DNA from: a virus
Taxonomy: Duplodnaviria > Caudoviricetes
Direction: 5' to 3' (one strand)
DNA: 64,000 nt
IMG/VR virus record: IMGVR_UViG_3300027708_000013
In this document: positions 1 to 64,000 of the stretch, one piece after another
How the letters are laid out: every line of letters starts with the position of its first letter
How positions within the stretch are numbered: the stretch's first letter is position 1
The notes under the pieces: model-generated
Told to the model about the DNA's origin: nothing
Database searches by the model: none
The model's input: only the letters and a program-made list of their open reading frames with translations
Made by a program: the position numbers and the translations under genes

Positions 1-406
1 TGTGTGTTAGATTTTTATTTATTGAAACAATATTTACTACTTTGCCATCCTGGAAATTAAGCACATATTTCCCTTGATCCAAAACGACTAAATTGTAAGT
101 GTGTTGTGTGTTGACATCATTATATACCTGTATTTCTGATTGCAAATCAGATCCGTGTTGCGTAAAGTATATAGTATACAACATTCCAGCCGCTCGAGCA
201 AGATCACAGTAGTAATTTTCCGCAATCAACTCCCAAGGCGTGGGCCAAGCATCGGGGTAGTCTGGGTCCAAATAAAAAGGACAAAAAGGACAACTGTGCC
301 AAAAATCACTCACACTTTGCAGTGCCTGATCCACAGGCAAGGCGTCTAGAGTTTTTCTGAATGCTTTCCAATGAGCAGTCCGCTCACTGGCTGGTAATTT
401 CCACAT
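1..406 (-). CDS. Conserved phage hypothetical protein, runs off the window start
   Basis: Manual translation from ATG at 406: MWKLPASERTAHWKAFRK...WPTPWELIAENYYCDLARAAGMLYTIYFT; no stop before position 1, so absent from the ORF track. Confidence 0.75.
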   Translation of the reverse strand, partial: MWKLPASERTAHWKAFRKTLDALPVDQALQSVSDFWHSCPFCPFYLDPDYPDAWPTPWELIAENYYCDLARAAGMLYTIYFTQHGSDLQSEIQVYNDVNTQHTYNLVVLDQGKYVLNFQDGKVVNIVSINKNLTH

Positions 407-409
407 GAA

Positions 410-961
410 TTATCGTACAGTGTTTATTTGATACAGCATGTTTGTTGCTGTGGTTGTGGTATAATACAGGTTGGCTTGAGTGGAATTGGCATTGGCTGAA
501 AATACAATATCCGTAGCAGCAGTTTGGTTATAATCTTCATCGTAGGCAATGGTACTGCCTGATGCAAGTCTTGATAAATGAATAGCACCCGAGCGTTGCA
601 CACTGCCCTGTGTCAAGGTATAATTAATTGTGGCATTGTTGCTGGTAACAGTGGTGAGTTGACCCGATGACGCAGCAGATAATGCCACAGACACTGTGGA
701 GCCAAGTTGTCCCTGGATTGAAGCTACATTGCTTTGTAAGCCTGCAACGTTACTTTGTATGGCGGCAATGTTGGCTGACCCGCCAGTGGTCATTATTTGT
801 GTTCGTCCACCGGGAAGCGGGGCTCCTTCGCTGGCAGTTCCGTTGCCGATCCATAATTCATTTGTGTCGGTACTCCAACCAAATTCGCCTGAACTTAAAG
901 TTGGGAGGTCTTGACTGAGTCCCCTGCGTATCTGAATGCGACTTATTTGAGTTATTGCCAT
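410..961 (-). CDS. Virion structural protein with Mtd_N/hyaluronidase-like N-terminus
   Basis: N-terminal IQIRRG...LPTLSSGEFGWSTDTNELWIGNG motif; Ser/Thr/Ala-rich body; late motif CTAAATA upstream. Confidence 0.6.
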   Translation of the reverse strand: MAITQISRIQIRRGLSQDLPTLSSGEFGWSTDTNELWIGNGTASEGAPLPGGRTQIMTTGGSANIAAIQSNVAGLQSNVASIQGQLGSTVSVALSAASSGQLTTVTSNNATINYTLTQGSVQRSGAIHLSRLASGSTIAYDEDYNQTAATDIVFSANANSTQANLYYTTTTATNMLYQINTVR

Positions 962-990
962 ACTTAAATATTCCTAGTTGTATCTAGTAT

Positions 991-1701
991 TTAGTTTGTG
1001 AGATAATATAGCTCAACTCTCTTGTTCCATTGATCAGCATAGTGATCAAATTCTGCACCTTCCAGTACAAATTCTTGATAAACTGGGGTATTGTACACAC
1101 CTGGTGTAATTTCTTTTGGTTGCACACACATCATAACAACACCTTTACGAATGTTGGTTCCGTGTGTTGCATTGTGAGCTTGAGCATAGGCCGTTAATTG
1201 TATAAAATAGTCGTCAATATACTCACGTTTTTTAAGTTTGTTGCTTTGTTTGTAATCCATAATGGCAGGCTCACCACCATGCACTCCCACTGAGTCAGTT
1301 GTGCCGGCATATAATCCACTGTAGTACACCGGTACTTCCACTCCCCATACTTCATTGATGGCGGCAAATCCGTCTAGGATTACCTGTGCTGCCATTAGCC
1401 AGCTGGGCATGGCAAAAGGATTGGTGGGCGGGTCACGCATGTCTCCGGTTTTGACATAGTGTTCTAGATAGGTGTGCATCCTTGTGCCCCTATTGGCAGC
1501 CTCTGTGGTGATTTGTTGGGCACGTTCCACACCTATGCTTCGTCTCCAGCGATCCAGTGCATCACGACTTTCTTGACTTTTTGTTCGATCCAAGATTGAT
1601 GTTACACTGGCAACTTTAGATCCGTCGGGTAAACAGTAGTGTCTTTTTCCATCTATGGTTTCACGGCTCAGGGGTTCATAATTGTATCGGGATATTAGCA
1701 T
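991..1701 (-). CDS. PD-(D/E)XK exonuclease (Cas4/MGME1-like phage family)
   Basis: SVTSIL, GTRMH, EVPV...AGTTD...IMDYK and QLTAY motifs. Confidence 0.8.
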   Translation of the reverse strand: MLISRYNYEPLSRETIDGKRHYCLPDGSKVASVTSILDRTKSQESRDALDRWRRSIGVERAQQITTEAANRGTRMHTYLEHYVKTGDMRDPPTNPFAMPSWLMAAQVILDGFAAINEVWGVEVPVYYSGLYAGTTDSVGVHGGEPAIMDYKQSNKLKKREYIDDYFIQLTAYAQAHNATHGTNIRKGVVMMCVQPKEITPGVYNTPVYQEFVLEGAEFDHYADQWNKRVELYYLTN

Positions 1702-1717
1702 TGGTTAAATAATTGTT

Positions 1718-2782
1718 ATGGGCACTGTTATTACTGTGTCAAACTCGCAGAGATCTGAGTTTGATTTTTCCGTTCTTGAAATTAACTCTAAGTATAACAT
1801 ACTTATTCACTGTGTCTACGACCCTGTCAACCACTTTGATGAGGAATTCGCTTTTTTACATGACGCTGCACTAGATCACAACACGTTGGTGATACTGTGG
1901 CATGCTGTGGAGCAGGGCTGGTGGGAACAGGCATGGATAGAAAAGCTCAGTAGTATTGTGGCTTCTGCCCCATATAAATTAGTACTGTTGACTGGTAGAA
2001 GTCATCGGCTCAATATCAACAAACGATATCCACATCAATTTGATATTAAATTTTTTCCAGTGTTTGACATACGATCGCAGAGCATATTTTCAGTTAATGA
2101 TATCCCAGGACCACAACCGATCAATACTGTTAAATCTAAAAAATTCATGTGTATCAATGCCAAAGATGCTGCTCATAGAAAATATATATTAGGCACATTG
2201 ATGAAACATGGTCTCTTAGGTCAAGGCACTGTGAGCTATCAAGGTAGACCGGGTCTACAAACTGAATTTGAATCCATGCATGGATTTACCGCAGATCAAT
2301 TAGAACATGTCAAACAGATAAGTGATCCTGTGTTACCTATACAGCTGGACCACAGTGATTGGGCTGGTTCATTGTCAAGAACTCTTTTTTTAGACAGTTA
2401 CATAAACATTGTGGGAGAAACACACTTTATTAATTTGCCACGTGACAGTAATGCCAGTTTTGTGACAGAAAAAACATTTAATGCCATTATCAACAATCAA
2501 ATGTTTATCATTGTTGGACATGCAGGTAGTTTGGAACTACTACGGCATTTGGGATATCGCACATTTGACGGGGTTATTGATGAAAGTTACGACACCGTGC
2601 TGGAAAATAATCTTCGGTTAGAAATGGTGGCCAAGGAAATTGTAAGATTTCTCTCTAGGTCCATTGAAGAAATTCAACAGGACTATGTTCAAGTACAGGC
2701 CGCGATACAACACAACAGAGACCTGTTGTACAGTCAAAGTTTGCAAACCAGATTACAACAATTAGTCAACCAATTCGGTTAG
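1718..2782 (+). CDS. Hypothetical protein, possibly glycosyltransferase-like
   Basis: C-terminal NIVGETHF...FVTEKTFNAI...GYRTFDGVIDESYD block of the kind seen in phage GT-like proteins. Confidence 0.45.
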   Translation: MGTVITVSNSQRSEFDFSVLEINSKYNILIHCVYDPVNHFDEEFAFLHDAALDHNTLVILWHAVEQGWWEQAWIEKLSSIVASAPYKLVLLTGRSHRLNINKRYPHQFDIKFFPVFDIRSQSIFSVNDIPGPQPINTVKSKKFMCINAKDAAHRKYILGTLMKHGLLGQGTVSYQGRPGLQTEFESMHGFTADQLEHVKQISDPVLPIQLDHSDWAGSLSRTLFLDSYINIVGETHFINLPRDSNASFVTEKTFNAIINNQMFIIVGHAGSLELLRHLGYRTFDGVIDESYDTVLENNLRLEMVAKEIVRFLSRSIEEIQQDYVQVQAAIQHNRDLLYSQSLQTRLQQLVNQFG

Positions 2783-2787
2783 TGCAT

Positions 2788-3108
2788 TTATACTCTAAAA
2801 CTTTCCCCGCAACCGCAACGGTCACGTTCTTGAGGATTATTGAATTCAAAACCTTCATTTAAACCTTGACGTACATAGTCTACTAATAGCCCATCTAGTA
2901 TCGGAAGATCTCGTGGATCCAACACAATTTTAAAACCGTCAGACTCAAATATTAAATCAGCGGGCAAGGTGGCGTCTACATATTCCAACACATAGGCCAG
3001 TCCTGAACAACCTGTGGTTCTTACTCCAAGTCTTATACCTATGCCTTGACCTCTGCGATCAAGATTGGTGGCAATCTTACTAGCGGCTCGGGGTGTAACA
3101 TGTATCAT
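2788..3108 (-). CDS. iscA: A-type Fe-S carrier IscA/HesB
   Basis: TTGCSGLAY and C-terminal CGCGESF cysteine motifs. Confidence 0.93.
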   Translation of the reverse strand: MIHVTPRAASKIATNLDRRGQGIGIRLGVRTTGCSGLAYVLEYVDATLPADLIFESDGFKIVLDPRDLPILDGLLVDYVRQGLNEGFEFNNPQERDRCGCGESFRV

Positions 3109-3479
3109 TGTTTGTTTTTATAGTCTGCTATTGCGGCTCTTATGGAATCTTCAGCCAAAATCGAACAATGAATCTTGACTGGTGGCAATGCCAACTCTTG
3201 GGCAATTTGTGCGTTGTCTATCTCCAAGGCCTGATCTAAAGTTTTACCTTTGACCCATTCTGTAACCAGACTGCTTGACGCAATGGCTGAACCACAACCA
3301 TAGGTCTTGAACTTTGCATCTGTAATGATGCCATCTATTACTCGAATCTGTAGACGCATTACATCACCACATGCAGGAGCTCCAGTGAGTCCTGTTCCCA
3401 CTGCAGGGTCATTTTTATCAAGTGAGCCAACATTTCTTGGATTTTCGTAATGATCCAGCAACTGTGGTGAATATGCCAT
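3105..3479 (-). CDS. iscU: Fe-S scaffold IscU (start revised to ATG at 3479)
   Basis: YSPQLLDHYENPRNVG, GAPACGDVMRLQI, GCGSAIASSS, LPPVKIHC. Confidence 0.93.
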   Translation of the reverse strand: MAYSPQLLDHYENPRNVGSLDKNDPAVGTGLTGAPACGDVMRLQIRVIDGIITDAKFKTYGCGSAIASSSLVTEWVKGKTLDQALEIDNAQIAQELALPPVKIHCSILAEDSIRAAIADYKNKQ

Positions 3480-3610
3480 TATTGAATACCTTCTGTGTGT
3501 TTGTGTTTTAAGGACTTTTTGAGAGCTTTGAGCCAAAGTTCTTTTTCCTTGGCTTTGTTGTGATCAAAGCAGGCTTGAAGCAACTTTTTGGCTATTTTTT
3601 TAACCTTCAT
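3479..3610 (-). CDS. Small Lys-rich hypothetical protein (43 aa)
   Basis: Manual translation MKVKKIAKKLLQACFDHNKAKEKELWLKALKKSLKHKHTEGIQ; stop overlaps the iscU start (TAATG). Confidence 0.6.
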   Translation of the reverse strand: MKVKKIAKKLLQACFDHNKAKEKELWLKALKKSLKHKHTEGIQ

Positions 3611-3654
3611 GATGTTGGTTCTCCGGGGTAGTGTACTGCTTGATTATAACAGAA

Positions 3655-4074
3655 TTAACCGCGTTTGCCTAGAGCACGGTTGGCCATACTGGATACTGTT
3701 TTTTCAGGTGCTGTTTTAACAGCTTCACCCTCTTCACCAGGTACCTCAACATCGCTGTCAACAGGATTGATGAAAACATACTTTTGCCCATTTTCATCGT
3801 CTTTGATATTGGCAACAATGCTTTTTACTGCTTCGTTGTGTTGTTTGGCTTTTTGCAGTGTTTCCAATGTGAATGCTTCTGCGCCAGGTTTACTGCGTAC
3901 CAGGTTGATCAGTGCTTCCACAGATATTTTTGGCACTGTGGCATGATCACTGCTGTACTGTAATTCTCTCAGTGTGTCAATCAATGCATCATTGGCCGCA
4001 TGGTCGGCGTCATCTTCAACAAAACCGGCTAGGCCATCTTCATTTAATCGACGGGCAAATTCTGTAAATCGCAT
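3655..4074 (-). CDS. Hypothetical acidic protein, putative head/internal
   Basis: ORF track; coupled to upstream gene; MRFTEF...LNE N-terminus. Confidence 0.65.
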   Translation of the reverse strand: MRFTEFARRLNEDGLAGFVEDDADHAANDALIDTLRELQYSSDHATVPKISVEALINLVRSKPGAEAFTLETLQKAKQHNEAVKSIVANIKDDENGQKYVFINPVDSDVEVPGEEGEAVKTAPEKTVSSMANRALGKRG

Positions 4075-4766
4075 TAACGCTTTTCTCTGCCAAGTTCTTC
4101 TGGTCCACCAACTGCTGCATCAGTGCCATCAAATCCATCGCCCTCTGGAGCCGGAGCTTCTGGAGCAGGAGCCATACCCGAGTCAGGAGCCGGGGCACCC
4201 ATACCAGTGTCCATACCACCCATGCTCATGTCCGGAGCAGCTTCGCCAGTCAATGCACGGGCAGCACCGTCGGCCTGTTCACGACCAGTGCTGAGTTGTT
4301 GCCATAATTGTTGTAACAAAGGAGTAACTGTGCCTTTGAAACTTTCGGCCTGCTGTTCGCCAATTTGATCACGAATTGTATCTACCAAGGCCGGTAACTG
4401 CTCGTTTTGCATTTTACCAATTTTTTCCAACATGTCCTGTATCGAGTCAACCATGTCTTTGGCAGCTAATGTAGCTTCGGCCTTGGCCATTTCGCTTTCA
4501 CGCAACAGTACATGGCGATTTTCCACCATCCAGCGATTTAAACTTTCACGAACCATCAACAGTTCCATGTATTTGGGATTCTTTTCAGCTGTGTGTACAC
4601 CGTGTGTACGCTTGACAGCATTCAAGCTCTCTGTGATGCCGGTGGCCAATCGATAGGCTTTTGTAAATGTTAAACTGTCGTAGTCAATTTTGAAGCCAAA
4701 TCTGCTTTCAACTACTTGATTAATTCGTTTAGCTCTTGGCTGGTTGCTCATTTCTGATAATTTCAT
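4074..4766 (-). CDS. Hypothetical protein, putative scaffold/internal head protein
   Basis: Coiled-coil middle, acidic Pro/Gly/Ala tail; late motif CTAAATA upstream. Confidence 0.6.
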   Translation of the reverse strand: MKLSEMSNQPRAKRINQVVESRFGFKIDYDSLTFTKAYRLATGITESLNAVKRTHGVHTAEKNPKYMELLMVRESLNRWMVENRHVLLRESEMAKAEATLAAKDMVDSIQDMLEKIGKMQNEQLPALVDTIRDQIGEQQAESFKGTVTPLLQQLWQQLSTGREQADGAARALTGEAAPDMSMGGMDTGMGAPAPDSGMAPAPEAPAPEGDGFDGTDAAVGGPEELGREKR

Positions 4767-4826
4767 GGTTTATTTTTTCCCAAACTTATGTAGTATTTAG
4801 TCGGTTAGTGTAAATCTTTCATTCTT

Positions 4827-5360
4827 TTATTGTTGCCAAATTTTTAAGTTTTTGGCTTGCAGAATATGTTTATTTAACTCTGTTTGCGATATTTGCAATC
4901 TTAATCTTGCATCTGCTAGCCTGGCACTCCATATACTTATGCCATCCAGCCGGGAGTTTTTTCTTGCACGGTCTAGACTGGCTTCATAGTGCGTGACATC
5001 GTTTTTTAATCTCAACACGTCAGTGTCGGCATCTCGTATTCTTGCAGCTATACTGCCAAGTCTCACATGTTCACATAAACAATAAAAAATAGCCGATTGC
5101 TTGCTGTCAAACACATGTATTCTATCTTGATTTCTTGTGGTCAATTCCCAATATCCCAATTGGGGGACCACGTGAAAACCACCAATTTGATAGCCACCTT
5201 GAGGCAAGGGCCATATCAGTGGTACGTTTTTATTGTTGTTTAAGCGGGAAAATTCTCGTTGTGTCCATGCGGATATGTATTGTGCGGCAGCCGCAATAGC
5301 CTGATCAACTTGTTGTTTTGTGGGCTTGACTTCTTGGTTTTCGATAGGTAATACGTCCAT
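4827..5360 (-). CDS. Hypothetical protein
   Basis: ORF track; co-oriented in the late operon. Confidence 0.6.
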   Translation of the reverse strand: MDVLPIENQEVKPTKQQVDQAIAAAAQYISAWTQREFSRLNNNKNVPLIWPLPQGGYQIGGFHVVPQLGYWELTTRNQDRIHVFDSKQSAIFYCLCEHVRLGSIAARIRDADTDVLRLKNDVTHYEASLDRARKNSRLDGISIWSARLADARLRLQISQTELNKHILQAKNLKIWQQ

Positions 5361-5535
5361 TTTCTTGAATTCTCAATAACACATCTTTGTTGACCAAACT
5401 GTTGGCAATTAATTGTTGTCTTGGATCCAATGCAGATTTATGTAATGTTTCTGTATCTGCAAATTGATCTAACAACTCTGCCTCCTCGTTGGTTATAGGT
5501 AGACTAATGTTATTTAAGAGTTCTACTATACGCAT
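5305..5535 (-). CDS. Hypothetical protein
   Basis: ORF track, MRIVELL start. Confidence 0.55.
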   Translation of the reverse strand: MRIVELLNNISLPITNEEAELLDQFADTETLHKSALDPRQQLIANSLVNKDVLLRIQENGRITYRKPRSQAHKTTS

Positions 5536-5538
5536 AAA

Positions 5539-5799
5539 TTATTTAAATGCCGAGTGGATCAGTACACCCAATATAGCAGTGAGCAGTATACCAAAAACAC
5601 TGGTTCCAATGGTGATAATAGTTTTATTACTTTCATTGTTGCCACTGCGGATACTGTCTTTGATATCCACTATATGACCTTCTAATTTATCCATGCGTGT
5701 TTCAAGATTGGAAAGTTTTGTATCCAAGTTGCTATACCTTTCAGCACATAGTTCTACATGGGCTTCAAGGCTCTTTTTTTCTATACCAGTTGAGGACAT
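5539..5799 (-). CDS. Coiled-coil protein with one C-terminal TM helix (holin/XhlA-like)
   Basis: Heptad LDTKLSNLETRMDKLE then hydrophobic IITIGTSVFGILLTAILGVLI. Confidence 0.5.
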   Translation of the reverse strand: MSSTGIEKKSLEAHVELCAERYSNLDTKLSNLETRMDKLEGHIVDIKDSIRSGNNESNKTIITIGTSVFGILLTAILGVLIHSAFK

Positions 5800-5886
5800 A
5801 AGTGTCTCTTCGCTTTCTTCAGGTTAAGCGATGCGTTGATAGTGCCTGTGTGTGCCTTGATAGTGAGCCTTAATGGTGCCATAACA

Positions 5887-6324
5887 TCAATATATATTTA
5901 TGTTACGGTAGCCAGATTTAAAGTAAATGTTTTTGATTCCGCCATGAGGATAAAAGATTGGCAGCATGAATCTTGCAGTTTCGTCTAGACCCGACACCAC
6001 CGGAACTTGTTCAAACAATTCTTCAAGCAGTGCTGTGGGGCTATTGTATTTTGCAAAAGCAGTGGCATGTTCAATGGCAAATAACCAGGACCACACACGA
6101 TGTTCACCGGAGAAAAATTCTCCAAATTCAACGTATTCCATGGGTACTATGACAGACTCGGGTTCTATCAGTTCCACCGGCTGTGCTCTGAGGCCAATCA
6201 CCTGTAGCACTGTTTCCCAATTACGTTGTTGATCACGACGGTGTTGATCATACCCGCGAGTTTCTCCTGTGGCTGTGATATCTACCAAGGTAAATCCTGT
6301 AAAGTATTCCAGTTGTGTTTGCAT
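5887..6324 (-). CDS. Conserved phage hypothetical protein (start revised to 6324)
   Basis: MQTQLEYFTGFTLVDITATG...QQRNWETVLQVIGLRAQP. Confidence 0.6.
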   Translation of the reverse strand: MQTQLEYFTGFTLVDITATGETRGYDQHRRDQQRNWETVLQVIGLRAQPVELIEPESVIVPMEYVEFGEFFSGEHRVWSWLFAIEHATAFAKYNSPTALLEELFEQVPVVSGLDETARFMLPIFYPHGGIKNIYFKSGYRNINIY

Positions 6325-6358
6325 ACAAGTACTTATTAACGCTGAGATTTGCGGCCAC

Positions 6359-6383
6359 AAAAAAAGCACCGAAGTGCTTTTTT
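6359..6383. terminator. Bidirectional intrinsic terminator
   Basis: A7-GCAC-CGAA-GTGC-T6 just downstream of 6410..6832. Confidence 0.7.
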
Positions 6384-6409
6384 GTTATAACGGTTAAAAT
6401 ATCCAGCTA

Positions 6410-6832
6410 TTACGCTAATTTCAAACCACCAGTACTTGTAACTGCTGTTAATGTACCAACAGTAACGTTACTTGTAGCACCAATGTTGCCACTGGTTGCT
6501 GCTGTCCACTGACCTGAACCAGTTTGGATAGCTGTTTGTAATGTAGCATCAGTCCAGCTTGAACGCTCAACTAAAACGCTTAACTGTTGTGCTGTATCAA
6601 CTTGATACGCTAAAACTGAAGCATTACCTTCAACTTGACGTAAAATTGTTTCTACTGCGCCACCAACTGCTAATTCAGCTGCTAAGTTACCGCCGAAGCC
6701 TGTAGTGATTTTATATGCTGTCAATGGTGCTGCGATACCTGTGTTGATGATGGTTGCATTAGCAAATGCACGACCTGTGTCAACTTGTCTTGAACCGGCT
6801 GAATCGCCGTTAACTCTTGTGAAAACTGCCAT
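6410..6832 (-). CDS. Putative highly expressed virion structural protein
   Basis: Ala/Thr/Gly-rich; own late motif (CATAAATA), AAGGAG RBS and terminator. Confidence 0.55.
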   Translation of the reverse strand: MAVFTRVNGDSAGSRQVDTGRAFANATIINTGIAAPLTAYKITTGFGGNLAAELAVGGAVETILRQVEGNASVLAYQVDTAQQLSVLVERSSWTDATLQTAIQTGSGQWTAATSGNIGATSNVTVGTLTAVTSTGGLKLA

Positions 6833-6899
6833 TTTAATTCTCCTTGTTGTTAATGAGCTGTTACGCTACATGCAAATATTTATGACTGTCAGCAAAAAT

Positions 6900-7994
6900 T
6901 TACAATCTTCCTTGAACATTTGCTGTGGAGAAAGCACTACGATCCACTAGTTTTATAAACCCACTGGCTGTGTCTATATTAAATCCTTCGCCTTTGGGTT
7001 GTCCGCCCACGGATTGCTCGATGTCTGGTACTTGACTATCTAATTGAGTCAATATGGCCAGTTTTAATTGCGTTACAGCCATGTAAACTTTGTGTAAATC
7101 TTCCAATATAGTTTTATTTTCTTCTGCGTTTACTATTTCAAACTGTGGACGGGTCAATTTACTTTGTATCCATGCACCATCCACTTCTTGTCCAGTAGCT
7201 TTGCGATTGTAGTATTGTTGTAATCGATCTTTTGAGGATTGAGTCAAGCTGCTTAAAAATGCATCACCACCTGCGGCAACAAATTTAGCCACAGCACGTT
7301 CAGCGGCTTTTTTTGCTGCGGTGGGTTCTTTCATCTTAAAGGCAGTGCCCATGTTGCCTGTGAACACTGTGATGTATTGATTGGTGCCAGCTAATCCGCC
7401 AAGTCCTGGCAACGTTTGACGACCTACTAAAGGACTGCTTTTAGACTTTTCTATATCAGTGCCGTAGCTGTGTACTGCCAATCCAACACTTCGGCCAGCT
7501 ATGTTTTTGCCAATGGGACTGTTAGCAACAACACTGTATGTAACACCATGTGGATTTGGTTTGAATACAAACTTGCCATCCACAGGTTCTAACGGCTCAC
7601 TCCACATGAGGTCACCTTGTACAAATCCTGCAAAGCCAGCAGGACATATACTGCCCACAGCATTAAACACTGATGCTAGTTTTTGTCCTACTTCCATGTT
7701 CTTGCCATGACCTTGATAAAACTTTAATAACTCTTCCGCACTGGTAACTTGTCCGCCTGGTTCGCCAATGTACTCTTTGTAGTTCATTGTGAATCGACCA
7801 TCCGCGGTTCTACGGCCAAATATAATGGCCGGCGATCCGTCCCATTTAATTGTAACAGTTTCGGGCTGTTTTACAGCACCTGTCATGCCGGCAATGGCAT
7901 CCAGTGCCGCCTTGCTACCTGCAAATATAAAATCCTCCGGATGCGGTGTTCTGGTACCTTCTGCTAACATGGTGATAAATTCTAATAAAATCAT
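6900..7994 (-). CDS. DUF6267-like protein with a ligase-type KxDG motif
   Basis: HPED and TIKWDGSPAIIFG, VQGDLMW, FKPNPHGVTY, GEGF motifs. Confidence 0.55.
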   Translation of the reverse strand: MILLEFITMLAEGTRTPHPEDFIFAGSKAALDAIAGMTGAVKQPETVTIKWDGSPAIIFGRRTADGRFTMNYKEYIGEPGGQVTSAEELLKFYQGHGKNMEVGQKLASVFNAVGSICPAGFAGFVQGDLMWSEPLEPVDGKFVFKPNPHGVTYSVVANSPIGKNIAGRSVGLAVHSYGTDIEKSKSSPLVGRQTLPGLGGLAGTNQYITVFTGNMGTAFKMKEPTAAKKAAERAVAKFVAAGGDAFLSSLTQSSKDRLQQYYNRKATGQEVDGAWIQSKLTRPQFEIVNAEENKTILEDLHKVYMAVTQLKLAILTQLDSQVPDIEQSVGGQPKGEGFNIDTASGFIKLVDRSAFSTANVQGRL

Positions 7995-9382
7995 TGGAAA
8001 TATCCTTTGACCATGTCCAGTCCTTGTTGTATTTTTTCTCTATCACTATTGGCTCTTGCTACAGCAGCCGGTGTCGAGGCTTTATCACGCTTCTTACCAG
8101 CAATATCTATCTGTGCTTTTTCTTCGTAACGTTGCCAAAACCGGTTGATAAAATCTTGTGCATCAGCAAAGTTGGCAAAGTCGCCTTGTCCAAACATTCC
8201 GTTTGATTCACAGCTTTTAGCAAATCCTTTGACGCCATTCACCAGTCGACTTATTTTAACATTGTTGATGTCATTGCCGGGAAACTGTTTCAGCATTGGG
8301 TCAATCTTGGGATTGTCAATTCCCAACTGTTTTGCTTGATAAACAAATGTATCTAATATAAAAGTAGCAGGTTCTGTGGTCACAGTGACAACTTCTGTGC
8401 CTTTTTGTTTACTAAACGGCACATGTTGCCCGTCCACCACTTTTAACTGCACACCAGCGTGTTGAATACTTAGATCAAGTAGTTCGCCCAACACACTGAA
8501 CATGTTGCCGGTCAGCAGGCCTTTGACTCCACGCTCAGGAGTTACACGGGCGGCACCCCACTTTTCCAAACGTTCCGGGTGCCACATGAAATCTATTTGT
8601 ACAAAATCATTGGCGCCAATTTGGAATGTAGGGTGTCCTGGTTTTTCGCCAACTTCAACATAACTTAATCCTGTGTTAATGAAGTCATCGGCCAACTTGT
8701 TCCAATATGTTGTAAACTGTGTATAGCCTTGACCTGCGGCTTCTGGTGCAATCATTTGTAAATCAATGTCGCCATAGACTTTTTCTGGATCTTCAATGGT
8801 GTCTTGTTCGTGGTAAGCACTGGAACCTGTGGGACGTCCACGACGTATTTGGCCCACTTGTGCAGCATACTTGGCATTAAACTCAGCAACAAAACGATCC
8901 ACCACCTTGAGTGCTACTGCTACAATCCTGGGGTGTAGCACAGTGCCCTGTGTTTTAATCGAGTCCCATCCACCTTCCTGAATCGGCTCCCATGTCATGG
9001 GCTTGGCACCGCGGGCAATGGGCTTGAATCCATGTCTTTTATACAATCTAGTCAATGAGGCTGAACTTATTCTGCCGTGGCTCCAGGGATACAGTGTCAA
9101 TCTAATGTTGGATTCCTGTGCCTGTCGTTGCAGTTCCCGTATGGCTCTACTGCCCACACCTTGACGTTGTTCGGGTCCAGCCATGATCCAGTCTATTTCC
9201 ACTGTGCGGGCATCGGCACCGGGTTTGAGTTTGAATGCAGCAAAAGTTTGTTCTTCGCCTGACCCCCACACCATGACTCGATCTGCTTGGCCGTAGGGCC
9301 ATTCGGGATATCGACTGTACACTTGGTCAATACAAGACTGTGCAGGCGAAATTGATTCAACGATGACTTCACGTATTTTCAT
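7991..9382 (-). CDS. Fusion of an N-terminal GNAT acetyltransferase and a Pol-beta-like nucleotidyltransferase domain
   Basis: QRQGVGSRAI acetyl-CoA motif and LYKRHGF; later PTGSS...YGDIDL...VQIDF. Confidence 0.55.
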   Translation of the reverse strand: MKIREVIVESISPAQSCIDQVYSRYPEWPYGQADRVMVWGSGEEQTFAAFKLKPGADARTVEIDWIMAGPEQRQGVGSRAIRELQRQAQESNIRLTLYPWSHGRISSASLTRLYKRHGFKPIARGAKPMTWEPIQEGGWDSIKTQGTVLHPRIVAVALKVVDRFVAEFNAKYAAQVGQIRRGRPTGSSAYHEQDTIEDPEKVYGDIDLQMIAPEAAGQGYTQFTTYWNKLADDFINTGLSYVEVGEKPGHPTFQIGANDFVQIDFMWHPERLEKWGAARVTPERGVKGLLTGNMFSVLGELLDLSIQHAGVQLKVVDGQHVPFSKQKGTEVVTVTTEPATFILDTFVYQAKQLGIDNPKIDPMLKQFPGNDINNVKISRLVNGVKGFAKSCESNGMFGQGDFANFADAQDFINRFWQRYEEKAQIDIAGKKRDKASTPAAVARANSDREKIQQGLDMVKGYFQ

Positions 9383-10242
9383 CGCAATCTATTGTTCCAA
9401 TGACGTAACCACTCAGTGGGATGAACACTGGCAGCACTTTCGGGCAGTTGTAAATTTCTCTGTGCAAAATTATCACGTGCATCTTTTAATTTTGCTTCAC
9501 GTTGCGGGTCATTTCTCAATGCTGACACTGTGTTCTTTACTGATGCTAGATCTCTACTATTGTGTCCCGGTCCCAGCAGTATTTCAGCTATGTTGTTGAA
9601 GTCATTGGTTATTAAATCATTGGTTTGACGATTGGACAAGCCCGAGCGCCAGTCAAATTTAACTCCCCCGGGAAAGTCAGCAGTGCGAATGACCTTGCCT
9701 ATGCTGTTGTAAAGTATGGCACGATCTGCGGCTTTGAAGTCTTCACCATCTGCATAGCCTGTCACCTGTTTGCTGAATTCCAAATCGGGCATGAACATGA
9801 AATCTGCCTGCACAAAACCATTTGCGACATTGCCACTGATGGGAGTTCTAAAGTGTATCTGTGATCCGGCATTTTTGATCCAGCCACCCGAAAATCCAGG
9901 ATCTTTTTTCGTTTTGTTGGCCGGACGATTGAGTATTTCTGCTGCGGGTATTTTTTGCTGTTGGCACCAACGTGTCAACACCTGCATCACTGCATCATTG
10001 TTGATCACAGTGGCATCTATGCCAAGGTCCAAGTCACCCAGGCTGGTGGTTCCGGCTCTGGGACGCTTGAGACTGCCTAGTTCATTGCCACGCAGGTTCA
10101 ATCCTGTGATCTTTTCCAGCCAGGTCACTGTGGCAGGCACATCAGCTACATTGATACGTTGTGTAAGTGGGCGACCTTGATCATCTTTGAATACATTGCC
10201 ACCTAGTCCTGCGGCTTCGTTGCCGCCTTCTAGTAATATCAT
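9379..10242 (-). CDS. Pol-beta-superfamily nucleotidyltransferase
   Basis: LGS...SLGDLDLGID and FVQADFMF catalytic aspartates. Confidence 0.6.
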   Translation of the reverse strand: MILLEGGNEAAGLGGNVFKDDQGRPLTQRINVADVPATVTWLEKITGLNLRGNELGSLKRPRAGTTSLGDLDLGIDATVINNDAVMQVLTRWCQQQKIPAAEILNRPANKTKKDPGFSGGWIKNAGSQIHFRTPISGNVANGFVQADFMFMPDLEFSKQVTGYADGEDFKAADRAILYNSIGKVIRTADFPGGVKFDWRSGLSNRQTNDLITNDFNNIAEILLGPGHNSRDLASVKNTVSALRNDPQREAKLKDARDNFAQRNLQLPESAASVHPTEWLRHWNNRLR

Positions 10243-11681
10243 TTTGTTTTATTTAACAGCAGAGCTGAAAAATCCTTTGATGATTCTGCCATTGCGGGTT
10301 TAGAGTTTGTTCCAGCAGTCGCTGGTGGTTTGTAATTTACATTAGTAGATGTATTTTTGGCATTAGTATACGGCAGAGTAGTGACCTGAGGCATTGGGCT
10401 AGTAGGCACATTGTATGTAGGTTTTGCATAACCAGTAGGTCGTTGACCATAGTTCGGTGTTGCAGTTGTAGCTTGTTTCGTGTAGGGCAATCGTTGCGGG
10501 GCAGATACTGCTGGTAGTTGTGCGATATTTTTATTATTTGGATTAGCTCTATGAACTTGTCCGGTAGGAGTAGTGGTTGTTTGACCCCCGGTGGCCGAGG
10601 TTGCATTATTAGGCAATCTTGTATATGCTGTATCTACTGGGCCCATATTTTTACTCGGCATTTGAGGCATTGTGGTTGCTTGAGACTGTTGTTGAGCACG
10701 TTGTTGTGCTTGTGCTGGTCGTGCCGGTTGTGCCGGTTGTGATGACGCTGGTTGTGCCTGTGCTGGCGCTGGTTGTGCCACCGCTGGTTGTGCCTGTGCT
10801 GGTTGTGCTGGCGCTGGTTGTGCCTGTGCTGGTTGTGCCTGTGCTGGTGCATTCGGATCGTTGGGAAATCTGTTATCCACCGGCGGAGTTTTTGTAGTTA
10901 CCGGCGGAGCTACTAGTTGTTTTGCCTGTGTTGGTCTATTGGGACTACGATAAGACTGATCGGCTACGTTACCGATTCCAGCAAAGGCTGCCCGATTAAC
11001 TGCGTCGGCGGCTCCTTTTGCTACATTGCCAACAGCATTGCCAATTTTAGTACCTAGGCTGTCGGTACTTTGGGGTGTTGTTGCTTGAGTTGCTTGAGCT
11101 TGAGTTTGAGCTTGGGCTCCTCTTGCTTGAGCCAATTGTGCTTGCAAACCGCTGATGGCAGTTTTATGTTGATCGATTTGATTTTCAATTGATGCAACAT
11201 CTACCCCTGCACCCGAGGCCGAAGTGTTAGATGCAGTTGCGGTGGGTTGTGCAACAGGATCTTGTTTAAAAACTTTACCTAATTTATCTGCTGGCTCCCC
11301 ACCTACAGCGTTGGCTCCAGTGTTGAATCCCTTTGAGGCAGCACGAGCAACACCGGTGGTGGCACCTCCGGCCACAGCACCAGCTCCACCGGCGACATCT
11401 CCGGCCACTGTTGCGGCTGCTTTTCCTAGACCTTTTGCTCCGCTTTTAACAGCATTGTAGGCACCGGCCACTGGTCTGGCCACCAATTGATTGCCAAGTG
11501 CTTTACCAGCACCACCAATGGCACTGGCGGCACCTGCCACAGCATCGCCAGTTTTGTTTACGTTCTTAGTAAACTTTTGAGCACCCTTGGTTATTTTTTT
11601 AGCACCTTTTTGGATATCATTAAACCCAAACTCATCTAATTGCTGTTCTGTTACAATGTCATTAATCTTCACGATTTTCAC
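10239..11681 (-). CDS. Low-complexity Ala/Gly- and Gln/Pro-rich protein (start may be GTG at 11672)
   Basis: ORF track; AQPAQ repeats; MKINDIVTE N-terminus from the alternative start. Confidence 0.65.
   Translation of the reverse strand: MKIVKINDIVTEQQLDEFGFNDIQKGAKKITKGAQKFTKNVNKTGDAVAGAASAIGGAGKALGNQLVARPVAGAYNAVKSGAKGLGKAAATVAGDVAGGAGAVAGGATTGVARAASKGFNTGANAVGGEPADKLGKVFKQDPVAQPTATASNTSASGAGVDVASIENQIDQHKTAISGLQAQLAQARGAQAQTQAQATQATTPQSTDSLGTKIGNAVGNVAKGAADAVNRAAFAGIGNVADQSYRSPNRPTQAKQLVAPPVTTKTPPVDNRFPNDPNAPAQAQPAQAQPAPAQPAQAQPAVAQPAPAQAQPASSQPAQPARPAQAQQRAQQQSQATTMPQMPSKNMGPVDTAYTRLPNNATSATGGQTTTTPTGQVHRANPNNKNIAQLPAVSAPQRLPYTKQATTATPNYGQRPTGYAKPTYNVPTSPMPQVTTLPYTNAKNTSTNVNYKPPATAGTNSKPAMAESSKDFSALLLNKTK
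10700..10850 (-). repeat. Coding microrepeats (GCTGGTTGTGCC-type units, AQPAP/AQAQP)
   Basis: Direct inspection. Confidence 0.8.
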
Positions 11682-11931
11682 CTTTTAATTTTCGTACACC
11701 ACGTATAAATTTATTGGGATCTTGACTGCGTATGCTGTTTAACAAGCGATTTTCCAACTGCTGTGCTGTGTCACTATCATAGTTTTCACGAATATAATTT
11801 AGTAGATTGATGGCACTGGTGATAACATTGTTGGCACGGCTTTCTACGAGATTTTCTTTATCTCGATGCACCAACATAGTGTCTAATTCATCTAAAATAC
11901 TACGGGCTCGCTTTTGCAAGATTTGCTCCAA
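11662..11931 (-). CDS. Conserved phage hypothetical protein
   Basis: ORF track; late motif ATAAATA upstream. Confidence 0.6.
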   Translation of the reverse strand: MEQILQKRARSILDELDTMLVHRDKENLVESRANNVITSAINLLNYIRENYDSDTAQQLENRLLNSIRSQDPNKFIRGVRKLKGENRED

Positions 11932-11970
11932 TTTATGTTATATTTATATGGATTTAAAGTAATAAAGGTT

Positions 11971-12657
11971 TTAAAAATTTATAACATTTTCCCAGAGTTG
12001 TACACGGTCTGCATCGTAAGGTATCCATAATTGTGTTTCTATTCTGGTTTTAAGTTCACGAACTTTTACAATGTTGGGTTGTATTGGCATTAATGGTAGT
12101 ATTTTTTCTTCAACATAAGACATGTGTACAATTGGTGATGGTTGAATTTCATTTTGTCGAACATCTTTAAATCTAGGCTGGCGAGAGTATATTTCCATAT
12201 CAACTGTTGAGAAAAATATAGATTGATTTTTTAGCAAATTTAATAACAAATACTTGTAATTAGTTGTTCTTAATTCTGATTGTTTTGTTTGTATATAATG
12301 TGTGTGATAGTGCTGTATATCTTTTTGTTTACTAGCACTACTAATCCACCAGCGGTGGTTGTTTAAATCAACAGTATTAAAATAGTAAACAGGGTCTGTT
12401 TTTATAAGCTCATCCCAAGAATTATCTTGCAATAATTTATCAAATCTATTAGGGTGTGCCCATTGTACCAAAAAGAATGCTACGGGATTTTCCTTATGTG
12501 CTTCGATTACCGCCGAGGTTATAAACTCGTTACCGGCTCCAATAGCTCCAAAATTTTTATTTTCTATATCGTTGTACAATGCCGCAACTATAGCAGGCCA
12601 CTCAGGCCATATATGATTAGCAGCATAACCGTCACCAAAACAAAAAATTTTATTCAT
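11971..12657 (-). CDS. Hypothetical protein, SGNH-hydrolase-like N-terminus
   Basis: IFCFGDGY and NFGAIGAGNEFI resemble SGNH blocks I and II. Confidence 0.4.
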   Translation of the reverse strand: MNKIFCFGDGYAANHIWPEWPAIVAALYNDIENKNFGAIGAGNEFITSAVIEAHKENPVAFFLVQWAHPNRFDKLLQDNSWDELIKTDPVYYFNTVDLNNHRWWISSASKQKDIQHYHTHYIQTKQSELRTTNYKYLLLNLLKNQSIFFSTVDMEIYSRQPRFKDVRQNEIQPSPIVHMSYVEEKILPLMPIQPNIVKVRELKTRIETQLWIPYDADRVQLWENVINF

Positions 12658-13303
12658 AAAGATAAGATATATTTAAATTGACTTCGAATTCTGCCTCGTA
12701 AAATCTTTTTACCGGAATAGAATTCCATATGTTGGGGTCATATAAAAAACTATTTGCAAATTGCCATCTATCTAAATGGGTTTTAGTTGCTAAATTGCCT
12801 ATTAGTTTTTTAAACATTAATGTATTTTCAACTACTTCAGCGAATTCAATATTTTTAATATTATCTGCTACTACCGGTAAAAAAGACTTAAGATAATTTT
12901 TAGCGGTTTCTCGCTCTTTGTCGATTCGATCTAGTCCAGTAACACTGGTCCATGGTGTAGATTTATTATAATAGTGGTAATATGCTCTAGCCCAACGATA
13001 AATCTTGCTTTTAAAAGTAGTAGTAGTAATTGCAATTATTTGAGTAAACTTTGAAAAATCTAATAGATTAGGGTGGCAATGGGTTGCCACCCAATCGGTT
13101 TCTTTAAGATCATAAGAACCTATTTTTTTATATAGTAAATTAGGATCATATACGTTAAATATATCATCACTATCTCCGATTTTCCCAATTGAATGATTAA
13201 TTGATGCTATACCCCCATTTGCACTTAATCCAGAAAATGTTTGTTGCATGATATCGCACAGTAATCCTCCGCATGTATAGTGGGGGAAACAAATTAAATT
13301 CAT
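12650..13303 (-). CDS. Hypothetical AT-rich protein
   Basis: ORF track; overlaps both neighbours. Confidence 0.55.
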   Translation of the reverse strand: MNLICFPHYTCGGLLCDIMQQTFSGLSANGGIASINHSIGKIGDSDDIFNVYDPNLLYKKIGSYDLKETDWVATHCHPNLLDFSKFTQIIAITTTTFKSKIYRWARAYYHYYNKSTPWTSVTGLDRIDKERETAKNYLKSFLPVVADNIKNIEFAEVVENTLMFKKLIGNLATKTHLDRWQFANSFLYDPNIWNSIPVKRFYEAEFEVNLNISYLYE

Positions 13304-14742
13304 TCTGCTTTACTCTTCAATCCAGCCAGCATGCTTTTGAGTCTGCTGCTGTCCACTGTGGCCGAGGGCGGCGGGCTAGCATCCTTGTCAATGCTAAATC
13401 CCGACTTGGCTTTAACATCAAATTGATTAACTGTGGTGGTGGTTTTGATCTGATCCATAATTGAGGTCATTCTGGGTGGGCCACCGGCACCTGTATAACT
13501 TTCTTGGCCTTCTTCACCGGGGTCGGTGATACGCATGGTTTCTATGTTGTATTCTAAATCAATTTTATGTCCAACTCCGGTTGAGCTACGCGATTTCATA
13601 CACTGAATTTGATAACGCCCACGCTCTTTCATGGCTCTGCTGGTAAAAATACCAAACACATTGTCTGCGGTGTTGATCTTTGAAATACCGCCTGCGATAT
13701 GACTGTGATCAAACTCTATCTCTTCCACTGCACTTCTGTTCAGTTGCGATGCTGTTACAAACAACACATTGAGTTCTTTGGCTAGGTTACGCAATTCTTC
13801 CGCCACATACTTGTCTTTGATAAACTGGTCATTGGGATTGACCTTGACCGATACCGGCATCACCAAGTCCAAGTAGTCACACATGACAAAGTCCACACGG
13901 TTTCCGGTTTGTATTTGATACTCTTTGATGAAACTGCGAATGTCATTCACTGTGCTCTGTGCCGGCAGTGCCTTGATTCTATAGGCTCCGGCTTTTTTGC
14001 CCACCATTTTAACTTTGAGTGTGGTGGTGTCTATGTCCTTGCGTATGTCTTTTGTACCTGTGCTGGTCAACATGGCATCGGTTCTCAAGGCACACAGTTC
14101 TTCTGACAGTTCTAAACTGACGTACACCCCCGATAGTCCGGCCTGTAACCACGACAGTGCTATGTTCATCATGACAAGACTTTTACCCGAACCTGACCCT
14201 CCGGCAAATATGTTTAGCTCACCTCTGCTCATGCCACCGTATAAAATCTTATCCATGGTGGGCCAGCCGGTTGACACTTGTCCGCCTGAGTTGTAGTATC
14301 TATCAATACGTGACTTGGGATCTAAAAAATAGTCTGTGCCCAAGTCTTTAGTCAAACTTATTTGCACGGCGTCTTTGATCAATTTCTCCACAGGATCGTA
14401 GTCGCCTTTTTCCAGCAGGTCTGCTGATTTTAAAATGGCACGTTCCAGTTCCATGCGTCTAGTGAAACTTTCAAATTCAGTCATGAACCAGTCGTGATGT
14501 CCGGCCACTGTGTCGGGTACTGGCTTGAGTTCTACTCCGGTCACTGCATGAATCTGTTCAAGTGTGGGCAATGTTTTATAATCGTTACTGTGTGTTCGAA
14601 CGAACTCGGCCACTGCACGTAGGCTTCTATCAAAGTTTTCTGGATTATATATGTTTTGTACTCTGACGTAACTCTGTGCATCAGTCAACATCATTTCCAA
14701 AAACAATCGTTGTATCTCGGGGCTGTATTCTTTTGTTGTCAT
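13300..14742 (-). CDS. Replicative DnaB-family helicase (T4 gp41-like)
   Basis: Walker A AGGSGSGKS, CDYLDL, TASQLNR, SKINTAD, KSRSS. Confidence 0.93.
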   Translation of the reverse strand: MTTKEYSPEIQRLFLEMMLTDAQSYVRVQNIYNPENFDRSLRAVAEFVRTHSNDYKTLPTLEQIHAVTGVELKPVPDTVAGHHDWFMTEFESFTRRMELERAILKSADLLEKGDYDPVEKLIKDAVQISLTKDLGTDYFLDPKSRIDRYYNSGGQVSTGWPTMDKILYGGMSRGELNIFAGGSGSGKSLVMMNIALSWLQAGLSGVYVSLELSEELCALRTDAMLTSTGTKDIRKDIDTTTLKVKMVGKKAGAYRIKALPAQSTVNDIRSFIKEYQIQTGNRVDFVMCDYLDLVMPVSVKVNPNDQFIKDKYVAEELRNLAKELNVLFVTASQLNRSAVEEIEFDHSHIAGGISKINTADNVFGIFTSRAMKERGRYQIQCMKSRSSTGVGHKIDLEYNIETMRITDPGEEGQESYTGAGGPPRMTSIMDQIKTTTTVNQFDVKAKSGFSIDKDASPPPSATVDSSRLKSMLAGLKSKAE

Positions 14743-14746
14743 ATCG

Positions 14747-15778
14747 TTAATTATATAATCTTTTCTTTAGTAATTCAATTTTTAATCTACTGGTTTGTTT
14801 GCCTGCTAATATTGATTTCAATACAAATAATTTGCCATACTGTTGTACTGCTGCACCCACATCTTTGCATTCGCGTTGCCATTCGGGATAGCTCACTGCC
14901 CATCCGTACTCCAATGCAGCATCAATCAGTCGGGCACCGGCTCTATCGGCATCGGGCACTACTATAACTTCACGTGCTAGGCCATCAATGATGTCGGCCT
15001 GTTGCTCACTGACTTCGTTGCCCAACACTGCAACGCCATCTATGGCCATGGCATCAAACGGTCCTTCACACACTATGACAAACTTACTCCCAGGCAGTTG
15101 ACCATCAACATTGAACACATAGCCGGGTTCATGACTGTTGTGGTATTTGGGCCTGACATCATCTGAGGTAGCACGGGCAGTGTAACCAATGACCTCGTTT
15201 TGCCACGTAAACGGAATTACAACACGACGATGCAGATTGTTGTGTGTAGCCGGAGTCCACATCAAGTCGTATTTAATCAAGTCAATTCGTCTAGTGGCAC
15301 TGTATATCACAGCCGCATGAAACTCCGTTGGCACATCAGAATCTTTCAGTGTGTACCACGATTCCCAGGCTGTGAAGTTCTGTGCAGATTCTGGCAAGGG
15401 TCTTGGCTTAAAGTTGATGGCCTCGGCCGATTCCACCTCCACCAGTTGTTCGGGTGCTGTCAATTCTCTAATACGTATGGCTTCGATTACCAAGCGTTTT
15501 ACTGTGTTTTCATCAGCACCCAACCATGTTAATAATTTTCTAAACTTGTAAGTTAAATGCCGACCGGGTTGGTAAGATGCTCGAAAATTGCAGTTGAAAC
15601 AGGAATAACTCACAGCACCATCGGGATTGACAATGACTCCACCACGACCACGTGTGTCGGCACTTTCACCCGAATGTGGGCAACAAACAGCATTGAATGA
15701 CGTCCATCCGGTGGTGCTGTTGGTTCTCCGCCGTGCTGGTAATAGTTGTGTTAGGGCGAGTACAATAGAATTTGACAT
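14747..15778 (-). CDS. DNA primase (T4 gp61-like)
   Basis: Zn-binding CC..H and CFNC; TOPRIM VCEGPFDA and VPDAD. Confidence 0.9.
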   Translation of the reverse strand: MSNSIVLALTQLLPARRRTNSTTGWTSFNAVCCPHSGESADTRGRGGVIVNPDGAVSYSCFNCNFRASYQPGRHLTYKFRKLLTWLGADENTVKRLVIEAIRIRELTAPEQLVEVESAEAINFKPRPLPESAQNFTAWESWYTLKDSDVPTEFHAAVIYSATRRIDLIKYDLMWTPATHNNLHRRVVIPFTWQNEVIGYTARATSDDVRPKYHNSHEPGYVFNVDGQLPGSKFVIVCEGPFDAMAIDGVAVLGNEVSEQQADIIDGLAREVIVVPDADRAGARLIDAALEYGWAVSYPEWQRECKDVGAAVQQYGKLFVLKSILAGKQTSRLKIELLKKRLYN

Positions 15779-15846
15779 TGTGTTACAGTATATACGACTG
15801 CTGTCACAATGTCAAAAGGTTTGATAACAATGCCGATGTTATTGGA

Positions 15847-16539
15847 TTATAACGGAACTTCTTCCCATAACAGTGATGTAGTAGCTGAGTGAGCAACAGG
15901 AGTAGCAGTTGCCATCAAGCACAACACAGCGTTGGGCGGAACAATGATGTGTCCGTCAAAGTTTTCTACAAAACCCATTAATGATGGTTGTATACCAACA
16001 GCAGTACCAGTAAATGTTACGTTGAGTGGTTGACCGCCGCCTAATGAAGAACCAAATGCCACTGCCAAAGTACCAGTTAAACCAGTTAGTGCTGTATTAA
16101 GTGGAACATAACGACCCTGTGCACCAGAAGCTGTAAGAGTTTTCATGTTATATGGCTGAGCACCAGTTGAGATTGGACCTGCCAGAGCCGATACCATCCA
16201 AACATAGGGGCCAGCACCAGTGGCTGTCAATGCACTCAGTGTCACTGCCAATGTGGCCTGTAACAACACACAGTTCACAGTGGAACCCGATGGGTTATAT
16301 AAAGTAGCCAGTGGAGTTGCAGTGGCACCAGTTGTGGCTGAGGTAAAAGTTGCCGCGTTGATTGCAGTTGTTGTTGTACCGCCTTTGTACAAACTACCAC
16401 GATATGCTTGTTCGTAAAATCTGCCGTGTAGTTCACTGACAATTAAGTCACCCAATTGTCCTGCTCTAGCAGGTGCTTGTAAACCTGCAGAAATACTTGT
16501 TGTGGTAGCGATTGGACCTACCTGGTTTTGAATTAACAT
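15847..16539 (-). CDS. Putative virion structural protein
   Basis: Thr/Ala/Gly-rich; late motif GTATAAATA and AAGGAG upstream. Confidence 0.55.
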   Translation of the reverse strand: MLIQNQVGPIATTTSISAGLQAPARAGQLGDLIVSELHGRFYEQAYRGSLYKGGTTTTAINAATFTSATTGATATPLATLYNPSGSTVNCVLLQATLAVTLSALTATGAGPYVWMVSALAGPISTGAQPYNMKTLTASGAQGRYVPLNTALTGLTGTLAVAFGSSLGGGQPLNVTFTGTAVGIQPSLMGFVENFDGHIIVPPNAVLCLMATATPVAHSATTSLLWEEVPL

Positions 16540-16621
16540 CTTTTAAATCTCCTTAAATTTTTAGTGTAATTGACTTACGACTCTTAACTGTATTTATACA
16601 TTTGGTATTTTATCAAATGGT

Positions 16622-17992
16622 TTACTGCTGTTGACCAAACAATGATGCATCATTACGCATGTCTTTGGGTTCATCGCCCAGCTGTGTGTTCTGTACCGGT
16701 ACAGCAGTGGCGGAGCCATTGAATGCCGCCTGTTGTATTCTTGGCAATTCAAATATCTGTTGGTTCATGATTTTTAATTCTTGCAAGATCAGTGCCAATA
16801 TTTCAATCTGTGACTGTCCTTCATATTGGCTAGTGTCTTGCACAGTTAACGCAACTTGATTGTTGTAACCGGTGGCACTAATTGGAGCATTACCTGTTGT
16901 TGCAGAGCTTATTGCGGCGTTACTGGTTGGTATTGTTCTGTTGGCTATGATCAAGTCGCCCAACATGGTGGATGACAGTCGTCTTGCGGCACCTGCGGGG
17001 TCTATGCCGCCTGTGATCAAAGGGAAACTTGTTGCCGGCGGAGCAGAACCTACTGCAACGTTACCACCAACTGAGAGTACACCAACGGTATCTGTTGCTA
17101 ATTTACGAGCTAACCCTCCTGAATCAGCCCCACCAACAATCAACGGTACGTTGGTTGTTGTGGCACCGTGAGCAACTGGAGCAACACCACCGATTGCAAC
17201 CAAATTTTGACCTGTCAGTTGTGCGGCTGCATTTCTTAATACATAGGTAAATTGACCACCGGCAGTGGCAGTGATTCTGGCAAATCTAGCCAAAACAGGA
17301 ATTGTATAAGTTGTATTCGCAGCCAATGTCGTAGAGTAAGCACCCGATGCAGTCAACATTGGTGTGTTTGAACCAAAAGTCAAATTCGCACCGTCATTGG
17401 AAAATGCAACGCCTGCCGTAGCAGTAAAAGTAGCATTGGTTGACAAGTGTATGGTTTGATAGCCGGTGGTATCAATAATGTTGACACTACCAGCTTGTGC
17501 CAGAACTGTCACCGGCTGTGGTGCATCCGATAATATAAATGCACCTGATAAATCTTGTTTGATACCTGAGTTTTGTGCTTGTAGTTTGACGTTCAATGGT
17601 GAGTTGTTTGATTCGTCCATGGCCAATGAAACACGGTCGACAGGATTACTTGACAAATAATTATTACCTAAAATCAATAGTGTTGCGGTACCAGAAATAT
17701 TTGTTACGTTATAACGAATATAACGACTATCAGCTTTAACTAGATAAACACCATCAACTTCAATTTGTGATTTTGATCCTAAACTGGCCAATTCTGTGAC
17801 AAAAGTTGGCGTCCAATACACGCCATCCAAAGAATTTTCAACCGTTATGATACCAGAAAATGTATTACCAGAAACTTGCCATACACTTTGAACGTAACCT
17901 GTAGTATCAATTGCAGAACCTGCACCAGTAGCGGATAATGTTCCGTTGAATAAAACACTATTATCCGGGTATTGTTGTCCGATATAACTCAT
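16622..17992 (-). CDS. Putative tail/baseplate-associated structural protein
   Basis: Beta-rich composition; in the late structural operon. Confidence 0.55.
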   Translation of the reverse strand: MSYIGQQYPDNSVLFNGTLSATGAGSAIDTTGYVQSVWQVSGNTFSGIITVENSLDGVYWTPTFVTELASLGSKSQIEVDGVYLVKADSRYIRYNVTNISGTATLLILGNNYLSSNPVDRVSLAMDESNNSPLNVKLQAQNSGIKQDLSGAFILSDAPQPVTVLAQAGSVNIIDTTGYQTIHLSTNATFTATAGVAFSNDGANLTFGSNTPMLTASGAYSTTLAANTTYTIPVLARFARITATAGGQFTYVLRNAAAQLTGQNLVAIGGVAPVAHGATTTNVPLIVGGADSGGLARKLATDTVGVLSVGGNVAVGSAPPATSFPLITGGIDPAGAARRLSSTMLGDLIIANRTIPTSNAAISSATTGNAPISATGYNNQVALTVQDTSQYEGQSQIEILALILQELKIMNQQIFELPRIQQAAFNGSATAVPVQNTQLGDEPKDMRNDASLFGQQQ

Positions 17993-18309
17993 TAGGTCAC
18001 CTCAATTACAGAAACAATAACATCCACACTTTGTGAACTGCTGACAGCAATCAAATTGTTGGCGGCCACTATGAATCTGTTGGCATCCACTATGTTGATC
18101 GTAGTGCCGGGAAATATGTTTACCGTGCTGACAATGTTGGCTCTTGTGGCTCCTGAGTACATGGCTATGTTGGCAATGGCTGTGTTTGCTGTGTTATTGG
18201 CCACTGTAAATCCAATCACAGTGGCCTGTATGCCGGTGGCAGTGGGATTGTACACAGTGGTATTACCTGTTATATTTGAAGCAAGATAGTTGGTGTAATT
18301 TATGGCCAT
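17992..18309 (-). CDS. Small structural protein (fibre-associated)
   Basis: Beta-strand-rich, coupled to the next gene; late motif CATAAATA. Confidence 0.55.
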   Translation of the reverse strand: MAINYTNYLASNITGNTTVYNPTATGIQATVIGFTVANNTANTAIANIAMYSGATRANIVSTVNIFPGTTINIVDANRFIVAANNLIAVSSSQSVDVIVSVIEVT

Positions 18310-18318
18310 ATAGAGTAT

Positions 18319-20757
18319 TTATGCAATCAGAGCTTGTGCTAGAATGATGCGTTGTATGTCGGTTGCTGTTTGACTGACACCAAATGGCACAGTAAATTTA
18401 GCTGTGACAGCGGCATTTCCAGCTGAAACATTACCGGTATATGTGGGTAAAAACTGTGCAACTTGAGTGTTACCATAACTGCCGGCACCAACTGTTGATA
18501 AAATATTGACACCATTGGCAAACAGGTAGTTGGGTGCAACAACATTGCCTGACACAGTGGCATTGCCACCAACTGCATTCAACGTCAGTAATGTGGTGTC
18601 AAAGTATGTGTTTCGTGTTCCGTAAATGGCCAAGTTGTTGACATCAACTGCTGCTATTTTGTACAGAGTATTACTGGCACCTGAGTAGGTTAAAACAACA
18701 GGACCTTGGGTGGTTATGGTTCCATCACTTTGTACAGCAGGTGCTTGCAACACGCCACCGGTGGTTAAATTGGCTGTGTATGCCCCACTGGCCAATGTAC
18801 TGAATGACAGCGGTGCTCCATTGGCAAAGCGATAATTATTGGTAATGACATTGCCAGCAGTGACGTTGCCCGAGTACCCAGACAAATAAGCAGCCACATT
18901 GCCATTGCCATAACTGTTGCTAGTAGTGACAAATGTAGTGTTGGCATAGGTGTAAAAGCTACCCACGTTGGCACTGAGTGACTGTATTGAGCTGTTGGCG
19001 CCGGTGATCTGACCTTGTAATCCCGCCACATTGGCATTGGCATAAGTGTAGTATGATCCAATGTTGGCACTGAGTGACTGTATTGAGCTGTTGGCACCAA
19101 CAATCTGACCTTGTAATCCCGCCACATTGGCATTGGCATAAGTGTAGTAACTGCCAATATTGGCACTTGTTGCTTGTATCAACCCCTGCTGCGTGGCTGC
19201 ATTGGCCTGCCATGCTATATTGGCACCGATAATTTGACCTTGTAAACCTGCCACATTGGCATTGGCATAGATGTAGTAACTGCCTATATTGGCATTGAGT
19301 GATTGTATTGCGGCATTGGCCCCAGTGACATTGTTATTGGCATAGGTATTGGCTGCAATAATCTTAAGATCTAAATTAACTAGTTCGGTGGCCTGAGCTC
19401 CAGCATTGGCAGTCCACGCTGTGGTCACTGTCGTGATTTGTGTGTCAACATAGCCCTTCATTGCTGTGTTGGCTGTGACAATTTGATTTGCTAAACTGCT
19501 TACATTGGCAAGTAAGTCAACTCCCTGTACCACAACTGTGTTGGCCACTGTGACTGTGCCAGAAACACCCACACCACCAGCCACTGTCAAAGCGCCTGAT
19601 GTGGCACTGGTGCTGGCAGTGTTAGATTGAATCTGAACCACATTGCCAGCAGTAATTCTCATTACTTCACGGGACGCAGTGGCAAATACAATGTCAGTGA
19701 ATGTTGTTGTAACTAATACTAAATTTCCACTACCAGTTACCGAATTTCCGGACACGTTGATAAAAGCATCATTCCGACCAAGAAGACTATAGCCAGGATA
19801 GCTAAAATTACTGCTGCCAATGCCCATGGCAATATAGGTATCCAACAGACTTCCGTTGTTGGGGAGAATACTAAGTACACTGCTGGCCTGGCTACCGGAA
19901 TTGATATTTTGCATGGTCATTCCGCTGTACCCATTGAAGTTGGTGGCCACTTGGAATGCCATTTGTGGTTCATTGAGATATCCTGTACCTATGCCAGCAT
20001 ACAAGGCACCAAATCCGCTGGCATTGCCAAAGAACTGTCCCGAATTTCCTGTAACTGTTTGATTGGTTACATTACCGATAAAATTAATATTTCCGGTTAC
20101 TGTTAAGTTACCGTTGATTGTGGCGTCACCGGCTGTGGCCAATGAGTTGAGTACACCAAGTTGATTGATATTGGGTTGAGTGGCTGTGGTGATGGTACCT
20201 GAAATTGATCCCGCATAACTAGGCAGGTATGTTGCTACATTGGCGTTACTGTAGACTTGAGTCTGTAAGGTGGCGATGGCTGAGTTGGATGCTAGTATGC
20301 TGTTGTTGATACTGGTCAATATGTTGACGCCGTTGGCATAGAGATGGCGATTTGCGAGCACATTACCGGCAGTGATGTTGCCTGAATAAGTAGGCAAGTA
20401 ACTGGCTACATCAACATTGCTGTAGTTACTGCTGACAAATGGAGCACCATTGGCATAAAAATAATTGTTGGTAAAAATATTACCTGTACGTGTGTTCCCG
20501 GCAGTGATGTTGCCCGAATATGTGGGCAAGTATGCCGCCACGTTGGCATTGCCGTAAGTACTGCCACCGACTATTGCGTTGGCCTGTGCTGCTGTGGCCA
20601 TCAAGCGTCCACCAGGAGTTACACCATCCTGCAGTCGCAATGTGCCTAATCCGGTGTCCAGTACCGCTTCGCCTAAAGGTCCTATATAGGTTTGGGCAAG
20701 AGCAGTATTACCACGTTTGAATAGTACTTGGGTTACTTGTACATTGGCAACAGTCAT
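18319..20757 (-). CDS. Tail fibre protein with Mtd_N-like anchor and coiled-coil repeats
   Basis: FKRGN...GEAVLDTGLGTLRLQDGVTPGG anchor; recurring YSNANVAxYLPTY and ANIGSYYxYANANVAGLQGQI repeats. Confidence 0.75.
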   Translation of the reverse strand: MTVANVQVTQVLFKRGNTALAQTYIGPLGEAVLDTGLGTLRLQDGVTPGGRLMATAAQANAIVGGSTYGNANVAAYLPTYSGNITAGNTRTGNIFTNNYFYANGAPFVSSNYSNVDVASYLPTYSGNITAGNVLANRHLYANGVNILTSINNSILASNSAIATLQTQVYSNANVATYLPSYAGSISGTITTATQPNINQLGVLNSLATAGDATINGNLTVTGNINFIGNVTNQTVTGNSGQFFGNASGFGALYAGIGTGYLNEPQMAFQVATNFNGYSGMTMQNINSGSQASSVLSILPNNGSLLDTYIAMGIGSSNFSYPGYSLLGRNDAFINVSGNSVTGSGNLVLVTTTFTDIVFATASREVMRITAGNVVQIQSNTASTSATSGALTVAGGVGVSGTVTVANTVVVQGVDLLANVSSLANQIVTANTAMKGYVDTQITTVTTAWTANAGAQATELVNLDLKIIAANTYANNNVTGANAAIQSLNANIGSYYIYANANVAGLQGQIIGANIAWQANAATQQGLIQATSANIGSYYTYANANVAGLQGQIVGANSSIQSLSANIGSYYTYANANVAGLQGQITGANSSIQSLSANVGSFYTYANTTFVTTSNSYGNGNVAAYLSGYSGNVTAGNVITNNYRFANGAPLSFSTLASGAYTANLTTGGVLQAPAVQSDGTITTQGPVVLTYSGASNTLYKIAAVDVNNLAIYGTRNTYFDTTLLTLNAVGGNATVSGNVVAPNYLFANGVNILSTVGAGSYGNTQVAQFLPTYTGNVSAGNAAVTAKFTVPFGVSQTATDIQRIILAQALIA
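18960..19300 (-). repeat. Tandem coding repeats in the tail fibre (SANIGSYYTYANANVAGLQGQIxGAN)
   Basis: Near-identical DNA copies of gaccttgtaatcccgccacattggcattggcataag. Confidence 0.85.
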
Positions 20758-21251
20758 TAGATGTATCCACCATCAACCACACTTTGATCAATGCCCGGAG
20801 CAGGTTGTGTGTTGCTCCAATAAGCTGGCATTATTTGTAAATCTAAAGGAACTCCGTAATTGTCATCCACGTACAGTGGCAGTTCGGAGTTGTCTGACGT
20901 CTTGGTAACCTTAAAAGTCAACTTGTAAAATCTCTGTTCCAAGTCATCAATTACCACCTTGGTAAACGTAAATGTTCCTTGGCCCTTGGTTATGTCACTG
21001 AAAGTCACAGGGTAAGTTGTAACTGTTAACTGATTAACAGGGTCTTGTATTTGTGCTTCCACAGTGTATCCAGTTAGATTCACTGCTTTTTGATCTTGGT
21101 TTTTAATTACAATCTGCACTGGGTTATCTATACCTTGATAGACTTTAACGGCTCTTGAGTACACTCGGCGATTCCTTGTAGTAAATATAGTGGGGTCGAA
21201 AATCTGGACCTCCACCACGATAGAATATAAATATGTTTTGATAGTGATCAT
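20757..21251 (-). CDS. Conserved structural protein (BppU-like Ig fold possible)
   Basis: VYQGIDNPVQIVIKNQDQKAVNLTG motif. Confidence 0.5.
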   Translation of the reverse strand: MITIKTYLYSIVVEVQIFDPTIFTTRNRRVYSRAVKVYQGIDNPVQIVIKNQDQKAVNLTGYTVEAQIQDPVNQLTVTTYPVTFSDITKGQGTFTFTKVVIDDLEQRFYKLTFKVTKTSDNSELPLYVDDNYGVPLDLQIMPAYWSNTQPAPGIDQSVVDGGYI

Positions 21252-21286
21252 TCATGATTGCCTTTATAACATATTTAGCGAGAAAC

Positions 21287-21658
21287 GTGGAAGAAATTAA
21301 ACAACTACTAGATCAGTACCCTTATCTTACCCTACTGACCTATGGTGGTGTTGAATATGTAGGCATTGTGCAAAACAGTGATGAACAGATCACTACAATC
21401 TATGATTTTTCAGCACTGAAAACCACAGAACAAAAAGTAAAATTCCTAGAATTGGGAGATGTTTGGTGGTGGGAAAGCAACAGAATTATTCCCATCAATG
21501 TGTTTTTAAAACAGGATTGGACAGAGTTTAAAGCAGTGGTAAAAACAATGAACAGCAAAGATGTTGTGATACAAATTGGACCGCAGGTGAGTTTAAAAGA
21601 AATGAGCCAACGTCGCAGCAAACGCCGATCAATTACCCTAGTCAGGCGTGTTGGCTAG
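21287..21658 (+). CDS. Conserved phage hypothetical protein (likely GTG start at 21287)
   Basis: LLDQYPYLTLLTYGGVEYVGIVQN...WWWESNRIIPI. Confidence 0.65.
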   Translation: MEEIKQLLDQYPYLTLLTYGGVEYVGIVQNSDEQITTIYDFSALKTTEQKVKFLELGDVWWWESNRIIPINVFLKQDWTEFKAVVKTMNSKDVVIQIGPQVSLKEMSQRRSKRRSITLVRRVG

Positions 21659-22219
21659 CAAGTTCATATGTACCACGACTAAATGGCTGTAAGCACACGA
21701 GTGAGCTTTTTTAAACGCATACTCGCCATCCGCAGATTTTTCCCAAATAGTTGTTGCAACTTCGCGCCAAGGTAATCCTATTAAATGTCGCTTGGCCGGA
21801 CGTATTATGGCCATAAACATCATCAATCTTGGTATACTATCAACTGCTTCGGGCATTTTGATTAGTGTTTCGTAGTGGTTACCAATGTGTATAAGTTGAC
21901 TACAAAACTCTGGATCGTATAATCTACTCCAGTCGGGCTCTTGTGACATCAACTGTTGTAAGTGAGCTTCATCTTTTATCTGCGTATATAATGACACGTT
22001 GAGAAAGTCCAGTTTGACATAACCCAATTCTTCTGCAGATTTGTAATCAAGACTGGCAGTGCCGGTAAACGGATCGGTGGGAATTGCAGTCACATATACA
22101 CCTGTGTTGTGACGTATCAATCCACCATCACGAACTATACCCGCAGGGTGATGCTCCAGCACTGCCAGTGCCCGAGATCTATCGGGGAAATCTATGTCAA
22201 TGTCTGAACGAAATTTCAT
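21638..22219 (-). CDS. Truncated DnaE (Pol III alpha)-like catalytic-core protein, about 193 aa
   Basis: SDIDIDF, HNTGVYV, GYVKLDFL, FKKAHSCAY motifs. Confidence 0.75.
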   Translation of the reverse strand: MKFRSDIDIDFPDRSRALAVLEHHPAGIVRDGGLIRHNTGVYVTAIPTDPFTGTASLDYKSAEELGYVKLDFLNVSLYTQIKDEAHLQQLMSQEPDWSRLYDPEFCSQLIHIGNHYETLIKMPEAVDSIPRLMMFMAIIRPAKRHLIGLPWREVATTIWEKSADGEYAFKKAHSCAYSHLVVVHMNLLANTPD

Positions 22220-22911
22220 AGTCCTGCCTTGGCCAATATGTCTCGAACCCACTCGACATCGGCCAAGTATTCTCGAAACCGCCGTTGCCACGAGTCGGGG
22301 TCGATCATGGGCAAGATCATACCTATCTGTTCTTCAGTGACACTGTCAAGAAATTCCACACCCGTTGCACAATTAAACACCACCCAAGGACTAATCCTAC
22401 CGGTGCTAATATGGAAACAAATCCTATTACTGTTGCCATAACGAAAATAGTCCCCAAAACCTCCCTTAAGATCTGTATTGCTTTCTGCATATGATTCCAT
22501 TTCTCGTAATGCTCGTTCCAATGCGTCCGACACTGCTTCTCTTTTGACATAGTCCGGTAACCATTCTGTGTATAACCCATCACTGCACCAATGATCTATC
22601 TTTTTGTTATTTTTCAACAGCCAATCTAAATAGTTGACAAAGTTGATGCAACGTATGTCCTGACAATATCTACCAAATTTAACAAAGGCGTTGTAGTAAG
22701 GACTGGCAACAAAGTCTGCATAACTTTTTAGTCGTGCTGATCCTTGTGTGGTTTCATAAAAACGCAAGTATGCCCGGAGTCCCAACTGCACACCTGTTTC
22801 ACTTTCCTGTTGCCAGCGACGCTTTGGCTCACACAGGTGAACACTGAGTGTGCTGAGTTTTAAAAAACTCTTGTCACAGTACTTACAGGTATTCTTTGAT
22901 TCGTCGGTCAT
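22216..22911 (-). CDS. Conserved protein with an N-terminal C2H2-type Zn finger
   Basis: CKYCDKSFLKLSTLSVHLC. Confidence 0.65.
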   Translation of the reverse strand: MTDESKNTCKYCDKSFLKLSTLSVHLCEPKRRWQQESETGVQLGLRAYLRFYETTQGSARLKSYADFVASPYYNAFVKFGRYCQDIRCINFVNYLDWLLKNNKKIDHWCSDGLYTEWLPDYVKREAVSDALERALREMESYAESNTDLKGGFGDYFRYGNSNRICFHISTGRISPWVVFNCATGVEFLDSVTEEQIGMILPMIDPDSWQRRFREYLADVEWVRDILAKAGL

Positions 22912-23356
22912 CCCATCCTTGAGATTTTAAATGTTGTTTAAGATCGTCTTTACTATTCAACCGGGCCAATAATGCAATTTCGTCGTCACGCAGATCAGGG
23001 TACAATTCACGCAGTAGTTTTTCTACTTTGTTGTTACTAGTGTCTTTTTTCTTGGGCGAAATCCACTGGTGAAACTGTCGTCCCATGCCGGGACTCACAG
23101 TGGTGGCCAACAACCACTGTAGTTTTTTATGCTGTGTGGTGTTGATGTCAAAGAAGTTGCGATTGAGTCGTTCGTTGCAACTGATCAAGTAGTAGGCTTG
23201 TAATTCTGCCGAGCCCGACACAGTGGCACCATAGCGTATCATGAGAAATGGTGAGAACTTTTTACGTTCCTCTTCTGTGAGATCATCATAGAAGTCACGG
23301 TTCTTTGAATCAAACTGTGCCATTTCATTTGCGATTGATAGTTTATCTGTTGTCAT
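22883..23356 (-). CDS. Clamp-loader small subunit-like (T4 gp62-like)
   Basis: EERKKFSPFLMIRY...NERLN...HKKLQWLL pattern; replication context. Confidence 0.55.
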   Translation of the reverse strand: MTTDKLSIANEMAQFDSKNRDFYDDLTEEERKKFSPFLMIRYGATVSGSAELQAYYLISCNERLNRNFFDINTTQHKKLQWLLATTVSPGMGRQFHQWISPKKKDTSNNKVEKLLRELYPDLRDDEIALLARLNSKDDLKQHLKSQGWDDRRIKEYL

Positions 23357-23576
23357 ATTTTAATTTATAGTACATTATAGCAGGCTCTAGTAATTCTTGC
23401 AAGCCGGCATCCGTTTGAGCTGTTCTTCTGATATTGATCCACAGTTGATCCTCACGCATTTGTTCTAAGTGATCTGCATGCCGGGATGAAACATGATGCA
23501 GTTGTCTATCCGTTTCACCCATGTTTCTAACATACACAGTTTCACCCGAATCTGGGCTTTCGTATATCTTGGTCAT
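23343..23576 (-). CDS. Hypothetical protein
   Basis: IYESPDSGETVYVR motif. Confidence 0.65.
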   Translation of the reverse strand: MTKIYESPDSGETVYVRNMGETDRQLHHVSSRHADHLEQMREDQLWINIRRTAQTDAGLQELLEPAIMYYKLKYDNR

Positions 23577-23579
23577 GGT

Positions 23580-24083
23580 TTACCAAACTAAACTGTAGTT
23601 GACCACTTCACTTTGACGACTGATGTCTTTGACAAAGTAAGCACACATGGGCCCGTCAACACCGTTTTCCAGGGGCACTGCCAACAGTTGTCCAGGCTTG
23701 AGTTTGGGAAAATACCATTTGACATCTTGATAAATGTCTACAATTTCCACCGGATAAAAGTCCGGACGGAAACTGGTCTTGGGATTGAATGCAAAGGCCG
23801 AGAATCCCCTATCGTTGATACTTGTCAGGGGTACCACTTCTAAATCGCCCATGTCTTTTTCGCCAATCAACAGTTGCCAATCCACTGGCATACGAATGGT
23901 GTGTTCACCAATCTTCAACACCAGGGCTGGACTGTTGAAGCTTTCCATAAAGATCAAGGGAATATAAAAGTAGTCTGGATCCTTGGGATTACTGTTGTCC
24001 AGCACACAGAAATTGAGTTCGTCAATCTCGTCGGGTATTTCATCTAAGGGATAACTTCTATTTTCTAAAGTCAAAATTCTCAT
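23580..24083 (-). CDS. Conserved phage hypothetical protein
   Basis: ORF track; coupled to uvsW. Confidence 0.7.
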   Translation of the reverse strand: MRILTLENRSYPLDEIPDEIDELNFCVLDNSNPKDPDYFYIPLIFMESFNSPALVLKIGEHTIRMPVDWQLLIGEKDMGDLEVVPLTSINDRGFSAFAFNPKTSFRPDFYPVEIVDIYQDVKWYFPKLKPGQLLAVPLENGVDGPMCAYFVKDISRQSEVVNYSLVW

Positions 24084-25537
24084 TGCCAGTCTGCTTTCTC
24101 TATTGTGTAGGGGTATTGAGCTTCCGTATAAAATTTCTTACGTGCGGTTAAATGTCTTTTTGCGAATTTACAGGTGCTGGTGATGTCCCAGATTTGCACA
24201 TGATCTTTGTCTTCGGCTTTTCTGATGCCACGCCCGATGCTTTGTATGACTCGAACAAAACTTTTGCCCGGCTCAAGTAACACAAGATTAAATATCCTAG
24301 GGATATTAATACCCACAGCAGCAACACCATAGGTAGCAATGATAATTTTATCACTACTGACGGCAACTTCATCGTATTCATCTTTTCTCTCCTGAGCCTT
24401 GGTTGATCCCGATACAAACACAGCACGTTCGCCTAAGCGTTCCAACAACAGCTTTCCTGTGGCAATTCTATCTACCAAGATAAGTGTGTTGCCAGTTTCG
24501 TTTACACTGTTTATCAACTGTGCCAGGTAATCAAGTCTACCTGCTGTTTCGGTCAAGTATTTAAGCTCGCTTTGGTAGTTGGTATATTCAACGTGGTCTA
24601 TCAACTGTACTATATTTACGTGACAACGGGCCAGGTGGCCCGCTTCTTGAAGTTCCGACGCACTTAATCGACCCACTACTGAGCCTAGACTACAAAAGAT
24701 ACTGGTCTTTTCGTAATCTTCTCGGGGCACGGTACCAGTGAGTCCCCAGCGTATGGGCACATGGGCAAACACTCCGGTCAGCAAAGTCTTTAGTGCATCG
24801 GCCTTGGCCATATGTACTTCATCCACCATGACCAACACCACACCTTCAATAAACTCGCCAATGGTGACCTCGGCCTCTGCCGACTTGGTGTTCTTTAATA
24901 GGATGTTTAGGCTTTGCCAAGTGCAAATGGTGTGTGTTCGACCAAATTCTTTTCTATCGCCAAAGTACACTCCCACATCTAGTCCTAGATTTTTGTAGTC
25001 GTCTTCGGTCTGTGTCACTAGACTTTTGTTGGGCACAATGACAATGGATCTGCCATACTGTTCCACACTGCGACTCAAGGCCGCGGTCATAATAGTTTTG
25101 CCAGCACCAGTGGCTATTTCTTGTATACTCTGTGGATTACTTAAAAAGTTATTGATAATTTCCACTTGATAGTCGCGAAACACTATGGGTTCGCCGGCTC
25201 GGGGATGGCCTGCGGGCCATGTTTGATCGCTGAAACTATCTTCTCGAAATTCTGCAAACTCAAACTGTGTGCGGTAGTCACGAACATCCTCCAACTCAAC
25301 ATCGTATCCTTGGGATTCCAGGATGGGCAGGATATCCGGCAACAGGTTTACATAACTGGTGCCACTGAGTTGAAAGAACGCAACCTTGCCGTCCCATCTG
25401 CCCAATCTCACTGCGGGTTGATATCTGGCACCGGGTATTTCAAATTTGAACCGATCCACTAGCTTTTTACGTGTGGCCAAATCAAGACCTTCAATCTTGA
25501 TGTTGACTTCATCACGTATTACTAATTTAGCTTTCAA
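24080..25537 (-). CDS. uvsW: SF2 DNA helicase UvsW-like
   Basis: RDYQ, ATGAGKT, VDEVH, GLTGT, QSIGRGIR. Confidence 0.9.
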   Translation of the reverse strand: MKAKLVIRDEVNIKIEGLDLATRKKLVDRFKFEIPGARYQPAVRLGRWDGKVAFFQLSGTSYVNLLPDILPILESQGYDVELEDVRDYRTQFEFAEFREDSFSDQTWPAGHPRAGEPIVFRDYQVEIINNFLSNPQSIQEIATGAGKTIMTAALSRSVEQYGRSIVIVPNKSLVTQTEDDYKNLGLDVGVYFGDRKEFGRTHTICTWQSLNILLKNTKSAEAEVTIGEFIEGVVLVMVDEVHMAKADALKTLLTGVFAHVPIRWGLTGTVPREDYEKTSIFCSLGSVVGRLSASELQEAGHLARCHVNIVQLIDHVEYTNYQSELKYLTETAGRLDYLAQLINSVNETGNTLILVDRIATGKLLLERLGERAVFVSGSTKAQERKDEYDEVAVSSDKIIIATYGVAAVGINIPRIFNLVLLEPGKSFVRVIQSIGRGIRKAEDKDHVQIWDITSTCKFAKRHLTARKKFYTEAQYPYTIEKADWQ

Positions 25538-26390
25538 AATATACTTTGGTTATAGATTGTCGTTGTGCAATTTCTTTTAACAATTCATCTCTAGGCCGAG
25601 TTTCAATTAATTCTGCTACAGGAAACCTCAACGGTAACAGTCGAGGATCTTCAAATTTAGCAAATCCCTGACTGTTAAAGAACTCTTTATTCTTTATATA
25701 GTATTGTAACATATTCTCCAAGGTGCTATCAACCTGAGTTTTAAAAAACCTAACTGCAAAATCTGCACTGTAAACTCCAAATGGTCGAAATGCCTCCTGG
25801 CTGATGTATTGATCTTTATCAAGGGCAAGGTCTTCTAGGGTTTTACCTATCTCACAATAGTTTAAGCACACAGAGCCAAATCCAGGATCAAGTGTTCCGT
25901 ATTCCTCCATCAAATCGGGATCAAGTACATGAACTTTGGGTAGTCCGTACCAAGTACACACAAAACGTGGTTGGTTACCTCTGGCTACTGATTCGCAACG
26001 GTGTACATTGATATTTAAATCAGCCATGGCTTGTTTAACTGTTGCAGGTGCAGTGTTCCAAAATTTGTTTGATTGCTGATCTAGCAAACCATGATATTGT
26101 TCAAAAATACTGTGTAGATAATTAAGCGTATCTTGATCCTGCACACTGGATATCGTTCGGGTAATAATATTATTGTGACTGTTGATGGTGTCGATACTGG
26201 CCTGTATCATTGCCACAGCACGAGATTCTTCTTGTGCCACACTGTTGAATCCATAAAACCTGTCAGGATGGTCCAATGGATACGGCTCTCTGGCCATCAT
26301 ACGTTCCAGCCACTGAGTGGCTATGGGTGTGCGTAACACTTTAAATCGCAATGCAAATTGGTCTGAGCCTAGTTCAATACACAATATCAC
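25527..26390 (-). CDS. Hypothetical protein
   Basis: ORF track. Confidence 0.65.
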   Translation of the reverse strand: MILCIELGSDQFALRFKVLRTPIATQWLERMMAREPYPLDHPDRFYGFNSVAQEESRAVAMIQASIDTINSHNNIITRTISSVQDQDTLNYLHSIFEQYHGLLDQQSNKFWNTAPATVKQAMADLNINVHRCESVARGNQPRFVCTWYGLPKVHVLDPDLMEEYGTLDPGFGSVCLNYCEIGKTLEDLALDKDQYISQEAFRPFGVYSADFAVRFFKTQVDSTLENMLQYYIKNKEFFNSQGFAKFEDPRLLPLRFPVAELIETRPRDELLKEIAQRQSITKVYFES

Positions 26391-27523
26391 AATCGTTTTA
26401 CCTTAGTGTTGTTCTTCTTATTGTACACTTCTTGTGCCACATACACAACCTTTTCGGCCTGTTGTAACATGTGTTGCCTGTCTCCTCCAAACACCATGCC
26501 AACACTGCTGATCAACAATCCAATGGGCCGATCCACAAGTGGTTGCTGTGTATGTATATACTGTTGCATTTTAAAAACTTCATCGGTGCCAACTCGTCTT
26601 TGTAACTGTTTCAACATGCGATAGGAACTGTTGGGCTCGTAGATCACCACAGGGTAACGATTCACAGCTTCAGCATAATCCAACACAGTGTCAAAGTCAA
26701 CATTGTTGGCAAATGTAGCGGGATCAAGTCTGAGTTCTCTATGCACCAATAAATTATAAAATTTGGCACCACGTGTGGCCATGATGGATTCGGCAATGGC
26801 TGGCTCCACAGTGTAGCCCAACACACCACTCATGTCCACCAGGTACAGCAGGCGATCCAGGCCAAACCCACCGTGAGAGTTGATGTATTCTCGCAGGCTG
26901 TCTGGTGAGTTGCGTATGTCAAGTTGATCCCCGTTGATATACAGTTCTATAGCATAGGGCTGTGATTCAACCTGATGAATTTGATCCATGAGACTGTGAA
27001 CAGCTGAGTCGATTTCAAATCGGTTTTTATTGGCCCAAGTGGTTAGCCAACTTACGTTGTATTCTGTCACTGCCGCAGTCCATACTCGGTGATTTTGATC
27101 CCATCTTACCTCACCTTGACTGGTTTTGGAAAAGTCTCTTATGTCGCCGATGTGGTCATTGTTGAATGGAAACCGTATCAACAATCTATCTCCGTCGCGG
27201 GTCAAAGAACAAGTGTAGTCCAGTTGACGCAAGGGCTGTCTCCATACAGGTTGACGCACAGGTTCAACATCAATACCTTGTGCCTGCAACTGTCGTTGGT
27301 ATTTGAGTACAATCTTGACCAGCAGGTCGGCCTGGCGTAGGGTCAAGGACTGTGATACAGAAACTGAAGTGGCCATGCTTTCCAGTACACCAACATCGTA
27401 TCTGGCCAAGCTGATTATGGGTTTGATGTCGGCCAACCATGGATTAAGCAGTTGTCCAGACACAGGATCTCTGTGTCCCACTATCACTTCTAAATAATCT
27501 TCCACATGAGTAAATTGTCGCAT
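26387..27523 (-). CDS. Hypothetical protein
   Basis: ORF track. Confidence 0.7.
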   Translation of the reverse strand: MRQFTHVEDYLEVIVGHRDPVSGQLLNPWLADIKPIISLARYDVGVLESMATSVSVSQSLTLRQADLLVKIVLKYQRQLQAQGIDVEPVRQPVWRQPLRQLDYTCSLTRDGDRLLIRFPFNNDHIGDIRDFSKTSQGEVRWDQNHRVWTAAVTEYNVSWLTTWANKNRFEIDSAVHSLMDQIHQVESQPYAIELYINGDQLDIRNSPDSLREYINSHGGFGLDRLLYLVDMSGVLGYTVEPAIAESIMATRGAKFYNLLVHRELRLDPATFANNVDFDTVLDYAEAVNRYPVVIYEPNSSYRMLKQLQRRVGTDEVFKMQQYIHTQQPLVDRPIGLLISSVGMVFGGDRQHMLQQAEKVVYVAQEVYNKKNNTKVKRL

Positions 27524-27550
27524 AATGTATTATAACACAGTTGGTTGGGT

Positions 27551-27578
27551 AAAAAAAGCCCTGCGGTTAAGCAGGGCT
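27551..27578 (-). terminator. Intrinsic terminator
   Basis: GCCCTGC-N6-GCAGGGC followed by U7 on the minus strand. Confidence 0.8.
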
Positions 27579-27626
27579 ATAAAACTGTGATTCAGGAGCT
27601 AGAGAGAATCACAGGAAAAACAACAT

Positions 27627-28127
27627 TTATTCGTTTTCTTTCTTACGTCGAGCAGGGCAAGTAAAACCAGTATCAGCCAATGCCTGTCTTACTTCATCAT
27701 CGTTGCACAGTAATGCAATGGCACCAGCCTTCATACCAAAATTCCAAAGTTCACGGGCCAGTTTCAATCGTTTACAGTTGTCATCGACAAATGTAGTACC
27801 ACCACCAAAACCTAATCCGGCAATATTAAAACTGCCCGAAGTTGACCCCATACAAGTATCAAGACCTGACGTTAAGTTGGGACCATTAACTGATGGTACA
27901 TTTTTTACAGTGTAACTGCCGTTGTAAGTAACATCACTACTGCCGCCGCCACTGCCACCAATATTAATGCTTTGTGTATTGCCAATGCCTGTTGCATTGG
28001 GATTGGCAATACTTGTGGCACCTGCATTGGTTGAATTCGCACCAGCACCCACATCCATGTTTGTAGTTTGTGCATGAGCAAGGTTACTGACAATGACTAA
28101 TGCAATTAAGCCGTGGTGTAGTTTCAT
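27627..28127 (-). CDS. Signal-peptide protein with Cys-containing C-terminal domain
   Basis: MKLHHGLIALVIVSNLAHA signal; four Cys in the C-terminal half. Confidence 0.65.
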   Translation of the reverse strand: MKLHHGLIALVIVSNLAHAQTTNMDVGAGANSTNAGATSIANPNATGIGNTQSINIGGSGGGSSDVTYNGSYTVKNVPSVNGPNLTSGLDTCMGSTSGSFNIAGLGFGGGTTFVDDNCKRLKLARELWNFGMKAGAIALLCNDDEVRQALADTGFTCPARRKKENE

Positions 28128-28129
28128 AG

Positions 28130-28822
28130 TTATTGTCCAATCACGTTAGTAAAAGTACCGTTAAACACACCATTAGCACCAGTTGACCCAACTGCTTGAA
28201 ACGAACCAGTTAATGCATTTGAAACCGATCCAGTATTGGTAATGCTGTTTTGTGCGGTTGCACTGCTGGTAGATCCAGTAACAGAAGTTGCACCAGTTGT
28301 ACTTAATCCAAAAGTCACGCTGGTGGCGTTTTGTCCCACTGCACTGGTACCGCTTGCTACTGTACCAGCACCTGTGAGATTCGCTGAACTACCGCTACCA
28401 AACGATGATACACCAATGCCACCAGCAGATCCAACTGAGTTTGTTAGTGTACCTGTGGCACCATTGACACTGCCATCAATAGTTCTTGTGGCAAAACCTG
28501 ATTGATTAGCAAAAGATTCAGCACCACCTGTGCCTGTACCTGTTACACTGGTTGCAGTTCTACCAGTTGAACTGATGGAAGAATTAATTGTGCCCACACC
28601 TGTTGTGGGATTGATGGTATTGGTAGTTGTGATACCCATGGAGTTACTGGCCGATACTGAACCGGAGTAACTGCTGGAGCCTGCACCTGTTTGTGTGGAA
28701 AACACACTTACGCCACCGTTGATACTGCTGTTACTGGCGCCGGTTACAGCAAAACCTGCCGCATGACCGGTTCCAGTACCACACAAGCCCGCTATCATTA
28801 ATGCTATTAGTTTACGTTTCAT
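28130..28822 (-). CDS. Secreted Gly/Ser/Thr-rich protein (start revised to MKRKL)
   Basis: MKRKLIALMIAGLCGTGTGHA signal; almost no charged residues. Confidence 0.65.
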   Translation of the reverse strand: MKRKLIALMIAGLCGTGTGHAAGFAVTGASNSSINGGVSVFSTQTGAGSSSYSGSVSASNSMGITTTNTINPTTGVGTINSSISSTGRTATSVTGTGTGGAESFANQSGFATRTIDGSVNGATGTLTNSVGSAGGIGVSSFGSGSSANLTGAGTVASGTSAVGQNATSVTFGLSTTGATSVTGSTSSATAQNSITNTGSVSNALTGSFQAVGSTGANGVFNGTFTNVIGQ

Positions 28823-29041
28823 TTTTACTACCTTTATGTTGAAAAACAATTAAGTATTATACCAAAAACAAAATGTCTTTGATACCAAATCAAACACGAC
28901 TTAACAGCTCACCCGCATAAATTTAGCACAGTCGATTTCAACCTAAAAGCTCTTGACATCAAGTTAGCACAGTTGGTACTACTTCTTACATCATACATAT
29001 ATTATAACAAATCTGGGATTATCAGTCAACTACAAATGTTG

Positions 29042-29344
29042 TTATATTGCTACAATTTCTATAGTAGCACCAGCAACCTCCGCATCACGTTTAAAACTTT
29101 CAAATACACTTCTAGTGTACGCACTCATGCCTTCACTACCTTTGTAACACTTGTATATTGAACCTGAATAACCAACAACATCATAATGGTCACCTTGATC
29201 AATCACCTGTTCAATACCCGAGTTCATTCTCCAGCTATCAGAACCGGCATATCCGCCGTACCAACTACCAAGTACCTTGCGAATTCGACCGTGTTCGCTG
29301 TTCATTTCCACTATAACCCAACGGTCTGGTGTATATTCACTCAT
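29042..29344 (-). CDS. Phage hypothetical protein
   Basis: YTPDRWVIV...WYGGYAGSDSWRMNSG. Confidence 0.7.
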   Translation of the reverse strand: MSEYTPDRWVIVEMNSEHGRIRKVLGSWYGGYAGSDSWRMNSGIEQVIDQGDHYDVVGYSGSIYKCYKGSEGMSAYTRSVFESFKRDAEVAGATIEIVAI

Positions 29345-29532
29345 TTAATTTCTCTCGCCGCCATCATGGCATCTGCCACATCATATGCTTCTCTTGCTAC
29401 AAAATGTGCGGTTTTACTGTGTGTAAGTGCATGTGTAACAATCGCGGGCACGGCTTGAGCCGCAAAGTAATCTCTTAGGTCCATGCCTTCGTCCCATACT
29501 CTTTCTGAATTACCTACAGGAAATGCTTTCAT
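29341..29532 (-). CDS. Phage hypothetical protein
   Basis: GMDLRDYFAAQA...AYDVADAMM motif common in phages. Confidence 0.7.
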   Translation of the reverse strand: MKAFPVGNSERVWDEGMDLRDYFAAQAVPAIVTHALTHSKTAHFVAREAYDVADAMMAAREIK

Positions 29533-29786
29533 TCTTCAACTCCAAAAGTTTTTCTAATTTCGTATTCCACCAAGTGTAATGCGCCATTGTAATCTGTATA
29601 CAATTCATCTGTAGTCCAAGATCCATCTTCATTCCTATCTATCAAACCGTCCACCGCAGATAAACATCGTTGTACGATCAACTCGGCAAACTGTTCCACA
29701 GTGGGTGCCAATGCTGTTTCTGATTCTCCAATGATGCCTGCTTGTTGAGCTAATTTGATAATTTGTTGGTTCATAATGTTCTCCAA
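29529..29786 (-). CDS. Phage hypothetical protein
   Basis: EQFAELIVQRC motif. Confidence 0.65.
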   Translation of the reverse strand: MENIMNQQIIKLAQQAGIIGESETALAPTVEQFAELIVQRCLSAVDGLIDRNEDGSWTTDELYTDYNGALHLVEYEIRKTFGVEE

Positions 29787-29796
29787 AAAACTGCTG

Positions 29797-30840
29797 TTAA
29801 GCAGTTTTCATACATGTTACCGAGGCCATTGCTTTCCATTTTAGTGGGAAGCTCTTACGCAGGTCTGCGATTTTGATTGCCATACGCAGACTAACTTCAC
29901 GCAAGCGGTTCTTGTTGTCTTCCAAGAAGCCAATGATCTCATCTTGCACACACGGTTCAAAATCATAGTCCGCAAACAAGGCACCATCCTGTGCAATTTG
30001 CTTGATACGCAACACCTTGTCACGCATGGTGTCCAAGGTCAAGTCCAAGTAATGGCATCTTGACTGTAGTGCATCCAAGTGATCTTTCAACTTCTGACTT
30101 TTCATTTGATCAAACTTGAGGTTGGTAATAAACACTATACTGCCACGAAACTCAAACGAGCTGGGAACATCTTCACGTTTCAGCATACTGCTGTCACTCA
30201 ACCAAGAAATTTTACGTTTCTTACCCGAGTCCAGGGCACCTTTCAACAAGTTCAATGCCACATCATCAACCAAGATACTATCACAGTCATCAAATACCAG
30301 CATGCAGTTGGCATCTGAATACTTGTACAGTGTGGAATACAAACCCAATGCGGTAGCACTGCCTTTGACAACTTCTGCACGTAGTCGACGACCTGAGATT
30401 TGATCAAACAAACAGGCCTTTTCCACAATACGTTCTACACCGTAACTTTTACCAACTCCTGGGGGGCCCGATACAATCATTGCACGGATGTCGCCTGTGG
30501 TTGCGGCAGTGGCCATTTCATCTAAGATCTCAAATCTTTGACGAATACGCTCGATGGCTTGTTCATCTGTTTCTTGTGCAGTGACCAACGCTTCAGCTTC
30601 AGCCACCGGTGTATTACCGGCATCAACATATTCTGCTTCGCTCACAAATTCATAATCCGTCATACCCGATACCTTTACACGAATGTCGTCTGGGAAACCA
30701 GCAAATACTCCGCCATTTCTCACAGTGACATAGCCACCTTTGGCGGTAGTTTTATACTGCTCTACCAATTGGAAAATTTTACCACTTACATCTGTAGTGC
30801 GATAAGCACCTGATTTGATACGAATAAAACTGTTTGTCAT
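29797..30840 (-). CDS. AAA+ ATPase (start revised to 30840)
   Basis: Walker A GPPGVGKS, Walker B LVFDDCD, FITN, ALQSR. Confidence 0.85.
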   Translation of the reverse strand: MTNSFIRIKSGAYRTTDVSGKIFQLVEQYKTTAKGGYVTVRNGGVFAGFPDDIRVKVSGMTDYEFVSEAEYVDAGNTPVAEAEALVTAQETDEQAIERIRQRFEILDEMATAATTGDIRAMIVSGPPGVGKSYGVERIVEKACLFDQISGRRLRAEVVKGSATALGLYSTLYKYSDANCMLVFDDCDSILVDDVALNLLKGALDSGKKRKISWLSDSSMLKREDVPSSFEFRGSIVFITNLKFDQMKSQKLKDHLDALQSRCHYLDLTLDTMRDKVLRIKQIAQDGALFADYDFEPCVQDEIIGFLEDNKNRLREVSLRMAIKIADLRKSFPLKWKAMASVTCMKTA

Positions 30841-30844
30841 ACTA

Positions 30845-30901
30845 GCTCCTACTGTTGTTAATATACATATATTATAGCAAAACCCCAATTATGGGTCAAC
30901 C
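30845..30901 (-). promoter_or_regulatory. Sigma70 early promoter plus RBS, cassette copy 1
   Basis: TTGACC-17 bp-TATAAT with extended -10 TG; AGGAGC RBS. Confidence 0.85.
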
Positions 30902-30905
30902 GTTT

Positions 30906-31052
30906 TTAGCCTTCCAAAGATGCAATAATCAAGGCGTTTGAAACTATAAGACCAACCACTGCAATGGCCATAGCCGTCATGTCATGAATTATCAATTGCC
31001 CTGCTATAATGCCAAGACATCCACTGTTTATCATTACCGCTATTTTTTTCAT
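30906..31052 (-). CDS. Small two-TM membrane protein (48 aa)
   Basis: Manual translation MKKIAVMINSGCLGIIAGQLIIHDMTAMAIAVVGLIVSNALIIASLEG; RBS and promoter upstream. Confidence 0.65.
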   Translation of the reverse strand: MKKIAVMINSGCLGIIAGQLIIHDMTAMAIAVVGLIVSNALIIASLEG

Positions 31053-31056
31053 TTCT

Positions 31057-31112
31057 GCTCCTAATCGTTTACTATACTAATATTATAGCAAAATGGCTAT
31101 TATTGGTCAACC
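31057..31112 (-). promoter_or_regulatory. Sigma70 early promoter plus RBS, cassette copy 2
   Basis: TTGACC-17 bp-TATAAT, TG extension, AGGAGC. Confidence 0.85.
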
Positions 31113-31315
31113 GTTTTTGCCACTTTCATCATTTTAAGATTGCTGTCTGTAGCACAAATTCTAACGCCATAACAGTCGTTTTCACCGTAAATTACATCAA
31201 TCCAAGGCACTGTTTTTTCTGCGGCATTTTCGGATAATGCAATGTTTTTGATTGTACCAGTTAATTTACCAGCGGCACTAACCCAAGTAATTTTATCATT
31301 AACATTTAATTTCAT
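31100..31315 (-). CDS. Small hypothetical protein
   Basis: ORF track with promoter and RBS. Confidence 0.7.
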   Translation of the reverse strand: MKLNVNDKITWVSAAGKLTGTIKNIALSENAAEKTVPWIDVIYGENDCYGVRICATDSNLKMMKVAKTVDQ

Positions 31316-31318
31316 TTC

Positions 31319-31375
31319 AGCTCCTGTTGTTTAACTATACTAATATTATAGCAAATGGCGAATTCTGGGTCAACC
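31319..31375 (-). promoter_or_regulatory. Sigma70 early promoter plus RBS, cassette copy 3
   Basis: TTGACC-17 bp-TATAAT, TG extension, AGGAGC. Confidence 0.85.
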
Positions 31376-31393
31376 AAACTGCATTAAACTACT

Positions 31394-31669
31394 TCAAATT
31401 CCATACTTAATGTTGATATCTGCTGGGCGAGACCAAAAATCATTACGAGCCAAAGATGAGGTTTCTACAATGTTAGCGAATTTTTTGAAAAATTCAATTG
31501 GCCAACCGTCCCATATCTCTACGACTTGGTGTGCTCGATCAGACTGAGGATCGCGAAGCAAAGTAGCATAGTGTATGATCAATTGACGAATATCAGTATC
31601 TGTCATATTTTCAAAGTCAACTTGTACCGTGCTGGGTTGAGTGAGCTCTGCTTGTATTTGGTCTTTCAT
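31394..31669 (-). CDS. Hypothetical protein
   Basis: ORF track. Confidence 0.6.
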   Translation of the reverse strand: MKDQIQAELTQPSTVQVDFENMTDTDIRQLIIHYATLLRDPQSDRAHQVVEIWDGWPIEFFKKFANIVETSSLARNDFWSRPADINIKYGI

Positions 31670-31680
31670 TTTTCTACTCT

Positions 31681-31851
31681 TTAGGAATTCACTGTGTTGA
31701 ATGGGCTTAGATCTTCTTCAAACTCACAGACTTGGTCGGCGGCTACTAACTTTGTTGAAAACTCTAAACTTTCTGCCCAGGCTTGATGCTCGGTTTCTGA
31801 GGGAAATGCTGACGAATATTCTTCGCTGGGTATGGTATTTGCATTGTTCAT
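31681..31851 (-). CDS. Small acidic hypothetical protein (start revised to 31851)
   Basis: GGAG RBS; promoter TTGACT-17-TATACT at 31881-31909. Confidence 0.55.
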   Translation of the reverse strand: MNNANTIPSEEYSSAFPSETEHQAWAESLEFSTKLVAADQVCEFEEDLSPFNTVNS

Positions 31852-31910
31852 TTCTACTCCTGATGATTGACGTAACTGCAAGTATAACACAGCAAGAATT
31901 GTCAGTCAAG

Positions 31911-31952
31911 AAAAAACCCGCCCAAGTGTGCATCGCAGAGAGGCCGGGCGGG
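31911..31952 (-). terminator. groEL intrinsic terminator
   Basis: CCCGCCC...GGGCGGG followed by U6. Confidence 0.7.
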
Positions 31953-31976
31953 TGTGTCCTACTTATTTAACAGCAA

Positions 31977-33895
<1,919 letters not shown>

Positions 33896-33935
33896 TATGA
33901 TCTCCTTTTAAAAATGAATAAATTCTAGTTTGTTT

Positions 33936-33964
33936 ATTGTACTACAGAAATGTCGGCCTGTCAA
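33936..33964 (-). promoter_or_regulatory. Sigma70 promoter of groESL
   Basis: TTGACA-17 bp-TACAAT. Confidence 0.8.
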
Positions 33965-33991
33965 TACTGAGCCGACAAAAATATTTACCTT

Positions 33992-34762
33992 TTAGAAATA
34001 CTGACACGTGGTTCTGGGAAAGAAACACTCATTCTGTTGCAAGGGTTTTATTTTGATAGTTTCTAACACTGTACTGACACCCAGCCCCATGGCTATGCTG
34101 TACACAAAGTTTTGGTTGGCCATGACTAGATCTGCTCCGGCCACCACATTGGCCAATTCTAAGAAATTATTAACAGTGTGGTGGGGGATAGCAACACCTG
34201 TTACTTGTACAAAATCTTGATGTTCTGTTGTTGTTCCAATAAAAATACCATTGTTGATCAAGTCTGCATCAGCAACCATACTTTGCCACACTGCGTCACC
34301 GTTGGGGCAACGATATCTGGCTGTACGACTGACCACTATGGGCTTGACAGCGACAGGATCTGCTTCCAACCAAGGTGTGTCGTAGTCCTGCATTACAAAT
34401 GGCATGTTGAACGCACGGTGATAGGCTTCTACATAGTTGCCTTCAAAACCTCTAAACAGTGTTCCACGGAATCTATCTAAATCCACTGTGGGCTCAGCAT
34501 CGCCCTGACTCCAAGTGCCCACTGAGTCAATATAACTTTGACGTTTGAGCAACGGCAGTAACCATGCATAGTCCTGCTCTGTAAATCTTCCTCTGTGTGC
34601 AGGATCTACTTCGTCGGGTCTATAACCGTATTGTGCTACACATGATTCTATGTTGTTTAAGGCCACCAAGAACCGGCCTGGTGGCATTTTCTTTACAATA
34701 GATAAACTGTAAATCAAATCGCCCAAGGTACCAGAATGACGAAACGTATTAGATACTGTCAT
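33992..34762 (-). CDS. GT9-like glycosyltransferase
   Basis: HSGTLGDLIYSL; C-terminal ELANVVAGADLVMANQ. Confidence 0.55.
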   Translation of the reverse strand: MTVSNTFRHSGTLGDLIYSLSIVKKMPPGRFLVALNNIESCVAQYGYRPDEVDPAHRGRFTEQDYAWLLPLLKRQSYIDSVGTWSQGDAEPTVDLDRFRGTLFRGFEGNYVEAYHRAFNMPFVMQDYDTPWLEADPVAVKPIVVSRTARYRCPNGDAVWQSMVADADLINNGIFIGTTTEHQDFVQVTGVAIPHHTVNNFLELANVVAGADLVMANQNFVYSIAMGLGVSTVLETIKIKPLQQNECFFPRTTCQYF

Positions 34763-35477
34763 TGCGTCTCACACCTTTGTAGTCCGGTGATAAATTTCTT
34801 TTTGCACTGGCGGCATCAACAAACCAACGTTGATTGCTTCTGTACTGACTGTGTTGTTTGACAAACACCATGTCAACCTGTGCCAGTAAACCTGTTTCAG
34901 CAAAGCCGGTATGTATGATGTCGTAGGTAACAAAGCCTTGTTCGGCCATAAAGTTCAAGTATTCATGAAAGATTGGTTGCCCTACATACTGTTCCACCAA
35001 GCCAATTTCCAGCAATACAAATTCAAAGTTTGGTAAACATGCAACTGCACCTTTGACCACTTCCAACTCTCCGCCCTGTACATCAATTTTAAGCAATGCA
35101 GGACCCGACAATTCAAATGCTTCCCACATGCTGTCCAGTGTGTACTGCGGAACTGTTCTAGCTCGCATTTCATAGTCACCTGCTTCAGCTTCCAGTGTAG
35201 TGAATCTACTGCTGCCACCCAGGTCAGTGGGCACGTTGAAAGCGATTTCACCATTTTCTGCACCAGCCGCGGCCAACATGTAGTTACCGCGATAACGACG
35301 GCACAGTTGTTGTAGGCTGGGTTCAAATTCTGCCAAAGGTTCTACAAACAGGTATTGTGCCTGGGGGAAATGACGATACATTTCCTCGGTGTCAGTGGCC
35401 ACTCCAACATCAACCACAGTGGCAGGATCAAATCCCTGTTGCTTTATAAATGTAAAAAATTCGTCCCAGTTTCTCAA
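34749..35477 (-). CDS. FkbM-family methyltransferase
   Basis: VVDVGV, FVEPL, LLKIDVQGGELEVVKG. Confidence 0.85.
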   Translation of the reverse strand: MRNWDEFFTFIKQQGFDPATVVDVGVATDTEEMYRHFPQAQYLFVEPLAEFEPSLQQLCRRYRGNYMLAAAGAENGEIAFNVPTDLGGSSRFTTLEAEAGDYEMRARTVPQYTLDSMWEAFELSGPALLKIDVQGGELEVVKGAVACLPNFEFVLLEIGLVEQYVGQPIFHEYLNFMAEQGFVTYDIIHTGFAETGLLAQVDMVFVKQHSQYRSNQRWFVDAASAKRNLSPDYKGVRRNDSI

Positions 35478-35478
35478 A

Positions 35479-36399
35479 TTATTCTCCTAGTTGTGTTAAT
35501 ATGGCTGTGGTTATTTGTTTGGTATCAAAATTGTTGGTGCAGGGATAGTTGCCTTTTTCACATACAATTTGTCTTATGGGTCTAGCCTGATGGTCATTGC
35601 AACCATGACAGTCCTCCAGTGTTGTTATCGGGGTAGCATGCCAATTGATATCCATGCGTCTATGTGGTATAATACGTTGGGGTTGCAAATGTGTCAACAA
35701 GGCAACAATGTGTGTTGAACTTGCCGCTGCACACTGCATGGGACCAGAATCTATACCAACAAATGCTCTAGCATGGTCACATAGGTATTTTAACTGTTGG
35801 CTGTTGTATCTATCACGTGCATCAAAGAACAAAGGATGCTCTAATGTATGATCTGTTGCGCCGCCCACTGTGACTATTCGAAAGTCTGTACGTGCTGTAA
35901 ATAATTGTGCAAATACATCGTACCATACCTCCAAGGAAATGTTCTTGGCACCCCAGTGCCAGTTACGCATGTGAACCACAATGAATTTTGTACCGATCTC
36001 CTGTAGATCTTGATCCACCGGGACTGTGTCTGTGGTGTCCGGGAACAGTTCCACACTGCGATTGAAATTTGTACTGCCAAACGCACGATAAAAATAACTG
36101 TCCACGTAGTGATTTAAGGGATTGATCTCGTAAGCGTCATCCAAGTTGATGTAAACATCGTAACGCCCGGCTTCCACTGCTGCCATGGGTATTAAATTTC
36201 TCACATGTGGATTGTTTCTATACACTTCCATGCAGTCTGTGGCCACATCAATGCCAGCATCTGCCCCGTAGCGTCGTTTCAATTCACGCACTACTCCAGT
36301 GGTCATAATGACATCACCAATGGCGGCACGCCGTTGTACCAAGATATTAATGGGTTGTTCAATCTTCAATTTGTATTCCATTCGGTCCAAGCAATCCAC
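35479..36399 (-). CDS. GT9 (heptosyltransferase-like) glycosyltransferase
   Basis: RRAAIGDVIMTT and FVGIDSGPMQCAAA. Confidence 0.8.
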   Translation of the reverse strand: MDCLDRMEYKLKIEQPINILVQRRAAIGDVIMTTGVVRELKRRYGADAGIDVATDCMEVYRNNPHVRNLIPMAAVEAGRYDVYINLDDAYEINPLNHYVDSYFYRAFGSTNFNRSVELFPDTTDTVPVDQDLQEIGTKFIVVHMRNWHWGAKNISLEVWYDVFAQLFTARTDFRIVTVGGATDHTLEHPLFFDARDRYNSQQLKYLCDHARAFVGIDSGPMQCAAASSTHIVALLTHLQPQRIIPHRRMDINWHATPITTLEDCHGCNDHQARPIRQIVCEKGNYPCTNNFDTKQITTAILTQLGE

Positions 36400-37072
36400 G
36401 CAGGCCCACCACTGGTACTGCTGTTACCAGTGCTTCGGGCAGGTAATAATACAACATGTGTTCAATGTCAAAATAGCCGCCCACATCCAGTCGCTGTGCC
36501 ATGCCCACAAATCCTCTGAGATAACTGTCGATGATTTGATCTGTACAATTGGCTGGCCAACTCCATAATCTGCTCATGTATTGGTATTCCATGCCGTCGG
36601 TTACTGAGGGAGGGAATTGGCTCAACTTGCGTTCCAACACCACAATGCGATCCGGTACTGTGCTGTAATATTGGGGATTGAATCTTTCGGTGAGTTGATA
36701 ACGTCCCGACATTTTAAATATTCTATCAAACTGTTCAGGAATTTTAGCCGCTGTCATTTGTGAGAGCAGTTCACCAAATATCATTACTTCTGTGGTATTT
36801 TTTACAATGTCCCAGTTGTCAGTACTGTGGAATATACCTTGCACAGCTTCGTTTTCACTGAAGTTGTAGTAGTATTCTACCTGGGATTCTATAGTGGCAA
36901 TTTGCTCATCAGTGGAGGCAATACCGCCCATCTCCACAACAGCAATACTGGCCTCAGGACAATATCTGCGTATGGATTCTATACTGTCTAGTGTTTGGGT
37001 GAGTCGCTGAGAGTTCGAGTGTACGCCAAATTTGGTATTCAAGGCGCTGGTTAAAATAAAAAGTGGTTTCAT
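36359..37072 (-). CDS. Hypothetical protein, GT-associated
   Basis: IFKMSGRY and DIEH motifs; context. Confidence 0.55.
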   Translation of the reverse strand: MKPLFILTSALNTKFGVHSNSQRLTQTLDSIESIRRYCPEASIAVVEMGGIASTDEQIATIESQVEYYYNFSENEAVQGIFHSTDNWDIVKNTTEVMIFGELLSQMTAAKIPEQFDRIFKMSGRYQLTERFNPQYYSTVPDRIVVLERKLSQFPPSVTDGMEYQYMSRLWSWPANCTDQIIDSYLRGFVGMAQRLDVGGYFDIEHMLYYYLPEALVTAVPVVGLRGLLGPNGIQIED

Positions 37073-37176
37073 ATCAGTATTATATTTAAGTTCTCACCAA
37101 GTTGTCAAATATTTTTTAACCGTTGACTTACACTGTGTTAAATAATATACTATTTCAATAACTACAGGATTTTTCA

Positions 37177-38145
37177 ATGAAACTACTCGTAACAGGTGGA
37201 GCGGGCTATATTGGCAGTAAACTTGTACCGTATCTTGCCACGCAAGGACACACCATCACAGTGTTGGACCGTTTTGATTTTGGATGCAATGTTGAAGCCG
37301 GGCCAAACGTCACCGTGACCAAAATGGACATATTTGATGCCACAGTGGATACCTATACAGGGTTTGACGCTGTGATTCATTTGGCCGGACTCAGCAATGA
37401 CCCCATGGCCAACTTCAAACCCAGTCATAATTTTATAGAAAACTTGGGCGGAACCAGTCTAACAGCATACTTGGCCCGTGAAGCAGGTGTGCCTAAATTT
37501 ATATTTGCCAGCAGTTGTAGTGTGTATGGCAGTAATGGACGCACAGTAAGCGATGAAATGATTACTCCACAGGTGGACTTCCCTTATGGTATCAGTAAGA
37601 TACAAAGCGAGCACGGATTGAACTACTTGAGCAACAGTCGATTCAAAGTAATTAATCTAAGACAAGCCACAGTGTTTGGTTGGGCGCCACGCATGCGTAC
37701 AGACCTTGTGGTCAACACCATGACCAAGACCAGTGTATTGGACAGTACCATTTATATCAATGACAAAAAGGCCTGCAGACCCTTGATCCACATTGACGAC
37801 TTGATTCGTGTGTATGGCGAAGTTTTAGTGCATGAAGATTTACCCACAGTGATCAATGTCAGTGCCAAAAACTACAGCATAGGTGACCTAGCCACAGAAA
37901 TACGCAGTACACTGTTGCCTAGAATTCCAAAACTAACCATCATCAACAACAGAGTTCCGGATCCTAGAAGTTATTTTGTTGACAATCGAGTGATGCAAGG
38001 CTTGTTTGGCCAGTGGGATTATGTTACAATTCCCAATGCAGTTGAGGAATTGATCTCCAAGATGTCAGTAACAGATCGAGCAGGTTGGAGTGAGCCCAAC
38101 TACATCAACGTAGAAATGTACAAAAAACGCATCAGTCAAGGATAA
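37177..38145 (+). CDS. NAD-dependent epimerase/dehydratase (extended SDR)
   Basis: VTGGAGYIGS, ASSCSVYG, YGISK. Confidence 0.9.
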   Translation: MKLLVTGGAGYIGSKLVPYLATQGHTITVLDRFDFGCNVEAGPNVTVTKMDIFDATVDTYTGFDAVIHLAGLSNDPMANFKPSHNFIENLGGTSLTAYLAREAGVPKFIFASSCSVYGSNGRTVSDEMITPQVDFPYGISKIQSEHGLNYLSNSRFKVINLRQATVFGWAPRMRTDLVVNTMTKTSVLDSTIYINDKKACRPLIHIDDLIRVYGEVLVHEDLPTVINVSAKNYSIGDLATEIRSTLLPRIPKLTIINNRVPDPRSYFVDNRVMQGLFGQWDYVTIPNAVEELISKMSVTDRAGWSEPNYINVEMYKKRISQG

Positions 38146-38147
38146 CA

Positions 38148-39464
38148 ATGGAAGAAATATTAAAGTTAGTTCGCGAATATATTAAAAATAAACAAGCCAC
38201 ACAAACGTGGACAGCAGGTCGAGATCTAGTACACTATGCAGGCGCACACTTTGACAGTGATGAGTATGCAGCCGCAGTGGAAAGTTTGCTCAAAGGCTGG
38301 TTGGTCATGGGCGACAATGGCATGCAGTTTGAACGAACATTCCCGGCGCAGTTTGGTAAAACTGGTGGTATTTTGACCAACTCGGGAAGTAGCAGTAACT
38401 TGCTGATGATGGCAGCACTGACCAGCAAGCGTGGATATAACTTTCCACGTGGTACCAAAGTGTTGATGCCCATCGCAGGATTCCCTACTACACTGAATCC
38501 AACATTGCAAATGGGATTTGAGCCAGTGTTCTTGGATATTGAACTGGACACACTGAATTTAGATTTGACACGAGCAGAAGATTTAATTCGCGAACATGAT
38601 ATTAAAATTCTTACATTTGCTCATGTGTTGGGTAATTGTCCCAACATGGATGATGTAATGACCTTGGTCAAGAAATACAATTTGGTATTTTTAGAAGATT
38701 GCTGTGATGCACTGGGCAGTACCTTCAACGGTAGAGCACTGGGCAGTTATGGCCTAATGGCAAGTTGCAGTTTTTATCCTGCACACCACATGACCATGGG
38801 CGAAGGTGGCTTTGTTGCTACTAGTGATCCACAAACTGAAATTATCCTACGCAGTTTCCGTGAATGGGGTCGTGGTTGTTATTGTGTGGGTCCTGTGGCC
38901 AACAAACTAAAATGTGGAACTTGTAACAAACGATTCAACAACTGGATTCCCACATTGCCAGATGAGATATTTGATCACAAGTTTGTATATGATGAAATTG
39001 GATATAATCTAAAGCCCATCGAAGTACAGTGTGCCATGGGTATGCAACAACTTAAAAAGTTGCCAGAGATTCACTCTTTAAGAAAACGCAACTATCAGTT
39101 ACTGTTCCGCATTTACGAAAAGTACGAAGAGTTTTTCCATTTGCCAAGAGCCCAAGCAGGTGCAGATCCCAGTTGGTTTGCTTTCCCGCTGACCATACGT
39201 GAGGGTGCACCGTTCACTCGCAATGAAATTGTAGACTATTTGGAAGAAAATTTAATTCAAACCCGTCCATACTTTGCCGGCAACATCATGTTGCAACCGG
39301 CCTACAGTCACTTAATGAATCCCATGGATGCTAAAACCAATTTCCCAGTGGCCACACATGTCATGACACACAGTTATTTCCATGGTGCCAGTGCTGTGAT
39401 CACTCCCGAGCAGATTGCTTGGATTGGCGAACGGGTGGATGGATTTATGAGTTTATACAAATAA
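38148..39464 (+). CDS. rfbH: NDP-4-keto-6-deoxyhexose 3-dehydrase E1 (RfbH/DdhC)
   Basis: SFYPAHHMTMGEGG (His in place of the PLP Lys) and Cys cluster GRGCYC...CGTC. Confidence 0.88.
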   Translation: MEEILKLVREYIKNKQATQTWTAGRDLVHYAGAHFDSDEYAAAVESLLKGWLVMGDNGMQFERTFPAQFGKTGGILTNSGSSSNLLMMAALTSKRGYNFPRGTKVLMPIAGFPTTLNPTLQMGFEPVFLDIELDTLNLDLTRAEDLIREHDIKILTFAHVLGNCPNMDDVMTLVKKYNLVFLEDCCDALGSTFNGRALGSYGLMASCSFYPAHHMTMGEGGFVATSDPQTEIILRSFREWGRGCYCVGPVANKLKCGTCNKRFNNWIPTLPDEIFDHKFVYDEIGYNLKPIEVQCAMGMQQLKKLPEIHSLRKRNYQLLFRIYEKYEEFFHLPRAQAGADPSWFAFPLTIREGAPFTRNEIVDYLEENLIQTRPYFAGNIMLQPAYSHLMNPMDAKTNFPVATHVMTHSYFHGASAVITPEQIAWIGERVDGFMSLYK

Positions 39465-39472
39465 GGAATATT

Positions 39473-40081
39473 ATGAATGATGTTGAACGCAGAGTAGTTG
39501 ATATTAGTTACCAGCATAAGATTGGACATTTGAGTTCAACTTTAAATGCAGTTAATATCATTGAAGAGATTTATCAAAACAAAGGCCCAGACGAACCGTT
39601 TATCCTAAGTTCGGGACATGCGGCCTTGGCTTGGTATGTGGTATTAGAAAAGTATGAAGGGCAAGATGCTGAACATTTATTTGAAAAGCATGGACTTCAT
39701 CCACACAGAGACGTTGAATCAGGATTGCCTTGCAGTACCGGCAGTTTGGGCATGGGACTCACTGTTGCTGTGGGCTATGCACTGGCCAATAGAAATCGTC
39801 GTGTGCATTGTTTAATCAGTGACGGCGAGTGTGGCGAAGGATCAATCTGGGAAGCACTGAGATTTATCTATGAAGCCAAATTGGATAATCTAGAAGTCTA
39901 CGTCAATGTCAACGGCATGATTGCCTACGATTTTATTGACAAAGAATATATTTTTACAAGACTACGTGCATTTTTGCCAAGAATCAACATCCGCGAAACC
40001 GAACCACCCCATTGGCCGTTTGCACAAGGTGTACTTACACACTACTATGTTTTAAAACCAGAGGACTACGCACAACTATGA
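39473..40081 (+). CDS. Split transketolase, N-terminal ThDP-binding subunit, copy 1
   Basis: GHLSS, SSGHAAL, TGSLGMG, SDGECGEGSIWEA. Confidence 0.88.
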   Translation: MNDVERRVVDISYQHKIGHLSSTLNAVNIIEEIYQNKGPDEPFILSSGHAALAWYVVLEKYEGQDAEHLFEKHGLHPHRDVESGLPCSTGSLGMGLTVAVGYALANRNRRVHCLISDGECGEGSIWEALRFIYEAKLDNLEVYVNVNGMIAYDFIDKEYIFTRLRAFLPRINIRETEPPHWPFAQGVLTHYYVLKPEDYAQL

Positions 40082-40560
40082 GACCACGTTTTGGAGAATT
40101 ACTAGCAGACTCAATAGAAAAAGACAAAAGAATTTATCTATTGGCCGGAGATGTAGGATTTGGTGTACTGAATCGTTCAAGAGAAATTGCACCCGATCGT
40201 GCCTACAACATGGGTGCCGCTGAACAACTGATATTAGGCACTGCTGTGGGCTTAACACACAATGGTGCCATTCCCATTTGTTACAGCATTACACCATTTA
40301 TTATTTTTAGACCCTATGAGTGGTTGCGTAACTATTTAAATCACGAACTGGCTCCTGTTAAACTGGTGGGATCAGGTAGAGATCGAGATTACGGACACTT
40401 GGGATTCAGTCACTGGGCCATCGATGACGAGGCAGCACTACAGGTATTTCCAAACATTAAAATTTACAAGCCCCGAGACAGTGCCGAACTGGAAGCAATT
40501 TGGGAAGAGTTTTTATACAACGACAAACCTTGTTACTTGAATTTGTCAAAAGCCAGCTAA
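40078..40560 (+). CDS. Split transketolase, pyrimidine-binding subunit, copy 1
   Basis: NMGAAEQLILGTAVG, SHWAIDD. Confidence 0.85.
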   Translation: MRPRFGELLADSIEKDKRIYLLAGDVGFGVLNRSREIAPDRAYNMGAAEQLILGTAVGLTHNGAIPICYSITPFIIFRPYEWLRNYLNHELAPVKLVGSGRDRDYGHLGFSHWAIDDEAALQVFPNIKIYKPRDSAELEAIWEEFLYNDKPCYLNLSKAS

Positions 40561-40571
40561 AGGAAACAATT

Positions 40572-41444
40572 ATGGCAGTTTATGACTGTATGCATTACTG
40601 GATCGAAAACGATCTATTGGAAATTAGATTTAACGAACACTGGCACCATGTTGATAAATTTGTCATTGTGGAAGCCGGAGAAACACACACAGGATTGCCC
40701 AAGTCATTCAACTTTGATCATGAGCGATTTGCTCCCTACGCTGAAAAAATTATATATAGAAAGTTTGACACGTTTGATCAAGCATACTTAGATTATCCGC
40801 ACTTGGTAGATGAGTTTGTAACTTTGGATCGTGGTACAGCACAAAGCAGTGCTGACTGGGGCCGAGATCATTTCCAATGTAATTTTATTCTACAGGCCTT
40901 GATGGATGCCGGCGCCACAGATGATGACATAGTGTATGTAAGCTGTCCAGACGAGTTGTTGCGTGGTGCTACTTTTGAAACAGTTCGTGCTGCACTGGAA
41001 CCTGTCACTGACCATGCCAACATGCCTATTATCATGTTCAAGTACATGACTTATGGGTACAAGTTTAATTTGTTGCACAAAAGTTGGGAAGAGTCAGACT
41101 CGTCCGGCATGGTATCAAAGTTGTCCACTTACAAAAAGCGTTTGCCAGCCACCCTGCGTGATCAACGCATTTGCACACACTTGATCAACAATGCTGGATG
41201 GCATTTTACATTCATGGATCAAAACGGTGGCGAAGATATTCTAGCCAAACAACGTGCATGGGCTCACAGTCGTGACCATGATCCAAAACACACTAAATTA
41301 AAGTTTGACAACACCACTAGAGAAGAAGCCCTGGCTAGATTTTTAGCTGACTATCATTTAGTAACAGTGCCAACAGAACCTGGTATGCAACCACAATACA
41401 TTTTAGATAATTACCAGCAATTTAAAAATTACTTCAGCGAATAA
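40572..41444 (+). CDS. GT17-family glycosyltransferase
   Basis: YDC...ENDLLEIRF...VDKFVIVEA...HTG; GWHFTF. Confidence 0.8.
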   Translation: MAVYDCMHYWIENDLLEIRFNEHWHHVDKFVIVEAGETHTGLPKSFNFDHERFAPYAEKIIYRKFDTFDQAYLDYPHLVDEFVTLDRGTAQSSADWGRDHFQCNFILQALMDAGATDDDIVYVSCPDELLRGATFETVRAALEPVTDHANMPIIMFKYMTYGYKFNLLHKSWEESDSSGMVSKLSTYKKRLPATLRDQRICTHLINNAGWHFTFMDQNGGEDILAKQRAWAHSRDHDPKHTKLKFDNTTREEALARFLADYHLVTVPTEPGMQPQYILDNYQQFKNYFSE

Positions 41445-41455
41445 CAGGACCTTAT

Positions 41456-42097
41456 ATGCATGCCGTTGCTTCAATTAACTTAGAAAACTATCAAGACCTA
41501 GCCGACTTGACTGACGCACCCAAGCGTGAGTATTGTGAACGTTGGGGTTATCAATTTCACGTGTTGCGTGATTCACGCTACAGTCCCATCATGGGCTTTA
41601 ATAAAATTCACTACATGTTGGACTTGTTAAACACACATCCGGACATTGACTGGTTGTTGTTTACCGAATGTGATGCTACAATAACTAACTTAACTGTCAG
41701 CATTGATGACAAGATTGATGAAGGTTATCATTTTATCATGCCAGTGGACAGATTGAATCTAAATGCTGGAAATATTTTAGTACGCAACTCACCCCAAGGG
41801 CGTGGCTATTTGCAAATGATTTTAAATCGTGAAAGTGAATACGCTGAAGCCGAATGGGCAGAACAACAGGTCATAATTGACAGTATCGAGGATTACACCG
41901 ACATAGTTAAAATTGTACCACAGAAATACATGAACAGCTACGTACAAGCACCATACGACTACTGTGATGTGCGTTGGGATATATTTGGTCTCAGTGGGGA
42001 ATGGACACCAGGCGATTGGATTGTGCATTGGCCGGGATTACACAAGCCGGTACGCATACAGCAGGCCACAGAGATGTTGACGAAAATCACAAGATGA
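41456..42097 (+). CDS. GT34-family glycosyltransferase
   Basis: EYCERWGY, TECDA, NAGNILVRNS, WAEQ, IVHWPG. Confidence 0.75.
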   Translation: MHAVASINLENYQDLADLTDAPKREYCERWGYQFHVLRDSRYSPIMGFNKIHYMLDLLNTHPDIDWLLFTECDATITNLTVSIDDKIDEGYHFIMPVDRLNLNAGNILVRNSPQGRGYLQMILNRESEYAEAEWAEQQVIIDSIEDYTDIVKIVPQKYMNSYVQAPYDYCDVRWDIFGLSGEWTPGDWIVHWPGLHKPVRIQQATEMLTKITR

Positions 42098-42912
42098 AAA
42101 TATTAATTACAGGCACTTCGGGATTTATTGGCAAGAGTTTTCAGGAACACTTTGAGCGGACCGATGAAGTTGTGGTATGGAGTAGAAACTCCATATCCTT
42201 GACCGCGGCATTGAATTTATATCAGCCCGAGTTAATATTGCACTGTGCGGCTGAGATTTACAATGCCGATGTAATGCAACAATCCAATATTGGCCTAGTG
42301 TACGAAATACTGGAATGGCAAAGACTCAATCCTGAGGCTAGAATGATCACCATTGGCAGCAGTGCCGAGTACGGTCCTGTGGATCGTGCCACCTGTGAAA
42401 CAGATAGAATCAATCCACAGAATGTGTACGAAGCTACCAAAGGTGCTGCCACGCTGTTGTGTCAAGGATATGCTAGACAGTTTGGTATACACACCTGCGT
42501 GGCACGTATCTATTCGGGCTATGGTGCCTATGAACGCCCACGCAGACTGTTTCCCACCCTGTACCGAGCATTTTTTAAAAATGAACCAATGACTATTTTT
42601 GAAGGTGTGCATGACTTTATCTACATTGAAGATTTCATTCGCGGCATTGAAATATTAATTGCACATGACTGGACTCCAGGAGAACTTGTTAACTTTGGTT
42701 CGGGAGTACAAACTACCAATTCACAAGTGTTGGCGGCATGGGAAAGAGTAACAGGACGACAGGCTCCGGTTACATTCAAAGACTCGTTTATGCGGGCACA
42801 CGATACACTGGTATGGCAATGTGACACAGCTTATGCAAGAGAAAAGTATGGATTTGAAACACAGTATACATTAGACGCAGGTATAGCAGATATAATCAAG
42901 AGACTACAATGA
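42094..42912 (+). CDS. NAD-dependent epimerase/reductase (SDR), copy 2
   Basis: ITGTSGFIG, GSSAEYG, YEATK. Confidence 0.88.
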   Translation: MKILITGTSGFIGKSFQEHFERTDEVVVWSRNSISLTAALNLYQPELILHCAAEIYNADVMQQSNIGLVYEILEWQRLNPEARMITIGSSAEYGPVDRATCETDRINPQNVYEATKGAATLLCQGYARQFGIHTCVARIYSGYGAYERPRRLFPTLYRAFFKNEPMTIFEGVHDFIYIEDFIRGIEILIAHDWTPGELVNFGSGVQTTNSQVLAAWERVTGRQAPVTFKDSFMRAHDTLVWQCDTAYAREKYGFETQYTLDAGIADIIKRLQ

Positions 42913-43520
42913 ATAAATTACAACGAAGAATATTAGAAATAACTTACCAAGAGCGACAAAGCCATTTGAGCAGTTGTTTAAGTGCCGCCCCAATCTTGGA
43001 AGAAATATACGCCACTAGACAAGAGGATGAAGTAGTGATTCTCAGTAATGGTCACGCAGGACTTGCCCTGTATTGCGTACTTGAAGAACGATACGGAGTT
43101 GATCCAGTTGCCATGTTACACAAACACGGCATACACCCCAGTAGGGATTTAGACAATCACTTGTATTGCTCCACTGGCAGCTTGGGATCAGGTTTGCCTA
43201 TTGCCATTGGACATGCCCTGGCCACTCCAGAAAAACAGGTCTGGTGTATGATCAGCGACGGAGAAGCCGCAGAAGGATCAATTTGGGAAAGTTTAAGATT
43301 TATTGCCGACTATCCTGTGGATAATTTACAAGTATATGCCAACATCAATGGCATGGGTGCATATGACATGATTGATGTGGATCCATTGGTTGCACGTTTA
43401 CAAGCATTCCTACCAAGAATCCGTATCAGACTCAGTGAACCAACTGACTTTGGATTTATTCAAGGTTTAAAAACGCATTATCACGTACTCAATGAACAAG
43501 AATATCGGAGTCTACTATGA
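42909..43520 (+). CDS. Split transketolase, N-terminal subunit, copy 2
   Basis: SHLSS, SNGHAGL, TGSLGSG, SDGEAAEGSIWES. Confidence 0.88.
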   Translation: MNKLQRRILEITYQERQSHLSSCLSAAPILEEIYATRQEDEVVILSNGHAGLALYCVLEERYGVDPVAMLHKHGIHPSRDLDNHLYCSTGSLGSGLPIAIGHALATPEKQVWCMISDGEAAEGSIWESLRFIADYPVDNLQVYANINGMGAYDMIDVDPLVARLQAFLPRIRIRLSEPTDFGFIQGLKTHYHVLNEQEYRSLL

Positions 43521-43999
43521 GATTTACATTTGCAAAATTGTTGTTAGAAGAAATGAACAGTAACTCTCAAGTCAGACTGATCACAGCCGATCTAGGCTAC
43601 GGCATACTGGACACGGTTCGCAACACACACCCTACACACAGTTACAACGTAGGTGCGGCCGAGCAACTCATGCTGGGAGCTGCCATTGGCATGGCTCAAG
43701 AAGGGTTGATTCCAGTATGCTACTCCATGAGTAGTTTTGTATTGTATCGTCCATTTGAATTTATTCGTAACTACATGAACTACGAAGGCACAGCAGTTAA
43801 ACTGGTGGGCTCGGGTAGAGATCAAGATTACGAACACGATGGCATCAGTCATTGGGCACACGACGATTCTGCTGTGTTGGCCTCTGTACCCCGTGTGCGA
43901 ATATACAAACCCGAGACTCGAGAAGAACTTGTTGACATATGGCCCGAGTTCATCAGCAATGCTGAACCCTGTTACTTGAATCTCAAACGTAAAAGTTAA
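43517..43999 (+). CDS. Split transketolase, pyrimidine-binding subunit, copy 2
   Basis: NVGAAEQLMLGAAIG, SHWAHDD. Confidence 0.85.
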   Translation: MRFTFAKLLLEEMNSNSQVRLITADLGYGILDTVRNTHPTHSYNVGAAEQLMLGAAIGMAQEGLIPVCYSMSSFVLYRPFEFIRNYMNYEGTAVKLVGSGRDQDYEHDGISHWAHDDSAVLASVPRVRIYKPETREELVDIWPEFISNAEPCYLNLKRKS

Positions 44000-44043
44000 T
44001 AAATCTACCGGGTCTCGACTGCCCAATAAATACTACATCAAAT

Positions 44044-44520
44044 ATGGAAAATCGAGTCTGTCATCAAGACCTTGAACAGGTCAAAGTGGTAAACAAGCCC
44101 TGGGGCCAAGAAAAATGGTTACAACCCACTGGTGGCAATCACACCTATGCTCTCAAAGAAATCATTCTCAATCCTGGCTATAAAACCAGCCTACAGGTAC
44201 ATCAATTCAAAGCAGAAACCAATTACATACTAGAAGGGTCGGGCGAAATGATGTACTACCGTCATGCATTTGATTGCGAACGCTATGTTGCTGGTGCTTA
44301 CACTGCTGAAGAAATTGCTGACATTGTCAATGACTTAACTGTGATAACTTACGGTCCCGGCAGTGTAATGACTATAGAACCCGGTACCATACACAGAATG
44401 AAGGCAACAACACAGTTACGCTTCGTTGAAGCCAGTACCACAGAATTGGATGATGTAATTAGACTGCAAGACGATGCCAATAGAACACACGGCCGCATAG
44501 AACAAGAACATAATAAATGA
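44044..44520 (+). CDS. Cupin, mannose-6-phosphate isomerase type II-like
   Basis: KPWG, SLQVH...E, PGTIHR, DDVIRLQD. Confidence 0.8.
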   Translation: MENRVCHQDLEQVKVVNKPWGQEKWLQPTGGNHTYALKEIILNPGYKTSLQVHQFKAETNYILEGSGEMMYYRHAFDCERYVAGAYTAEEIADIVNDLTVITYGPGSVMTIEPGTIHRMKATTQLRFVEASTTELDDVIRLQDDANRTHGRIEQEHNK

Positions 44521-46055
44521 AACAATTAACAGTATTAATATTGGCCGCTGGATATGGGCGACGCATGGGTCCGTTTAGTCGCATCATAAACAAAAGCCTA
44601 GTTCCTTACAACAATAGACCTTTGATCAGTCACATATTTGATCAATTTGACAACTCCACTACACAATTTGTTGTTGCATGTGGACACATGGGGTCGCAGG
44701 TCAAAGACTACGTTGGTGCAGTACACGCAGATAAATGTGTTGTGTTTGTGGATATTGCAGACTATGCCGAGGATCACACCGGTCCAGCCACCACCATACA
44801 GCACTGTCAAGAATATTTAACTGGTGCATTCATGTGGGTCAGTTGTGACACTGTATTTGAATTTGATTACCAAGACAAGTTAGATCACAATTGGATTGCA
44901 GTACATCCAGTGGACAGTGGTGTGAGCCAAGACTACTGTTGGGTGACAAGAAACGGTGAAACCATTGTGGATGTAAAAAACAAACAGGCCAGCAGTCATG
45001 CTGTTGATGCATTCATTGGTTTAATGTACTGCAAAGATAGAGAATATCTTGATAACTTGATTGCTGTGAAAGCCCGTGCACCGCACGAAGGCTTTGGGGG
45101 ATTAGATCTACAGGCACACACAGTTGCCCACTGGTTGGACTTTGGTACATTTGAAAAATGGCAAGAGCTAACTGTTGATAATCCTGAAACTGGATTTGCC
45201 AAAACTGATGAATTATTTTATGTAGACAACCATCAAGTTATTAAATTCAATGCGGATGCAGAGTTGGCCGAAAGAAAATTAACCAGAGCAGAACTCAATG
45301 CCGGCTGTATGCCTGAGAATGTTCGTGCTGCGGGACAATTTCTTGTGTACAATCGTGTGCCCGGCGGTACCATGTATGAATACGCTAGTCCTGATCTAAT
45401 GGATCAATTATTGACTTGGTATCAGACTGCTGTTTGGAAGCCGCGTTGGTTCCCAAACATTGAACAATATTGCGAAACATTTTATCAACAAAAAACACAG
45501 GATAGACTACAACAGTTTAGAATAAAGTATCCCGAATGGGACGAACCCTCTGTGATAAATCAACGAACAGTTAAATCGGCCGATGAGTATGTTGCAACTA
45601 TTGATTGGCCGTACTTGTGCAACACAGTGGAGTGGAGATTCGTCCACGGTGATGCTCATTGGGACAATGTGATTTACAATCCTGCAGACAGTTCATTTAC
45701 TGCAATTGATTGGCGCACTGACTTTGCTGGCAGTAACTATGGCGATGTGTATTACGACCTAGCCAAAATGAGCTGTGGTATATCTTGTGATTTCCAAAAA
45801 TTAAAAAATAACGCTGTTGGTTATGTAGAATCTGCAGACGGTGTTACATTAGACATACCGGCTGTGGATCGGTGCAGTTTATATCAAGAAAAACTGCGAA
45901 ATTGTACAGAAAAGATGGGATTAGACTGGCGTAAGGTACAATTATTAGTGCCGTTAATTTACTTGAACATCAGTGCCCTGCATGGTGAACCCTATGATAA
46001 GTTTTTATTTAATTTGGCTAGATTAAAATTTGCGGAGTACTTGGATGGAATTTAA
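44517..46055 (+). CDS. Nucleotidyltransferase fused to an APH/choline-kinase-like phosphotransferase
   Basis: LAAGYGRRM...NKSLV; HGDAHWDNV, IDWR, YYDLAK. Confidence 0.8.
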   Translation: MKQLTVLILAAGYGRRMGPFSRIINKSLVPYNNRPLISHIFDQFDNSTTQFVVACGHMGSQVKDYVGAVHADKCVVFVDIADYAEDHTGPATTIQHCQEYLTGAFMWVSCDTVFEFDYQDKLDHNWIAVHPVDSGVSQDYCWVTRNGETIVDVKNKQASSHAVDAFIGLMYCKDREYLDNLIAVKARAPHEGFGGLDLQAHTVAHWLDFGTFEKWQELTVDNPETGFAKTDELFYVDNHQVIKFNADAELAERKLTRAELNAGCMPENVRAAGQFLVYNRVPGGTMYEYASPDLMDQLLTWYQTAVWKPRWFPNIEQYCETFYQQKTQDRLQQFRIKYPEWDEPSVINQRTVKSADEYVATIDWPYLCNTVEWRFVHGDAHWDNVIYNPADSSFTAIDWRTDFAGSNYGDVYYDLAKMSCGISCDFQKLKNNAVGYVESADGVTLDIPAVDRCSLYQEKLRNCTEKMGLDWRKVQLLVPLIYLNISALHGEPYDKFLFNLARLKFAEYLDGI

Positions 46056-47022
46056 ATTAGGCTTTGGGCCTATGAGTGAAGTAATTGTTGATACCTTGGC
46101 ACAACATGCCAGAGATCATCAACAACCCACCATGATCATTGCCAGTCGTAACCAAGTGGATGCTGACTCGGGTTATGTAATGACCACACAGCAGTTGGTC
46201 AATCAGTTACAGCCTGTCACTAGTGAATATTTAAAAATATGTAGAGACCACTGTGGTCCATACTTTTTAGACAGTGAACGCAACTTGGGCATACGAGCCG
46301 CTGTGGCCGCAACCAAACGCACCATAGCACAAGATATTGAATCAGGATTTGATTTAATACACATTGACACCAGTAGATGTGATCAAGAATATCACATTGC
46401 CGACGAGCTAATAAATTTTTGTTTGAGATTAAATCCCAATATTGAATTTGAGTTTGGCACAGAAGAGAACATTGGAGTTGCTGCCAGCGCCACCAAGTAT
46501 CAAGTTGATGTACGGTTTGCTGCACAGTATCCCAACATGCAATATGTAGTGGCACAAACCGGTAGCTTGACCATGGAAGATCGTCAGGTTGGCAGTTTTG
46601 ATGTGGGCATGGCTCAAACCTTGGTCAACTATGCTGTAACTGCTGGTGTAAGACTTAAAGAACACAATGCTGACTATCTCACCGCAGAACAAATACAATT
46701 GAGACGAGCCGCAGGTGTTCATGCACTTAACATAGCACCACAGTTGGGTGTTGTGCAGACTAAAACTATTTTGTCATTGTCTGATGAATTTGGCGTAGAT
46801 GCCACAGAATTTAAACAAGCTGTGTTGAGCAGTGGCCGTTGGAGTAAATGGTACATCAGTGGTGACGATGAATTAAAAGTTGCTGTGGCCGGACACTATT
46901 GCTACCATACTCAAGAGTTTTTAGAATTAACCGAACAACTACATTTAATGACAGACTGGGAAAGTAGGGTCAAGACTGCCATTGCCAACATACTAACTAC
47001 ATACTATGATAATATTCGTTAA
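46045..47022 (+). CDS. GatZ/KbaZ-like (tagatose pathway) TIM-barrel protein
   Basis: IASRNQVD, RDHCGP, GFDLIHID. Confidence 0.7.
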   Translation: MEFKLGFGPMSEVIVDTLAQHARDHQQPTMIIASRNQVDADSGYVMTTQQLVNQLQPVTSEYLKICRDHCGPYFLDSERNLGIRAAVAATKRTIAQDIESGFDLIHIDTSRCDQEYHIADELINFCLRLNPNIEFEFGTEENIGVAASATKYQVDVRFAAQYPNMQYVVAQTGSLTMEDRQVGSFDVGMAQTLVNYAVTAGVRLKEHNADYLTAEQIQLRRAAGVHALNIAPQLGVVQTKTILSLSDEFGVDATEFKQAVLSSGRWSKWYISGDDELKVAVAGHYCYHTQEFLELTEQLHLMTDWESRVKTAIANILTTYYDNIR

Positions 47023-48100
47023 CTGCAAAATAACCGACGTTAAACGTCCTGGATCACCCAACTACGATAGATTTAATTTACCACCGGTGCCAAGATTTGA
47101 CGTGGCAAGATATTGCTTTGCCAGCTTTGCTCCACTGGCACCCATTGTTAGTAGATTTATCTTTTATCTTGAAATGGCAGATGGATATGCTGGACAAGAA
47201 GCAGAGATGGAAGCATGGTTGCGTAGTACGTTGCCCGAAGATAAACTGAGTTTATACTGGCACAGATGCAACAACATCAGTGCGTGGCGCCAGGCTGCAG
47301 AAGAAATCAATGCTATCGATGATGACATGGTATATCCTGTTGGCAACGATGATCATGCGTTTATCGACAGTGATATTGCGTTATTCACACAGGGCATAGA
47401 GGCTGTCAAACGGGATCCAGATCCCTATGCAGTGCTGATGACCGGACACTATCCCGAGTTTATGCGTTACGCCAGCAGACTGGGTGGACATTTAGATGAT
47501 AGTGGCAACTTTGTAGTGTTTAATGATTTGAACTTTGATGCCATGCGTGTGATGAAAAAAGATCATTTCAATTGGCATTTAACTGCCATCACAGATGACA
47601 GTATATTGTTGTTTAGAACCGAAGGTTGGTTTTGTTTGGGCCACACGTATCCAAGGAATACTATATACCTGGCCGGGCGGGAACAGTTTAGACACTTTGA
47701 TGGATTTTTTCATGTGGGAGTTACACCAGAAGTATTTCCAGCATTGGAAATTCCTCCAGGATTTTTTCAACGTGAGATGCATGTTAGATTTGGATTTGAT
47801 GATATAGATAGATCTGCAGTGAATGTCAATCCCTGCACAGAGAGATTTAAATCTGTGGACTGGGAATCCGGAGTTGAATTTAAATGTATGTTGGAAGATT
47901 TACCAGCGTTCTGGCAACCGTTTGTAAAAGAAATCTCTGTCAATCCCGAGGCAGATCGTGTTGCTATGATTGTGGCACGAAATGAACAGTACACAAAAAT
48001 GATGAATTGTTCATTGGGGTCGTATCAAGGTGACTTCAATGAATCTAATCTCAGTCCCCAATCCTGGGTACAAAATCAAATGTTAAAAACAACTTTCTAA
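47006..48100 (+). CDS. Hypothetical protein
   Basis: ORF track; last gene of the sugar operon. Confidence 0.65.
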   Translation: MIIFVNCKITDVKRPGSPNYDRFNLPPVPRFDVARYCFASFAPLAPIVSRFIFYLEMADGYAGQEAEMEAWLRSTLPEDKLSLYWHRCNNISAWRQAAEEINAIDDDMVYPVGNDDHAFIDSDIALFTQGIEAVKRDPDPYAVLMTGHYPEFMRYASRLGGHLDDSGNFVVFNDLNFDAMRVMKKDHFNWHLTAITDDSILLFRTEGWFCLGHTYPRNTIYLAGREQFRHFDGFFHVGVTPEVFPALEIPPGFFQREMHVRFGFDDIDRSAVNVNPCTERFKSVDWESGVEFKCMLEDLPAFWQPFVKEISVNPEADRVAMIVARNEQYTKMMNCSLGSYQGDFNESNLSPQSWVQNQMLKTTF

Positions 48101-48571
48101 TAGAACCAGTGTGGCTAGTACATCACCTGTGTGATATATAGCCTGACCACCTGCACCACGCCATTCTTCAATGTTACTGGGTCTATCATCAATCAAAATG
48201 TCAAAGGGTTGGCAATGTTTCCATTTGTCATTGCTGTAGGGACCAAACCATACAGGGATGCCGGGAAAGTATTGATCGGCCCAGGCTATCTTATCCCAAA
48301 AAGCCCACGGAAAATCATTTTGATGAGGCACAGCAGTTAAGAACTTCAAATCCCACTTGTGTTGTTGTGCTATTGCCCGTGACGCACTTACTAATAATTC
48401 TGCATTGGCACACAGTGGCAACTCCTTAAATAATCTAGGATGAGCTAAAACTTTAGTCCAATCCTCTTGAGTGTAGGGCTCAAAGCCCTGCTGATGACGT
48501 CCCAGTATTGGATCTACACGGGCATTCCAATCGGCCACTACGCCATCCATATCTAAGTAAATGGTATTCAT
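48083..48571 (-). CDS. HAD-family 5'(3')-deoxyribonucleotidase
   Basis: IYLDMDGVVAD and LIDDRPSNIEEW. Confidence 0.85.
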   Translation of the reverse strand: MNTIYLDMDGVVADWNARVDPILGRHQQGFEPYTQEDWTKVLAHPRLFKELPLCANAELLVSASRAIAQQHKWDLKFLTAVPHQNDFPWAFWDKIAWADQYFPGIPVWFGPYSNDKWKHCQPFDILIDDRPSNIEEWRGAGGQAIYHTGDVLATLVLLESCF

Positions 48572-48582
48572 CTTACAATATA

Positions 48583-48747
48583 TTATTCTGCTGTTTCGTC
48601 GCGAGCCACACGTTCACCAAGATACTGTTTGACCACACGAACTAATTTACGTTCTGTATCGTATACAAATTCTTGTGTGTCTTCTTCGGTATTGACTACC
48701 AAAATAAAACCATTTGCCGCTCTGCGGATTTCTAAACTTTCAAACAT
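48583..48747 (-). CDS. Small hypothetical protein (54 aa)
   Basis: Manual translation MFESLEIRRAANGFILVVNTEEDTQEFVYDTERKLVRVVKQYLGERVARDETAE; AGGA RBS. Confidence 0.65.
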   Translation of the reverse strand: MFESLEIRRAANGFILVVNTEEDTQEFVYDTERKLVRVVKQYLGERVARDETAE

Positions 48748-48808
48748 AGTGATTCCTTTAGTGTTATGATACTACTATTGTAACACAAAAATCTCGTTGT
48801 GTCACGGC

Positions 48809-48985
48809 TTATCTACCACGGCCTGCAGATTTTTTAGCCGGTTTATTGCCCTGTACCTGAGCACCAAACTTGGCTTTTTGTACCTGTGCTGTCTTGACAC
48901 CGGGCACACTGGGATTGGCGGCTGAGTTTTTGGCGGCCTGTGCGGCTGCTATAAATGGATTTTTGCTTTTCTTTTCTTCGGTCAT
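48809..48985 (-). CDS. Small basic Ala/Lys-rich protein (start revised to 48985)
   Basis: MTEEKKSKNPFIAAAQAAK...; TTGACA-17-TATACT promoter upstream. Confidence 0.6.
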   Translation of the reverse strand: MTEEKKSKNPFIAAAQAAKNSAANPSVPGVKTAQVQKAKFGAQVQGNKPAKKSAGRGR

Positions 48986-49077
48986 GTTATTATTCTGTAG
49001 TAGTGTGTACAGTATATAATTAAAATATCGTTTTGTCAAGTGAAAATAAATATTAAACACTCCTGGTATACTCCCAA

Positions 49078-50388
49078 ATGCAAAAAATCGAACACACTTC
49101 CCATGCTGGTATTAATTTTGAACCTAACAAAAAATTAGGTTATTACCTAGTGGGTAATGGCATTTACTACAACAAAATACAAGCACTGATAGAGGCATCA
49201 AAGAAAAACTTAAAAGTCAAATGGTTTTTTAACGAAGATGTATTTGTTAAATATCCCTGGCACATAGAACCCGAAGAAAGCCTGCGTGAATTATATCGTC
49301 AACGTGCTCAACAACTCCGAGACCAATACGACTACATTAGATTAGAGCTCAGTGGCGGGTCAGACAGTACCACTGTGGCCTATAGCTTTTTACTTAATAA
49401 TATACATTTAGATGAGGTGGTGTTTCGATATCCCAAGACCGGCGAACGAGGTGTAACAGGAGATCCGTCCAATACTCGAACCGAAAACACACTGAGCGAG
49501 TGGGAATTTGCAGCAAAGCCCTTGTTAAATTGGATTGCTACCAATTATCCCAAAACAAAAATCACAGTACACGACTACAGTGAAGATATGATTGCCGAAG
49601 CCGACACTAAGGATGAATCATGGATTTTTCGAACTCGACATTATTTACAACCCGGGCACATACATAAATTTGACGATCGCCATATATTAAAACATCGGCG
49701 TCAAATTGATCGCACCAATAAAATGTGTTTATTGTATGGTGTTGATAAACCCAAAATTTTTATCAAAGACAATAAATTCTTTTTTTACTTTCAGGACGGA
49801 CTTGCCAGTTACACCAACGAAATTGCGGCAGAAACATCTGGTGTTGTGAATGAATTCTTTTACTGGGCACCAGAATGTACCAAATTAATAGCCAAACAAG
49901 CACACGAAGTAAAACGTTGGTTCGCGATGCCTCAAAATTATCAATTTATGTCAAGCACGTTACAATGGCCCAACGACGATTTTGCCAAACGTACTTTATA
50001 TGAATCGTTAGTAAAACGTATTGTGTATCCCGATTACGATTTTCATACCTTTCAAACTGCAAAGCCCACTAACAATATATACAACGAAATGGACCATTGG
50101 TTCCATGTCAATTTTAAAGATACACAATTATACGGTTCGTGGGAGGCCGGGATTGGGTATCTATTAGATAACATTGATTCTCGTTTTATTAGCCAAGACA
50201 TTAGAGGAAGAACAGACAATATAGAAATGTTTAGTAGCATATATTATTATTTTGGTGATGTTGCCATTGACAAAACTATTAGTCCAAATGCTGGTTTTAA
50301 AACTAAATCTGTAATCAAAGAATCCAGAAAAGCATGGCTTGCAAGTCAGTATCGGTATTGCATACACGGAAAAATAATAATTTACTAA
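49078..50388 (+). CDS. PP-loop (adenine nucleotide alpha hydrolase) protein, paralogue 1
   Basis: LELSGGSDS PP-loop; late motif AATAAATA. Confidence 0.75.
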   Translation: MQKIEHTSHAGINFEPNKKLGYYLVGNGIYYNKIQALIEASKKNLKVKWFFNEDVFVKYPWHIEPEESLRELYRQRAQQLRDQYDYIRLELSGGSDSTTVAYSFLLNNIHLDEVVFRYPKTGERGVTGDPSNTRTENTLSEWEFAAKPLLNWIATNYPKTKITVHDYSEDMIAEADTKDESWIFRTRHYLQPGHIHKFDDRHILKHRRQIDRTNKMCLLYGVDKPKIFIKDNKFFFYFQDGLASYTNEIAAETSGVVNEFFYWAPECTKLIAKQAHEVKRWFAMPQNYQFMSSTLQWPNDDFAKRTLYESLVKRIVYPDYDFHTFQTAKPTNNIYNEMDHWFHVNFKDTQLYGSWEAGIGYLLDNIDSRFISQDIRGRTDNIEMFSSIYYYFGDVAIDKTISPNAGFKTKSVIKESRKAWLASQYRYCIHGKIIIY

Positions 50389-50500
50389 TTAGCAAAGAGT
50401 TTGATATTCGAACTTGCAATGCAGTTGCCTGCACAGTTTACAATTAAAATATTGGTTTGTCAATTGGGAAATAAATATCAAATAATACTCGTACTACTAA

Positions 50501-51787
50501 ATGCAAAAAATTGAACACACCTCCCATGCAGGTTTTACCTATGAGCCTAACAAAAAATTAGGTTATTATCTAGTGGACAAGGAAGTTTACTACAACAAAA
50601 TACAAGCACTGATTGCAGCTTCAAAAAAGAATATACCAATAAGATGGTTTTTTAACGAAGATGTATTTGTTAAATATCCCTGGCACATAGAACCTGAAGA
50701 AAACTTGCGAGAATTATATTGTCGACGTGCTCAACAATTACGTGATCAATACGACTACATTAGATTAGAGCTCAGTGGTGGTGCCGATAGTACCACTGTG
50801 GCCTATAGCTTTTTACTTAATAATATACATTTAGATGAGGTGGTGTTTCGATATCCCAAGACCGGTGACAAAGATGCATCCGGAGATCCGTCTAATACTC
50901 TGACCGAAAACACACTGAGCGAATGGGAGTTTGCGGCAAAGCCCTTGTTAAATTGGATTGCCACCAATTATCCCAAAACAAAAATCACCGTACATGACTA
51001 CAGTGAAGATATGATTACCGACGTCAACACCAAAGATGAATCATGGATTTTTCAAACCAGGCATTATTTACAGCCTAGTCATGCTAACAAATATAAACAT
51101 ATTATTAACAATAAAAATATTGCCGATCAAACACATAAAATGTGTGTAATTTATGGCATAGATAAACCTAAAATATTTGTTAGGGACAATAAAGTTTTTT
51201 TATATTTTTCAGATGGATTAACTAACCACAGTAATCAAGTAGTCGACGAGTATACTAATATTACCAACGAATTTTTTTATTGGACTCCAGATTTTCCCGA
51301 ACTAATAGCTAAACAAGCACACGAAATAAAACGTTGGTTTAGTCTTCCGCATAATCAACAAATGCAGGGAATACTACAATGGCCCAACAATGATGTTGCC
51401 AAACGTACTTTATACGAGTTGTTGGTAAAACGTATTGTGTATCCTGATTACGATTTTCATACATTCCAAACTGCAAAGCCCACCACTAATATATCCTGTA
51501 AAATGGATTATTGGTTTCACATTAATTTTAAAGATACTAAACTATATTCGGTTTGGGAATCTGGAATTAAATATTTTCTAGATAATATAGATACAAAATA
51601 TGTATGTTTAATAAACGGAAACCCAGATGAAATACAGTCATTTCAAAGTCCGTATTACTACATTGGAGATAGTATCATCGAGCAATCTAATAAGGGATTT
51701 AACACAAAATCCATATTGTTAGATCAACATCCAGACTCTACTAAAAAACATAGATATGTTATTAACGGCCAATTGGTAGTTTATTAA
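50501..51787 (+). CDS. PP-loop protein, paralogue 2 (tandem duplicate)
   Basis: LELSGGADS; long near-identical DNA blocks shared with paralogue 1. Confidence 0.75.
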   Translation: MQKIEHTSHAGFTYEPNKKLGYYLVDKEVYYNKIQALIAASKKNIPIRWFFNEDVFVKYPWHIEPEENLRELYCRRAQQLRDQYDYIRLELSGGADSTTVAYSFLLNNIHLDEVVFRYPKTGDKDASGDPSNTLTENTLSEWEFAAKPLLNWIATNYPKTKITVHDYSEDMITDVNTKDESWIFQTRHYLQPSHANKYKHIINNKNIADQTHKMCVIYGIDKPKIFVRDNKVFLYFSDGLTNHSNQVVDEYTNITNEFFYWTPDFPELIAKQAHEIKRWFSLPHNQQMQGILQWPNNDVAKRTLYELLVKRIVYPDYDFHTFQTAKPTTNISCKMDYWFHINFKDTKLYSVWESGIKYFLDNIDTKYVCLINGNPDEIQSFQSPYYYIGDSIIEQSNKGFNTKSILLDQHPDSTKKHRYVINGQLVVY

Positions 51788-51788
51788 C

Positions 51789-51878
51789 TGGCGGAGAGTG
51801 TGAGATTCGAACTCACGATACAGTTGCCCATATGTCTGCTTAGTAGGCAGATGCCATCGTCCACTCGGCCAACTCTCC
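51789..51878 (-). tRNA. tRNA-Ser(ACT)
   Basis: Class II cloverleaf, stem TCTGC/GCAGA, loop CT-ACT-AA, G73, CCA. Confidence 0.85.
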
Positions 51879-51888
51879 TGAAGTTGTT

Positions 51889-52092
51889 TTACACTTCTAC
51901 TGTGCCGTTTTGTATGGCCAACAGGGTTGAAATCAATGCATCGCTGTGTTGCAGTTCTGCACGATCTGCTGTTCTTTTATAAAGTGTTCTAGATTGTTGT
52001 GTGGCCGACAATATCATGTCGTATCTATTGCCGCCGGCGATTCTAACACATTTTTCAATATCAATTTCAGTGCCTCTGCTGATTGGTTTCAT
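51889..52092 (-). CDS. RNA polymerase omega subunit (RpoZ)-like protein
   Basis: IEKCVRIAGGNRYDMILSATQQSR...ALISTLLAIQNG resembles the omega NRYxLVL...AL.EI..G pattern; AAGGA RBS. Confidence 0.6.
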   Translation of the reverse strand: MKPISRGTEIDIEKCVRIAGGNRYDMILSATQQSRTLYKRTADRAELQHSDALISTLLAIQNGTVEV

Positions 52093-52118
52093 ACTGTTCC
52101 TTGTTCAAGTTGATTGAA

Positions 52119-52403
52119 GTACAACAGTTTGGGTACATGTATTTGCTTTACAACCGTGGACTGCTTGCCTTTGGAGAGCTACTCCTCTCGGCTTTGCAGA
52201 CAAGTACCACCACCGTGCAAGCGGCTAAATGTCAACAAGTTTCAACAGACTCTCGGACGTTTCCATGGCTTTTAAATTCTGGTGCCGCTTCGGGAATACC
52301 CGATATTGCACAATTTTCGAGCGACTCAAAGTCTTGCAATGCCACGTACTGCGCCTACCACTGGTATCAAACGGGCGTCACCCCTGTACCCAAACTGTTG
52401 TAC
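52119..52403 (-). ncRNA. Unknown multibranched structured RNA (about 285 nt)
   Basis: Perfect 19-bp terminal inverted repeat enclosing several hairpins; strand inferred from context. Confidence 0.6.
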
Positions 52404-52447
52404 TCTAGTTACTAGTGTAACATCTATCGCAATATGTGTCTAGCGTT

Positions 52448-52555
52448 TTTGATGGTTTTTGAGTCGGGAAAACCGTCAAACCCGGTGTCAACAGCCCATC
52501 CCCGGTTTCGTTGACAGCGGATGCTGATTAACAACCTTGCGGTGCGGGGTCAGCA
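52448..52555 (-). ncRNA. Unknown structured RNA with pseudoknot potential
   Basis: Three helices plus complementary loops. Confidence 0.5.
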
Positions 52556-52561
52556 ACAACT

Positions 52562-52636
52562 TGGTGGGCCAGGAAAGAATTGAACTTTCACTCCTTCGGT
52601 TATGAGCCGAACGCTTTACCATTAAGCTACTAGCCC
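52562..52636 (-). tRNA. tRNA(CAT), probably Ile2 (lysidine type)
   Basis: Loop CT-CAT-AA, GGGCTAG acceptor, A73, CCA. Confidence 0.8.
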
Positions 52637-52642
52637 GTTCGA

Positions 52643-53248
52643 TTACATTGCAGGACCGTTTCCGGACTTAAAACCTACACTACCACCCTCTGCTTCAATG
52701 CGAGCAATAACATCTTCAAACAAGATAGGAGCAAAGTCTGGAAGTTGTTCTACGCAAACGCAGTGGTATCTAACATCAATCTCATCGCTGTACAGAATTT
52801 CTCCTGTTCTAGCATCAATACCACGTGGTTTCATAACACGATTTGCGTGAGTATGTCCGTGAATGTTAACTCCGAATCGACCTAAACTATCACTGTGCAA
52901 CGGAATATGACTGAGAATCATCCCGTCCATCACATGGTAGGCACGTAATTCTCTAAAGTACTGTCTGTACTCGTCGTCCCTAAAGATATCATGGTTACCG
53001 CGGATCAACACCTTGTCACCGTTGAGTCTAGCCAATGTGGCCAATGCCCGACGGTTGATGACTACATCGCCCAAGTGATAAATCTTATCTGTGGGCTTAA
53101 CTCTTTCGTTCCAAGACTTGACCATGGCTTCGTCCATTTCATCTGGATCAGTCCAAGGACGCAGTTTTGTGACACCATCGTTACGTGTGAAGCGACATAC
53201 ACCTGCGTGTCCAAAGTGTGTATCGCTGACTAAAAATACTGCGGGCAT
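52643..53248 (-). CDS. Calcineurin-like metallophosphoesterase
   Basis: SDTHFGH, HLGDV, RGNHD, HGHTH; AAGGAG RBS; promoter TTGACC-17-TATAAT at 53271-53299. Confidence 0.88.
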   Translation of the reverse strand: MPAVFLVSDTHFGHAGVCRFTRNDGVTKLRPWTDPDEMDEAMVKSWNERVKPTDKIYHLGDVVINRRALATLARLNGDKVLIRGNHDIFRDDEYRQYFRELRAYHVMDGMILSHIPLHSDSLGRFGVNIHGHTHANRVMKPRGIDARTGEILYSDEIDVRYHCVCVEQLPDFAPILFEDVIARIEAEGGSVGFKSGNGPAM

Positions 53249-53301
53249 ATTCAACTCCTTTCTTTACAATATTATAACATGTTTGTGATTGCGGGTCAAT
53301 G

Positions 53302-53379
53302 TGGAAGTGAGAGTCGGATTCGAACCGACGGGTTGACAGCTTTGCAGGCTGTTGCATTGGACCACTCTGCCATCTCACT
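53302..53379 (-). tRNA. tRNA-Cys(GCA)
   Basis: Loop CT-GCA-AA, U73, CCA. Confidence 0.92.
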
Positions 53380-53387
53380 ACAGTTTT

Positions 53388-53461
53388 TGGCGAATCCCCA
53401 GGGAGTCGAACCCCGGCCGTCAGTTTTGGAGACTGAAATGCTACCGTAACACTTGGGACTC
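53388..53461 (-). tRNA. tRNA-Trp(CCA)
   Basis: Loop CT-CCA-AA, CCA. Confidence 0.92.
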
Positions 53462-53466
53462 ATTAT

Positions 53467-53540
53467 TGGAGCGGAATACCAGAATCGAACTGGTGACTAG
53501 ACGTTGGCAACGTTTCGTTTTACCATTAAACTAATCCCGC
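53467..53540 (-). tRNA. tRNA-Gly(GCC)
   Basis: Loop TT-GCC-AA, U73, CCA. Confidence 0.9.
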
Positions 53541-53558
53541 ATGTTATTACTTATAGTG

Positions 53559-53634
53559 TGGCGCTCTCGACCGGATTCGAACCGGTGTACTCACCGTGAA
53601 AGGGTGATGTCCTAGGCCTCTAGACGACGGGAGC
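53559..53634 (-). tRNA. tRNA-Glu(TTC)
   Basis: Loop CT-TTC-AC, CCA. Confidence 0.92.
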
Positions 53635-53641
53635 ATAAAAC

Positions 53642-53756
53642 TGGTGTTTGTGTTTGGCGCTTGAATCCACGGCAACCCTGACTCTTCATGGCCGGTCCTG
53701 ACACGTGGTCGACTTTGGTCAGTATTTCGGTGTTCCATTGTAGTTGCTACACAAAC
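53642..53756 (-). ncRNA. tRNA-like RNA with acceptor stem and CCA but no normal anticodon arm
   Basis: GTTTGTG/CACAAAC-A-CCA ends; TTCAAGC pseudo T-loop; internal GCAAC/GTTGC helix. Confidence 0.55.
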
Positions 53757-53776
53757 ATAATCTTGACAAGATACTC

Positions 53777-53850
53777 TGAAGCGGGGGCTGGATTCGAACC
53801 AACGACCTTCAGGTTATGAGCCTGGCATGCTACCGCTACACTACCCCGCA
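53777..53850 (-). tRNA. tRNA-Met(CAT), initiator-like
   Basis: T1:T72 mismatch, GCGGGG acceptor like fMet; 3' end TCA, not CCA. Confidence 0.8.
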
Positions 53851-53884
53851 TCAGAATATCCTATTTCTCTCTTACGCATAGACT

Positions 53885-54130
53885 TTAATCAAATGGTATT
53901 GGTTTTTCTGGTGTTGCTATCAACTCTTCTACTACAAATACGTCAAAATTCTTTTCATCTTCTGGATGTTTTATACAGTCCACAAACCATCCAAACTTAT
54001 AACGCCAATGATAAAATTGTCCTTCATCGGCGTTCCAACGAGCCTCTGTGGCATTACGGCATTGACCACGATAGTAAGCACCGTGGATCAAATCCTGTCG
54101 AGCAATCTTTGCCTGATATTGATCTTCCAT
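53885..54130 (-). CDS. Phage hypothetical protein (start revised to MEDQYQ)
   Basis: AAGGA RBS before ATG at 54130; GAYYRGQCRNATEARW. Confidence 0.7.
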   Translation of the reverse strand: MEDQYQAKIARQDLIHGAYYRGQCRNATEARWNADEGQFYHWRYKFGWFVDCIKHPEDEKNFDVFVVEELIATPEKPIPFD

Positions 54131-54149
54131 TATATTTTCCTTGTTGCTG

Positions 54150-54390
54150 TGTAGGCTCCGGCCACTTGCTGTCATACAAGCCCCGGAGTGGAATTCATCG
54201 TTAGCCATGTTCTCAGTCTGTAATGGCAGACAGTGTTGACCGATCAGGGCAATCAACCACCCACTTGCGTCAGCAGAGCAAGTTACCCCCGATTCAAAGC
54301 TCGGCAACTTATGACAAAACTTGGCCGGCCCCACTAGTGGGATACCATTTAAACTGGGCTGTCTTTTCGCGTTATATCCCAGTACCATGA
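54150..54390 (-). ncRNA. Unknown structured RNA or 5' leader
   Basis: Long-range helices CCGGCCA/TGGCCGG and TGTCATA/TATGACA enclosing three hairpins. Confidence 0.5.
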
Positions 54391-54392
54391 CT

Positions 54393-54467
54393 TGGCGGTC
54401 TCAAGGAGTAACGATCTCCTTCTTCAGCAGTGACAGTGCTGTGTGCGTCCATGAACACTTTGAGACC
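54393..54467 (-). tRNA. tRNA-Asp(GTC), non-canonical T-loop
   Basis: Loop CT-GTC-AC; T-loop ATCGTTA; CCA. Confidence 0.85.
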
Positions 54468-54556
54468 CAAATTAGTGACCCGGTTCGTAAACAGTATTGA
54501 TTGATTTACAGGGGCGTCAGGCCTCCAATGGACTTTTTAGGGTGCCAATTCTTTTG

Positions 54557-54657
54557 ACTATATTGAAACACACTGTTGAGATTTCACTTTTCAAGTCAGG
54601 GTCCGGATGACCAAGCGCCGCTTCTCGCAGGTAGAAAACAATGTGCTTCAATATAGT
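54557..54657 (-). ncRNA. Long-stem RNA element with AGTGAAATC motif
   Basis: About 20-bp closing stem CTATATTGAAGCACATTGTT/AACAGTGTGTTTCAATATAG plus two inner hairpins. Confidence 0.55.
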
Positions 54658-54658
54658 A

Positions 54659-54796
54659 TGTTTGTGGTAAGGATTCGCACCTTACACCACGGTTGCCCTA
54701 AATTACTCGATGATAGTCTCAACCAGTGCGGCCGCACCTTCGAGTAGTTCCACCTTTCACCCAACCGTATATACCTGTCTCTTATACGACACAAAC
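54659..54796 (-). ncRNA. tRNA-like cloverleaf with a large insertion in the anticodon loop
   Basis: GTTTGTG/CACAAAC acceptor, GTATA/TATAC D-arm, GGTTG/CAACC stem, GTAAGG-TGCGAAT-CCTTAC T-arm. Confidence 0.55.
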
Positions 54797-54800
54797 TTAC

Positions 54801-54921
54801 CATATTAAAACTATATCAATATCTTCCTTCTCTGACAAGAAGGCGTTTCGCAGTGTGTCAGCACCACCGAATGTTGACTCCGATCAGGAGTATGGCACCC
54901 GTCGATATAATTTTAATATAG
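54801..54921 (-). ncRNA. Long-stem RNA element
   Basis: Imperfect 20-bp inverted repeat enclosing hairpins CTCCTGATCGGAG and CCTTCTTGTCAGAGAAGG. Confidence 0.45.
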
Positions 54922-54955
54922 CGCCTTTCACAAGGCTTATATTTTGCTACTTGAT

Positions 54956-54967
54956 TTGTTAAAGAAC
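54956..54967 (-). promoter_or_regulatory. rrn-type boxA antitermination element
   Basis: GTTCTTTAACAA, one mismatch from rrn boxA GCTCTTTAACAA, just after a promoter. Confidence 0.65.
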
Positions 54968-54989
54968 TGTAATTTCTTACTATACATGT

Positions 54990-55018
54990 ATTATACGGTA
55001 TTGTGAATTACCAGTCAA
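54990..55018 (-). promoter_or_regulatory. Internal sigma70 promoter of the tRNA array
   Basis: TTGACT-17 bp-TATAAT. Confidence 0.85.
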
Positions 55019-55051
55019 CCAAAATACTGTTGCATATTTACAACAAATTAT

Positions 55052-55143
55052 TGGCGGAAGGCAGAAGAGTCGAACTCCATCCCCGTTAGGAGAACCTGGT
55101 TTTCAAGGCCAGTCGCAGGACCATCCCCGCTGCATTACCTTCC
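55052..55143 (-). tRNA. tRNA-Ser(TGA), 8/4 allo-tRNA-like fold
   Basis: Acceptor GGAAGGTA/TGCCTTCC (8 bp), T-stem GGAG/CTTC (4 bp), long V-arm, G73, CCA. Confidence 0.8.
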
Positions 55144-55149
55144 ATGTCT

Positions 55150-55234
55150 TGGTGGGAATGGTGAGACTCGAACTCACACGCCTTGCGGCGGCGGCTTCTA
55201 AAACCGCTTCGGCTACCAGTTACGACACATTCCC
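55150..55234 (-). tRNA. tRNA-Leu(TAG)
   Basis: Class II, loop TT-TAG-AA, A73. Confidence 0.9.
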
Positions 55235-55240
55235 GTTGTT

Positions 55241-55316
55241 TGGGGTGCTGTATGGGACTCGAACCCATACTACGAGATCCACAATCTCGGGTGCTAACCG
55301 TTACACTAACGGCACC
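55241..55316 (-). tRNA. tRNA-His(GTG)
   Basis: G-1:C73, loop TT-GTG-GA. Confidence 0.92.
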
Positions 55317-55325
55317 ACGGTTCTT

Positions 55326-55400
55326 TGGTCCGGCCAGGAAGAATCGAACTTCCGTTTAGAGATTAGAAGTCTCCTGTATTTTCCACTATACGATGGCCAG
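55326..55400 (-). tRNA. tRNA-Arg(TCT)
   Basis: Loop CT-TCT-AA, CCA. Confidence 0.9.
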
Positions 55401-55401
55401 T

Positions 55402-55486
55402 TGGTACGAGGGGAGAGATTCGAACTCTCATGCCTAACGGCGTCGGTGCTTAAAACCGGTGCGGCTACCTGTTTCGCCACCCTCGT
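55402..55486 (-). tRNA. tRNA-Leu(TAA)
   Basis: Class II, loop TT-TAA-GC. Confidence 0.88.
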
Positions 55487-55492
55487 ATTGTT

Positions 55493-55566
55493 TGGTGCTC
55501 TTACCTGGTAACGATCCAGATTTTCCGCCTTACCAAGACGGTGTAATGCCTTTATACTATAAGAGC
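55493..55566 (-). tRNA. tRNA-Thr(GGT), non-canonical T-loop
   Basis: Loop TT-GGT-AA; T-loop ATCGTTA. Confidence 0.87.
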
Positions 55567-55567
55567 T

Positions 55568-55641
55568 TGGCAGGGGTACTAGGACTTGAACCTAGAACGA
55601 CACAGTCAAAGTGTGTTGTGTTACCATTACACTATACCCCA
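55568..55641 (-). tRNA. tRNA-Gln(TTG)
   Basis: Loop CT-TTG-AC, U1-A72, G73. Confidence 0.92.
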
Positions 55642-55647
55642 ATTGTT

Positions 55648-55721
55648 TGGTAGGCCCGGAAGGTAATGCTCCTTCTTTTGCGGATTAAAAGTCCGCTACT
55701 TTACTTTTAAGTTACAAGCCC
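55648..55721 (-). tRNA. tRNA-Lys(TTT), non-canonical T-loop
   Basis: Loop CT-TTT-AA; T-loop AGCATTA. Confidence 0.85.
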
Positions 55722-55727
55722 ATAATA

Positions 55728-55804
55728 TGGCCGGCCCTGACGGATTCGAACCGCCAACTGCTGGTTTCGAAGACCAGAACTCTATCCAATTGAGCTAAGG
55801 GCCG
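55728..55804 (-). tRNA. tRNA-Arg(TCG)
   Basis: Loop CT-TCG-AA, CCA. Confidence 0.92.
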
Positions 55805-55809
55805 ATGTT

Positions 55810-55883
55810 TGGTACCCATGGGTGGAATTGAACCACCGTCGCTGCGTTATCAACACAGAGCTAAACCACTCAGCTACACGGGT
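55810..55883 (-). tRNA. tRNA-Ile(GAT)
   Basis: Loop TT-GAT-AA, A73. Confidence 0.9.
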
Positions 55884-55884
55884 A

Positions 55885-55960
55885 TGGTAGGAGATACCAG
55901 GTTCGAACTGATGACATTCTGTGTGTAAGACAGACGCTCTACCAACTGAGCTAATCTCCT
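55885..55960 (-). tRNA. tRNA-Val(TAC)
   Basis: Loop CT-TAC-AC. Confidence 0.92.
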
Positions 55961-55966
55961 ATTGTA

Positions 55967-56041
55967 TGGTCGGAGTAGAAAGAATCGAACTTTCGAAATC
56001 TCGCTCCCAAAGCGAGTGACATACCACTTGCCGATACTCCG
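55967..56041 (-). tRNA. tRNA-Pro(TGG)
   Basis: CGGAGTA acceptor, loop TT-TGG-GA. Confidence 0.92.
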
Positions 56042-56048
56042 ATAAAAC

Positions 56049-56131
56049 TGGTGCTGGAGGTGAGACTCGAACTCACGTAGGTTTCCCGACGGCTTACAAA
56101 ACCGTTGCAATTGCCGCTATGCGACTCCAGC
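56049..56131 (-). tRNA. tRNA-Thr(TGT) with an extended variable arm
   Basis: Stem ACGGT/GCCGT, loop TT-TGT-AA, variable region CGGGAAACCTAC. Confidence 0.8.
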
Positions 56132-56143
56132 GTTGAATTAATT

Positions 56144-56235
56144 TGGCAGTGAGTGTGGGATTTGAACCCACGGTACGTATTTCTACATACAACACCTTAG
56201 CAGGGTGCCGATTTAAGCCACTCATCCAACTCACT
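56144..56235 (-). tRNA. tRNA-Ser(GCT)
   Basis: Class II, loop CT-GCT-AA, G73. Confidence 0.92.
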
Positions 56236-56244
56236 ATAATTTTT

Positions 56245-56319
56245 TGGTGGAAATAGGTAGATTCGAACTACCGACCTGCGCCGTATGAAGGCGATGCACT
56301 ACCGCTGTGCTATATTTCC
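56245..56319 (-). tRNA. tRNA-Met(CAT), elongator-like
   Basis: Loop TT-CAT-AC, paired 1-72. Confidence 0.85.
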
Positions 56320-56321
56320 AA

Positions 56322-56395
56322 TGGAGCGGGATGAGAGAATCGAACTCTCAACTGGAGATTGGAAATCTCTAATTTTACCATTAAACTAATCCCGC
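56322..56395 (-). tRNA. tRNA-Gly(TCC)
   Basis: Loop TT-TCC-AA, U73. Confidence 0.9.
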
Positions 56396-56401
56396 ACGGT
56401 T

Positions 56402-56485
56402 TGGTGGAGAATACTGGGATCGAACCAGTCGTGCCTGCGGCGCCGGATTTACAGTCCAGTGCATCACCATTGATGCTTCTTCTCC
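56402..56485 (-). tRNA. tRNA-Tyr(GTA)
   Basis: Class II, loop CT-GTA-AA. Confidence 0.92.
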
Positions 56486-56491
56486 GTTACA

Positions 56492-56566
56492 TGGTGGAGG
56501 ATGAGAGAATCGAACTCTCTTGACCTACGTGCAAGGCAGGCATAATATCCAGTATATGAATCCCCC
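56492..56566 (-). tRNA. tRNA-Ala(TGC)
   Basis: G3:U70, loop CT-TGC-AC. Confidence 0.92.
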
Positions 56567-56572
56567 ATAGTA

Positions 56573-56655
56573 TGGCTCCGCGGCTAGGGCTTGAACCTAG
56601 CTAGTCTTTCGACACAGATTAACAGTCTGCTGCCACACCCGGCGGCTCCCGCGGA
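56573..56655 (-). tRNA. tRNA-Asn(GTT) with an extended variable arm and 5-bp D-stem
   Basis: Loop CT-GTT-AA; V-arm GTC-GAAA-GAC; D-arm GCCGC-CGGGT-GTGGC; G73. Confidence 0.82.
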
Positions 56656-56662
56656 ATAATTT

Positions 56663-56716
56663 ATAACACACTCCGCCACGGCGATTTCACTCCCACCTGG
56701 TTCCAGAATGTGTATA
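56663..56716 (-). ncRNA. Hairpin element with AGTGAAATC motif
   Basis: ACACATTCTG/CGGAGTGTGT stem; related to 54557-54657. Confidence 0.45.
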
Positions 56717-56810
56717 GTCGAACACTCGGGAGTGAGACTTGCACTCACACAGCAGGCTCTCATCGTCCCGCATCCTAGCATTAGATCATCCCAAATGCTC
56801 GACTATATAC
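56712..56810 (-). ncRNA. Pseudo-tRNA cloverleaf on an extended stem
   Basis: Cloverleaf 56725-56795 with T-loop TGCAAGT and 10-nt anticodon loop; acceptor extended by AGTCGAGCA/TGTTCGACT. Confidence 0.5.
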
Positions 56811-56909
56811 TGATTTTTCACACTACACAAAGTGCTCCATCCTAGTATCCGCCCGTTCAACATGTTATCTTTATAGTGCCCTGTCATGGACCTCGTTTCC
56901 GAGACACTT

Positions 56910-56943
56910 AAAACAAAAAACCCTGGAGTTGTTAGTTCCAGGG
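56910..56943 (-). terminator. Intrinsic terminator of the putative attenuator
   Basis: CCCTGGA-ACTAACAAC-TCCAGGG followed by TTTTTTGTTTT. Confidence 0.85.
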
Positions 56944-56991
56944 TCTTAGATAAAATATAAAATGGATTAAATCTTATCTAAGACCCCCGGG
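56941..56991 (-). promoter_or_regulatory. Putative antiterminator hairpin
   Basis: Perfect 13-bp GGGTCTTAGATAA/TTATCTAAGACCC; the 3' arm shares CCC(TGG) with the terminator 5' arm. Confidence 0.75.
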
Positions 56992-57111
56992 TTCACGATT
57001 GCTGTTGCTGTCAATTGACATCGCTATCGTTGCAAACTGTAGCCAATTGGCCAACACGCCTGATGTTTTCGGCTGTGCATGTAAACAAGTGGTATAGTTT
57101 CTTAATTTCAT
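56974..57111 (-). CDS. Putative leader (attenuator) peptide, 45 aa, containing all 20 amino acids
   Basis: Manual translation MKLRNYTTCLHAQPKTSGVLANWLQFATIAMSIDSNSNREPGGLR*; stop codon lies in the antiterminator 5' arm. Confidence 0.7.
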   Translation of the reverse strand: MKLRNYTTCLHAQPKTSGVLANWLQFATIAMSIDSNSNREPGGLR

Positions 57112-57120
57112 AATATATCT

Positions 57121-57149
57121 AGTATAGTTTATTTAGCATTTTGTGTCAA
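57121..57149 (-). promoter_or_regulatory. Sigma70 promoter (with embedded late motif CTAAATA) of the leader/tRNA operon
   Basis: TTGACA-17 bp-TATACT; only 9 nt from the -10 to the leader ATG. Confidence 0.88.
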
Positions 57150-57193
57150 GTATGTTTGGTTAAATAGTTGTTGCGTAAACGCAACAGATTTAA

Positions 57194-57784
57194 TCAAGTT
57201 GGTTTTTTCAGTAAAAAAGTCACAATACATCTATCTGTCAAATGGAACCAGTCTGAGCCAGGCTTTATTACTCCTTGTTCTGTTATTTCAAATAAATTTT
57301 TAAAATTATTCTGCCAACGGTTGACCTCTGCTTCAAAACTAAATTCGGGATGGTTGCTCCAGACTACTACCGATACAAAAACATAATCTTGAGTTAAACG
57401 ATGTAATTCATTTATTGTGTGTGCTAATAATTCTTCATTTAATAAATGTATTACAAGATTACACATTACAAAATCATACTGTCCGTCAGGATAATGATTG
57501 TATTTTTCAATGTAAGGATCATATCGTGTATACTGTATGTTGGGAAAATGCTGTTGAAGATTTTCAATAAATGTCGACTCACCGCACCCATAATCTAGTA
57601 TAGTTTTAGGATTAATTTTAGGTATCAACTGCTGAATTGATACTCCTTCATGCAGGCGATAATACTTGGATCTCCCCCAGTCCAGTGGATATTGATCGGC
57701 AAATTCTCCTGAGTAGATTTTTTTTATATATTTGCCTAGGTCATCAAATCCCAGGGTTTTCATTATGTTTCTTTTGAAGATCAT
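57194..57784 (-). CDS. Class I SAM-dependent methyltransferase
   Basis: ILDYGCGES, YDPY, FVMCNLVIHL. Confidence 0.8.
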   Translation of the reverse strand: MIFKRNIMKTLGFDDLGKYIKKIYSGEFADQYPLDWGRSKYYRLHEGVSIQQLIPKINPKTILDYGCGESTFIENLQQHFPNIQYTRYDPYIEKYNHYPDGQYDFVMCNLVIHLLNEELLAHTINELHRLTQDYVFVSVVVWSNHPEFSFEAEVNRWQNNFKNLFEITEQGVIKPGSDWFHLTDRCIVTFLLKKPT

Positions 57785-58950
57785 CTATTACCCTGGTCTA
57801 GGTCAGGTGCATCTCCAAGACAGTAGAACGGACTTAAAAATCCAACGAATCCCACTGCACAATCAAATTCTTTATTAAAATACTTGTCATCCACTGTGTT
57901 TTCAAGTAGCGTTAATCCTGCTTTCCAATTTATGTATGCTGTAGAATCTTTAAGATTTTTGTAGAACCAGTAGTCCATTTCTGGATAGAAATTATTAGTC
58001 GGCTTACTGACTTGGAATGTGGTTGGATCCCAATTGGTATAGATCAATGGTCTGATTATATGTTCAAATGTAGTGCGTTGTGCTACAGAGTGATTTGGCC
58101 ATCGTACCAAATGTTGTAAAAACTGGTTTTGTTTTGCGGAAAACCAGTTTTTAATTATATGTGCTTGTTTATGTAAAATTTCAGGAAAATCTGGGGTCCA
58201 ATAGAAATATTCATTGGTCAAGTTGTTGTATTCGTACATTACGGAATTAGAATGGTTGGCTTGAAAGTCGATGAAATATGCATACCATTTTCCATCTTTA
58301 ATACAAATCTTGGGTTTGTCAATGCCATAAAGAATACAAATACTTTTCCCTGTATCGGCTAATTTATGGTGACCATCAAAACTGATATTATCATGTTTAA
58401 ATGCATGACTTGGCTGTAAAAAATCTTTTGCTCTAAAAATCCATGTTTCGTCGAGATCTGCATTGATCATGTCTTGGCTAAAATCGTGAACAGTAATTTT
58501 AGTAGCGGGGCTTACCTTGGCGATCCATTTTAATGCAGGTTTTGTGGCATACTCATATTCACTTAGGAAGTTTTCTGGTTTACTATTATACGGATTTGGA
58601 TCCATATTATGAGTACCTGATTCGGGATAACGAAATACTACTTCATCTAGAGTAATATTGTTAAGTAAAAAACTAAACAGTATTGTAGTGGAATCTGCTC
58701 CCCCACTAAACTCTAGTCTAATGTAATCATATCTGTCTCGTAGTTGCTGTGCCCGTAATCGATACATTTCGTTTATATCAACCTGTGGCTCTACTAGCCA
58801 ATCAAGTGCACCAAACACGTCATTATTAAAATTCCAATGCGGAAATTGATTTGTTTTTGTTGCCAACATCAATGCATCAACTTTACTGTAGATGCATTGA
58901 TCCCCTACAGTGTAAAACCCCAGCTTTGGATTGTTATCAAAGGTAAACAA
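57781..58950 (-). CDS. PP-loop protein, paralogue 3
   Basis: LEFSGGADS; shares YGIDKPKI and NEYFYWTPDFP with paralogues 1 and 2. Confidence 0.75.
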   Translation of the reverse strand: MFTFDNNPKLGFYTVGDQCIYSKVDALMLATKTNQFPHWNFNNDVFGALDWLVEPQVDINEMYRLRAQQLRDRYDYIRLEFSGGADSTTILFSFLLNNITLDEVVFRYPESGTHNMDPNPYNSKPENFLSEYEYATKPALKWIAKVSPATKITVHDFSQDMINADLDETWIFRAKDFLQPSHAFKHDNISFDGHHKLADTGKSICILYGIDKPKICIKDGKWYAYFIDFQANHSNSVMYEYNNLTNEYFYWTPDFPEILHKQAHIIKNWFSAKQNQFLQHLVRWPNHSVAQRTTFEHIIRPLIYTNWDPTTFQVSKPTNNFYPEMDYWFYKNLKDSTAYINWKAGLTLLENTVDDKYFNKEFDCAVGFVGFLSPFYCLGDAPDLDQGNR

Positions 58951-58969
58951 TATCAGTTTCCTATTTTTT

Positions 58970-59881
58970 TTATTTTAAAACAATTTCAGATGTAATTTGT
59001 TTCCAAATAAAATTTTGTTTATTAAACCATGGCTGTATGCGGTCGTCACTCATCTGATTGAGAGACTGACAACGATGGGCAAAATATGCCTTATCCAGTG
59101 CAGGACTACGTCCGGCTTTTACCAAAATATCACGCCATTCTTTTGCCTTTTTGGCCGGCACCTGATTGGAGATGACCAGGTGCGATGGTGCATTCATTTG
59201 GCTTAGTATTTTTGGAAATCCATTACTGACTAGTGTTGGAATTTTATCAATGGCTTTTTCGCCGGTGATGCCTAGGTTATACAATTTATTTTTTTCTTCT
59301 GTGGCAGTTACATATTGTTCGCTGTCACCTATAAAAGCCACTGAGAAATCCGTAGTGCCACTCAGCGTTGCTAAAACAGCATCAGTTGTACTTTTAAAAG
59401 GAACCACAATCATATTGGGATATTTTTTAGCAACCTCGGTGGCCACTAAGTGAGTGGTAATACCCAGTCCACTGACAGAGATTGTCAGTGGCCGATCAGT
59501 GGGGACATCTTTCCACGATTTATATTTCTTAGCAAATACACCAAGCGGTGCATCGCAGTCTGGCATCAACTGCTGAAAATCTTCCACACGATGACTTTCG
59601 TTGGGGAAAAAGTTTGGACGAATCCAAAACGCAGAGCTGGTTGCTAAAATGGTATTTGGAGTTTTAGCAACATACTGAGCTGCAATACTAGCACCGGCAC
59701 CAGGTTTGGTATCAAAAATAAATGTGTATTGGTCCTGAATCTTATTTGCTTCTTGTGCCAGTGTGCGACTAAAATTGGCGGCTATATCACTTGGGCTCCA
59801 GCCATATATAATTGTTACTGTTTCTCGGGCGTGAGTGGTTAATGTGAAAGTGGCTAGCAAAATTGCTAAAATTTTTTTCAT
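58970..59881 (-). CDS. Bug/TctC-family periplasmic solute receptor
   Basis: Signal peptide; GWSP...RTLA...DTKPGAGASIA; VPFKSTTDAVLATLSG. Confidence 0.8.
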   Translation of the reverse strand: MKKILAILLATFTLTTHARETVTIIYGWSPSDIAANFSRTLAQEANKIQDQYTFIFDTKPGAGASIAAQYVAKTPNTILATSSAFWIRPNFFPNESHRVEDFQQLMPDCDAPLGVFAKKYKSWKDVPTDRPLTISVSGLGITTHLVATEVAKKYPNMIVVPFKSTTDAVLATLSGTTDFSVAFIGDSEQYVTATEEKNKLYNLGITGEKAIDKIPTLVSNGFPKILSQMNAPSHLVISNQVPAKKAKEWRDILVKAGRSPALDKAYFAHRCQSLNQMSDDRIQPWFNKQNFIWKQITSEIVLK

Positions 59882-59989
59882 AAATTTCCTTTGATTTAAT
59901 TTATTATATTATACTTGATACTTGTTGGTAAGTCAATTGAACAATTACTTTTATTAAAATCGAACAGTGGTGTTGCAGAATGTTGCCTG

Positions 59990-61366
59990 TCAACGACGGC
60001 GTCGTGGTTCACTTACACCACGTGGTACTCGACGTGATTCTGAAAACCTTAATTCATCTGATGCTGGTCCAGCAACTGGTACCGGAGCGGCATTGGGTTG
60101 TGCCGGGGGTGTTGGTGCAGTTGCCGGGGGAACTTGAGATTTTTTACGAGCGCCTAATTCTGGAAATACTTTCATTAATCTTGTTGGTAATTTATCAGGT
60201 GCAACTCCATGTGATAAATCTGCTGTTATAGTATTAGCAACTTGTAAAATAGTCTCAGGATCAGTGACTCCGTAGTGACTGCAGATCTGTTCTGCGTATT
60301 TTGCTATGCTTTTCTTACGCTCAGCCACAGTTTTGGCCGACACAAGTGCATCGTCATTGGCCTTAAATTTTCCAGCACGAACCGGGCCAGATCCCGGTGC
60401 TAGTATCACTTGTGGCATCATTTCGCTTTCGGGAGCATATATATAAGTAGTACCAACTCCAATGTTACCATTCATTTCCGCATAGTCCACAAAGTACTGT
60501 AATTGCTCTGTGGGCAAATCCAGTAACAACATACCTGCAAATGCCGAATACTTTTTATAATTATCGTAACCAGTACTAAGATAAGAATTGACCACGGCAC
60601 TGGCATCTCCCGACATCAATGCCTGTTGATATAAAGAATTATCTACAAATTTAAATGTGCAATCGGCAATTTTTTTAGCCGTTGCCCGTAATTTTTTTGG
60701 ATCAATTTGGGGACGAATAGAGTCAACCCAATATGATGTGTTAATTCGATCAGGTATTGCAGTGGGATCAATGTTTGAATTTTCTACTATCGCTGTAACA
60801 ATACCTTGCAGGTCTAATTTAGCTTTGCGAGCATTGATCCAACGCCCACCTTTGCTTGCACGAGCTTTGACTTCTATAGCTTTCTTTTTAACTTGGATGT
60901 CTCCACCGCCGCCAGAATATCCCGACCAAACAATTTCTGGGCTTAACACTGCCAATGCCACTTCGCAAGGACCAACACCTTGACTTGTTAGGTCTAGACT
61001 GAGTTGTTTAAATAATTCTAAGGAAAACCCGGTACCAACCAGTTCTGACAGCGAATGTAATTTTCCATCCAACAATAGAGATGAATTAATTACTGAACCC
61101 GAACTATATTTGTCTAAGAAAGCATTTTTCTCTTCGATTGGCGATTCGATGCTTATTATTGCTGATACGATTTTTTTCAAAAAAGGTTGAGCATCACCGT
61201 CTTTACCAATGACACTTTTAATACGGTCATCAATATTTCCAGCTTTAAGTGTATTAAGTACTCGTTGCAATACTGCAAAATCATCTGTAGCATGAACTAC
61301 TTTGATAATTTCTTTTTTAAGTTGTGGGTCTTCAAATAAATTAATTAGTTTTCTTAAATCGGTCAT
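59990..61366 (-). CDS. Late protein with a PD-(D/E)XK-like nuclease motif (start revised to 61366)
   Basis: GPCEVAL...GGDIQV...IEVKA; CTAAATA late motif; MTDLRKLINLFE N-terminus. Confidence 0.55.
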   Translation of the reverse strand: MTDLRKLINLFEDPQLKKEIIKVVHATDDFAVLQRVLNTLKAGNIDDRIKSVIGKDGDAQPFLKKIVSAIISIESPIEEKNAFLDKYSSGSVINSSLLLDGKLHSLSELVGTGFSLELFKQLSLDLTSQGVGPCEVALAVLSPEIVWSGYSGGGGDIQVKKKAIEVKARASKGGRWINARKAKLDLQGIVTAIVENSNIDPTAIPDRINTSYWVDSIRPQIDPKKLRATAKKIADCTFKFVDNSLYQQALMSGDASAVVNSYLSTGYDNYKKYSAFAGMLLLDLPTEQLQYFVDYAEMNGNIGVGTTYIYAPESEMMPQVILAPGSGPVRAGKFKANDDALVSAKTVAERKKSIAKYAEQICSHYGVTDPETILQVANTITADLSHGVAPDKLPTRLMKVFPELGARKKSQVPPATAPTPPAQPNAAPVPVAGPASDELRFSESRRVPRGVSEPRRRR

Positions 61367-61376
61367 AGTACAGTAT

Positions 61377-62129
61377 TTAGCTTTTTGCAAAGTAGAAATC
61401 TCTATCCAGCCACGTAAATACCAGCTCTTCTTGCCGCACATAACCGTAGCGATTTAACGATTGTTTTACACTGTCGTTGACTAAATTTAAATCAGCTAGG
61501 TCGTGCCACGACGTGGTTACAGGATCCTGTGGATCTACGGTTTTATACACTGCCGCTGTGAGCCAATCGCGATCATCGGTCATGGAAAAATAACTGTCTT
61601 TGCAGTCAAATCCCGACACAGCCAACATGTACATTAGATTACAAATGTTGTAGTGATAGTAACAACCACTGTGGCTTTGTGTGTTTAATCTATTGTAGTG
61701 ATAGGCCTGGTGCAAGGGCAAACTCAAAATCAACATGCCATTTACATTCATGTTTTGATTCCAGACAGCAAGAGTCTGCAAGGGATTCAACGCATATTGA
61801 AAAGCATCATGACACCAAATCAAGTCAATTTGTCTGGGAATCAGTCTGGTACTGAAATCGCCCTGTACGGGAACCACATTGGAGTTAGACAACACCGACG
61901 GCTCAATTTGCTCCGTATTGAGATCCACAGCATAACAGGTGTAATTGTGCGGTTCAGGCGGATCTTGTCTATCCTTCAGGGTAGCCCACCATGCTGTATC
62001 CAGTCCTGCCCCCGAACCCATGTCAGCAACAACTTCTAAACTGTATAAAAAATCATCATATTCATACAACATCTTGAACGTTTCAAGGCTGTGTGCATGA
62101 CTGGCATGTGCGTTTTTAAACTGTGCCAT
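61377..62129 (-). CDS. Class I SAM-dependent methyltransferase
   Basis: VADMGSGAG, QGDF, DLIWCHDAFQY. Confidence 0.8.
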   Translation of the reverse strand: MAQFKNAHASHAHSLETFKMLYEYDDFLYSLEVVADMGSGAGLDTAWWATLKDRQDPPEPHNYTCYAVDLNTEQIEPSVLSNSNVVPVQGDFSTRLIPRQIDLIWCHDAFQYALNPLQTLAVWNQNMNVNGMLILSLPLHQAYHYNRLNTQSHSGCYYHYNICNLMYMLAVSGFDCKDSYFSMTDDRDWLTAAVYKTVDPQDPVTTSWHDLADLNLVNDSVKQSLNRYGYVRQEELVFTWLDRDFYFAKS

Positions 62130-62370
62130 TTTGTAATATTTCCATAATTAATTTTTCTTTGAGAGCATTGAGTCTGGGCTCAAGTTGATAGTAGGCTTCG
62201 GCTATTTCATTGTCTGTGCCCCACGAACGTTGTGTGGCCAAATGACATGCAAATCTTCCCACTGCGTCTTTTTCCAACTGTACGTCCACTGCATGGTCTC
62301 GTGGCTTAGCCAGACAACAACAGTTGTATTCTTCTAACAACACATCTGCCCGAGTTTTCCAGTCCATCAT
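62116..62370 (-). CDS. Hypothetical protein
   Basis: ORF track; coupled to uvsY. Confidence 0.6.
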   Translation of the reverse strand: MMDWKTRADVLLEEYNCCCLAKPRDHAVDVQLEKDAVGRFACHLATQRSWGTDNEIAEAYYQLEPRLNALKEKLIMEILQNGTV

Positions 62371-62819
62371 ACCACAATGTCCTCCATACCTGCTGTACGC
62401 AGTCTCACTACATGTCCCAGCATGAAATTTTTACTCTCAATCCCCTTCATCACTCCCAGCCACTTGTTACGAAGCAAGGCCACCTCATTGATTATTGTTT
62501 CCATATCAATCACTTCATCTTCGGCTTCGGCATACTTTTCAGCATCTCTACTGGTCAGTGCCCTGGCATAGGCTTCAAGATATTTTTTATAGTGTGTTTG
62601 ACGAATCCTTCTCAACTGTATGTTGAGAAATTCCAATACTGCTTCAATTTCTTGCAATTGATTGAATCTGTGTTCTGTTTCTCCGGGCAAGTTACTTAAG
62701 GCCCGTTCCACATTGCCACGTATTTTAATTTCTGATTTGGCCGCAAGTAGTTCGCCTTCATAGTATTCTATAAAAGCAGGAATTTCTCCCAGGTTGGCTA
62801 CTACTCGATTATACCACAT
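62367..62819 (-). CDS. uvsY: Recombination mediator UvsY-like
   Basis: ALTSRDAEKY...EVALLRNKWLGVMKGIESK...VRLRTAGMED. Confidence 0.8.
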   Translation of the reverse strand: MWYNRVVANLGEIPAFIEYYEGELLAAKSEIKIRGNVERALSNLPGETEHRFNQLQEIEAVLEFLNIQLRRIRQTHYKKYLEAYARALTSRDAEKYAEAEDEVIDMETIINEVALLRNKWLGVMKGIESKNFMLGHVVRLRTAGMEDIVV

Positions 62820-64000
62820 GTGCTACCTCTTGTTCTAACCACGGAAATGTTGTGCGCCAATCGGTATTGCGTCTACGATCTAGCTCTGTTAAGTATACTA
62901 TCAATTTTAAAATTTCGCTAGTATTTTGGCTAGAATTACTAATTTGTAAACGTATACCATTCATATACTCTTTTGATATTAGATCGGGCATTTCATCTAG
63001 TATATCTCGAAAATACAAATCAAATACATTGCCTAGTATGTCTGGATTCATATAACTGGGTTCTGTCACGGACATAAAGTATTGTCCGATTGGACGTTGA
63101 CGTCTGAAACTGTTTACGTATTTACACAATTCTAAAGTGGTGGGAATTGATAATACTGATACAGTTTGATTTATGTTTAGAGTTATCCACTTTTCATTTA
63201 CAAGGAATTCGAAGTTCCTTTGCCATTGGTCTAGGTTTAATCCATGTCTGATATACTCTTGTTCCGTCCCCCAACAATCAATGCTGGCTGTTATGTCTAG
63301 GCGTTTGATTTTACGTTTTGCTACTAGTTTTTTAATACGCATGATTTGTGATTTAAACTTGTCGGGGTCAATCATCAAATTACTAATTATGTTAAGCTCT
63401 AATTCTCGATTGACATGAGAGTTTAAAAAATCTAAACATACATTAAACTGCGGTTGATAAAAAGGTTCTCCACCTAATATGTGTAGCCTATGTAGGCTTG
63501 AGTAATGCCGATCCATCCAAGTCCAAAAGCCATTGGTAATTTCCTCAAACCTATCATTCTTTTTTGATGTATTTTCTATCACTAATCCGGACTGTTCAAA
63601 ACGTCCAAACTTAGTATTTTCATGTTGTATCTTACTACTAAATTTATCAGTACAATAAATGCAACTCATGTTGCATACGTTATCAAAATAAACTTCAAGT
63701 ATCCTGGGAGTTACTTCTATTGCTGTGGGATTAGTATCTAATTCTTCTGGCACCAAATTGGGTATTTGTAAATGCATCATACGGTCACTAGATCCGCCGG
63801 CATGTTCTATCTTGCTACAGTACTCACACCCACCTGCGGGCCACTTGCCTTCTAACATTAAACGACGATCGTCCAACTTCTTTGGGGTGTTATGAAAACT
63901 ATCAAAGTTATCTATAATAGAACTTTTATCAACACGATGACAACTATTTGTATTTGCTTCGTACAAATATACACTACTCCATGTCCATTTAAGCTGACAT
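62809..64000 (-). CDS. Radical SAM protein, 5' end outside the window
   Basis: CNMSCIYC cluster motif, GGEPF; frame stays open (CQLKWTWSSVYLY) to the window end. Confidence 0.88.
   Translation of the reverse strand, partial: CQLKWTWSSVYLYEANTNSCHRVDKSSIIDNFDSFHNTPKKLDDRRLMLEGKWPAGGCEYCSKIEHAGGSSDRMMHLQIPNLVPEELDTNPTAIEVTPRILEVYFDNVCNMSCIYCTDKFSSKIQHENTKFGRFEQSGLVIENTSKKNDRFEEITNGFWTWMDRHYSSLHRLHILGGEPFYQPQFNVCLDFLNSHVNRELELNIISNLMIDPDKFKSQIMRIKKLVAKRKIKRLDITASIDCWGTEQEYIRHGLNLDQWQRNFEFLVNEKWITLNINQTVSVLSIPTTLELCKYVNSFRRQRPIGQYFMSVTEPSYMNPDILGNVFDLYFRDILDEMPDLISKEYMNGIRLQISNSSQNTSEILKLIVYLTELDRRRNTDWRTTFPWLEQEVAHVV

Follow-up and report, generated by a model that had tools for sequence, protein, structure and literature searches.

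The question raised by this locus is what is encoded by a short segment of DNA that lies inside the tRNA island of the window, as we call the whole 64,000-nt stretch of phage DNA analysed here, and whose two ends are the arms of a long inverted repeat. A preliminary description had proposed an RNA of about 285 nt closed by a perfect 19-bp stem, and a search for that 19-mer returned exactly two occurrences in the window, at 52119-52137 on the plus strand and at 52385-52403 on the minus strand. When as many as three mismatches are tolerated, the chance expectation is 0.03 matches and none of 100 shuffled sequences gave two, indicating that the stem is real and far above chance expectation. It is in fact somewhat longer than first described, with 20 perfect base pairs (52118-52137 / 52385-52404) that become 21 contiguous pairs when a terminal G-U is added (stem P1, 52117-52137 / 52385-52405), and the element spanned by the inverted repeat measures ~289 nt. 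Its folding energy beats that of shuffled sequences on both strands, with z values of -4.5 for the minus strand and -5.5 for the plus strand, and thus gives no guide to the strand from which an RNA would be made. We consider it likely, from the comparative evidence presented below, that the element encodes, on the minus strand and within a phage tRNA expression unit, a non-coding RNA of ~289 nt with multiple helices that belongs to an uncatalogued family.

Relatives of the element were collected by several routes. Loci containing the neighbouring 428-aa gene yielded three syntenic copies with ~74% identity over the element, an invariant 23-mer added locus L097 and a profile search added the distant locus L091. 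The 428-aa gene itself (50501-51787) forms a plus-strand tandem with a paralogue of 436 aa (49078-50388) that is convergent on the tRNA island; these paralogues have no Pfam match and are conserved in relatives with 54-76% identity. The phosphoesterase gene on the other side of the element led to 80 loci in which that gene is conserved and the flanks are non-syntenic and devoid of the element. Finally, a degenerate 21-nt motif covering the central hairpin and its 3' flank, in both forms, was scanned against IMG/VR, JGI metagenomes and 185,579 bacterial and archaeal species genomes. Leaving the hairpin loop as N in the search pattern produced matches that were mostly due to chance, and filtering the motif matches with an nhmmer profile, which scores sequence only and ignores structure, left 45 loci representing 28 distinct full-length sequences. 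All 28 members reside on contigs of uncultured phages, mostly from lakes and up to 357 kb in length, and they fall into two subfamilies at a ratio of 7:21, with subfamily A (~280-290 nt) including the window copy and subfamily B being shorter (~255-270 nt). The family profile aligns to the window copy over profile positions 2-283 (52119-52404, minus strand, E 5e-59) and finds only this one copy of the RNA in the window.

Outside of these contigs the family has a restricted distribution. Neither the window copy nor a subfamily-B member used as blastn queries had a match in 50,697 GenBank phage records, the exact stem 19-mer had no match in IMG/VR, and the 33 motif matches obtained in the 185,579 species genomes were all chance matches by the profile test, leaving no copy in that collection. 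A 345-kb relative that is 94% complete also has no copy detectable by blastn, indicating that the RNA is an accessory component. As judged from these searches, the family is uncatalogued and sporadic among uncultured freshwater jumbo phages. The wider window has the content of a jumbo-phage segment, with genes for GroEL, UvsW- and DnaB-type helicases and sugar modification.

We explored conservation of structure with an alignment of the 28 members (A6), from which RNAalifold derived a consensus of 53 base pairs, 35 of which show compensatory changes. Overall, 96.0% of the alignment cells at these positions are paired as compared to 82.8% in column shuffles, 190 cells are changed on both sides as compared to 52 in shuffles, and none of 500 shuffles matched any observed measure, although many of the sequences are close kin within the two subfamilies so that compensatory cells are not independent and the shuffle control overstates significance. 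Sounder evidence comes from a slide control, where moving the partners by 1-3 columns drops pairing to 37-44%, together with the many pair types that occur per column. Specifically, many columns contain three to five pair types, as exemplified by column pair 46/275 with AU in 11 members, UA in nine, CG in four, GC in two and UG in two. The pairing is also asymmetric with respect to strand, since the consensus pairs read on the minus strand contain 110 G-U cells and only three A-C cells. G-U pairs are mismatches on the plus strand, and this result therefore indicates that selection acts on a minus-strand transcript. The proposal that the element represents a new class of phage non-coding RNA, for which covariation among collected homologues had been named as a check, is thus supported by the 35 of 53 covarying pairs, as well as by the comparison with Rfam described below.

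The consensus fold (Table 1) is built on P1, which is uninterrupted and without bulges over 17-24 contiguous base pairs in 26 of the 28 members. All of the helices that define the family, namely the P1 clamp, P1.1, P2, P3 and P4 as well as the central hairpin, are present in the window copy, and P4 has G-U pairs at two of its positions in 21 of the 28 members. The central hairpin has the family form UCGGR-UAYU-YCCGA followed by RG, with subfamily B adding a GNRA hairpin, and further consensus parts are a conserved A/U-rich single strand and a variable domain that contains one to three hairpins and is closed by P4. When compared with this consensus, the four inner hairpins of the preliminary description have different fates. 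TCGGG-TATT-CCCGA turns out to be better conserved than any other hairpin in the family and covaries, with the stem being CGGG/CCCG in 16 members and CGGA/UCCG in the remaining 12. GAGAG/CTCTC (52174-52189) lies within the variable 3' domain, at a place where the subfamily-A consensus has a predicted hairpin. GACT-TTG-AGTC (52323-52333) is a feature of the window copy that is partly deleted in its nearest relatives, and the AGCGGC/GCCGCT hairpin is not conserved, as AGCGGC pairs instead with GUCGCU in the family consensus (P5). Thus, relative to the first reading, the comparative evidence adds that the RNA is encoded on the minus strand, that the gene has its own predicted promoter and that the native inner pairings are partly different.

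A search for pseudoknots and tertiary pairs by pairwise covariation was swamped by the 7:21 subfamily split and yielded no usable pairs. One loop-loop candidate, between an R in the P1.1 loop and a Y in the central tetraloop, rests on a single event. Most subfamily-B members also contain a self-complementary block, UUUUAAAA, that is single-stranded in the consensus; this palindrome shows no covariation upkeep, and the window version is only UUUAAA.

Table 1. Features of the RNA gene and of its neighbourhood. Coordinates are those of the window unless a locus is given.
Feature	Position	Strand	Details
Metallophosphoesterase gene	52643-53254	-	
Sigma70-type promoter (predicted)	52414-52442	-	-35 TAGACA 52442-52437, 17-nt spacer, -10 TACACT 52419-52414, TG before -10; 9/12 consensus positions
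Structured ncRNA gene, subfamily A (predicted)	52117-52405	-	~289 nt; ends are the outermost P1 pairs; nhmmer family profile
P1 5' arm	52385-52405	-	21 bp with 3' arm; 16/21 P1 pairs compensatory in family
P1 3' arm	52117-52137	-	partner of 5' arm, same basis
P1.1 small hairpin	52373-52384	-	GGG / 6-nt loop / CCC, directly after P1; 96% paired, 2/3 pairs compensatory
P2 and P3 (long-range helices) 5' strands	52358-52372 (P2 52368-52372, P3 52358-52365)	-	pair with 52141-52145 and 52153-52159; 100% and 99% paired
P5 central domain	52284-52325	-	GUCGCU 52320-52325 with AGCGGC 52284-52289; encloses invariant hairpin UCGGG-UAUU-CCCGA (52290-52303)
P4 5' strand	52244-52248	-	with 52161-52165 closes variable 3' domain (52166-52243); 100% paired, 5/5 pairs compensatory
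P2, P3 and P4 3' strands	52141-52165 (52141-52145, 52153-52159, 52161-52165)	-	P3 and P2 separated by a conserved bulge rich in purines
orf67, RNA polymerase omega (RpoZ) homologue	51889-52092	-	starts 25 nt after P1; AAGGA ribosome-binding site 52098-52102
tRNA-Ser(ACU)	51789-51878	-	last gene of inferred transcript; unusual anticodon; directly precedes RNA in subfamily B
DctP-family solute-binding-protein gene	L091:968-1951	-	homologues in L109, L113, L114, L117, L118, L124, L131

All 24 tRNA genes that ARAGORN identified in the window are on the minus strand, and reading in that direction the order is phosphoesterase, tRNA-Met, a conserved motif of ~105 nt, a promoter-like site, the element, orf67 and tRNA-Ser(ACU). 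The window copy therefore has the placement seen in the family at large, on the tRNA strand within the tRNA island and with either a promoter or a tRNA-Ser gene in front. The promoter-like site is the only one returned by a consensus scan of 51700-52700 and alone is not significant; the case for it comes from positional conservation among the relatives, where TTGACA-N17/18-TATAAT is matched at 12 of 12 positions in nine members, ending 5-9 nt ahead of the extracted element, and at 10-11 of 12 in others, with a distance to the element of ~4-11 nt overall. The distance from the promoter to the stem is 6-9 nt. From its position, transcription should initiate at the base that opens the P1 helix, with an inferred start at ~52406. 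In the seven members without a promoter, a tRNA-Ser gene (ACU or GCU) ends 0-5 nt ahead of P1. The ~105-nt motif between tRNA-Met and the promoter (52445-52561, minus strand) is a second structured motif with three hairpins, an invariant CGAAAC.GGGAUGGGCUG and compensatory changes at 12 of 22 predicted pairs in 10 relatives. It has no match in Rfam and occurs at unrelated positions in other phages, indicating that it is an independent element.

Downstream of the RNA the family is variable. Most members are followed at a distance of 1-28 nt by a tRNA gene, which is tRNA-Leu(UAG) in subfamily A and tRNA-Thr(UGU) in subfamily B, and in four loci (L081, L082, L097 and L112) the RNA is located between a consensus promoter and tRNA-Leu. 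The window differs from these four in having an omega-like gene, orf67, after the RNA instead of tRNA-Leu and in having a weaker promoter. In many subfamily-B phages the downstream partner is a DctP-family gene (PF03480, E 1e-32) that begins ~40-70 nt after the RNA, which is odd for a phage; no copy of this gene was found in the window. The window does contain a TctC-family gene (58970-59881, minus strand; PF03401, E 2e-10) for a solute-binding receptor protein of the tripartite tricarboxylate transporter type, and this is a second type of transporter-receptor-like gene in this phage group. The modular position of the RNA and its changing downstream partner argue for a function that is independent of any one neighbour.

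The location of the element directly upstream of an omega-like gene, as noted in the preliminary description, holds true on the minus strand, and the label given to that gene is also borne out by profile searches. The orf67 sequence alone has no match, including in Pfam, and peptide patterns derived from it found nothing in IMG/VR; tblastn on the loci of the relatives did find homologues. A profile of 21 phage orf67 homologues matches solved omega subunits (E 3e-9), and PF01192 is matched by 20 of these 21 homologues, with the window copy of the gene being the most divergent. As there is no predicted terminator between the RNA and orf67, the two are probably co-transcribed. In many relatives, omega homologues are also encoded on the upstream side of the RNA, at a distance of 0.2-2.5 kb, and the genes for omega, tRNA-Ser(ACU) and the RNA thus make up a loose neighbourhood whose order can be permuted. 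Predicted co-expression with the phage tRNAs and the omega homologue points to a role of the RNA in the takeover of stable-RNA metabolism, translation or transcription.

Taken together, the changing downstream partner and the invariant loops and junctions favour a trans-acting RNA over a leader for a single gene, and the RNA is probably a stable species that is cut from tRNA-operon transcripts. Its 5' end would be created either by transcription starting at the first base of P1 or by release through 3' processing of an abutting tRNA-Ser, and its 3' end by cleavage ahead of the next tRNA (by RNase P) or the next gene. P1 would then function as a clamp that blocks exonucleases or that serves as an RNase III-type processing site such as those in rRNA precursors, with the outcome being a stable RNA that may use its conserved loops and junctions to bind a partner, be it a protein, another RNA or a second copy of itself, in trans. 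The duplex of 21 bp in the window, and its range in the family, compares with the ~20 bp or more of uninterrupted pairing expected of an RNase III-type clamp; as a processing site, P1 is assigned by analogy and from its length. The reading of P1 as a clamp that protects ends or that is cut by an RNase III-type enzyme draws on its uninterrupted length and also on similar clamps in the same island, where three cassettes (54557-54657, 54802-54919 and 56710-56810) are closed by inverted repeats of 16-22 bp.

The closest competitor of a trans-acting RNA is a cis-acting leader or processing cassette, in which the fold would serve only the maturation, stability or translation of the downstream gene and would lose all function on being cut off. 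Several aspects of the locus are congruent with such a role, as the RNA is always within a polycistronic unit, the tRNAs abut it closely, the window and many subfamily-B members have a protein gene with a ribosome-binding site right after the RNA, and the other clamp-stem cassettes of the island could be viewed in the same manner. We nevertheless regard this possibility as unlikely given that a cis-regulator usually tracks one gene while this RNA has four kinds of downstream partner, and that ~260-290 nt comprising at least five helices with covariation, hairpins of the GNRA type and single-stranded blocks without variation far exceed what a processing signal needs. A doubtful prospect of about the same weight is that this is a compact RNA of the GOLLD/ROOL kind that acts through its own architecture, which could involve self-assembly (for example through UUUUAAAA), ribozyme activity, or binding, jointly with the omega protein encoded in the island, to the machinery of transcription or translation in the host. 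The presence of the UUUUAAAA palindrome in most subfamily-B members is only a hint of self-assembly. Should the architectural reading be true, the RNA would provide a small, tractable model for the unexplained ornate RNAs of phages.

Distinctly less probable is that the RNA has diverged strongly from a known class, such as RNase P RNA, tmRNA, 6S, Y RNA, GOLLD/ROOL or a group I intron, that covariance models have missed. A terminal stem formed by pairing of the 5' and 3' ends is common to RNase P RNA, tmRNA, 6S and Y RNAs, a location beside tRNAs fits GOLLD and ROOL, and the omega gene next door could hint at an RNA that binds RNA polymerase, such as 6S. When Rfam 15 was used to analyze these sequences, no family matched the window copy at E<=10, the tmRNA, RNase P, 6S, SRP and Y RNA models included; seven other diverse members had no match to the RNA at E<=1. 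The covariance model of GOLLD (RF02032) gave no match in the window at the gathering threshold or at E<=10 within 51850-52700, that of ROOL (RF03087) gave no match to the RNA, no match of the tRNA covariance model overlaps the element, and ARAGORN reported no tmRNA besides its 24 tRNAs. A tRNA-like module of acceptor and T arm is not visible in the sequence. The multi-branched core also does not resemble 6S, which is a rod with a bubble at its centre. That these models do detect true members is evident from the same run, in which a genuine GOLLD RNA with a tRNA inside was scored in L097 at 11725-12186 on the minus strand (RF02032, 201 bits, E 2e-55). Since this GOLLD is in the L097 island together with a member of the new family, the two families are distinct and can coexist. 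A published catalogue of ~10,000 viral structured RNAs (PMC10690425) contains only motifs of 29-151 nt, and the whole ~289-nt RNA is consequently absent from it.

That the repeat is instead a DNA-level element, meaning a MITE, a recombination site or a replication origin, is very improbable. The perfect terminal inverted repeats and the sporadic occurrence at varying positions in related genomes speak for it, and yet the asymmetry of G-U over A-C cells is a one-strand RNA signature that rules out conservation of the repeat only as DNA, the inner helices covary as well, and the promoter is aimed into the element. A MITE in particular was rejected on the basis of the strand-asymmetric G-U pairing, the single window copy and the lack of a flanking direct duplication of a target site. 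A retron msr/msd was also rejected, as the neighbours are tRNAs, the omega homologue, the metallophosphoesterase and the 428/436-aa paralogues and no reverse-transcriptase domain was found by Pfam. The least probable explanation of all is a plus-strand protein gene, for although a 110-codon frame (52083-52415) spans the element and is open across all of it in the window copy and in roughly every second member of subfamily B, neither Pfam nor PHROG matches this frame, which is broken in 12 or more members, shifts between members, would run antisense to the entire tRNA unit, and shows variable columns that are evenly spread over codon positions (49/47/47) with indels that are not multiples of three.

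On the strength of its comparative record, the element is a well-supported, uncatalogued family of phage non-coding RNA that takes its place among the ornate or stable RNAs found in the tRNA islands of phages. In freshwater jumbo phages these islands contain many RNA genes that are uncatalogued, as seen from the second, unlisted ~105-nt motif that adjoins the RNA. Large, intricately folded RNAs with no known function are rare, and past cases, namely GOLLD, ROOL and OLE, have repeatedly led to new biochemistry. The new family is half the size of such RNAs and combines strong covariation with a defined promoter and defined ends (both predicted) in a location beside tRNAs and a phage omega gene, and these properties make it an unusually tractable case for the ornate RNAs of tRNA islands.

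Among known systems, species 1 and 2 of phage T4 (rnaC of 139 nt and rnaD of 119 nt; NC_000866, 70908-71171) resemble the new RNA in being non-tRNA RNAs within a tRNA cluster that are on the tRNA strand and directly abut a tRNA gene. Both are stable RNAs that share their precursor with the tRNAs and are matured from it, and to our knowledge neither has a known function. They differ from the new RNA in being half its size, in lacking a terminal clamp of 20 bp and in having no promoter of their own in front. The predicted fold of rnaC also ends in a GGGUUCGAAUCCC hairpin like the T arm of a tRNA, which the new RNA does not have, and an nhmmer --max search of the T4 tRNA region with the family profile gave no match at E<=10. 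A second likeness, by analogy, is with the RNase III stems that flank the 16S and the 23S rRNA of bacterial rRNA operons, and with those in the early RNAs of phage T7. RNase III needs a duplex of about two helical turns, which the length of P1 fits, and in both cases a long uninterrupted duplex would flank a stable RNA on a polycistronic transcript with tRNAs. In contrast to the rRNA stems, the new stem probably has the transcription start as its first base, in which case it may be an exonuclease block only.

The closest comparison is with GOLLD and ROOL, whose proximity to phage tRNA islands, as stated in the preliminary description, is confirmed by published work that has also described their ornate, covariation-supported folds, with no function or protein partner known. 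GOLLD, ROOL and OLE form RNA-only assemblies, which for GOLLD and ROOL are nanocages. As with GOLLD and ROOL, the new RNA is phage-borne, is located in or beside tRNA islands and is predicted to adopt an elaborate multi-helix fold that is backed by covariation. In contrast to these RNAs, which measure ~600-800 nt or more, it is only 255-290 nt in length and has a long terminal stem of perfect pairing that closes the fold.

Follow-up and report, generated by a model that had tools for sequence, protein, structure and literature searches.

A 115-nt element lies between two tRNA genes in the tRNA array of a large phage and itself begins and ends like a tRNA. What kind of RNA would it encode, and what use would a phage have for it? 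An earlier note on this DNA had described a tRNA mimic without an anticodon arm, and had suggested either a decoy for host toxins or a small tmRNA-like RNA.

The locus

The window, that is, the whole stretch of 64,000 nucleotides analysed here, is part of a large T4-like phage genome, encoding UvsW and DnaB-like helicases and a chaperonin. Judged by helicase, its nearest cultured relatives are the jumbo phages PA5oct, Paride and Atu_ph07 (about 46% identity), and contigs related to the window reach 356-383 kb. The tRNA array occupies the minus strand at 51.8-56.7 kb and is headed by sigma-70-like promoters. Within it, the element (53642-53756, minus strand; first G at 53756, CCA end at 53642) is placed 21 nt after tRNA-Met (53778-53850) and 7 nt before tRNA-Glu (53559-53634). 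Its place between Glu and Met and the encoded A73 and CCA were as the earlier note had described them, and a T-loop-like heptamer lies at 53659-53665. Neither this element nor a second one at 54659-54796 was called by ARAGORN or Rfam, and in Rfam 53642-53756 matched no family even at an E value of 10. Folded alone, the element did no better than shuffled sequences (z = 0.07), so the case against chance rests on homologues.

Homologues and distribution

The first four homologues came from loci fetched via a neighbouring phosphoesterase gene; further members were obtained with conserved-core patterns, a covariance model and a second, divergent subfamily. The family now comprises at least 165 distinct homologues of 106-120 nt, nearly all of them in tRNA arrays of uncultured freshwater jumbo-phage contigs. 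A tRNA or tmRNA on the same strand lies within 600 nt of 155 of the 165 members, and in no case were opposite-strand genes the only ones so close. When partial contigs of related phages were chosen irrespective of the element, 7 of 21 carried it. One locus (L476) holds two copies, at 1700-1816 and 2181-2294 on the minus strand. We also found phage-encoded permuted tmRNAs (L207:4585-4903, L626:6023-6287, and further ones in L216, L218 and L270), and in four distinct cases the spacer of a permuted tmRNA is a family member.

Outside these arrays the searches returned little. BLAST searches of 50,697 cultured phage records with the element and with a homologue close to the consensus gave nothing meaningful, an exact 21-mer search gave nothing, and the family models had no match in T4, Vibrio phage phi-Grn1, Paride, Atu_ph07, XaC1 or a 635-kb phage. 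Among the matches listed from a loose scan of genome contigs there was one true match, on a tRNA-array contig (L358) in a 0.9-Mb bin that is probably a binned phage; matches from a scan on acceptor stems alone were judged to be chance. A single contig of a lake metatranscriptome, which could be DNA, holds a relative beside tRNA-Tyr; RNA runs were seen as contigs with small shares, from which ends, strand and level are not readable.

Conserved secondary structure

Comparative data support six helices, namely P1 (8 bp), P2, P2a, P3a, P3b and a short T-stem, with covariation in each of them. In the model-fitted alignment, which was fitted to this structure, 96% of cells were paired and 25 of 29 pairs showed compensatory changes, as against 33-49% in slid controls. 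A plain, unfitted alignment, in which P1 is partly out of register, gave 87% of cells paired and 21 of 29 pairs compensatory, and ranking by mutual information put these same pairs at the top. Homologue covariation, which had been named as a check on the element, was found in every helix, and because the helices covary across homologues a decaying tRNA is ruled out. The features of the element are as follows.

53642-53756, minus strand: whole RNA gene, 115 nt including A73 and CCA; 109-112 bits with the family model, the first version of which had this sequence in its training set
53749-53756, minus strand: P1 acceptor-like stem (8 bp), 5' strand; all 8 pairs compensatory, 97.8% paired
53646-53653, minus strand: P1 acceptor-like stem, 3' strand, pairing with 53749-53756
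53743-53747, minus strand: P2, proposed D-stem equivalent, 5' strand; covariation
53739-53742, minus strand: invariant internal-loop strand UACA; homologue alignment
53735-53738 with 53688-53691, minus strand: helix P2a; covariation
53688-53738, minus strand: rod of P2a, P3a and P3b, proposed insertion in the D-loop; covariation
53708-53713, minus strand: self-complementary hexamer of the apical loop (53703-53717), where kissing is predicted; homologue comparison
53683-53687, minus strand: invariant internal-loop strand GAAGA, putatively kink-turn-like; homologue alignment
53677-53678, minus strand: GG, proposed equivalents of tRNA G18 and G19 with a predicted T-loop elbow contact; 18/55 covariation
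53672-53676, minus strand: P2, 3' strand; a 2-nt linker to the T-stem at the place of the anticodon arm
53655-53669, minus strand: short T-arm with loop 53659-53665; T54, C56 and A58 invariant
53642-53645, minus strand: A73, then an encoded CCA that the family does not conserve; N-CC in 65%
54990-55018, minus strand: nearest strong sigma-70-like promoter upstream in the tRNA array; by consensus match, 11/12
54810-54838, minus strand: weaker sigma-70-like promoter; by consensus match

The acceptor had been given as 7 bp; all seven pairs are present, but the stem is actually 8 bp, with one further U-A pair. It had also been called identical to that of 54659-54796, and the 7-bp stem is indeed common to both, although 54659-54796 lacks CCA. 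This shared sequence is no family trait, and acceptor stems vary within each of the two families. The purine-rich stretch after P2 was considered as a D-loop and rejected, its GG being paired in P2a with compensatory changes.

A probable tRNA-like elbow

The acceptor and T branch totals 12-13 bp, made up of the 8-bp stem and the short T-arm. Most members have an atypical T-loop with a purine-purine closing pair; in one subfamily, an 8-bp acceptor stem is joined to a canonical 4-bp T-stem and T-loop, and comparison across the family establishes the homology of this arm to a T-arm. An anticodon arm with a 7-nt loop is absent from the family, 2-3 nt joining P2 to the T-stem instead.

The purine-G just before the 3' strand of P2 is GG in 163 members, all with U55, and AG in the remaining 2, both with G55. 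Real tRNAs at the same loci vary in a like manner: AG without GG in the D-loop occurs in 9 of 14 with G55, as against 1 of 1759 with U55. The two A18/G55 members are related to each other, and the swap is therefore probably a single evolutionary event. Since it matches the swap in real tRNAs, we infer that P2 is the D-stem, that the purine-G represents positions 18 and 19, and that the tRNA elbow has been kept. On this reading, the anticodon arm would have been deleted and a rod of about 60 nt inserted in the D-loop. A tRNA mimic without an anticodon arm is thus well borne out by the 12-13-bp branch, the canonical T-arm of one subfamily and the tRNA-like 18/55 swap.

The palindromic loop and the internal loop

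The most unusual feature of the RNA, missed in the earlier note, is a covarying palindromic loop at the end of the rod. A Watson-Crick palindromic hexamer is found in a fixed central window of the loop in 150 of 165 members, or in 164 if G-U pairs are allowed; counted by loop boundaries, 108 of 112 members have it (P 1e-10). The same hexamer occurs in 112 of the 165, so the independent changes number about 20. There are 19 different palindromic hexamers, and a conservative count, with chance at about 18% per class, gives P of about 8e-7. Comparison of the members thus indicates that the palindrome is under selection. All four self-complementary dinucleotides occur at its centre, so the hairpin tip cannot explain it, and inspection of the alignments showed nothing else in the RNA that changes with the hexamer. 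Because adjacent bases cannot pair in one strand and nothing else covaries with them, the simplest explanation is that the hexamer pairs with another copy of the RNA, and the apical palindrome points to a kissing-loop homodimer site. Taken alone, the structure together with the predicted dimer appears highly probable to us. A restriction or protein site on DNA was also considered, and is unlikely given the variety of hexamer sequences.

In the retroviral dimer initiation site, purines flank a palindrome of six bases within a hairpin loop, and the sequence of the palindrome is interchangeable if it stays self-complementary. That site is part of a eukaryotic viral genome and has no tRNA-like domain, so that the analogy is one of mechanism only. 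The two paralogues in L476 differ in palindrome, which would keep their dimers apart.

Every member has UACA in one strand and GAAGA in the opposite strand of the internal loop between P2 and P2a; these invariant motifs served as search patterns, and cross-searches leaving each of them free still recovered it. In a consensus kink-turn, tandem G-A and A-G pairs come after a 3-nt bulge. Here the bulge and the first G-A agree with this, C stands in place of G as the second partner, and more unpaired bases come next; the internal loop may resemble a kink-turn with a non-standard second pair. A bend at this point could direct the rod away from the elbow, or the loop could bind a partner. Comparison with a hammerhead core, with a CsrA site and with an 11-nt receptor led to the rejection of all three, the matching bases being variable or paired.

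Proposed mechanism

We propose that the element encodes a stable phage non-coding RNA with a fold derived from that of tRNA, a self-dimerising elbow mimic that binds a tRNA-recognising protein; to this whole package we would give an even chance. The RNA would be co-transcribed with the tRNAs and excised by host tRNA-processing enzymes via its 12-13-bp acceptor/T branch, or via a long closing duplex in some members. RNase P, 3' nucleases or RNase III would presumably release it from the polycistron, and tmRNA maturation would free those members that lie in spacers. Docking of the T-loop on the G18/G19 equivalents would form the tRNA-like elbow, as suggested by the one covarying event. With no anticodon arm, the RNA cannot decode. 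The rod in the D-loop would end in the palindromic loop, where two copies probably kiss in vivo, and the dimer would show two elbows and two copies of the invariant internal loop. Such a dimer may be a bivalent platform, serving as a decoy or a tether for some protein that recognises the shape of tRNA and not its CCA end; here the protein-binding role, the partner and the benefit are our conjecture. That this amounts to a new phage RNA class, in which a self-dimerising bivalent tRNA elbow captures or tethers a host tRNA-recognising protein, we put forward tentatively, as possible rather than probable.

It may instead be, though we think it somewhat unlikely, that the tRNA-like part is a handle for maturation and stability only, and that the internal loop and the dimer form an RNA-only assembly, a ligand pocket or a catalytic core in the manner of GOLLD and ROOL. 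Conservation is strictest in the internal loop, not at the ends, and the neighbouring 54659-54796 has a handle like this one joined to an unrelated core. GOLLD and ROOL are themselves phage or prophage RNAs near tRNA islands that homo-oligomerise by kissing loops (10.1101/2024.12.08.627333). However, they form cages of 600-800 nt without a tRNA-like branch, whereas the phage RNA has about 110 nt and one self-complementary loop, and it has no Rfam match to either. Moreover, the T-loop and its partner purine are kept even where the ends lie in duplexes of 17-20 bp, which seems beyond what a cutting handle needs, and no ribozyme or riboswitch family of Rfam matches.

The 3' end

CCA is encoded in 16 of the 165 members (10%), N-CC followed by another base in 92 (56%), and 57 (35%) have no CC at positions 74-75. 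In contrast, 786 of 805 neighbouring tRNA genes at the same loci (98%) encode CCA. The N-CC of 108 members lies 12-13 nt from the T-loop, against a background of 2-7%, and among these 108 a G1-C72 pair is present in 86 and U(-1)-A73 in 85. Together, these two pairs are the usual RNase P context. Several members without CC have closing duplexes of 17-20 bp with the ends fully paired. By this comparison the CCA end is optional in the family, which counts against both a family-wide CCA decoy and a mini-tmRNA.

A decoy against host toxins acting on the 3' ends of tRNAs (toxSAS, MenT-type nucleotidyltransferases, GNAT acetyltransferases), as the earlier note had suggested, is consequently improbable as a family-wide role. 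The element itself and 16 members do encode CCA, and 92 more carry N-CC at a tRNA-like distance; RNase T trimming and the CCA-adding enzyme could complete such ends, so that the host could repair CCA in two thirds of the members. Yet the remaining third lacks CC, in several cases with paired ends, beside tRNA genes that nearly always encode CCA. The acceptor sequence has no conserved identity element (G3-U70 in 2 of 79, and U-A in 53642-53756), and a CCA-end decoy leaves the rod and the palindrome unexplained.

The element might also be a precursor aid for processing or clustering that is discarded once it has closed the ends of adjacent tRNAs, or of the halves of a permuted tmRNA, and has cross-linked nascent transcripts. 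Four distinct members lie in a permuted tmRNA spacer, and the flanks often form duplexes that take in the CCA of the upstream tRNA; but neighbours vary freely, the same slot has unrelated RNAs in relatives, and a discarded spacer needs neither an elbow nor an invariant loop, so such a role is quite improbable. A mini-tmRNA, a working or decaying tRNA, or a DNA-level mobile hairpin could account for the tRNA-like ends and position and for the variable place in the arrays, but G3-U70 in 2 of 79, 106-120 nt without a tag reading frame, the missing anticodon arm, and strong compensatory change with RNA-type tertiary covariation already largely refute these readings, and we regard them as most improbable. 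No pseudoknots and no Rfam tmRNA match were found in the element, and real permuted tmRNAs hold it as a spacer.

Comparison with known RNAs

The system that the self-dimerising elbow mimic would work most like is the YrlA Y RNA (RF02553; PMC4201824), a non-coding RNA in which a tRNA-like domain of D, T and acceptor arms is joined to a second module. It too is present in phages and can be a substrate of RNase P and the CCA enzyme (PMC4201824). YrlA is circularly permuted, with the order T-acceptor-D, and has a Ro60-binding motif and a Ro60 gene within 4 kb (PMC4201824), whereas the phage RNA has true 5' and 3' acceptor ends and a palindromic rod. A search for YrlA features in the phage RNA found no 5' Ro-binding motif, no permuted order and no RF02553 match, and no TROVE/Ro60 gene turned up either among the scanned flanking ORFs or in four contigs of 236-383 kb that carry the RNA, of which two are at least 96% complete.

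RNA C and RNA D of T4 (rnaC, rnaD; PMC3014915, PMC9697503) are likewise stable RNAs, of 119-139 nt, in a phage tRNA cluster, and RNA C has a T-arm near its 3' end. Their interior fold differs, however, and they are not homologous: there was no sequence or model match to either, and neither family model matches in T4. The 8/4 split of the subfamily with the canonical T-arm is that described for the allo-tRNAs of 8/4 and 9/3 type (PMC5389517), but these keep the anticodon arm and CCA and can decode, whereas the phage RNA has no anticodon arm and mostly no encoded CCA. A tRNA-Ser(UGA) at 55056-55143 on the minus strand of the window, missed by ARAGORN and weakly matched by a tRNA-Sec model, seems to have the 8/4 fold, with an 8-bp acceptor and a 4-bp T-stem.

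In the literature we found no description of the RNA family, though a prior listing in a catalogue of 10,006 candidate viral RNAs is possible (PMC10690425), and nothing on a tRNA elbow with a self-kissing rod, on permuted tmRNA spacers or on kink-turn rules that bears on it. The family is well conserved and apparently undescribed, and the combination of a tRNA elbow with a self-kissing rod appears to be new.

Other elements of the arrays

Several further elements were observed in these arrays. The RNA at 54659-54796 (minus strand) belongs to a separate family, of which only three members were found, the others being at L231:5130-5244 and L723:3972; they share a tRNA-like acceptor/T handle and a near-invariant core that includes a hairpin with a palindromic 4-nt loop. 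One of them ends in CCA and one has a different acceptor, and the family models rejected 54659-54796 as a member of the 53642-53756 family. Next to it on the same strand, a long duplex closes the structured element at 54556-54657 (z -5.2), which is conserved in L530 and occurs twice in L480. Downstream of tRNA-Met, 52420-52560 (minus strand) is a conserved structured RNA with 13 distinct homologues and no Rfam match. In related phages, a conserved non-coding tract of about 200 nt follows tRNA-Thr (L132:835-1134, L143:1440-1743, L152:1228-1516, L179:1879-2178), and after it comes a slot bounded by fixed AU-rich arms, whose RNA differs between phages, like an exchangeable cassette. Unannotated stem-closed RNAs of 150-250 nt also lie between their tRNA genes (L139:1205-1452, L151:1470-1718, L164:1429-1595, L189:5625-5848, L201:83-238).

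At the head of the tRNA operon, 56974-57149 (minus strand) holds a promoter, a short Trp-containing ORF and a GC-rich hairpin with a T-run, is kept in relatives, and looks like an attenuator. An internal promoter in 54960-55018 (minus strand) is followed by a boxA-like sequence and a duplex-forming arm, comparable to rRNA operons. An ORF of 67 aa at 51889-52092 (minus strand), conserved in dozens of relatives and without a match in Pfam, presumably resembles the omega subunit of RNA polymerase.

Implications

Non-tRNA RNAs of phage tRNA clusters, such as T4 RNA C and RNA D, GOLLD and ROOL, have had no assigned function for decades. The family described here is small, is abundant in public freshwater data, and makes sharp predictions concerning the elbow bases, the six dimer bases and a dispensable CCA. 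If our reading is true, a natural dimeriser of the tRNA elbow, its kissing codes interchangeable and about 20 in number, would represent a new RNA architecture, giving a handle on the binding partners of phage tRNA mimics and a ready part for RNA engineering. For the phages themselves, it might mean an RNA-only counter-defence or scaffold, distinct from tRNA replacement, whose target may be, for example, a dimeric anti-phage tRNA nuclease.

Follow-up and report, generated by a model that had tools for sequence, protein, structure and literature searches.

The window analysed here is a stretch of 64,000 nucleotides from an uncultured freshwater jumbo phage, the same DNA having been seen in freshwater and lake metagenomes. 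The feature under study lies wholly on the minus strand and comprises, in order of transcription, a promoter, a short leader reading frame (ORF1), a long hairpin (H1), an intrinsic terminator, a conserved structured RNA and a region of tRNA genes. The promoter (57121..57149) is of the sigma70 type, with a TTGACA box at 57149-57144, a 17-nt spacer holding TAAATAAA and a TATACT box at 57126-57121. It scores 11/12, is the best promoter match within 51-58.5 kb, and lies where the original prediction, made from the letters of the window, had placed it. The notion that the conserved TAAATAAA spacer marks a generic phage promoter was rejected, as TTGAC followed by TAAATAAA has a single occurrence in the whole 64 kb. 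Immediately 5' of the -35 box, and directly after a methyltransferase gene, is a separate hairpin, TGTTGCG-TTTA-CGCAACA (57169-57186, minus strand), which could be the end of the upstream operon or an operator; similar GTTG...CAAC hairpins are found in 10 of 35 relatives.

ORF1 (57111-56974, minus strand) consists of 45 codons followed by TAA. Its ATG, at 57111, is 9 nt past the -10 box and is not preceded by a Shine-Dalgarno (SD) sequence, so that a leaderless or near-leaderless mRNA is expected. A recount of the frame gave the same totals as had been claimed for it, namely each of the 20 amino acids and 35 different codons, among them the four Thr codons, ATA, AGA and CTA. Among 45-residue segments of the phage's own long ORFs, by comparison, 20 amino acids are present in 1.8% and at least 35 distinct codons in 0.6%.

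The last codons of ORF1, together with the TAA stop, form the 5' arm of H1 (56941..56986, minus strand), in which GGGTCTTAGATAA (56986-56974) pairs with TTATCTAAGACCC (56953-56941). The arms make the 13 perfect pairs that had been predicted, and RNAfold extends the helix to approximately 17 bp. The intrinsic terminator (56910..56943, minus strand) consists of CCCTGGA (56943-56937), a 9-nt loop, TCCAGGG (56927-56921) and a T6GT4 tract (56920-56910); like the promoter, it is of E. coli type. Its stem is 7 bp long, and the CCC at 56943-56941 is common to H1 and the terminator, as proposed. It had further been suggested that the shared stretch could be extended to CCCTGG. Within the hairpin the CCC does pair perfectly, but pairing of the full CCCTGG needs a G-U pair and a mismatch.

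The fold of the leader RNA beats all 200 shuffles (z = -4.3), and the minimum-energy fold has the long hairpin whole and the terminator down to three pairs. Because the two helices overlap by only 3 nt in the window, and the two states lie 2.5 kcal/mol apart, a switch built from them could be leaky in either direction. In the folds, hairpins upstream of H1 are weak and not conserved. One 151-nt contig, from a metatranscriptome library of a lake (run X10), matches the window at 100% identity over 56828-56977, a stretch that runs from the stop codon through the hairpin and the terminator to 82 nt past the latter. The contig may represent a read-through transcript or DNA carry-over; the metatranscriptome contigs on the phage are scattered and have a depth of 2-6, at which RNA is indistinguishable from DNA carry-over.

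The first transcribed element past the terminator is a conserved structured RNA (56656..56909, minus strand). The tRNA array had been thought to follow the terminator directly, which is not the case: the tRNA-Asn gene starts at 56655, and the structured RNA fills the approximately 255 nt between it and the T-tract. This RNA opens with a covarying hairpin with an AACGAGG loop, followed by the CACTATAAA and AACGGGCGG motifs, and of the 28 pairs predicted for it by RNAalifold, 21 show compensatory changes. Rfam gave no match, T-box included, up to E = 1 for the leader or the spacer of the window and five relatives, and within the structured RNA ARAGORN at relaxed settings made only a weak, intron-containing call.

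The tRNA region (51789..56655, minus strand), which is presumed to be the regulated target, holds 24 tRNAs called by ARAGORN and three that the default settings missed (56405-56485, 55651-55721 and 55056-55143, minus strand), these being Tyr(GTA), Lys(TTT) and a Sec-like tRNA. The Tyr(GTA) and Lys(TTT) tRNAs were found at a relaxed ARAGORN threshold, and the Sec-like tRNA has an 8-bp acceptor stem and an anticodon loop, CUUGAAA, that corresponds to Ser(UGA). The window yielded no tRNA-Phe. An intrinsic terminator at 50975..51006 (minus strand) closes the region, and is the only other minus-strand terminator in 50.5-57.3 kb. We found no sigma70-like promoter on the minus strand between the leader terminator and 55018. 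Inside the tRNA region are two sigma70-like promoters, each scoring 11/12 (55018-54990 and 53299-53271, minus strand); no cassette of leader ORF and terminator lies behind either, and no further leader cassettes were found upstream of the inner tRNA blocks of the window.

Searches for relatives of the window gave no match by blastn of the region against the INPHARED phage collection, nor by tblastn of the neighbouring PP-loop protein against the same collection. Protein searches found no homologue of ORF1, probably because genes so small are not called, and no relatives were obtained with the methyltransferase neighbour as a query. The relatives examined here are IMG/VR jumbo-phage contigs of up to 374 kb, and homologues of the PP-loop-like protein, with its SGGADS motif, were used to locate them. 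The gene for this protein (57781-58950) adjoins the tRNA region; the window phage also encodes a Cpn60/GroEL-family chaperonin (31977-33596) and a TctC-family periplasmic binding protein (58970-59881), all three on the minus strand. One close relative, L001, has a leader 91% identical to that of the window, with identical hairpins. The changes between the two in ORF1 are mostly synonymous, together with one in-frame 3-nt deletion, which argues that the ORF1 frame is read.

A search with a degenerate terminator pattern gave 15 distinct units, 14 of which have tRNA genes 290-730 nt downstream. For a second search we used a motif of the RNA 3' of the terminator, and since the motif is downstream RNA, the units that it finds were not chosen by their terminators. 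At least 119 IMG/VR loci matched, from which 101 distinct units with enough upstream sequence were retained. In 89 of the 101, a small ORF has its stop 15-40 nt ahead of an intrinsic terminator; this range is the criterion that defines the 89-unit set, and the distance is mostly 26-31 nt. Across these 89 units ORF1 has 28-67 codons (median 46), and the terminator stems differ widely in sequence. The leaderless arrangement of the promoter (-10 box, usually approximately 7 nt, ATG) is found in 35 related units and an SD-led start in 27. Scanning genome contigs with the RNA motif gave chance matches in GC-rich genomes, and a single locus of 120 was genuine (L160, a 1.9-kb contig binned to a Bacteroidetes MAG); with this as the only genuine case, the scan provides no host clue.

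A conserved register of ORF stop and hairpin was among the checks that the original prediction proposed, and the register is kept in 88 of the 89 units. When we folded the nascent RNA, that is, the RNA cut before the 3' arm of the terminator, 4-11 nt of the terminator 5' arm paired in these 88 units with a strand in the last 2-14 codons of ORF1. A test that is free of folding measured the complementary runs that the last 12 codons can form with the arm region; the longest run has a mean of 7.0, versus 4.05 for an adjacent control segment of the ORF, and in 94% of units the unit's own arm beats foreign arm types. Covariation, also put forward as a check on the prediction, was examined in an alignment of 47 representatives (A5) with 500 shuffles. 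For the antiterminator basal helix and for the terminator helix alike, none of the 500 shuffles reaches the observed covariation. In the relatives 98.8% of the terminator cells are paired, two-sided changes are seen in 6 of its 7 pairs, and the U-tract is present. Column 80, which corresponds to base four in the arm of the terminator, pairs with column 5 (AU 21, GC 11, GU 8) and also with column 100 (UA 19, CG 16, UG 11). Because one column covaries with two partners, we conclude that there are two alternative helices, and that both are under selection.

The 5' strand of the antiterminator, (A)GGGTYC, is present in all three reading frames among the units. The last 12 codons have a dN/dS of 0.88, without third-position bias, and the constraint on the tail is thus on the RNA and not on the peptide; for the upstream part dN/dS is 0.41. 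The two RNA states are of near-equal energy (-26.0 versus -25.0 kcal/mol), and in naked RNA the shared bases lie in the antiterminator in 74 of 85 units.

All 20 amino acids are present in 59 of the 89 leaders, and 19 amino acids in 19 more, where length-matched segments from the proteins of the same phages lead to an expectation of 3.0 complete leaders. This excess survives clustering (23 of 40 clusters are complete at 50% identity and 13 of 24 at 40%), and completeness is therefore not inherited position by position. Cys occurs in 89% of leaders versus 45% expected, usually once, and is spread across 29 alignment columns; His (99% versus 70%) and internal Met (96% versus 64%) both behave as Cys does. 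Common residues, among them Asp, Lys, Tyr, Phe and Leu, are fewer per leader than expected, and the composition is flattened. Trp alone among the rare residues keeps its position, standing in one column in 93% of its occurrences, usually as A-Y-W (alignment A3), and the largest cluster has a DRTPE motif immediately ahead of the antiterminator strand.

The diversity extends from amino acids to codons. The original prediction had cautioned that 35 distinct codons is only slightly above the approximately 32 expected for uniform codon use, a caveat that can be lifted, as against the real codon usage of the phages the number of distinct codons gives z = +2.4 and every unit lies above expectation. 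Y/R decoding classes are likewise over-sampled (z = +2.8), and both codon boxes are present for Ser in 96%, for Leu in 84% and for Arg in 79% of leaders, with 50, 66 and 31% expected. Consistent with what had been proposed, the diversity of the ORF1 frame exceeds not only that of the length-matched controls but also that of the other two frames (16.7-16.8 distinct amino acids, versus 19.6 in the ORF1 frame) and that of a second small reading frame, ORF2, described below (a mean of 16.3 in 57 copies, none of them complete). The approximately 33-40 codons that precede the antiterminator strand by themselves encode 18-20 different residues.

In the window, the leader reads 24 of the 25 phage anticodon species, Arg-TCG alone being missed, where random segments read 18.1 +/- 2.1 (P ~0.001); the claim that it samples the tRNA classes holds for nearly all of them. 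A separate idea, that the leader is enriched in codons readable by the phage tRNAs, was rejected (37 of 45 versus a background of 78%, P = 0.32). In the window leader the sole Glu codon is codon 40, which precedes the antiterminator strand by two codons. In the family as a whole Glu is the residue most often confined to the leader tail, and it is often found only beside or within the antiterminator strand, where stalling may not lead to read-through. Amino acids found only in the last codons, such as Glu in the window, are probably not sensed. We conclude that the leader is selected for completeness.

The sequence beyond the terminator in the relatives bears on whether the terminator is ever passed. 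Of 85 relatives, 57 have an SD-led ORF2 whose start lies within approximately 45 nt of the T-tract, usually approximately 10-15 nt past it. Such a start leaves no room for a promoter after the T-tract, so read-through must occur in nature. ORF2 encodes 51-60 aa with the motif HTLTxEQLxKLIxxKxERAE (for example at L006:8612-8773, L023:6047-6208 and L001:10477-10650) and is absent from the window; in phages carrying it, it is probably the first gene controlled by the switch. Pfam and PHROGs gave no family above threshold for either ORF1 or ORF2.

The anatomy of the unit, its conservation, the covariation of both helices and the completeness of the leader are demonstrated by these comparisons. Reading them together, we propose, with a probability of roughly 0.7, that the unit is a ribosome-mediated transcription attenuator which stands at the head of the tRNA region and tests the general supply of tRNA. 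RNA polymerase would start at the sigma70 promoter, and a ribosome would load immediately on the near-leaderless AUG. A ribosome that passes through the 45 codons undelayed would cover the last codons and the stop, which are the 5' strand of H1, as the polymerase makes the terminator. With H1 blocked by the ribosome, the terminator would retain its CCC and transcription would stop. If instead the ribosome is delayed upstream, by a scarce aminoacyl-tRNA or by impaired translation, or is absent altogether, H1 would form first and capture 3-7 nt of the terminator 5' arm, and the polymerase would continue into the structured RNA and the tRNA genes. A leader with every amino acid and nearly every phage tRNA species would in this manner test the whole decoding supply. 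Any shortage would then raise the output of the tRNA region, and the unit would therefore act as negative feedback on decoding capacity. Put simply, these phages probably make more tRNAs when ribosomes lag on any codon. Translation of ORF1, the kinetics of coupling, the direction of regulation and the physiological trigger are the parts of this scheme that we infer.

The scheme resembles known forms of attenuation to differing degrees. The trpL, hisL, leuL, thrL, ilvL, pheL and pheST leaders are enterobacterial leader-peptide transcription attenuators. With the trpL/hisL/pheST type the unit shares a short ORF close to the promoter, an intrinsic terminator ahead of the target genes and an antiterminator that has bases in common with the terminator; in the known leaders the position of the ribosome decides between the helices, which here is so by geometry only. 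It differs from that type in its target, a tRNA array and structured RNA rather than biosynthetic or synthetase genes, and in having no run of a single amino acid, with each amino acid and nearly every tRNA class occurring instead approximately one to three times. Because there is no run of any one amino acid, we regard the leader as a variant and not as a member of the classical attenuators. Compared with trp, the design has two helices, without an evident 1:2 pause/anti-antiterminator hairpin, and the absence of translation should therefore give read-through. The leaderless mRNA of 35 units is a further difference from the enterobacterial leaders.

The ilvGMEDA leader (Leu/Val/Ile) and the thr leader (Thr/Ile) are multivalent and have repeated codons. 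Like these, the phage unit combines several amino acids in one leader, but it has all 20, with flattened counts, in place of two or three. A T-box riboswitch similarly couples read-through to the state of the tRNA pool; its RNA, however, binds one uncharged tRNA directly and without an ORF, and the unit has no Rfam T-box match. In the coupling-dependent attenuation of pyrBI and pyrE, as would be the case here, formation of the terminator depends on how far the lead ribosome is from RNA polymerase. The sign is reversed, as a close ribosome prevents termination in pyrBI/pyrE and should permit it in the phage unit.

An alternative reading takes ORF1 for an ordinary gene of a small protein, with a promoter and a terminator of its own, and H1 for a hairpin that stabilises or processes its mRNA; the tRNAs would then be transcribed from other, perhaps phage-specific, promoters or by leak. 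Purifying selection over the first two thirds of the ORF1 peptide (the dN/dS of 0.41) is what a protein gene would show, and the fixed Trp and the DRTPE motif could be read in the same way. A conserved element right past the terminator (GAAACGAGGTC ... CACTATAAA) could moreover hide a non-sigma70 promoter, and a phage-specific promoter may lie past the terminator; that element, however, is a covarying RNA hairpin. ORF1 falls in no Pfam or PHROG family, and a protein gene leaves unexplained why all 20 amino acids and, for Ser, Leu and Arg, both codon boxes are kept while the rare residues shift in position. Equally unexplained would be a terminator arm that covaries with a strand inside the ORF whatever its reading frame, and the SD-led ORF2 that starts so soon after the T-tract in most relatives. 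We consider this reading unlikely.

The same Trp and DRTPE motif raise a second alternative, in which there is a real switch, but one operated by a nascent arrest or sensor peptide that responds to one ligand or factor, in the manner of TnaC or SpeFL. Trp and Pro are key residues of known arrest peptides, and the near-invariant column of the Trp, the position of DRTPE immediately ahead of the antiterminator strand in the largest cluster and the low upstream dN/dS would all suit such a peptide. The distance from the Trp to the stop nevertheless varies (approximately 17-26 residues), unlike the fixed spacing of TnaC, and on this ground a TnaC-like arrest, read from a W-F-x-I-D resemblance in one relative (L008), was dropped. 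DRTPE, for its part, is missing from many clusters that retain both the switch and completeness, and the selection for having every amino acid and decoding class would go unexplained. Arrest on a single ligand or factor seems to us quite improbable. The fixed Trp and DRTPE are nonetheless unneeded by a pure codon sampler, and with the dN/dS of 0.41 they suggest a further role of the peptide or its mRNA. It is very unlikely that the paired hairpins instead serve RNA processing or decay, for instance as the point where RNase III or RNase E enters, and part the leader mRNA from the tRNA precursor with no conditional termination. A long imperfect hairpin does adjoin the tRNA precursor, and tRNA operons commonly have processing sites at their heads. 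The second hairpin, however, has a canonical GC-rich stem and at least six U, conserved with covariation, the helices are mutually exclusive rather than side by side, and the stop codon is in fixed register to both.

Returning to the attenuator that tests general tRNA supply, the original prediction had gone further and cast it as an inducible anti-defence circuit. As a sensor for counter-defence, the leader would respond to the cleavage or depletion of any one host tRNA by an anticodon nuclease or another tRNA-targeting defence (PrrC, PARIS and retrons had been named), which would stall the lead ribosome and switch on the complete replacement set of phage tRNAs, along with the conserved RNA and tRNA mimics 3' of the terminator. 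We hold this to be a tentative possibility, and a doubtful one.

A full-text literature search brought up no account of phage tRNA genes being attenuated through a leader peptide, nor of a leader with all the amino acids, and a search of the literature on the control by phages of their own tRNA genes found no paper. The new elements here are the counts across the whole family, the double covariation and the evidence for selection of completeness. If the attenuator reading is true, textbook attenuation would extend to tRNA genes, and this would be the first leader selected for every amino acid and nearly every tRNA class, reading overall translation capacity. The finding would then bear on the reason for the near-complete tRNA sets of jumbo phages, and on the contest of phage tRNAs with the host defences that cleave tRNA.
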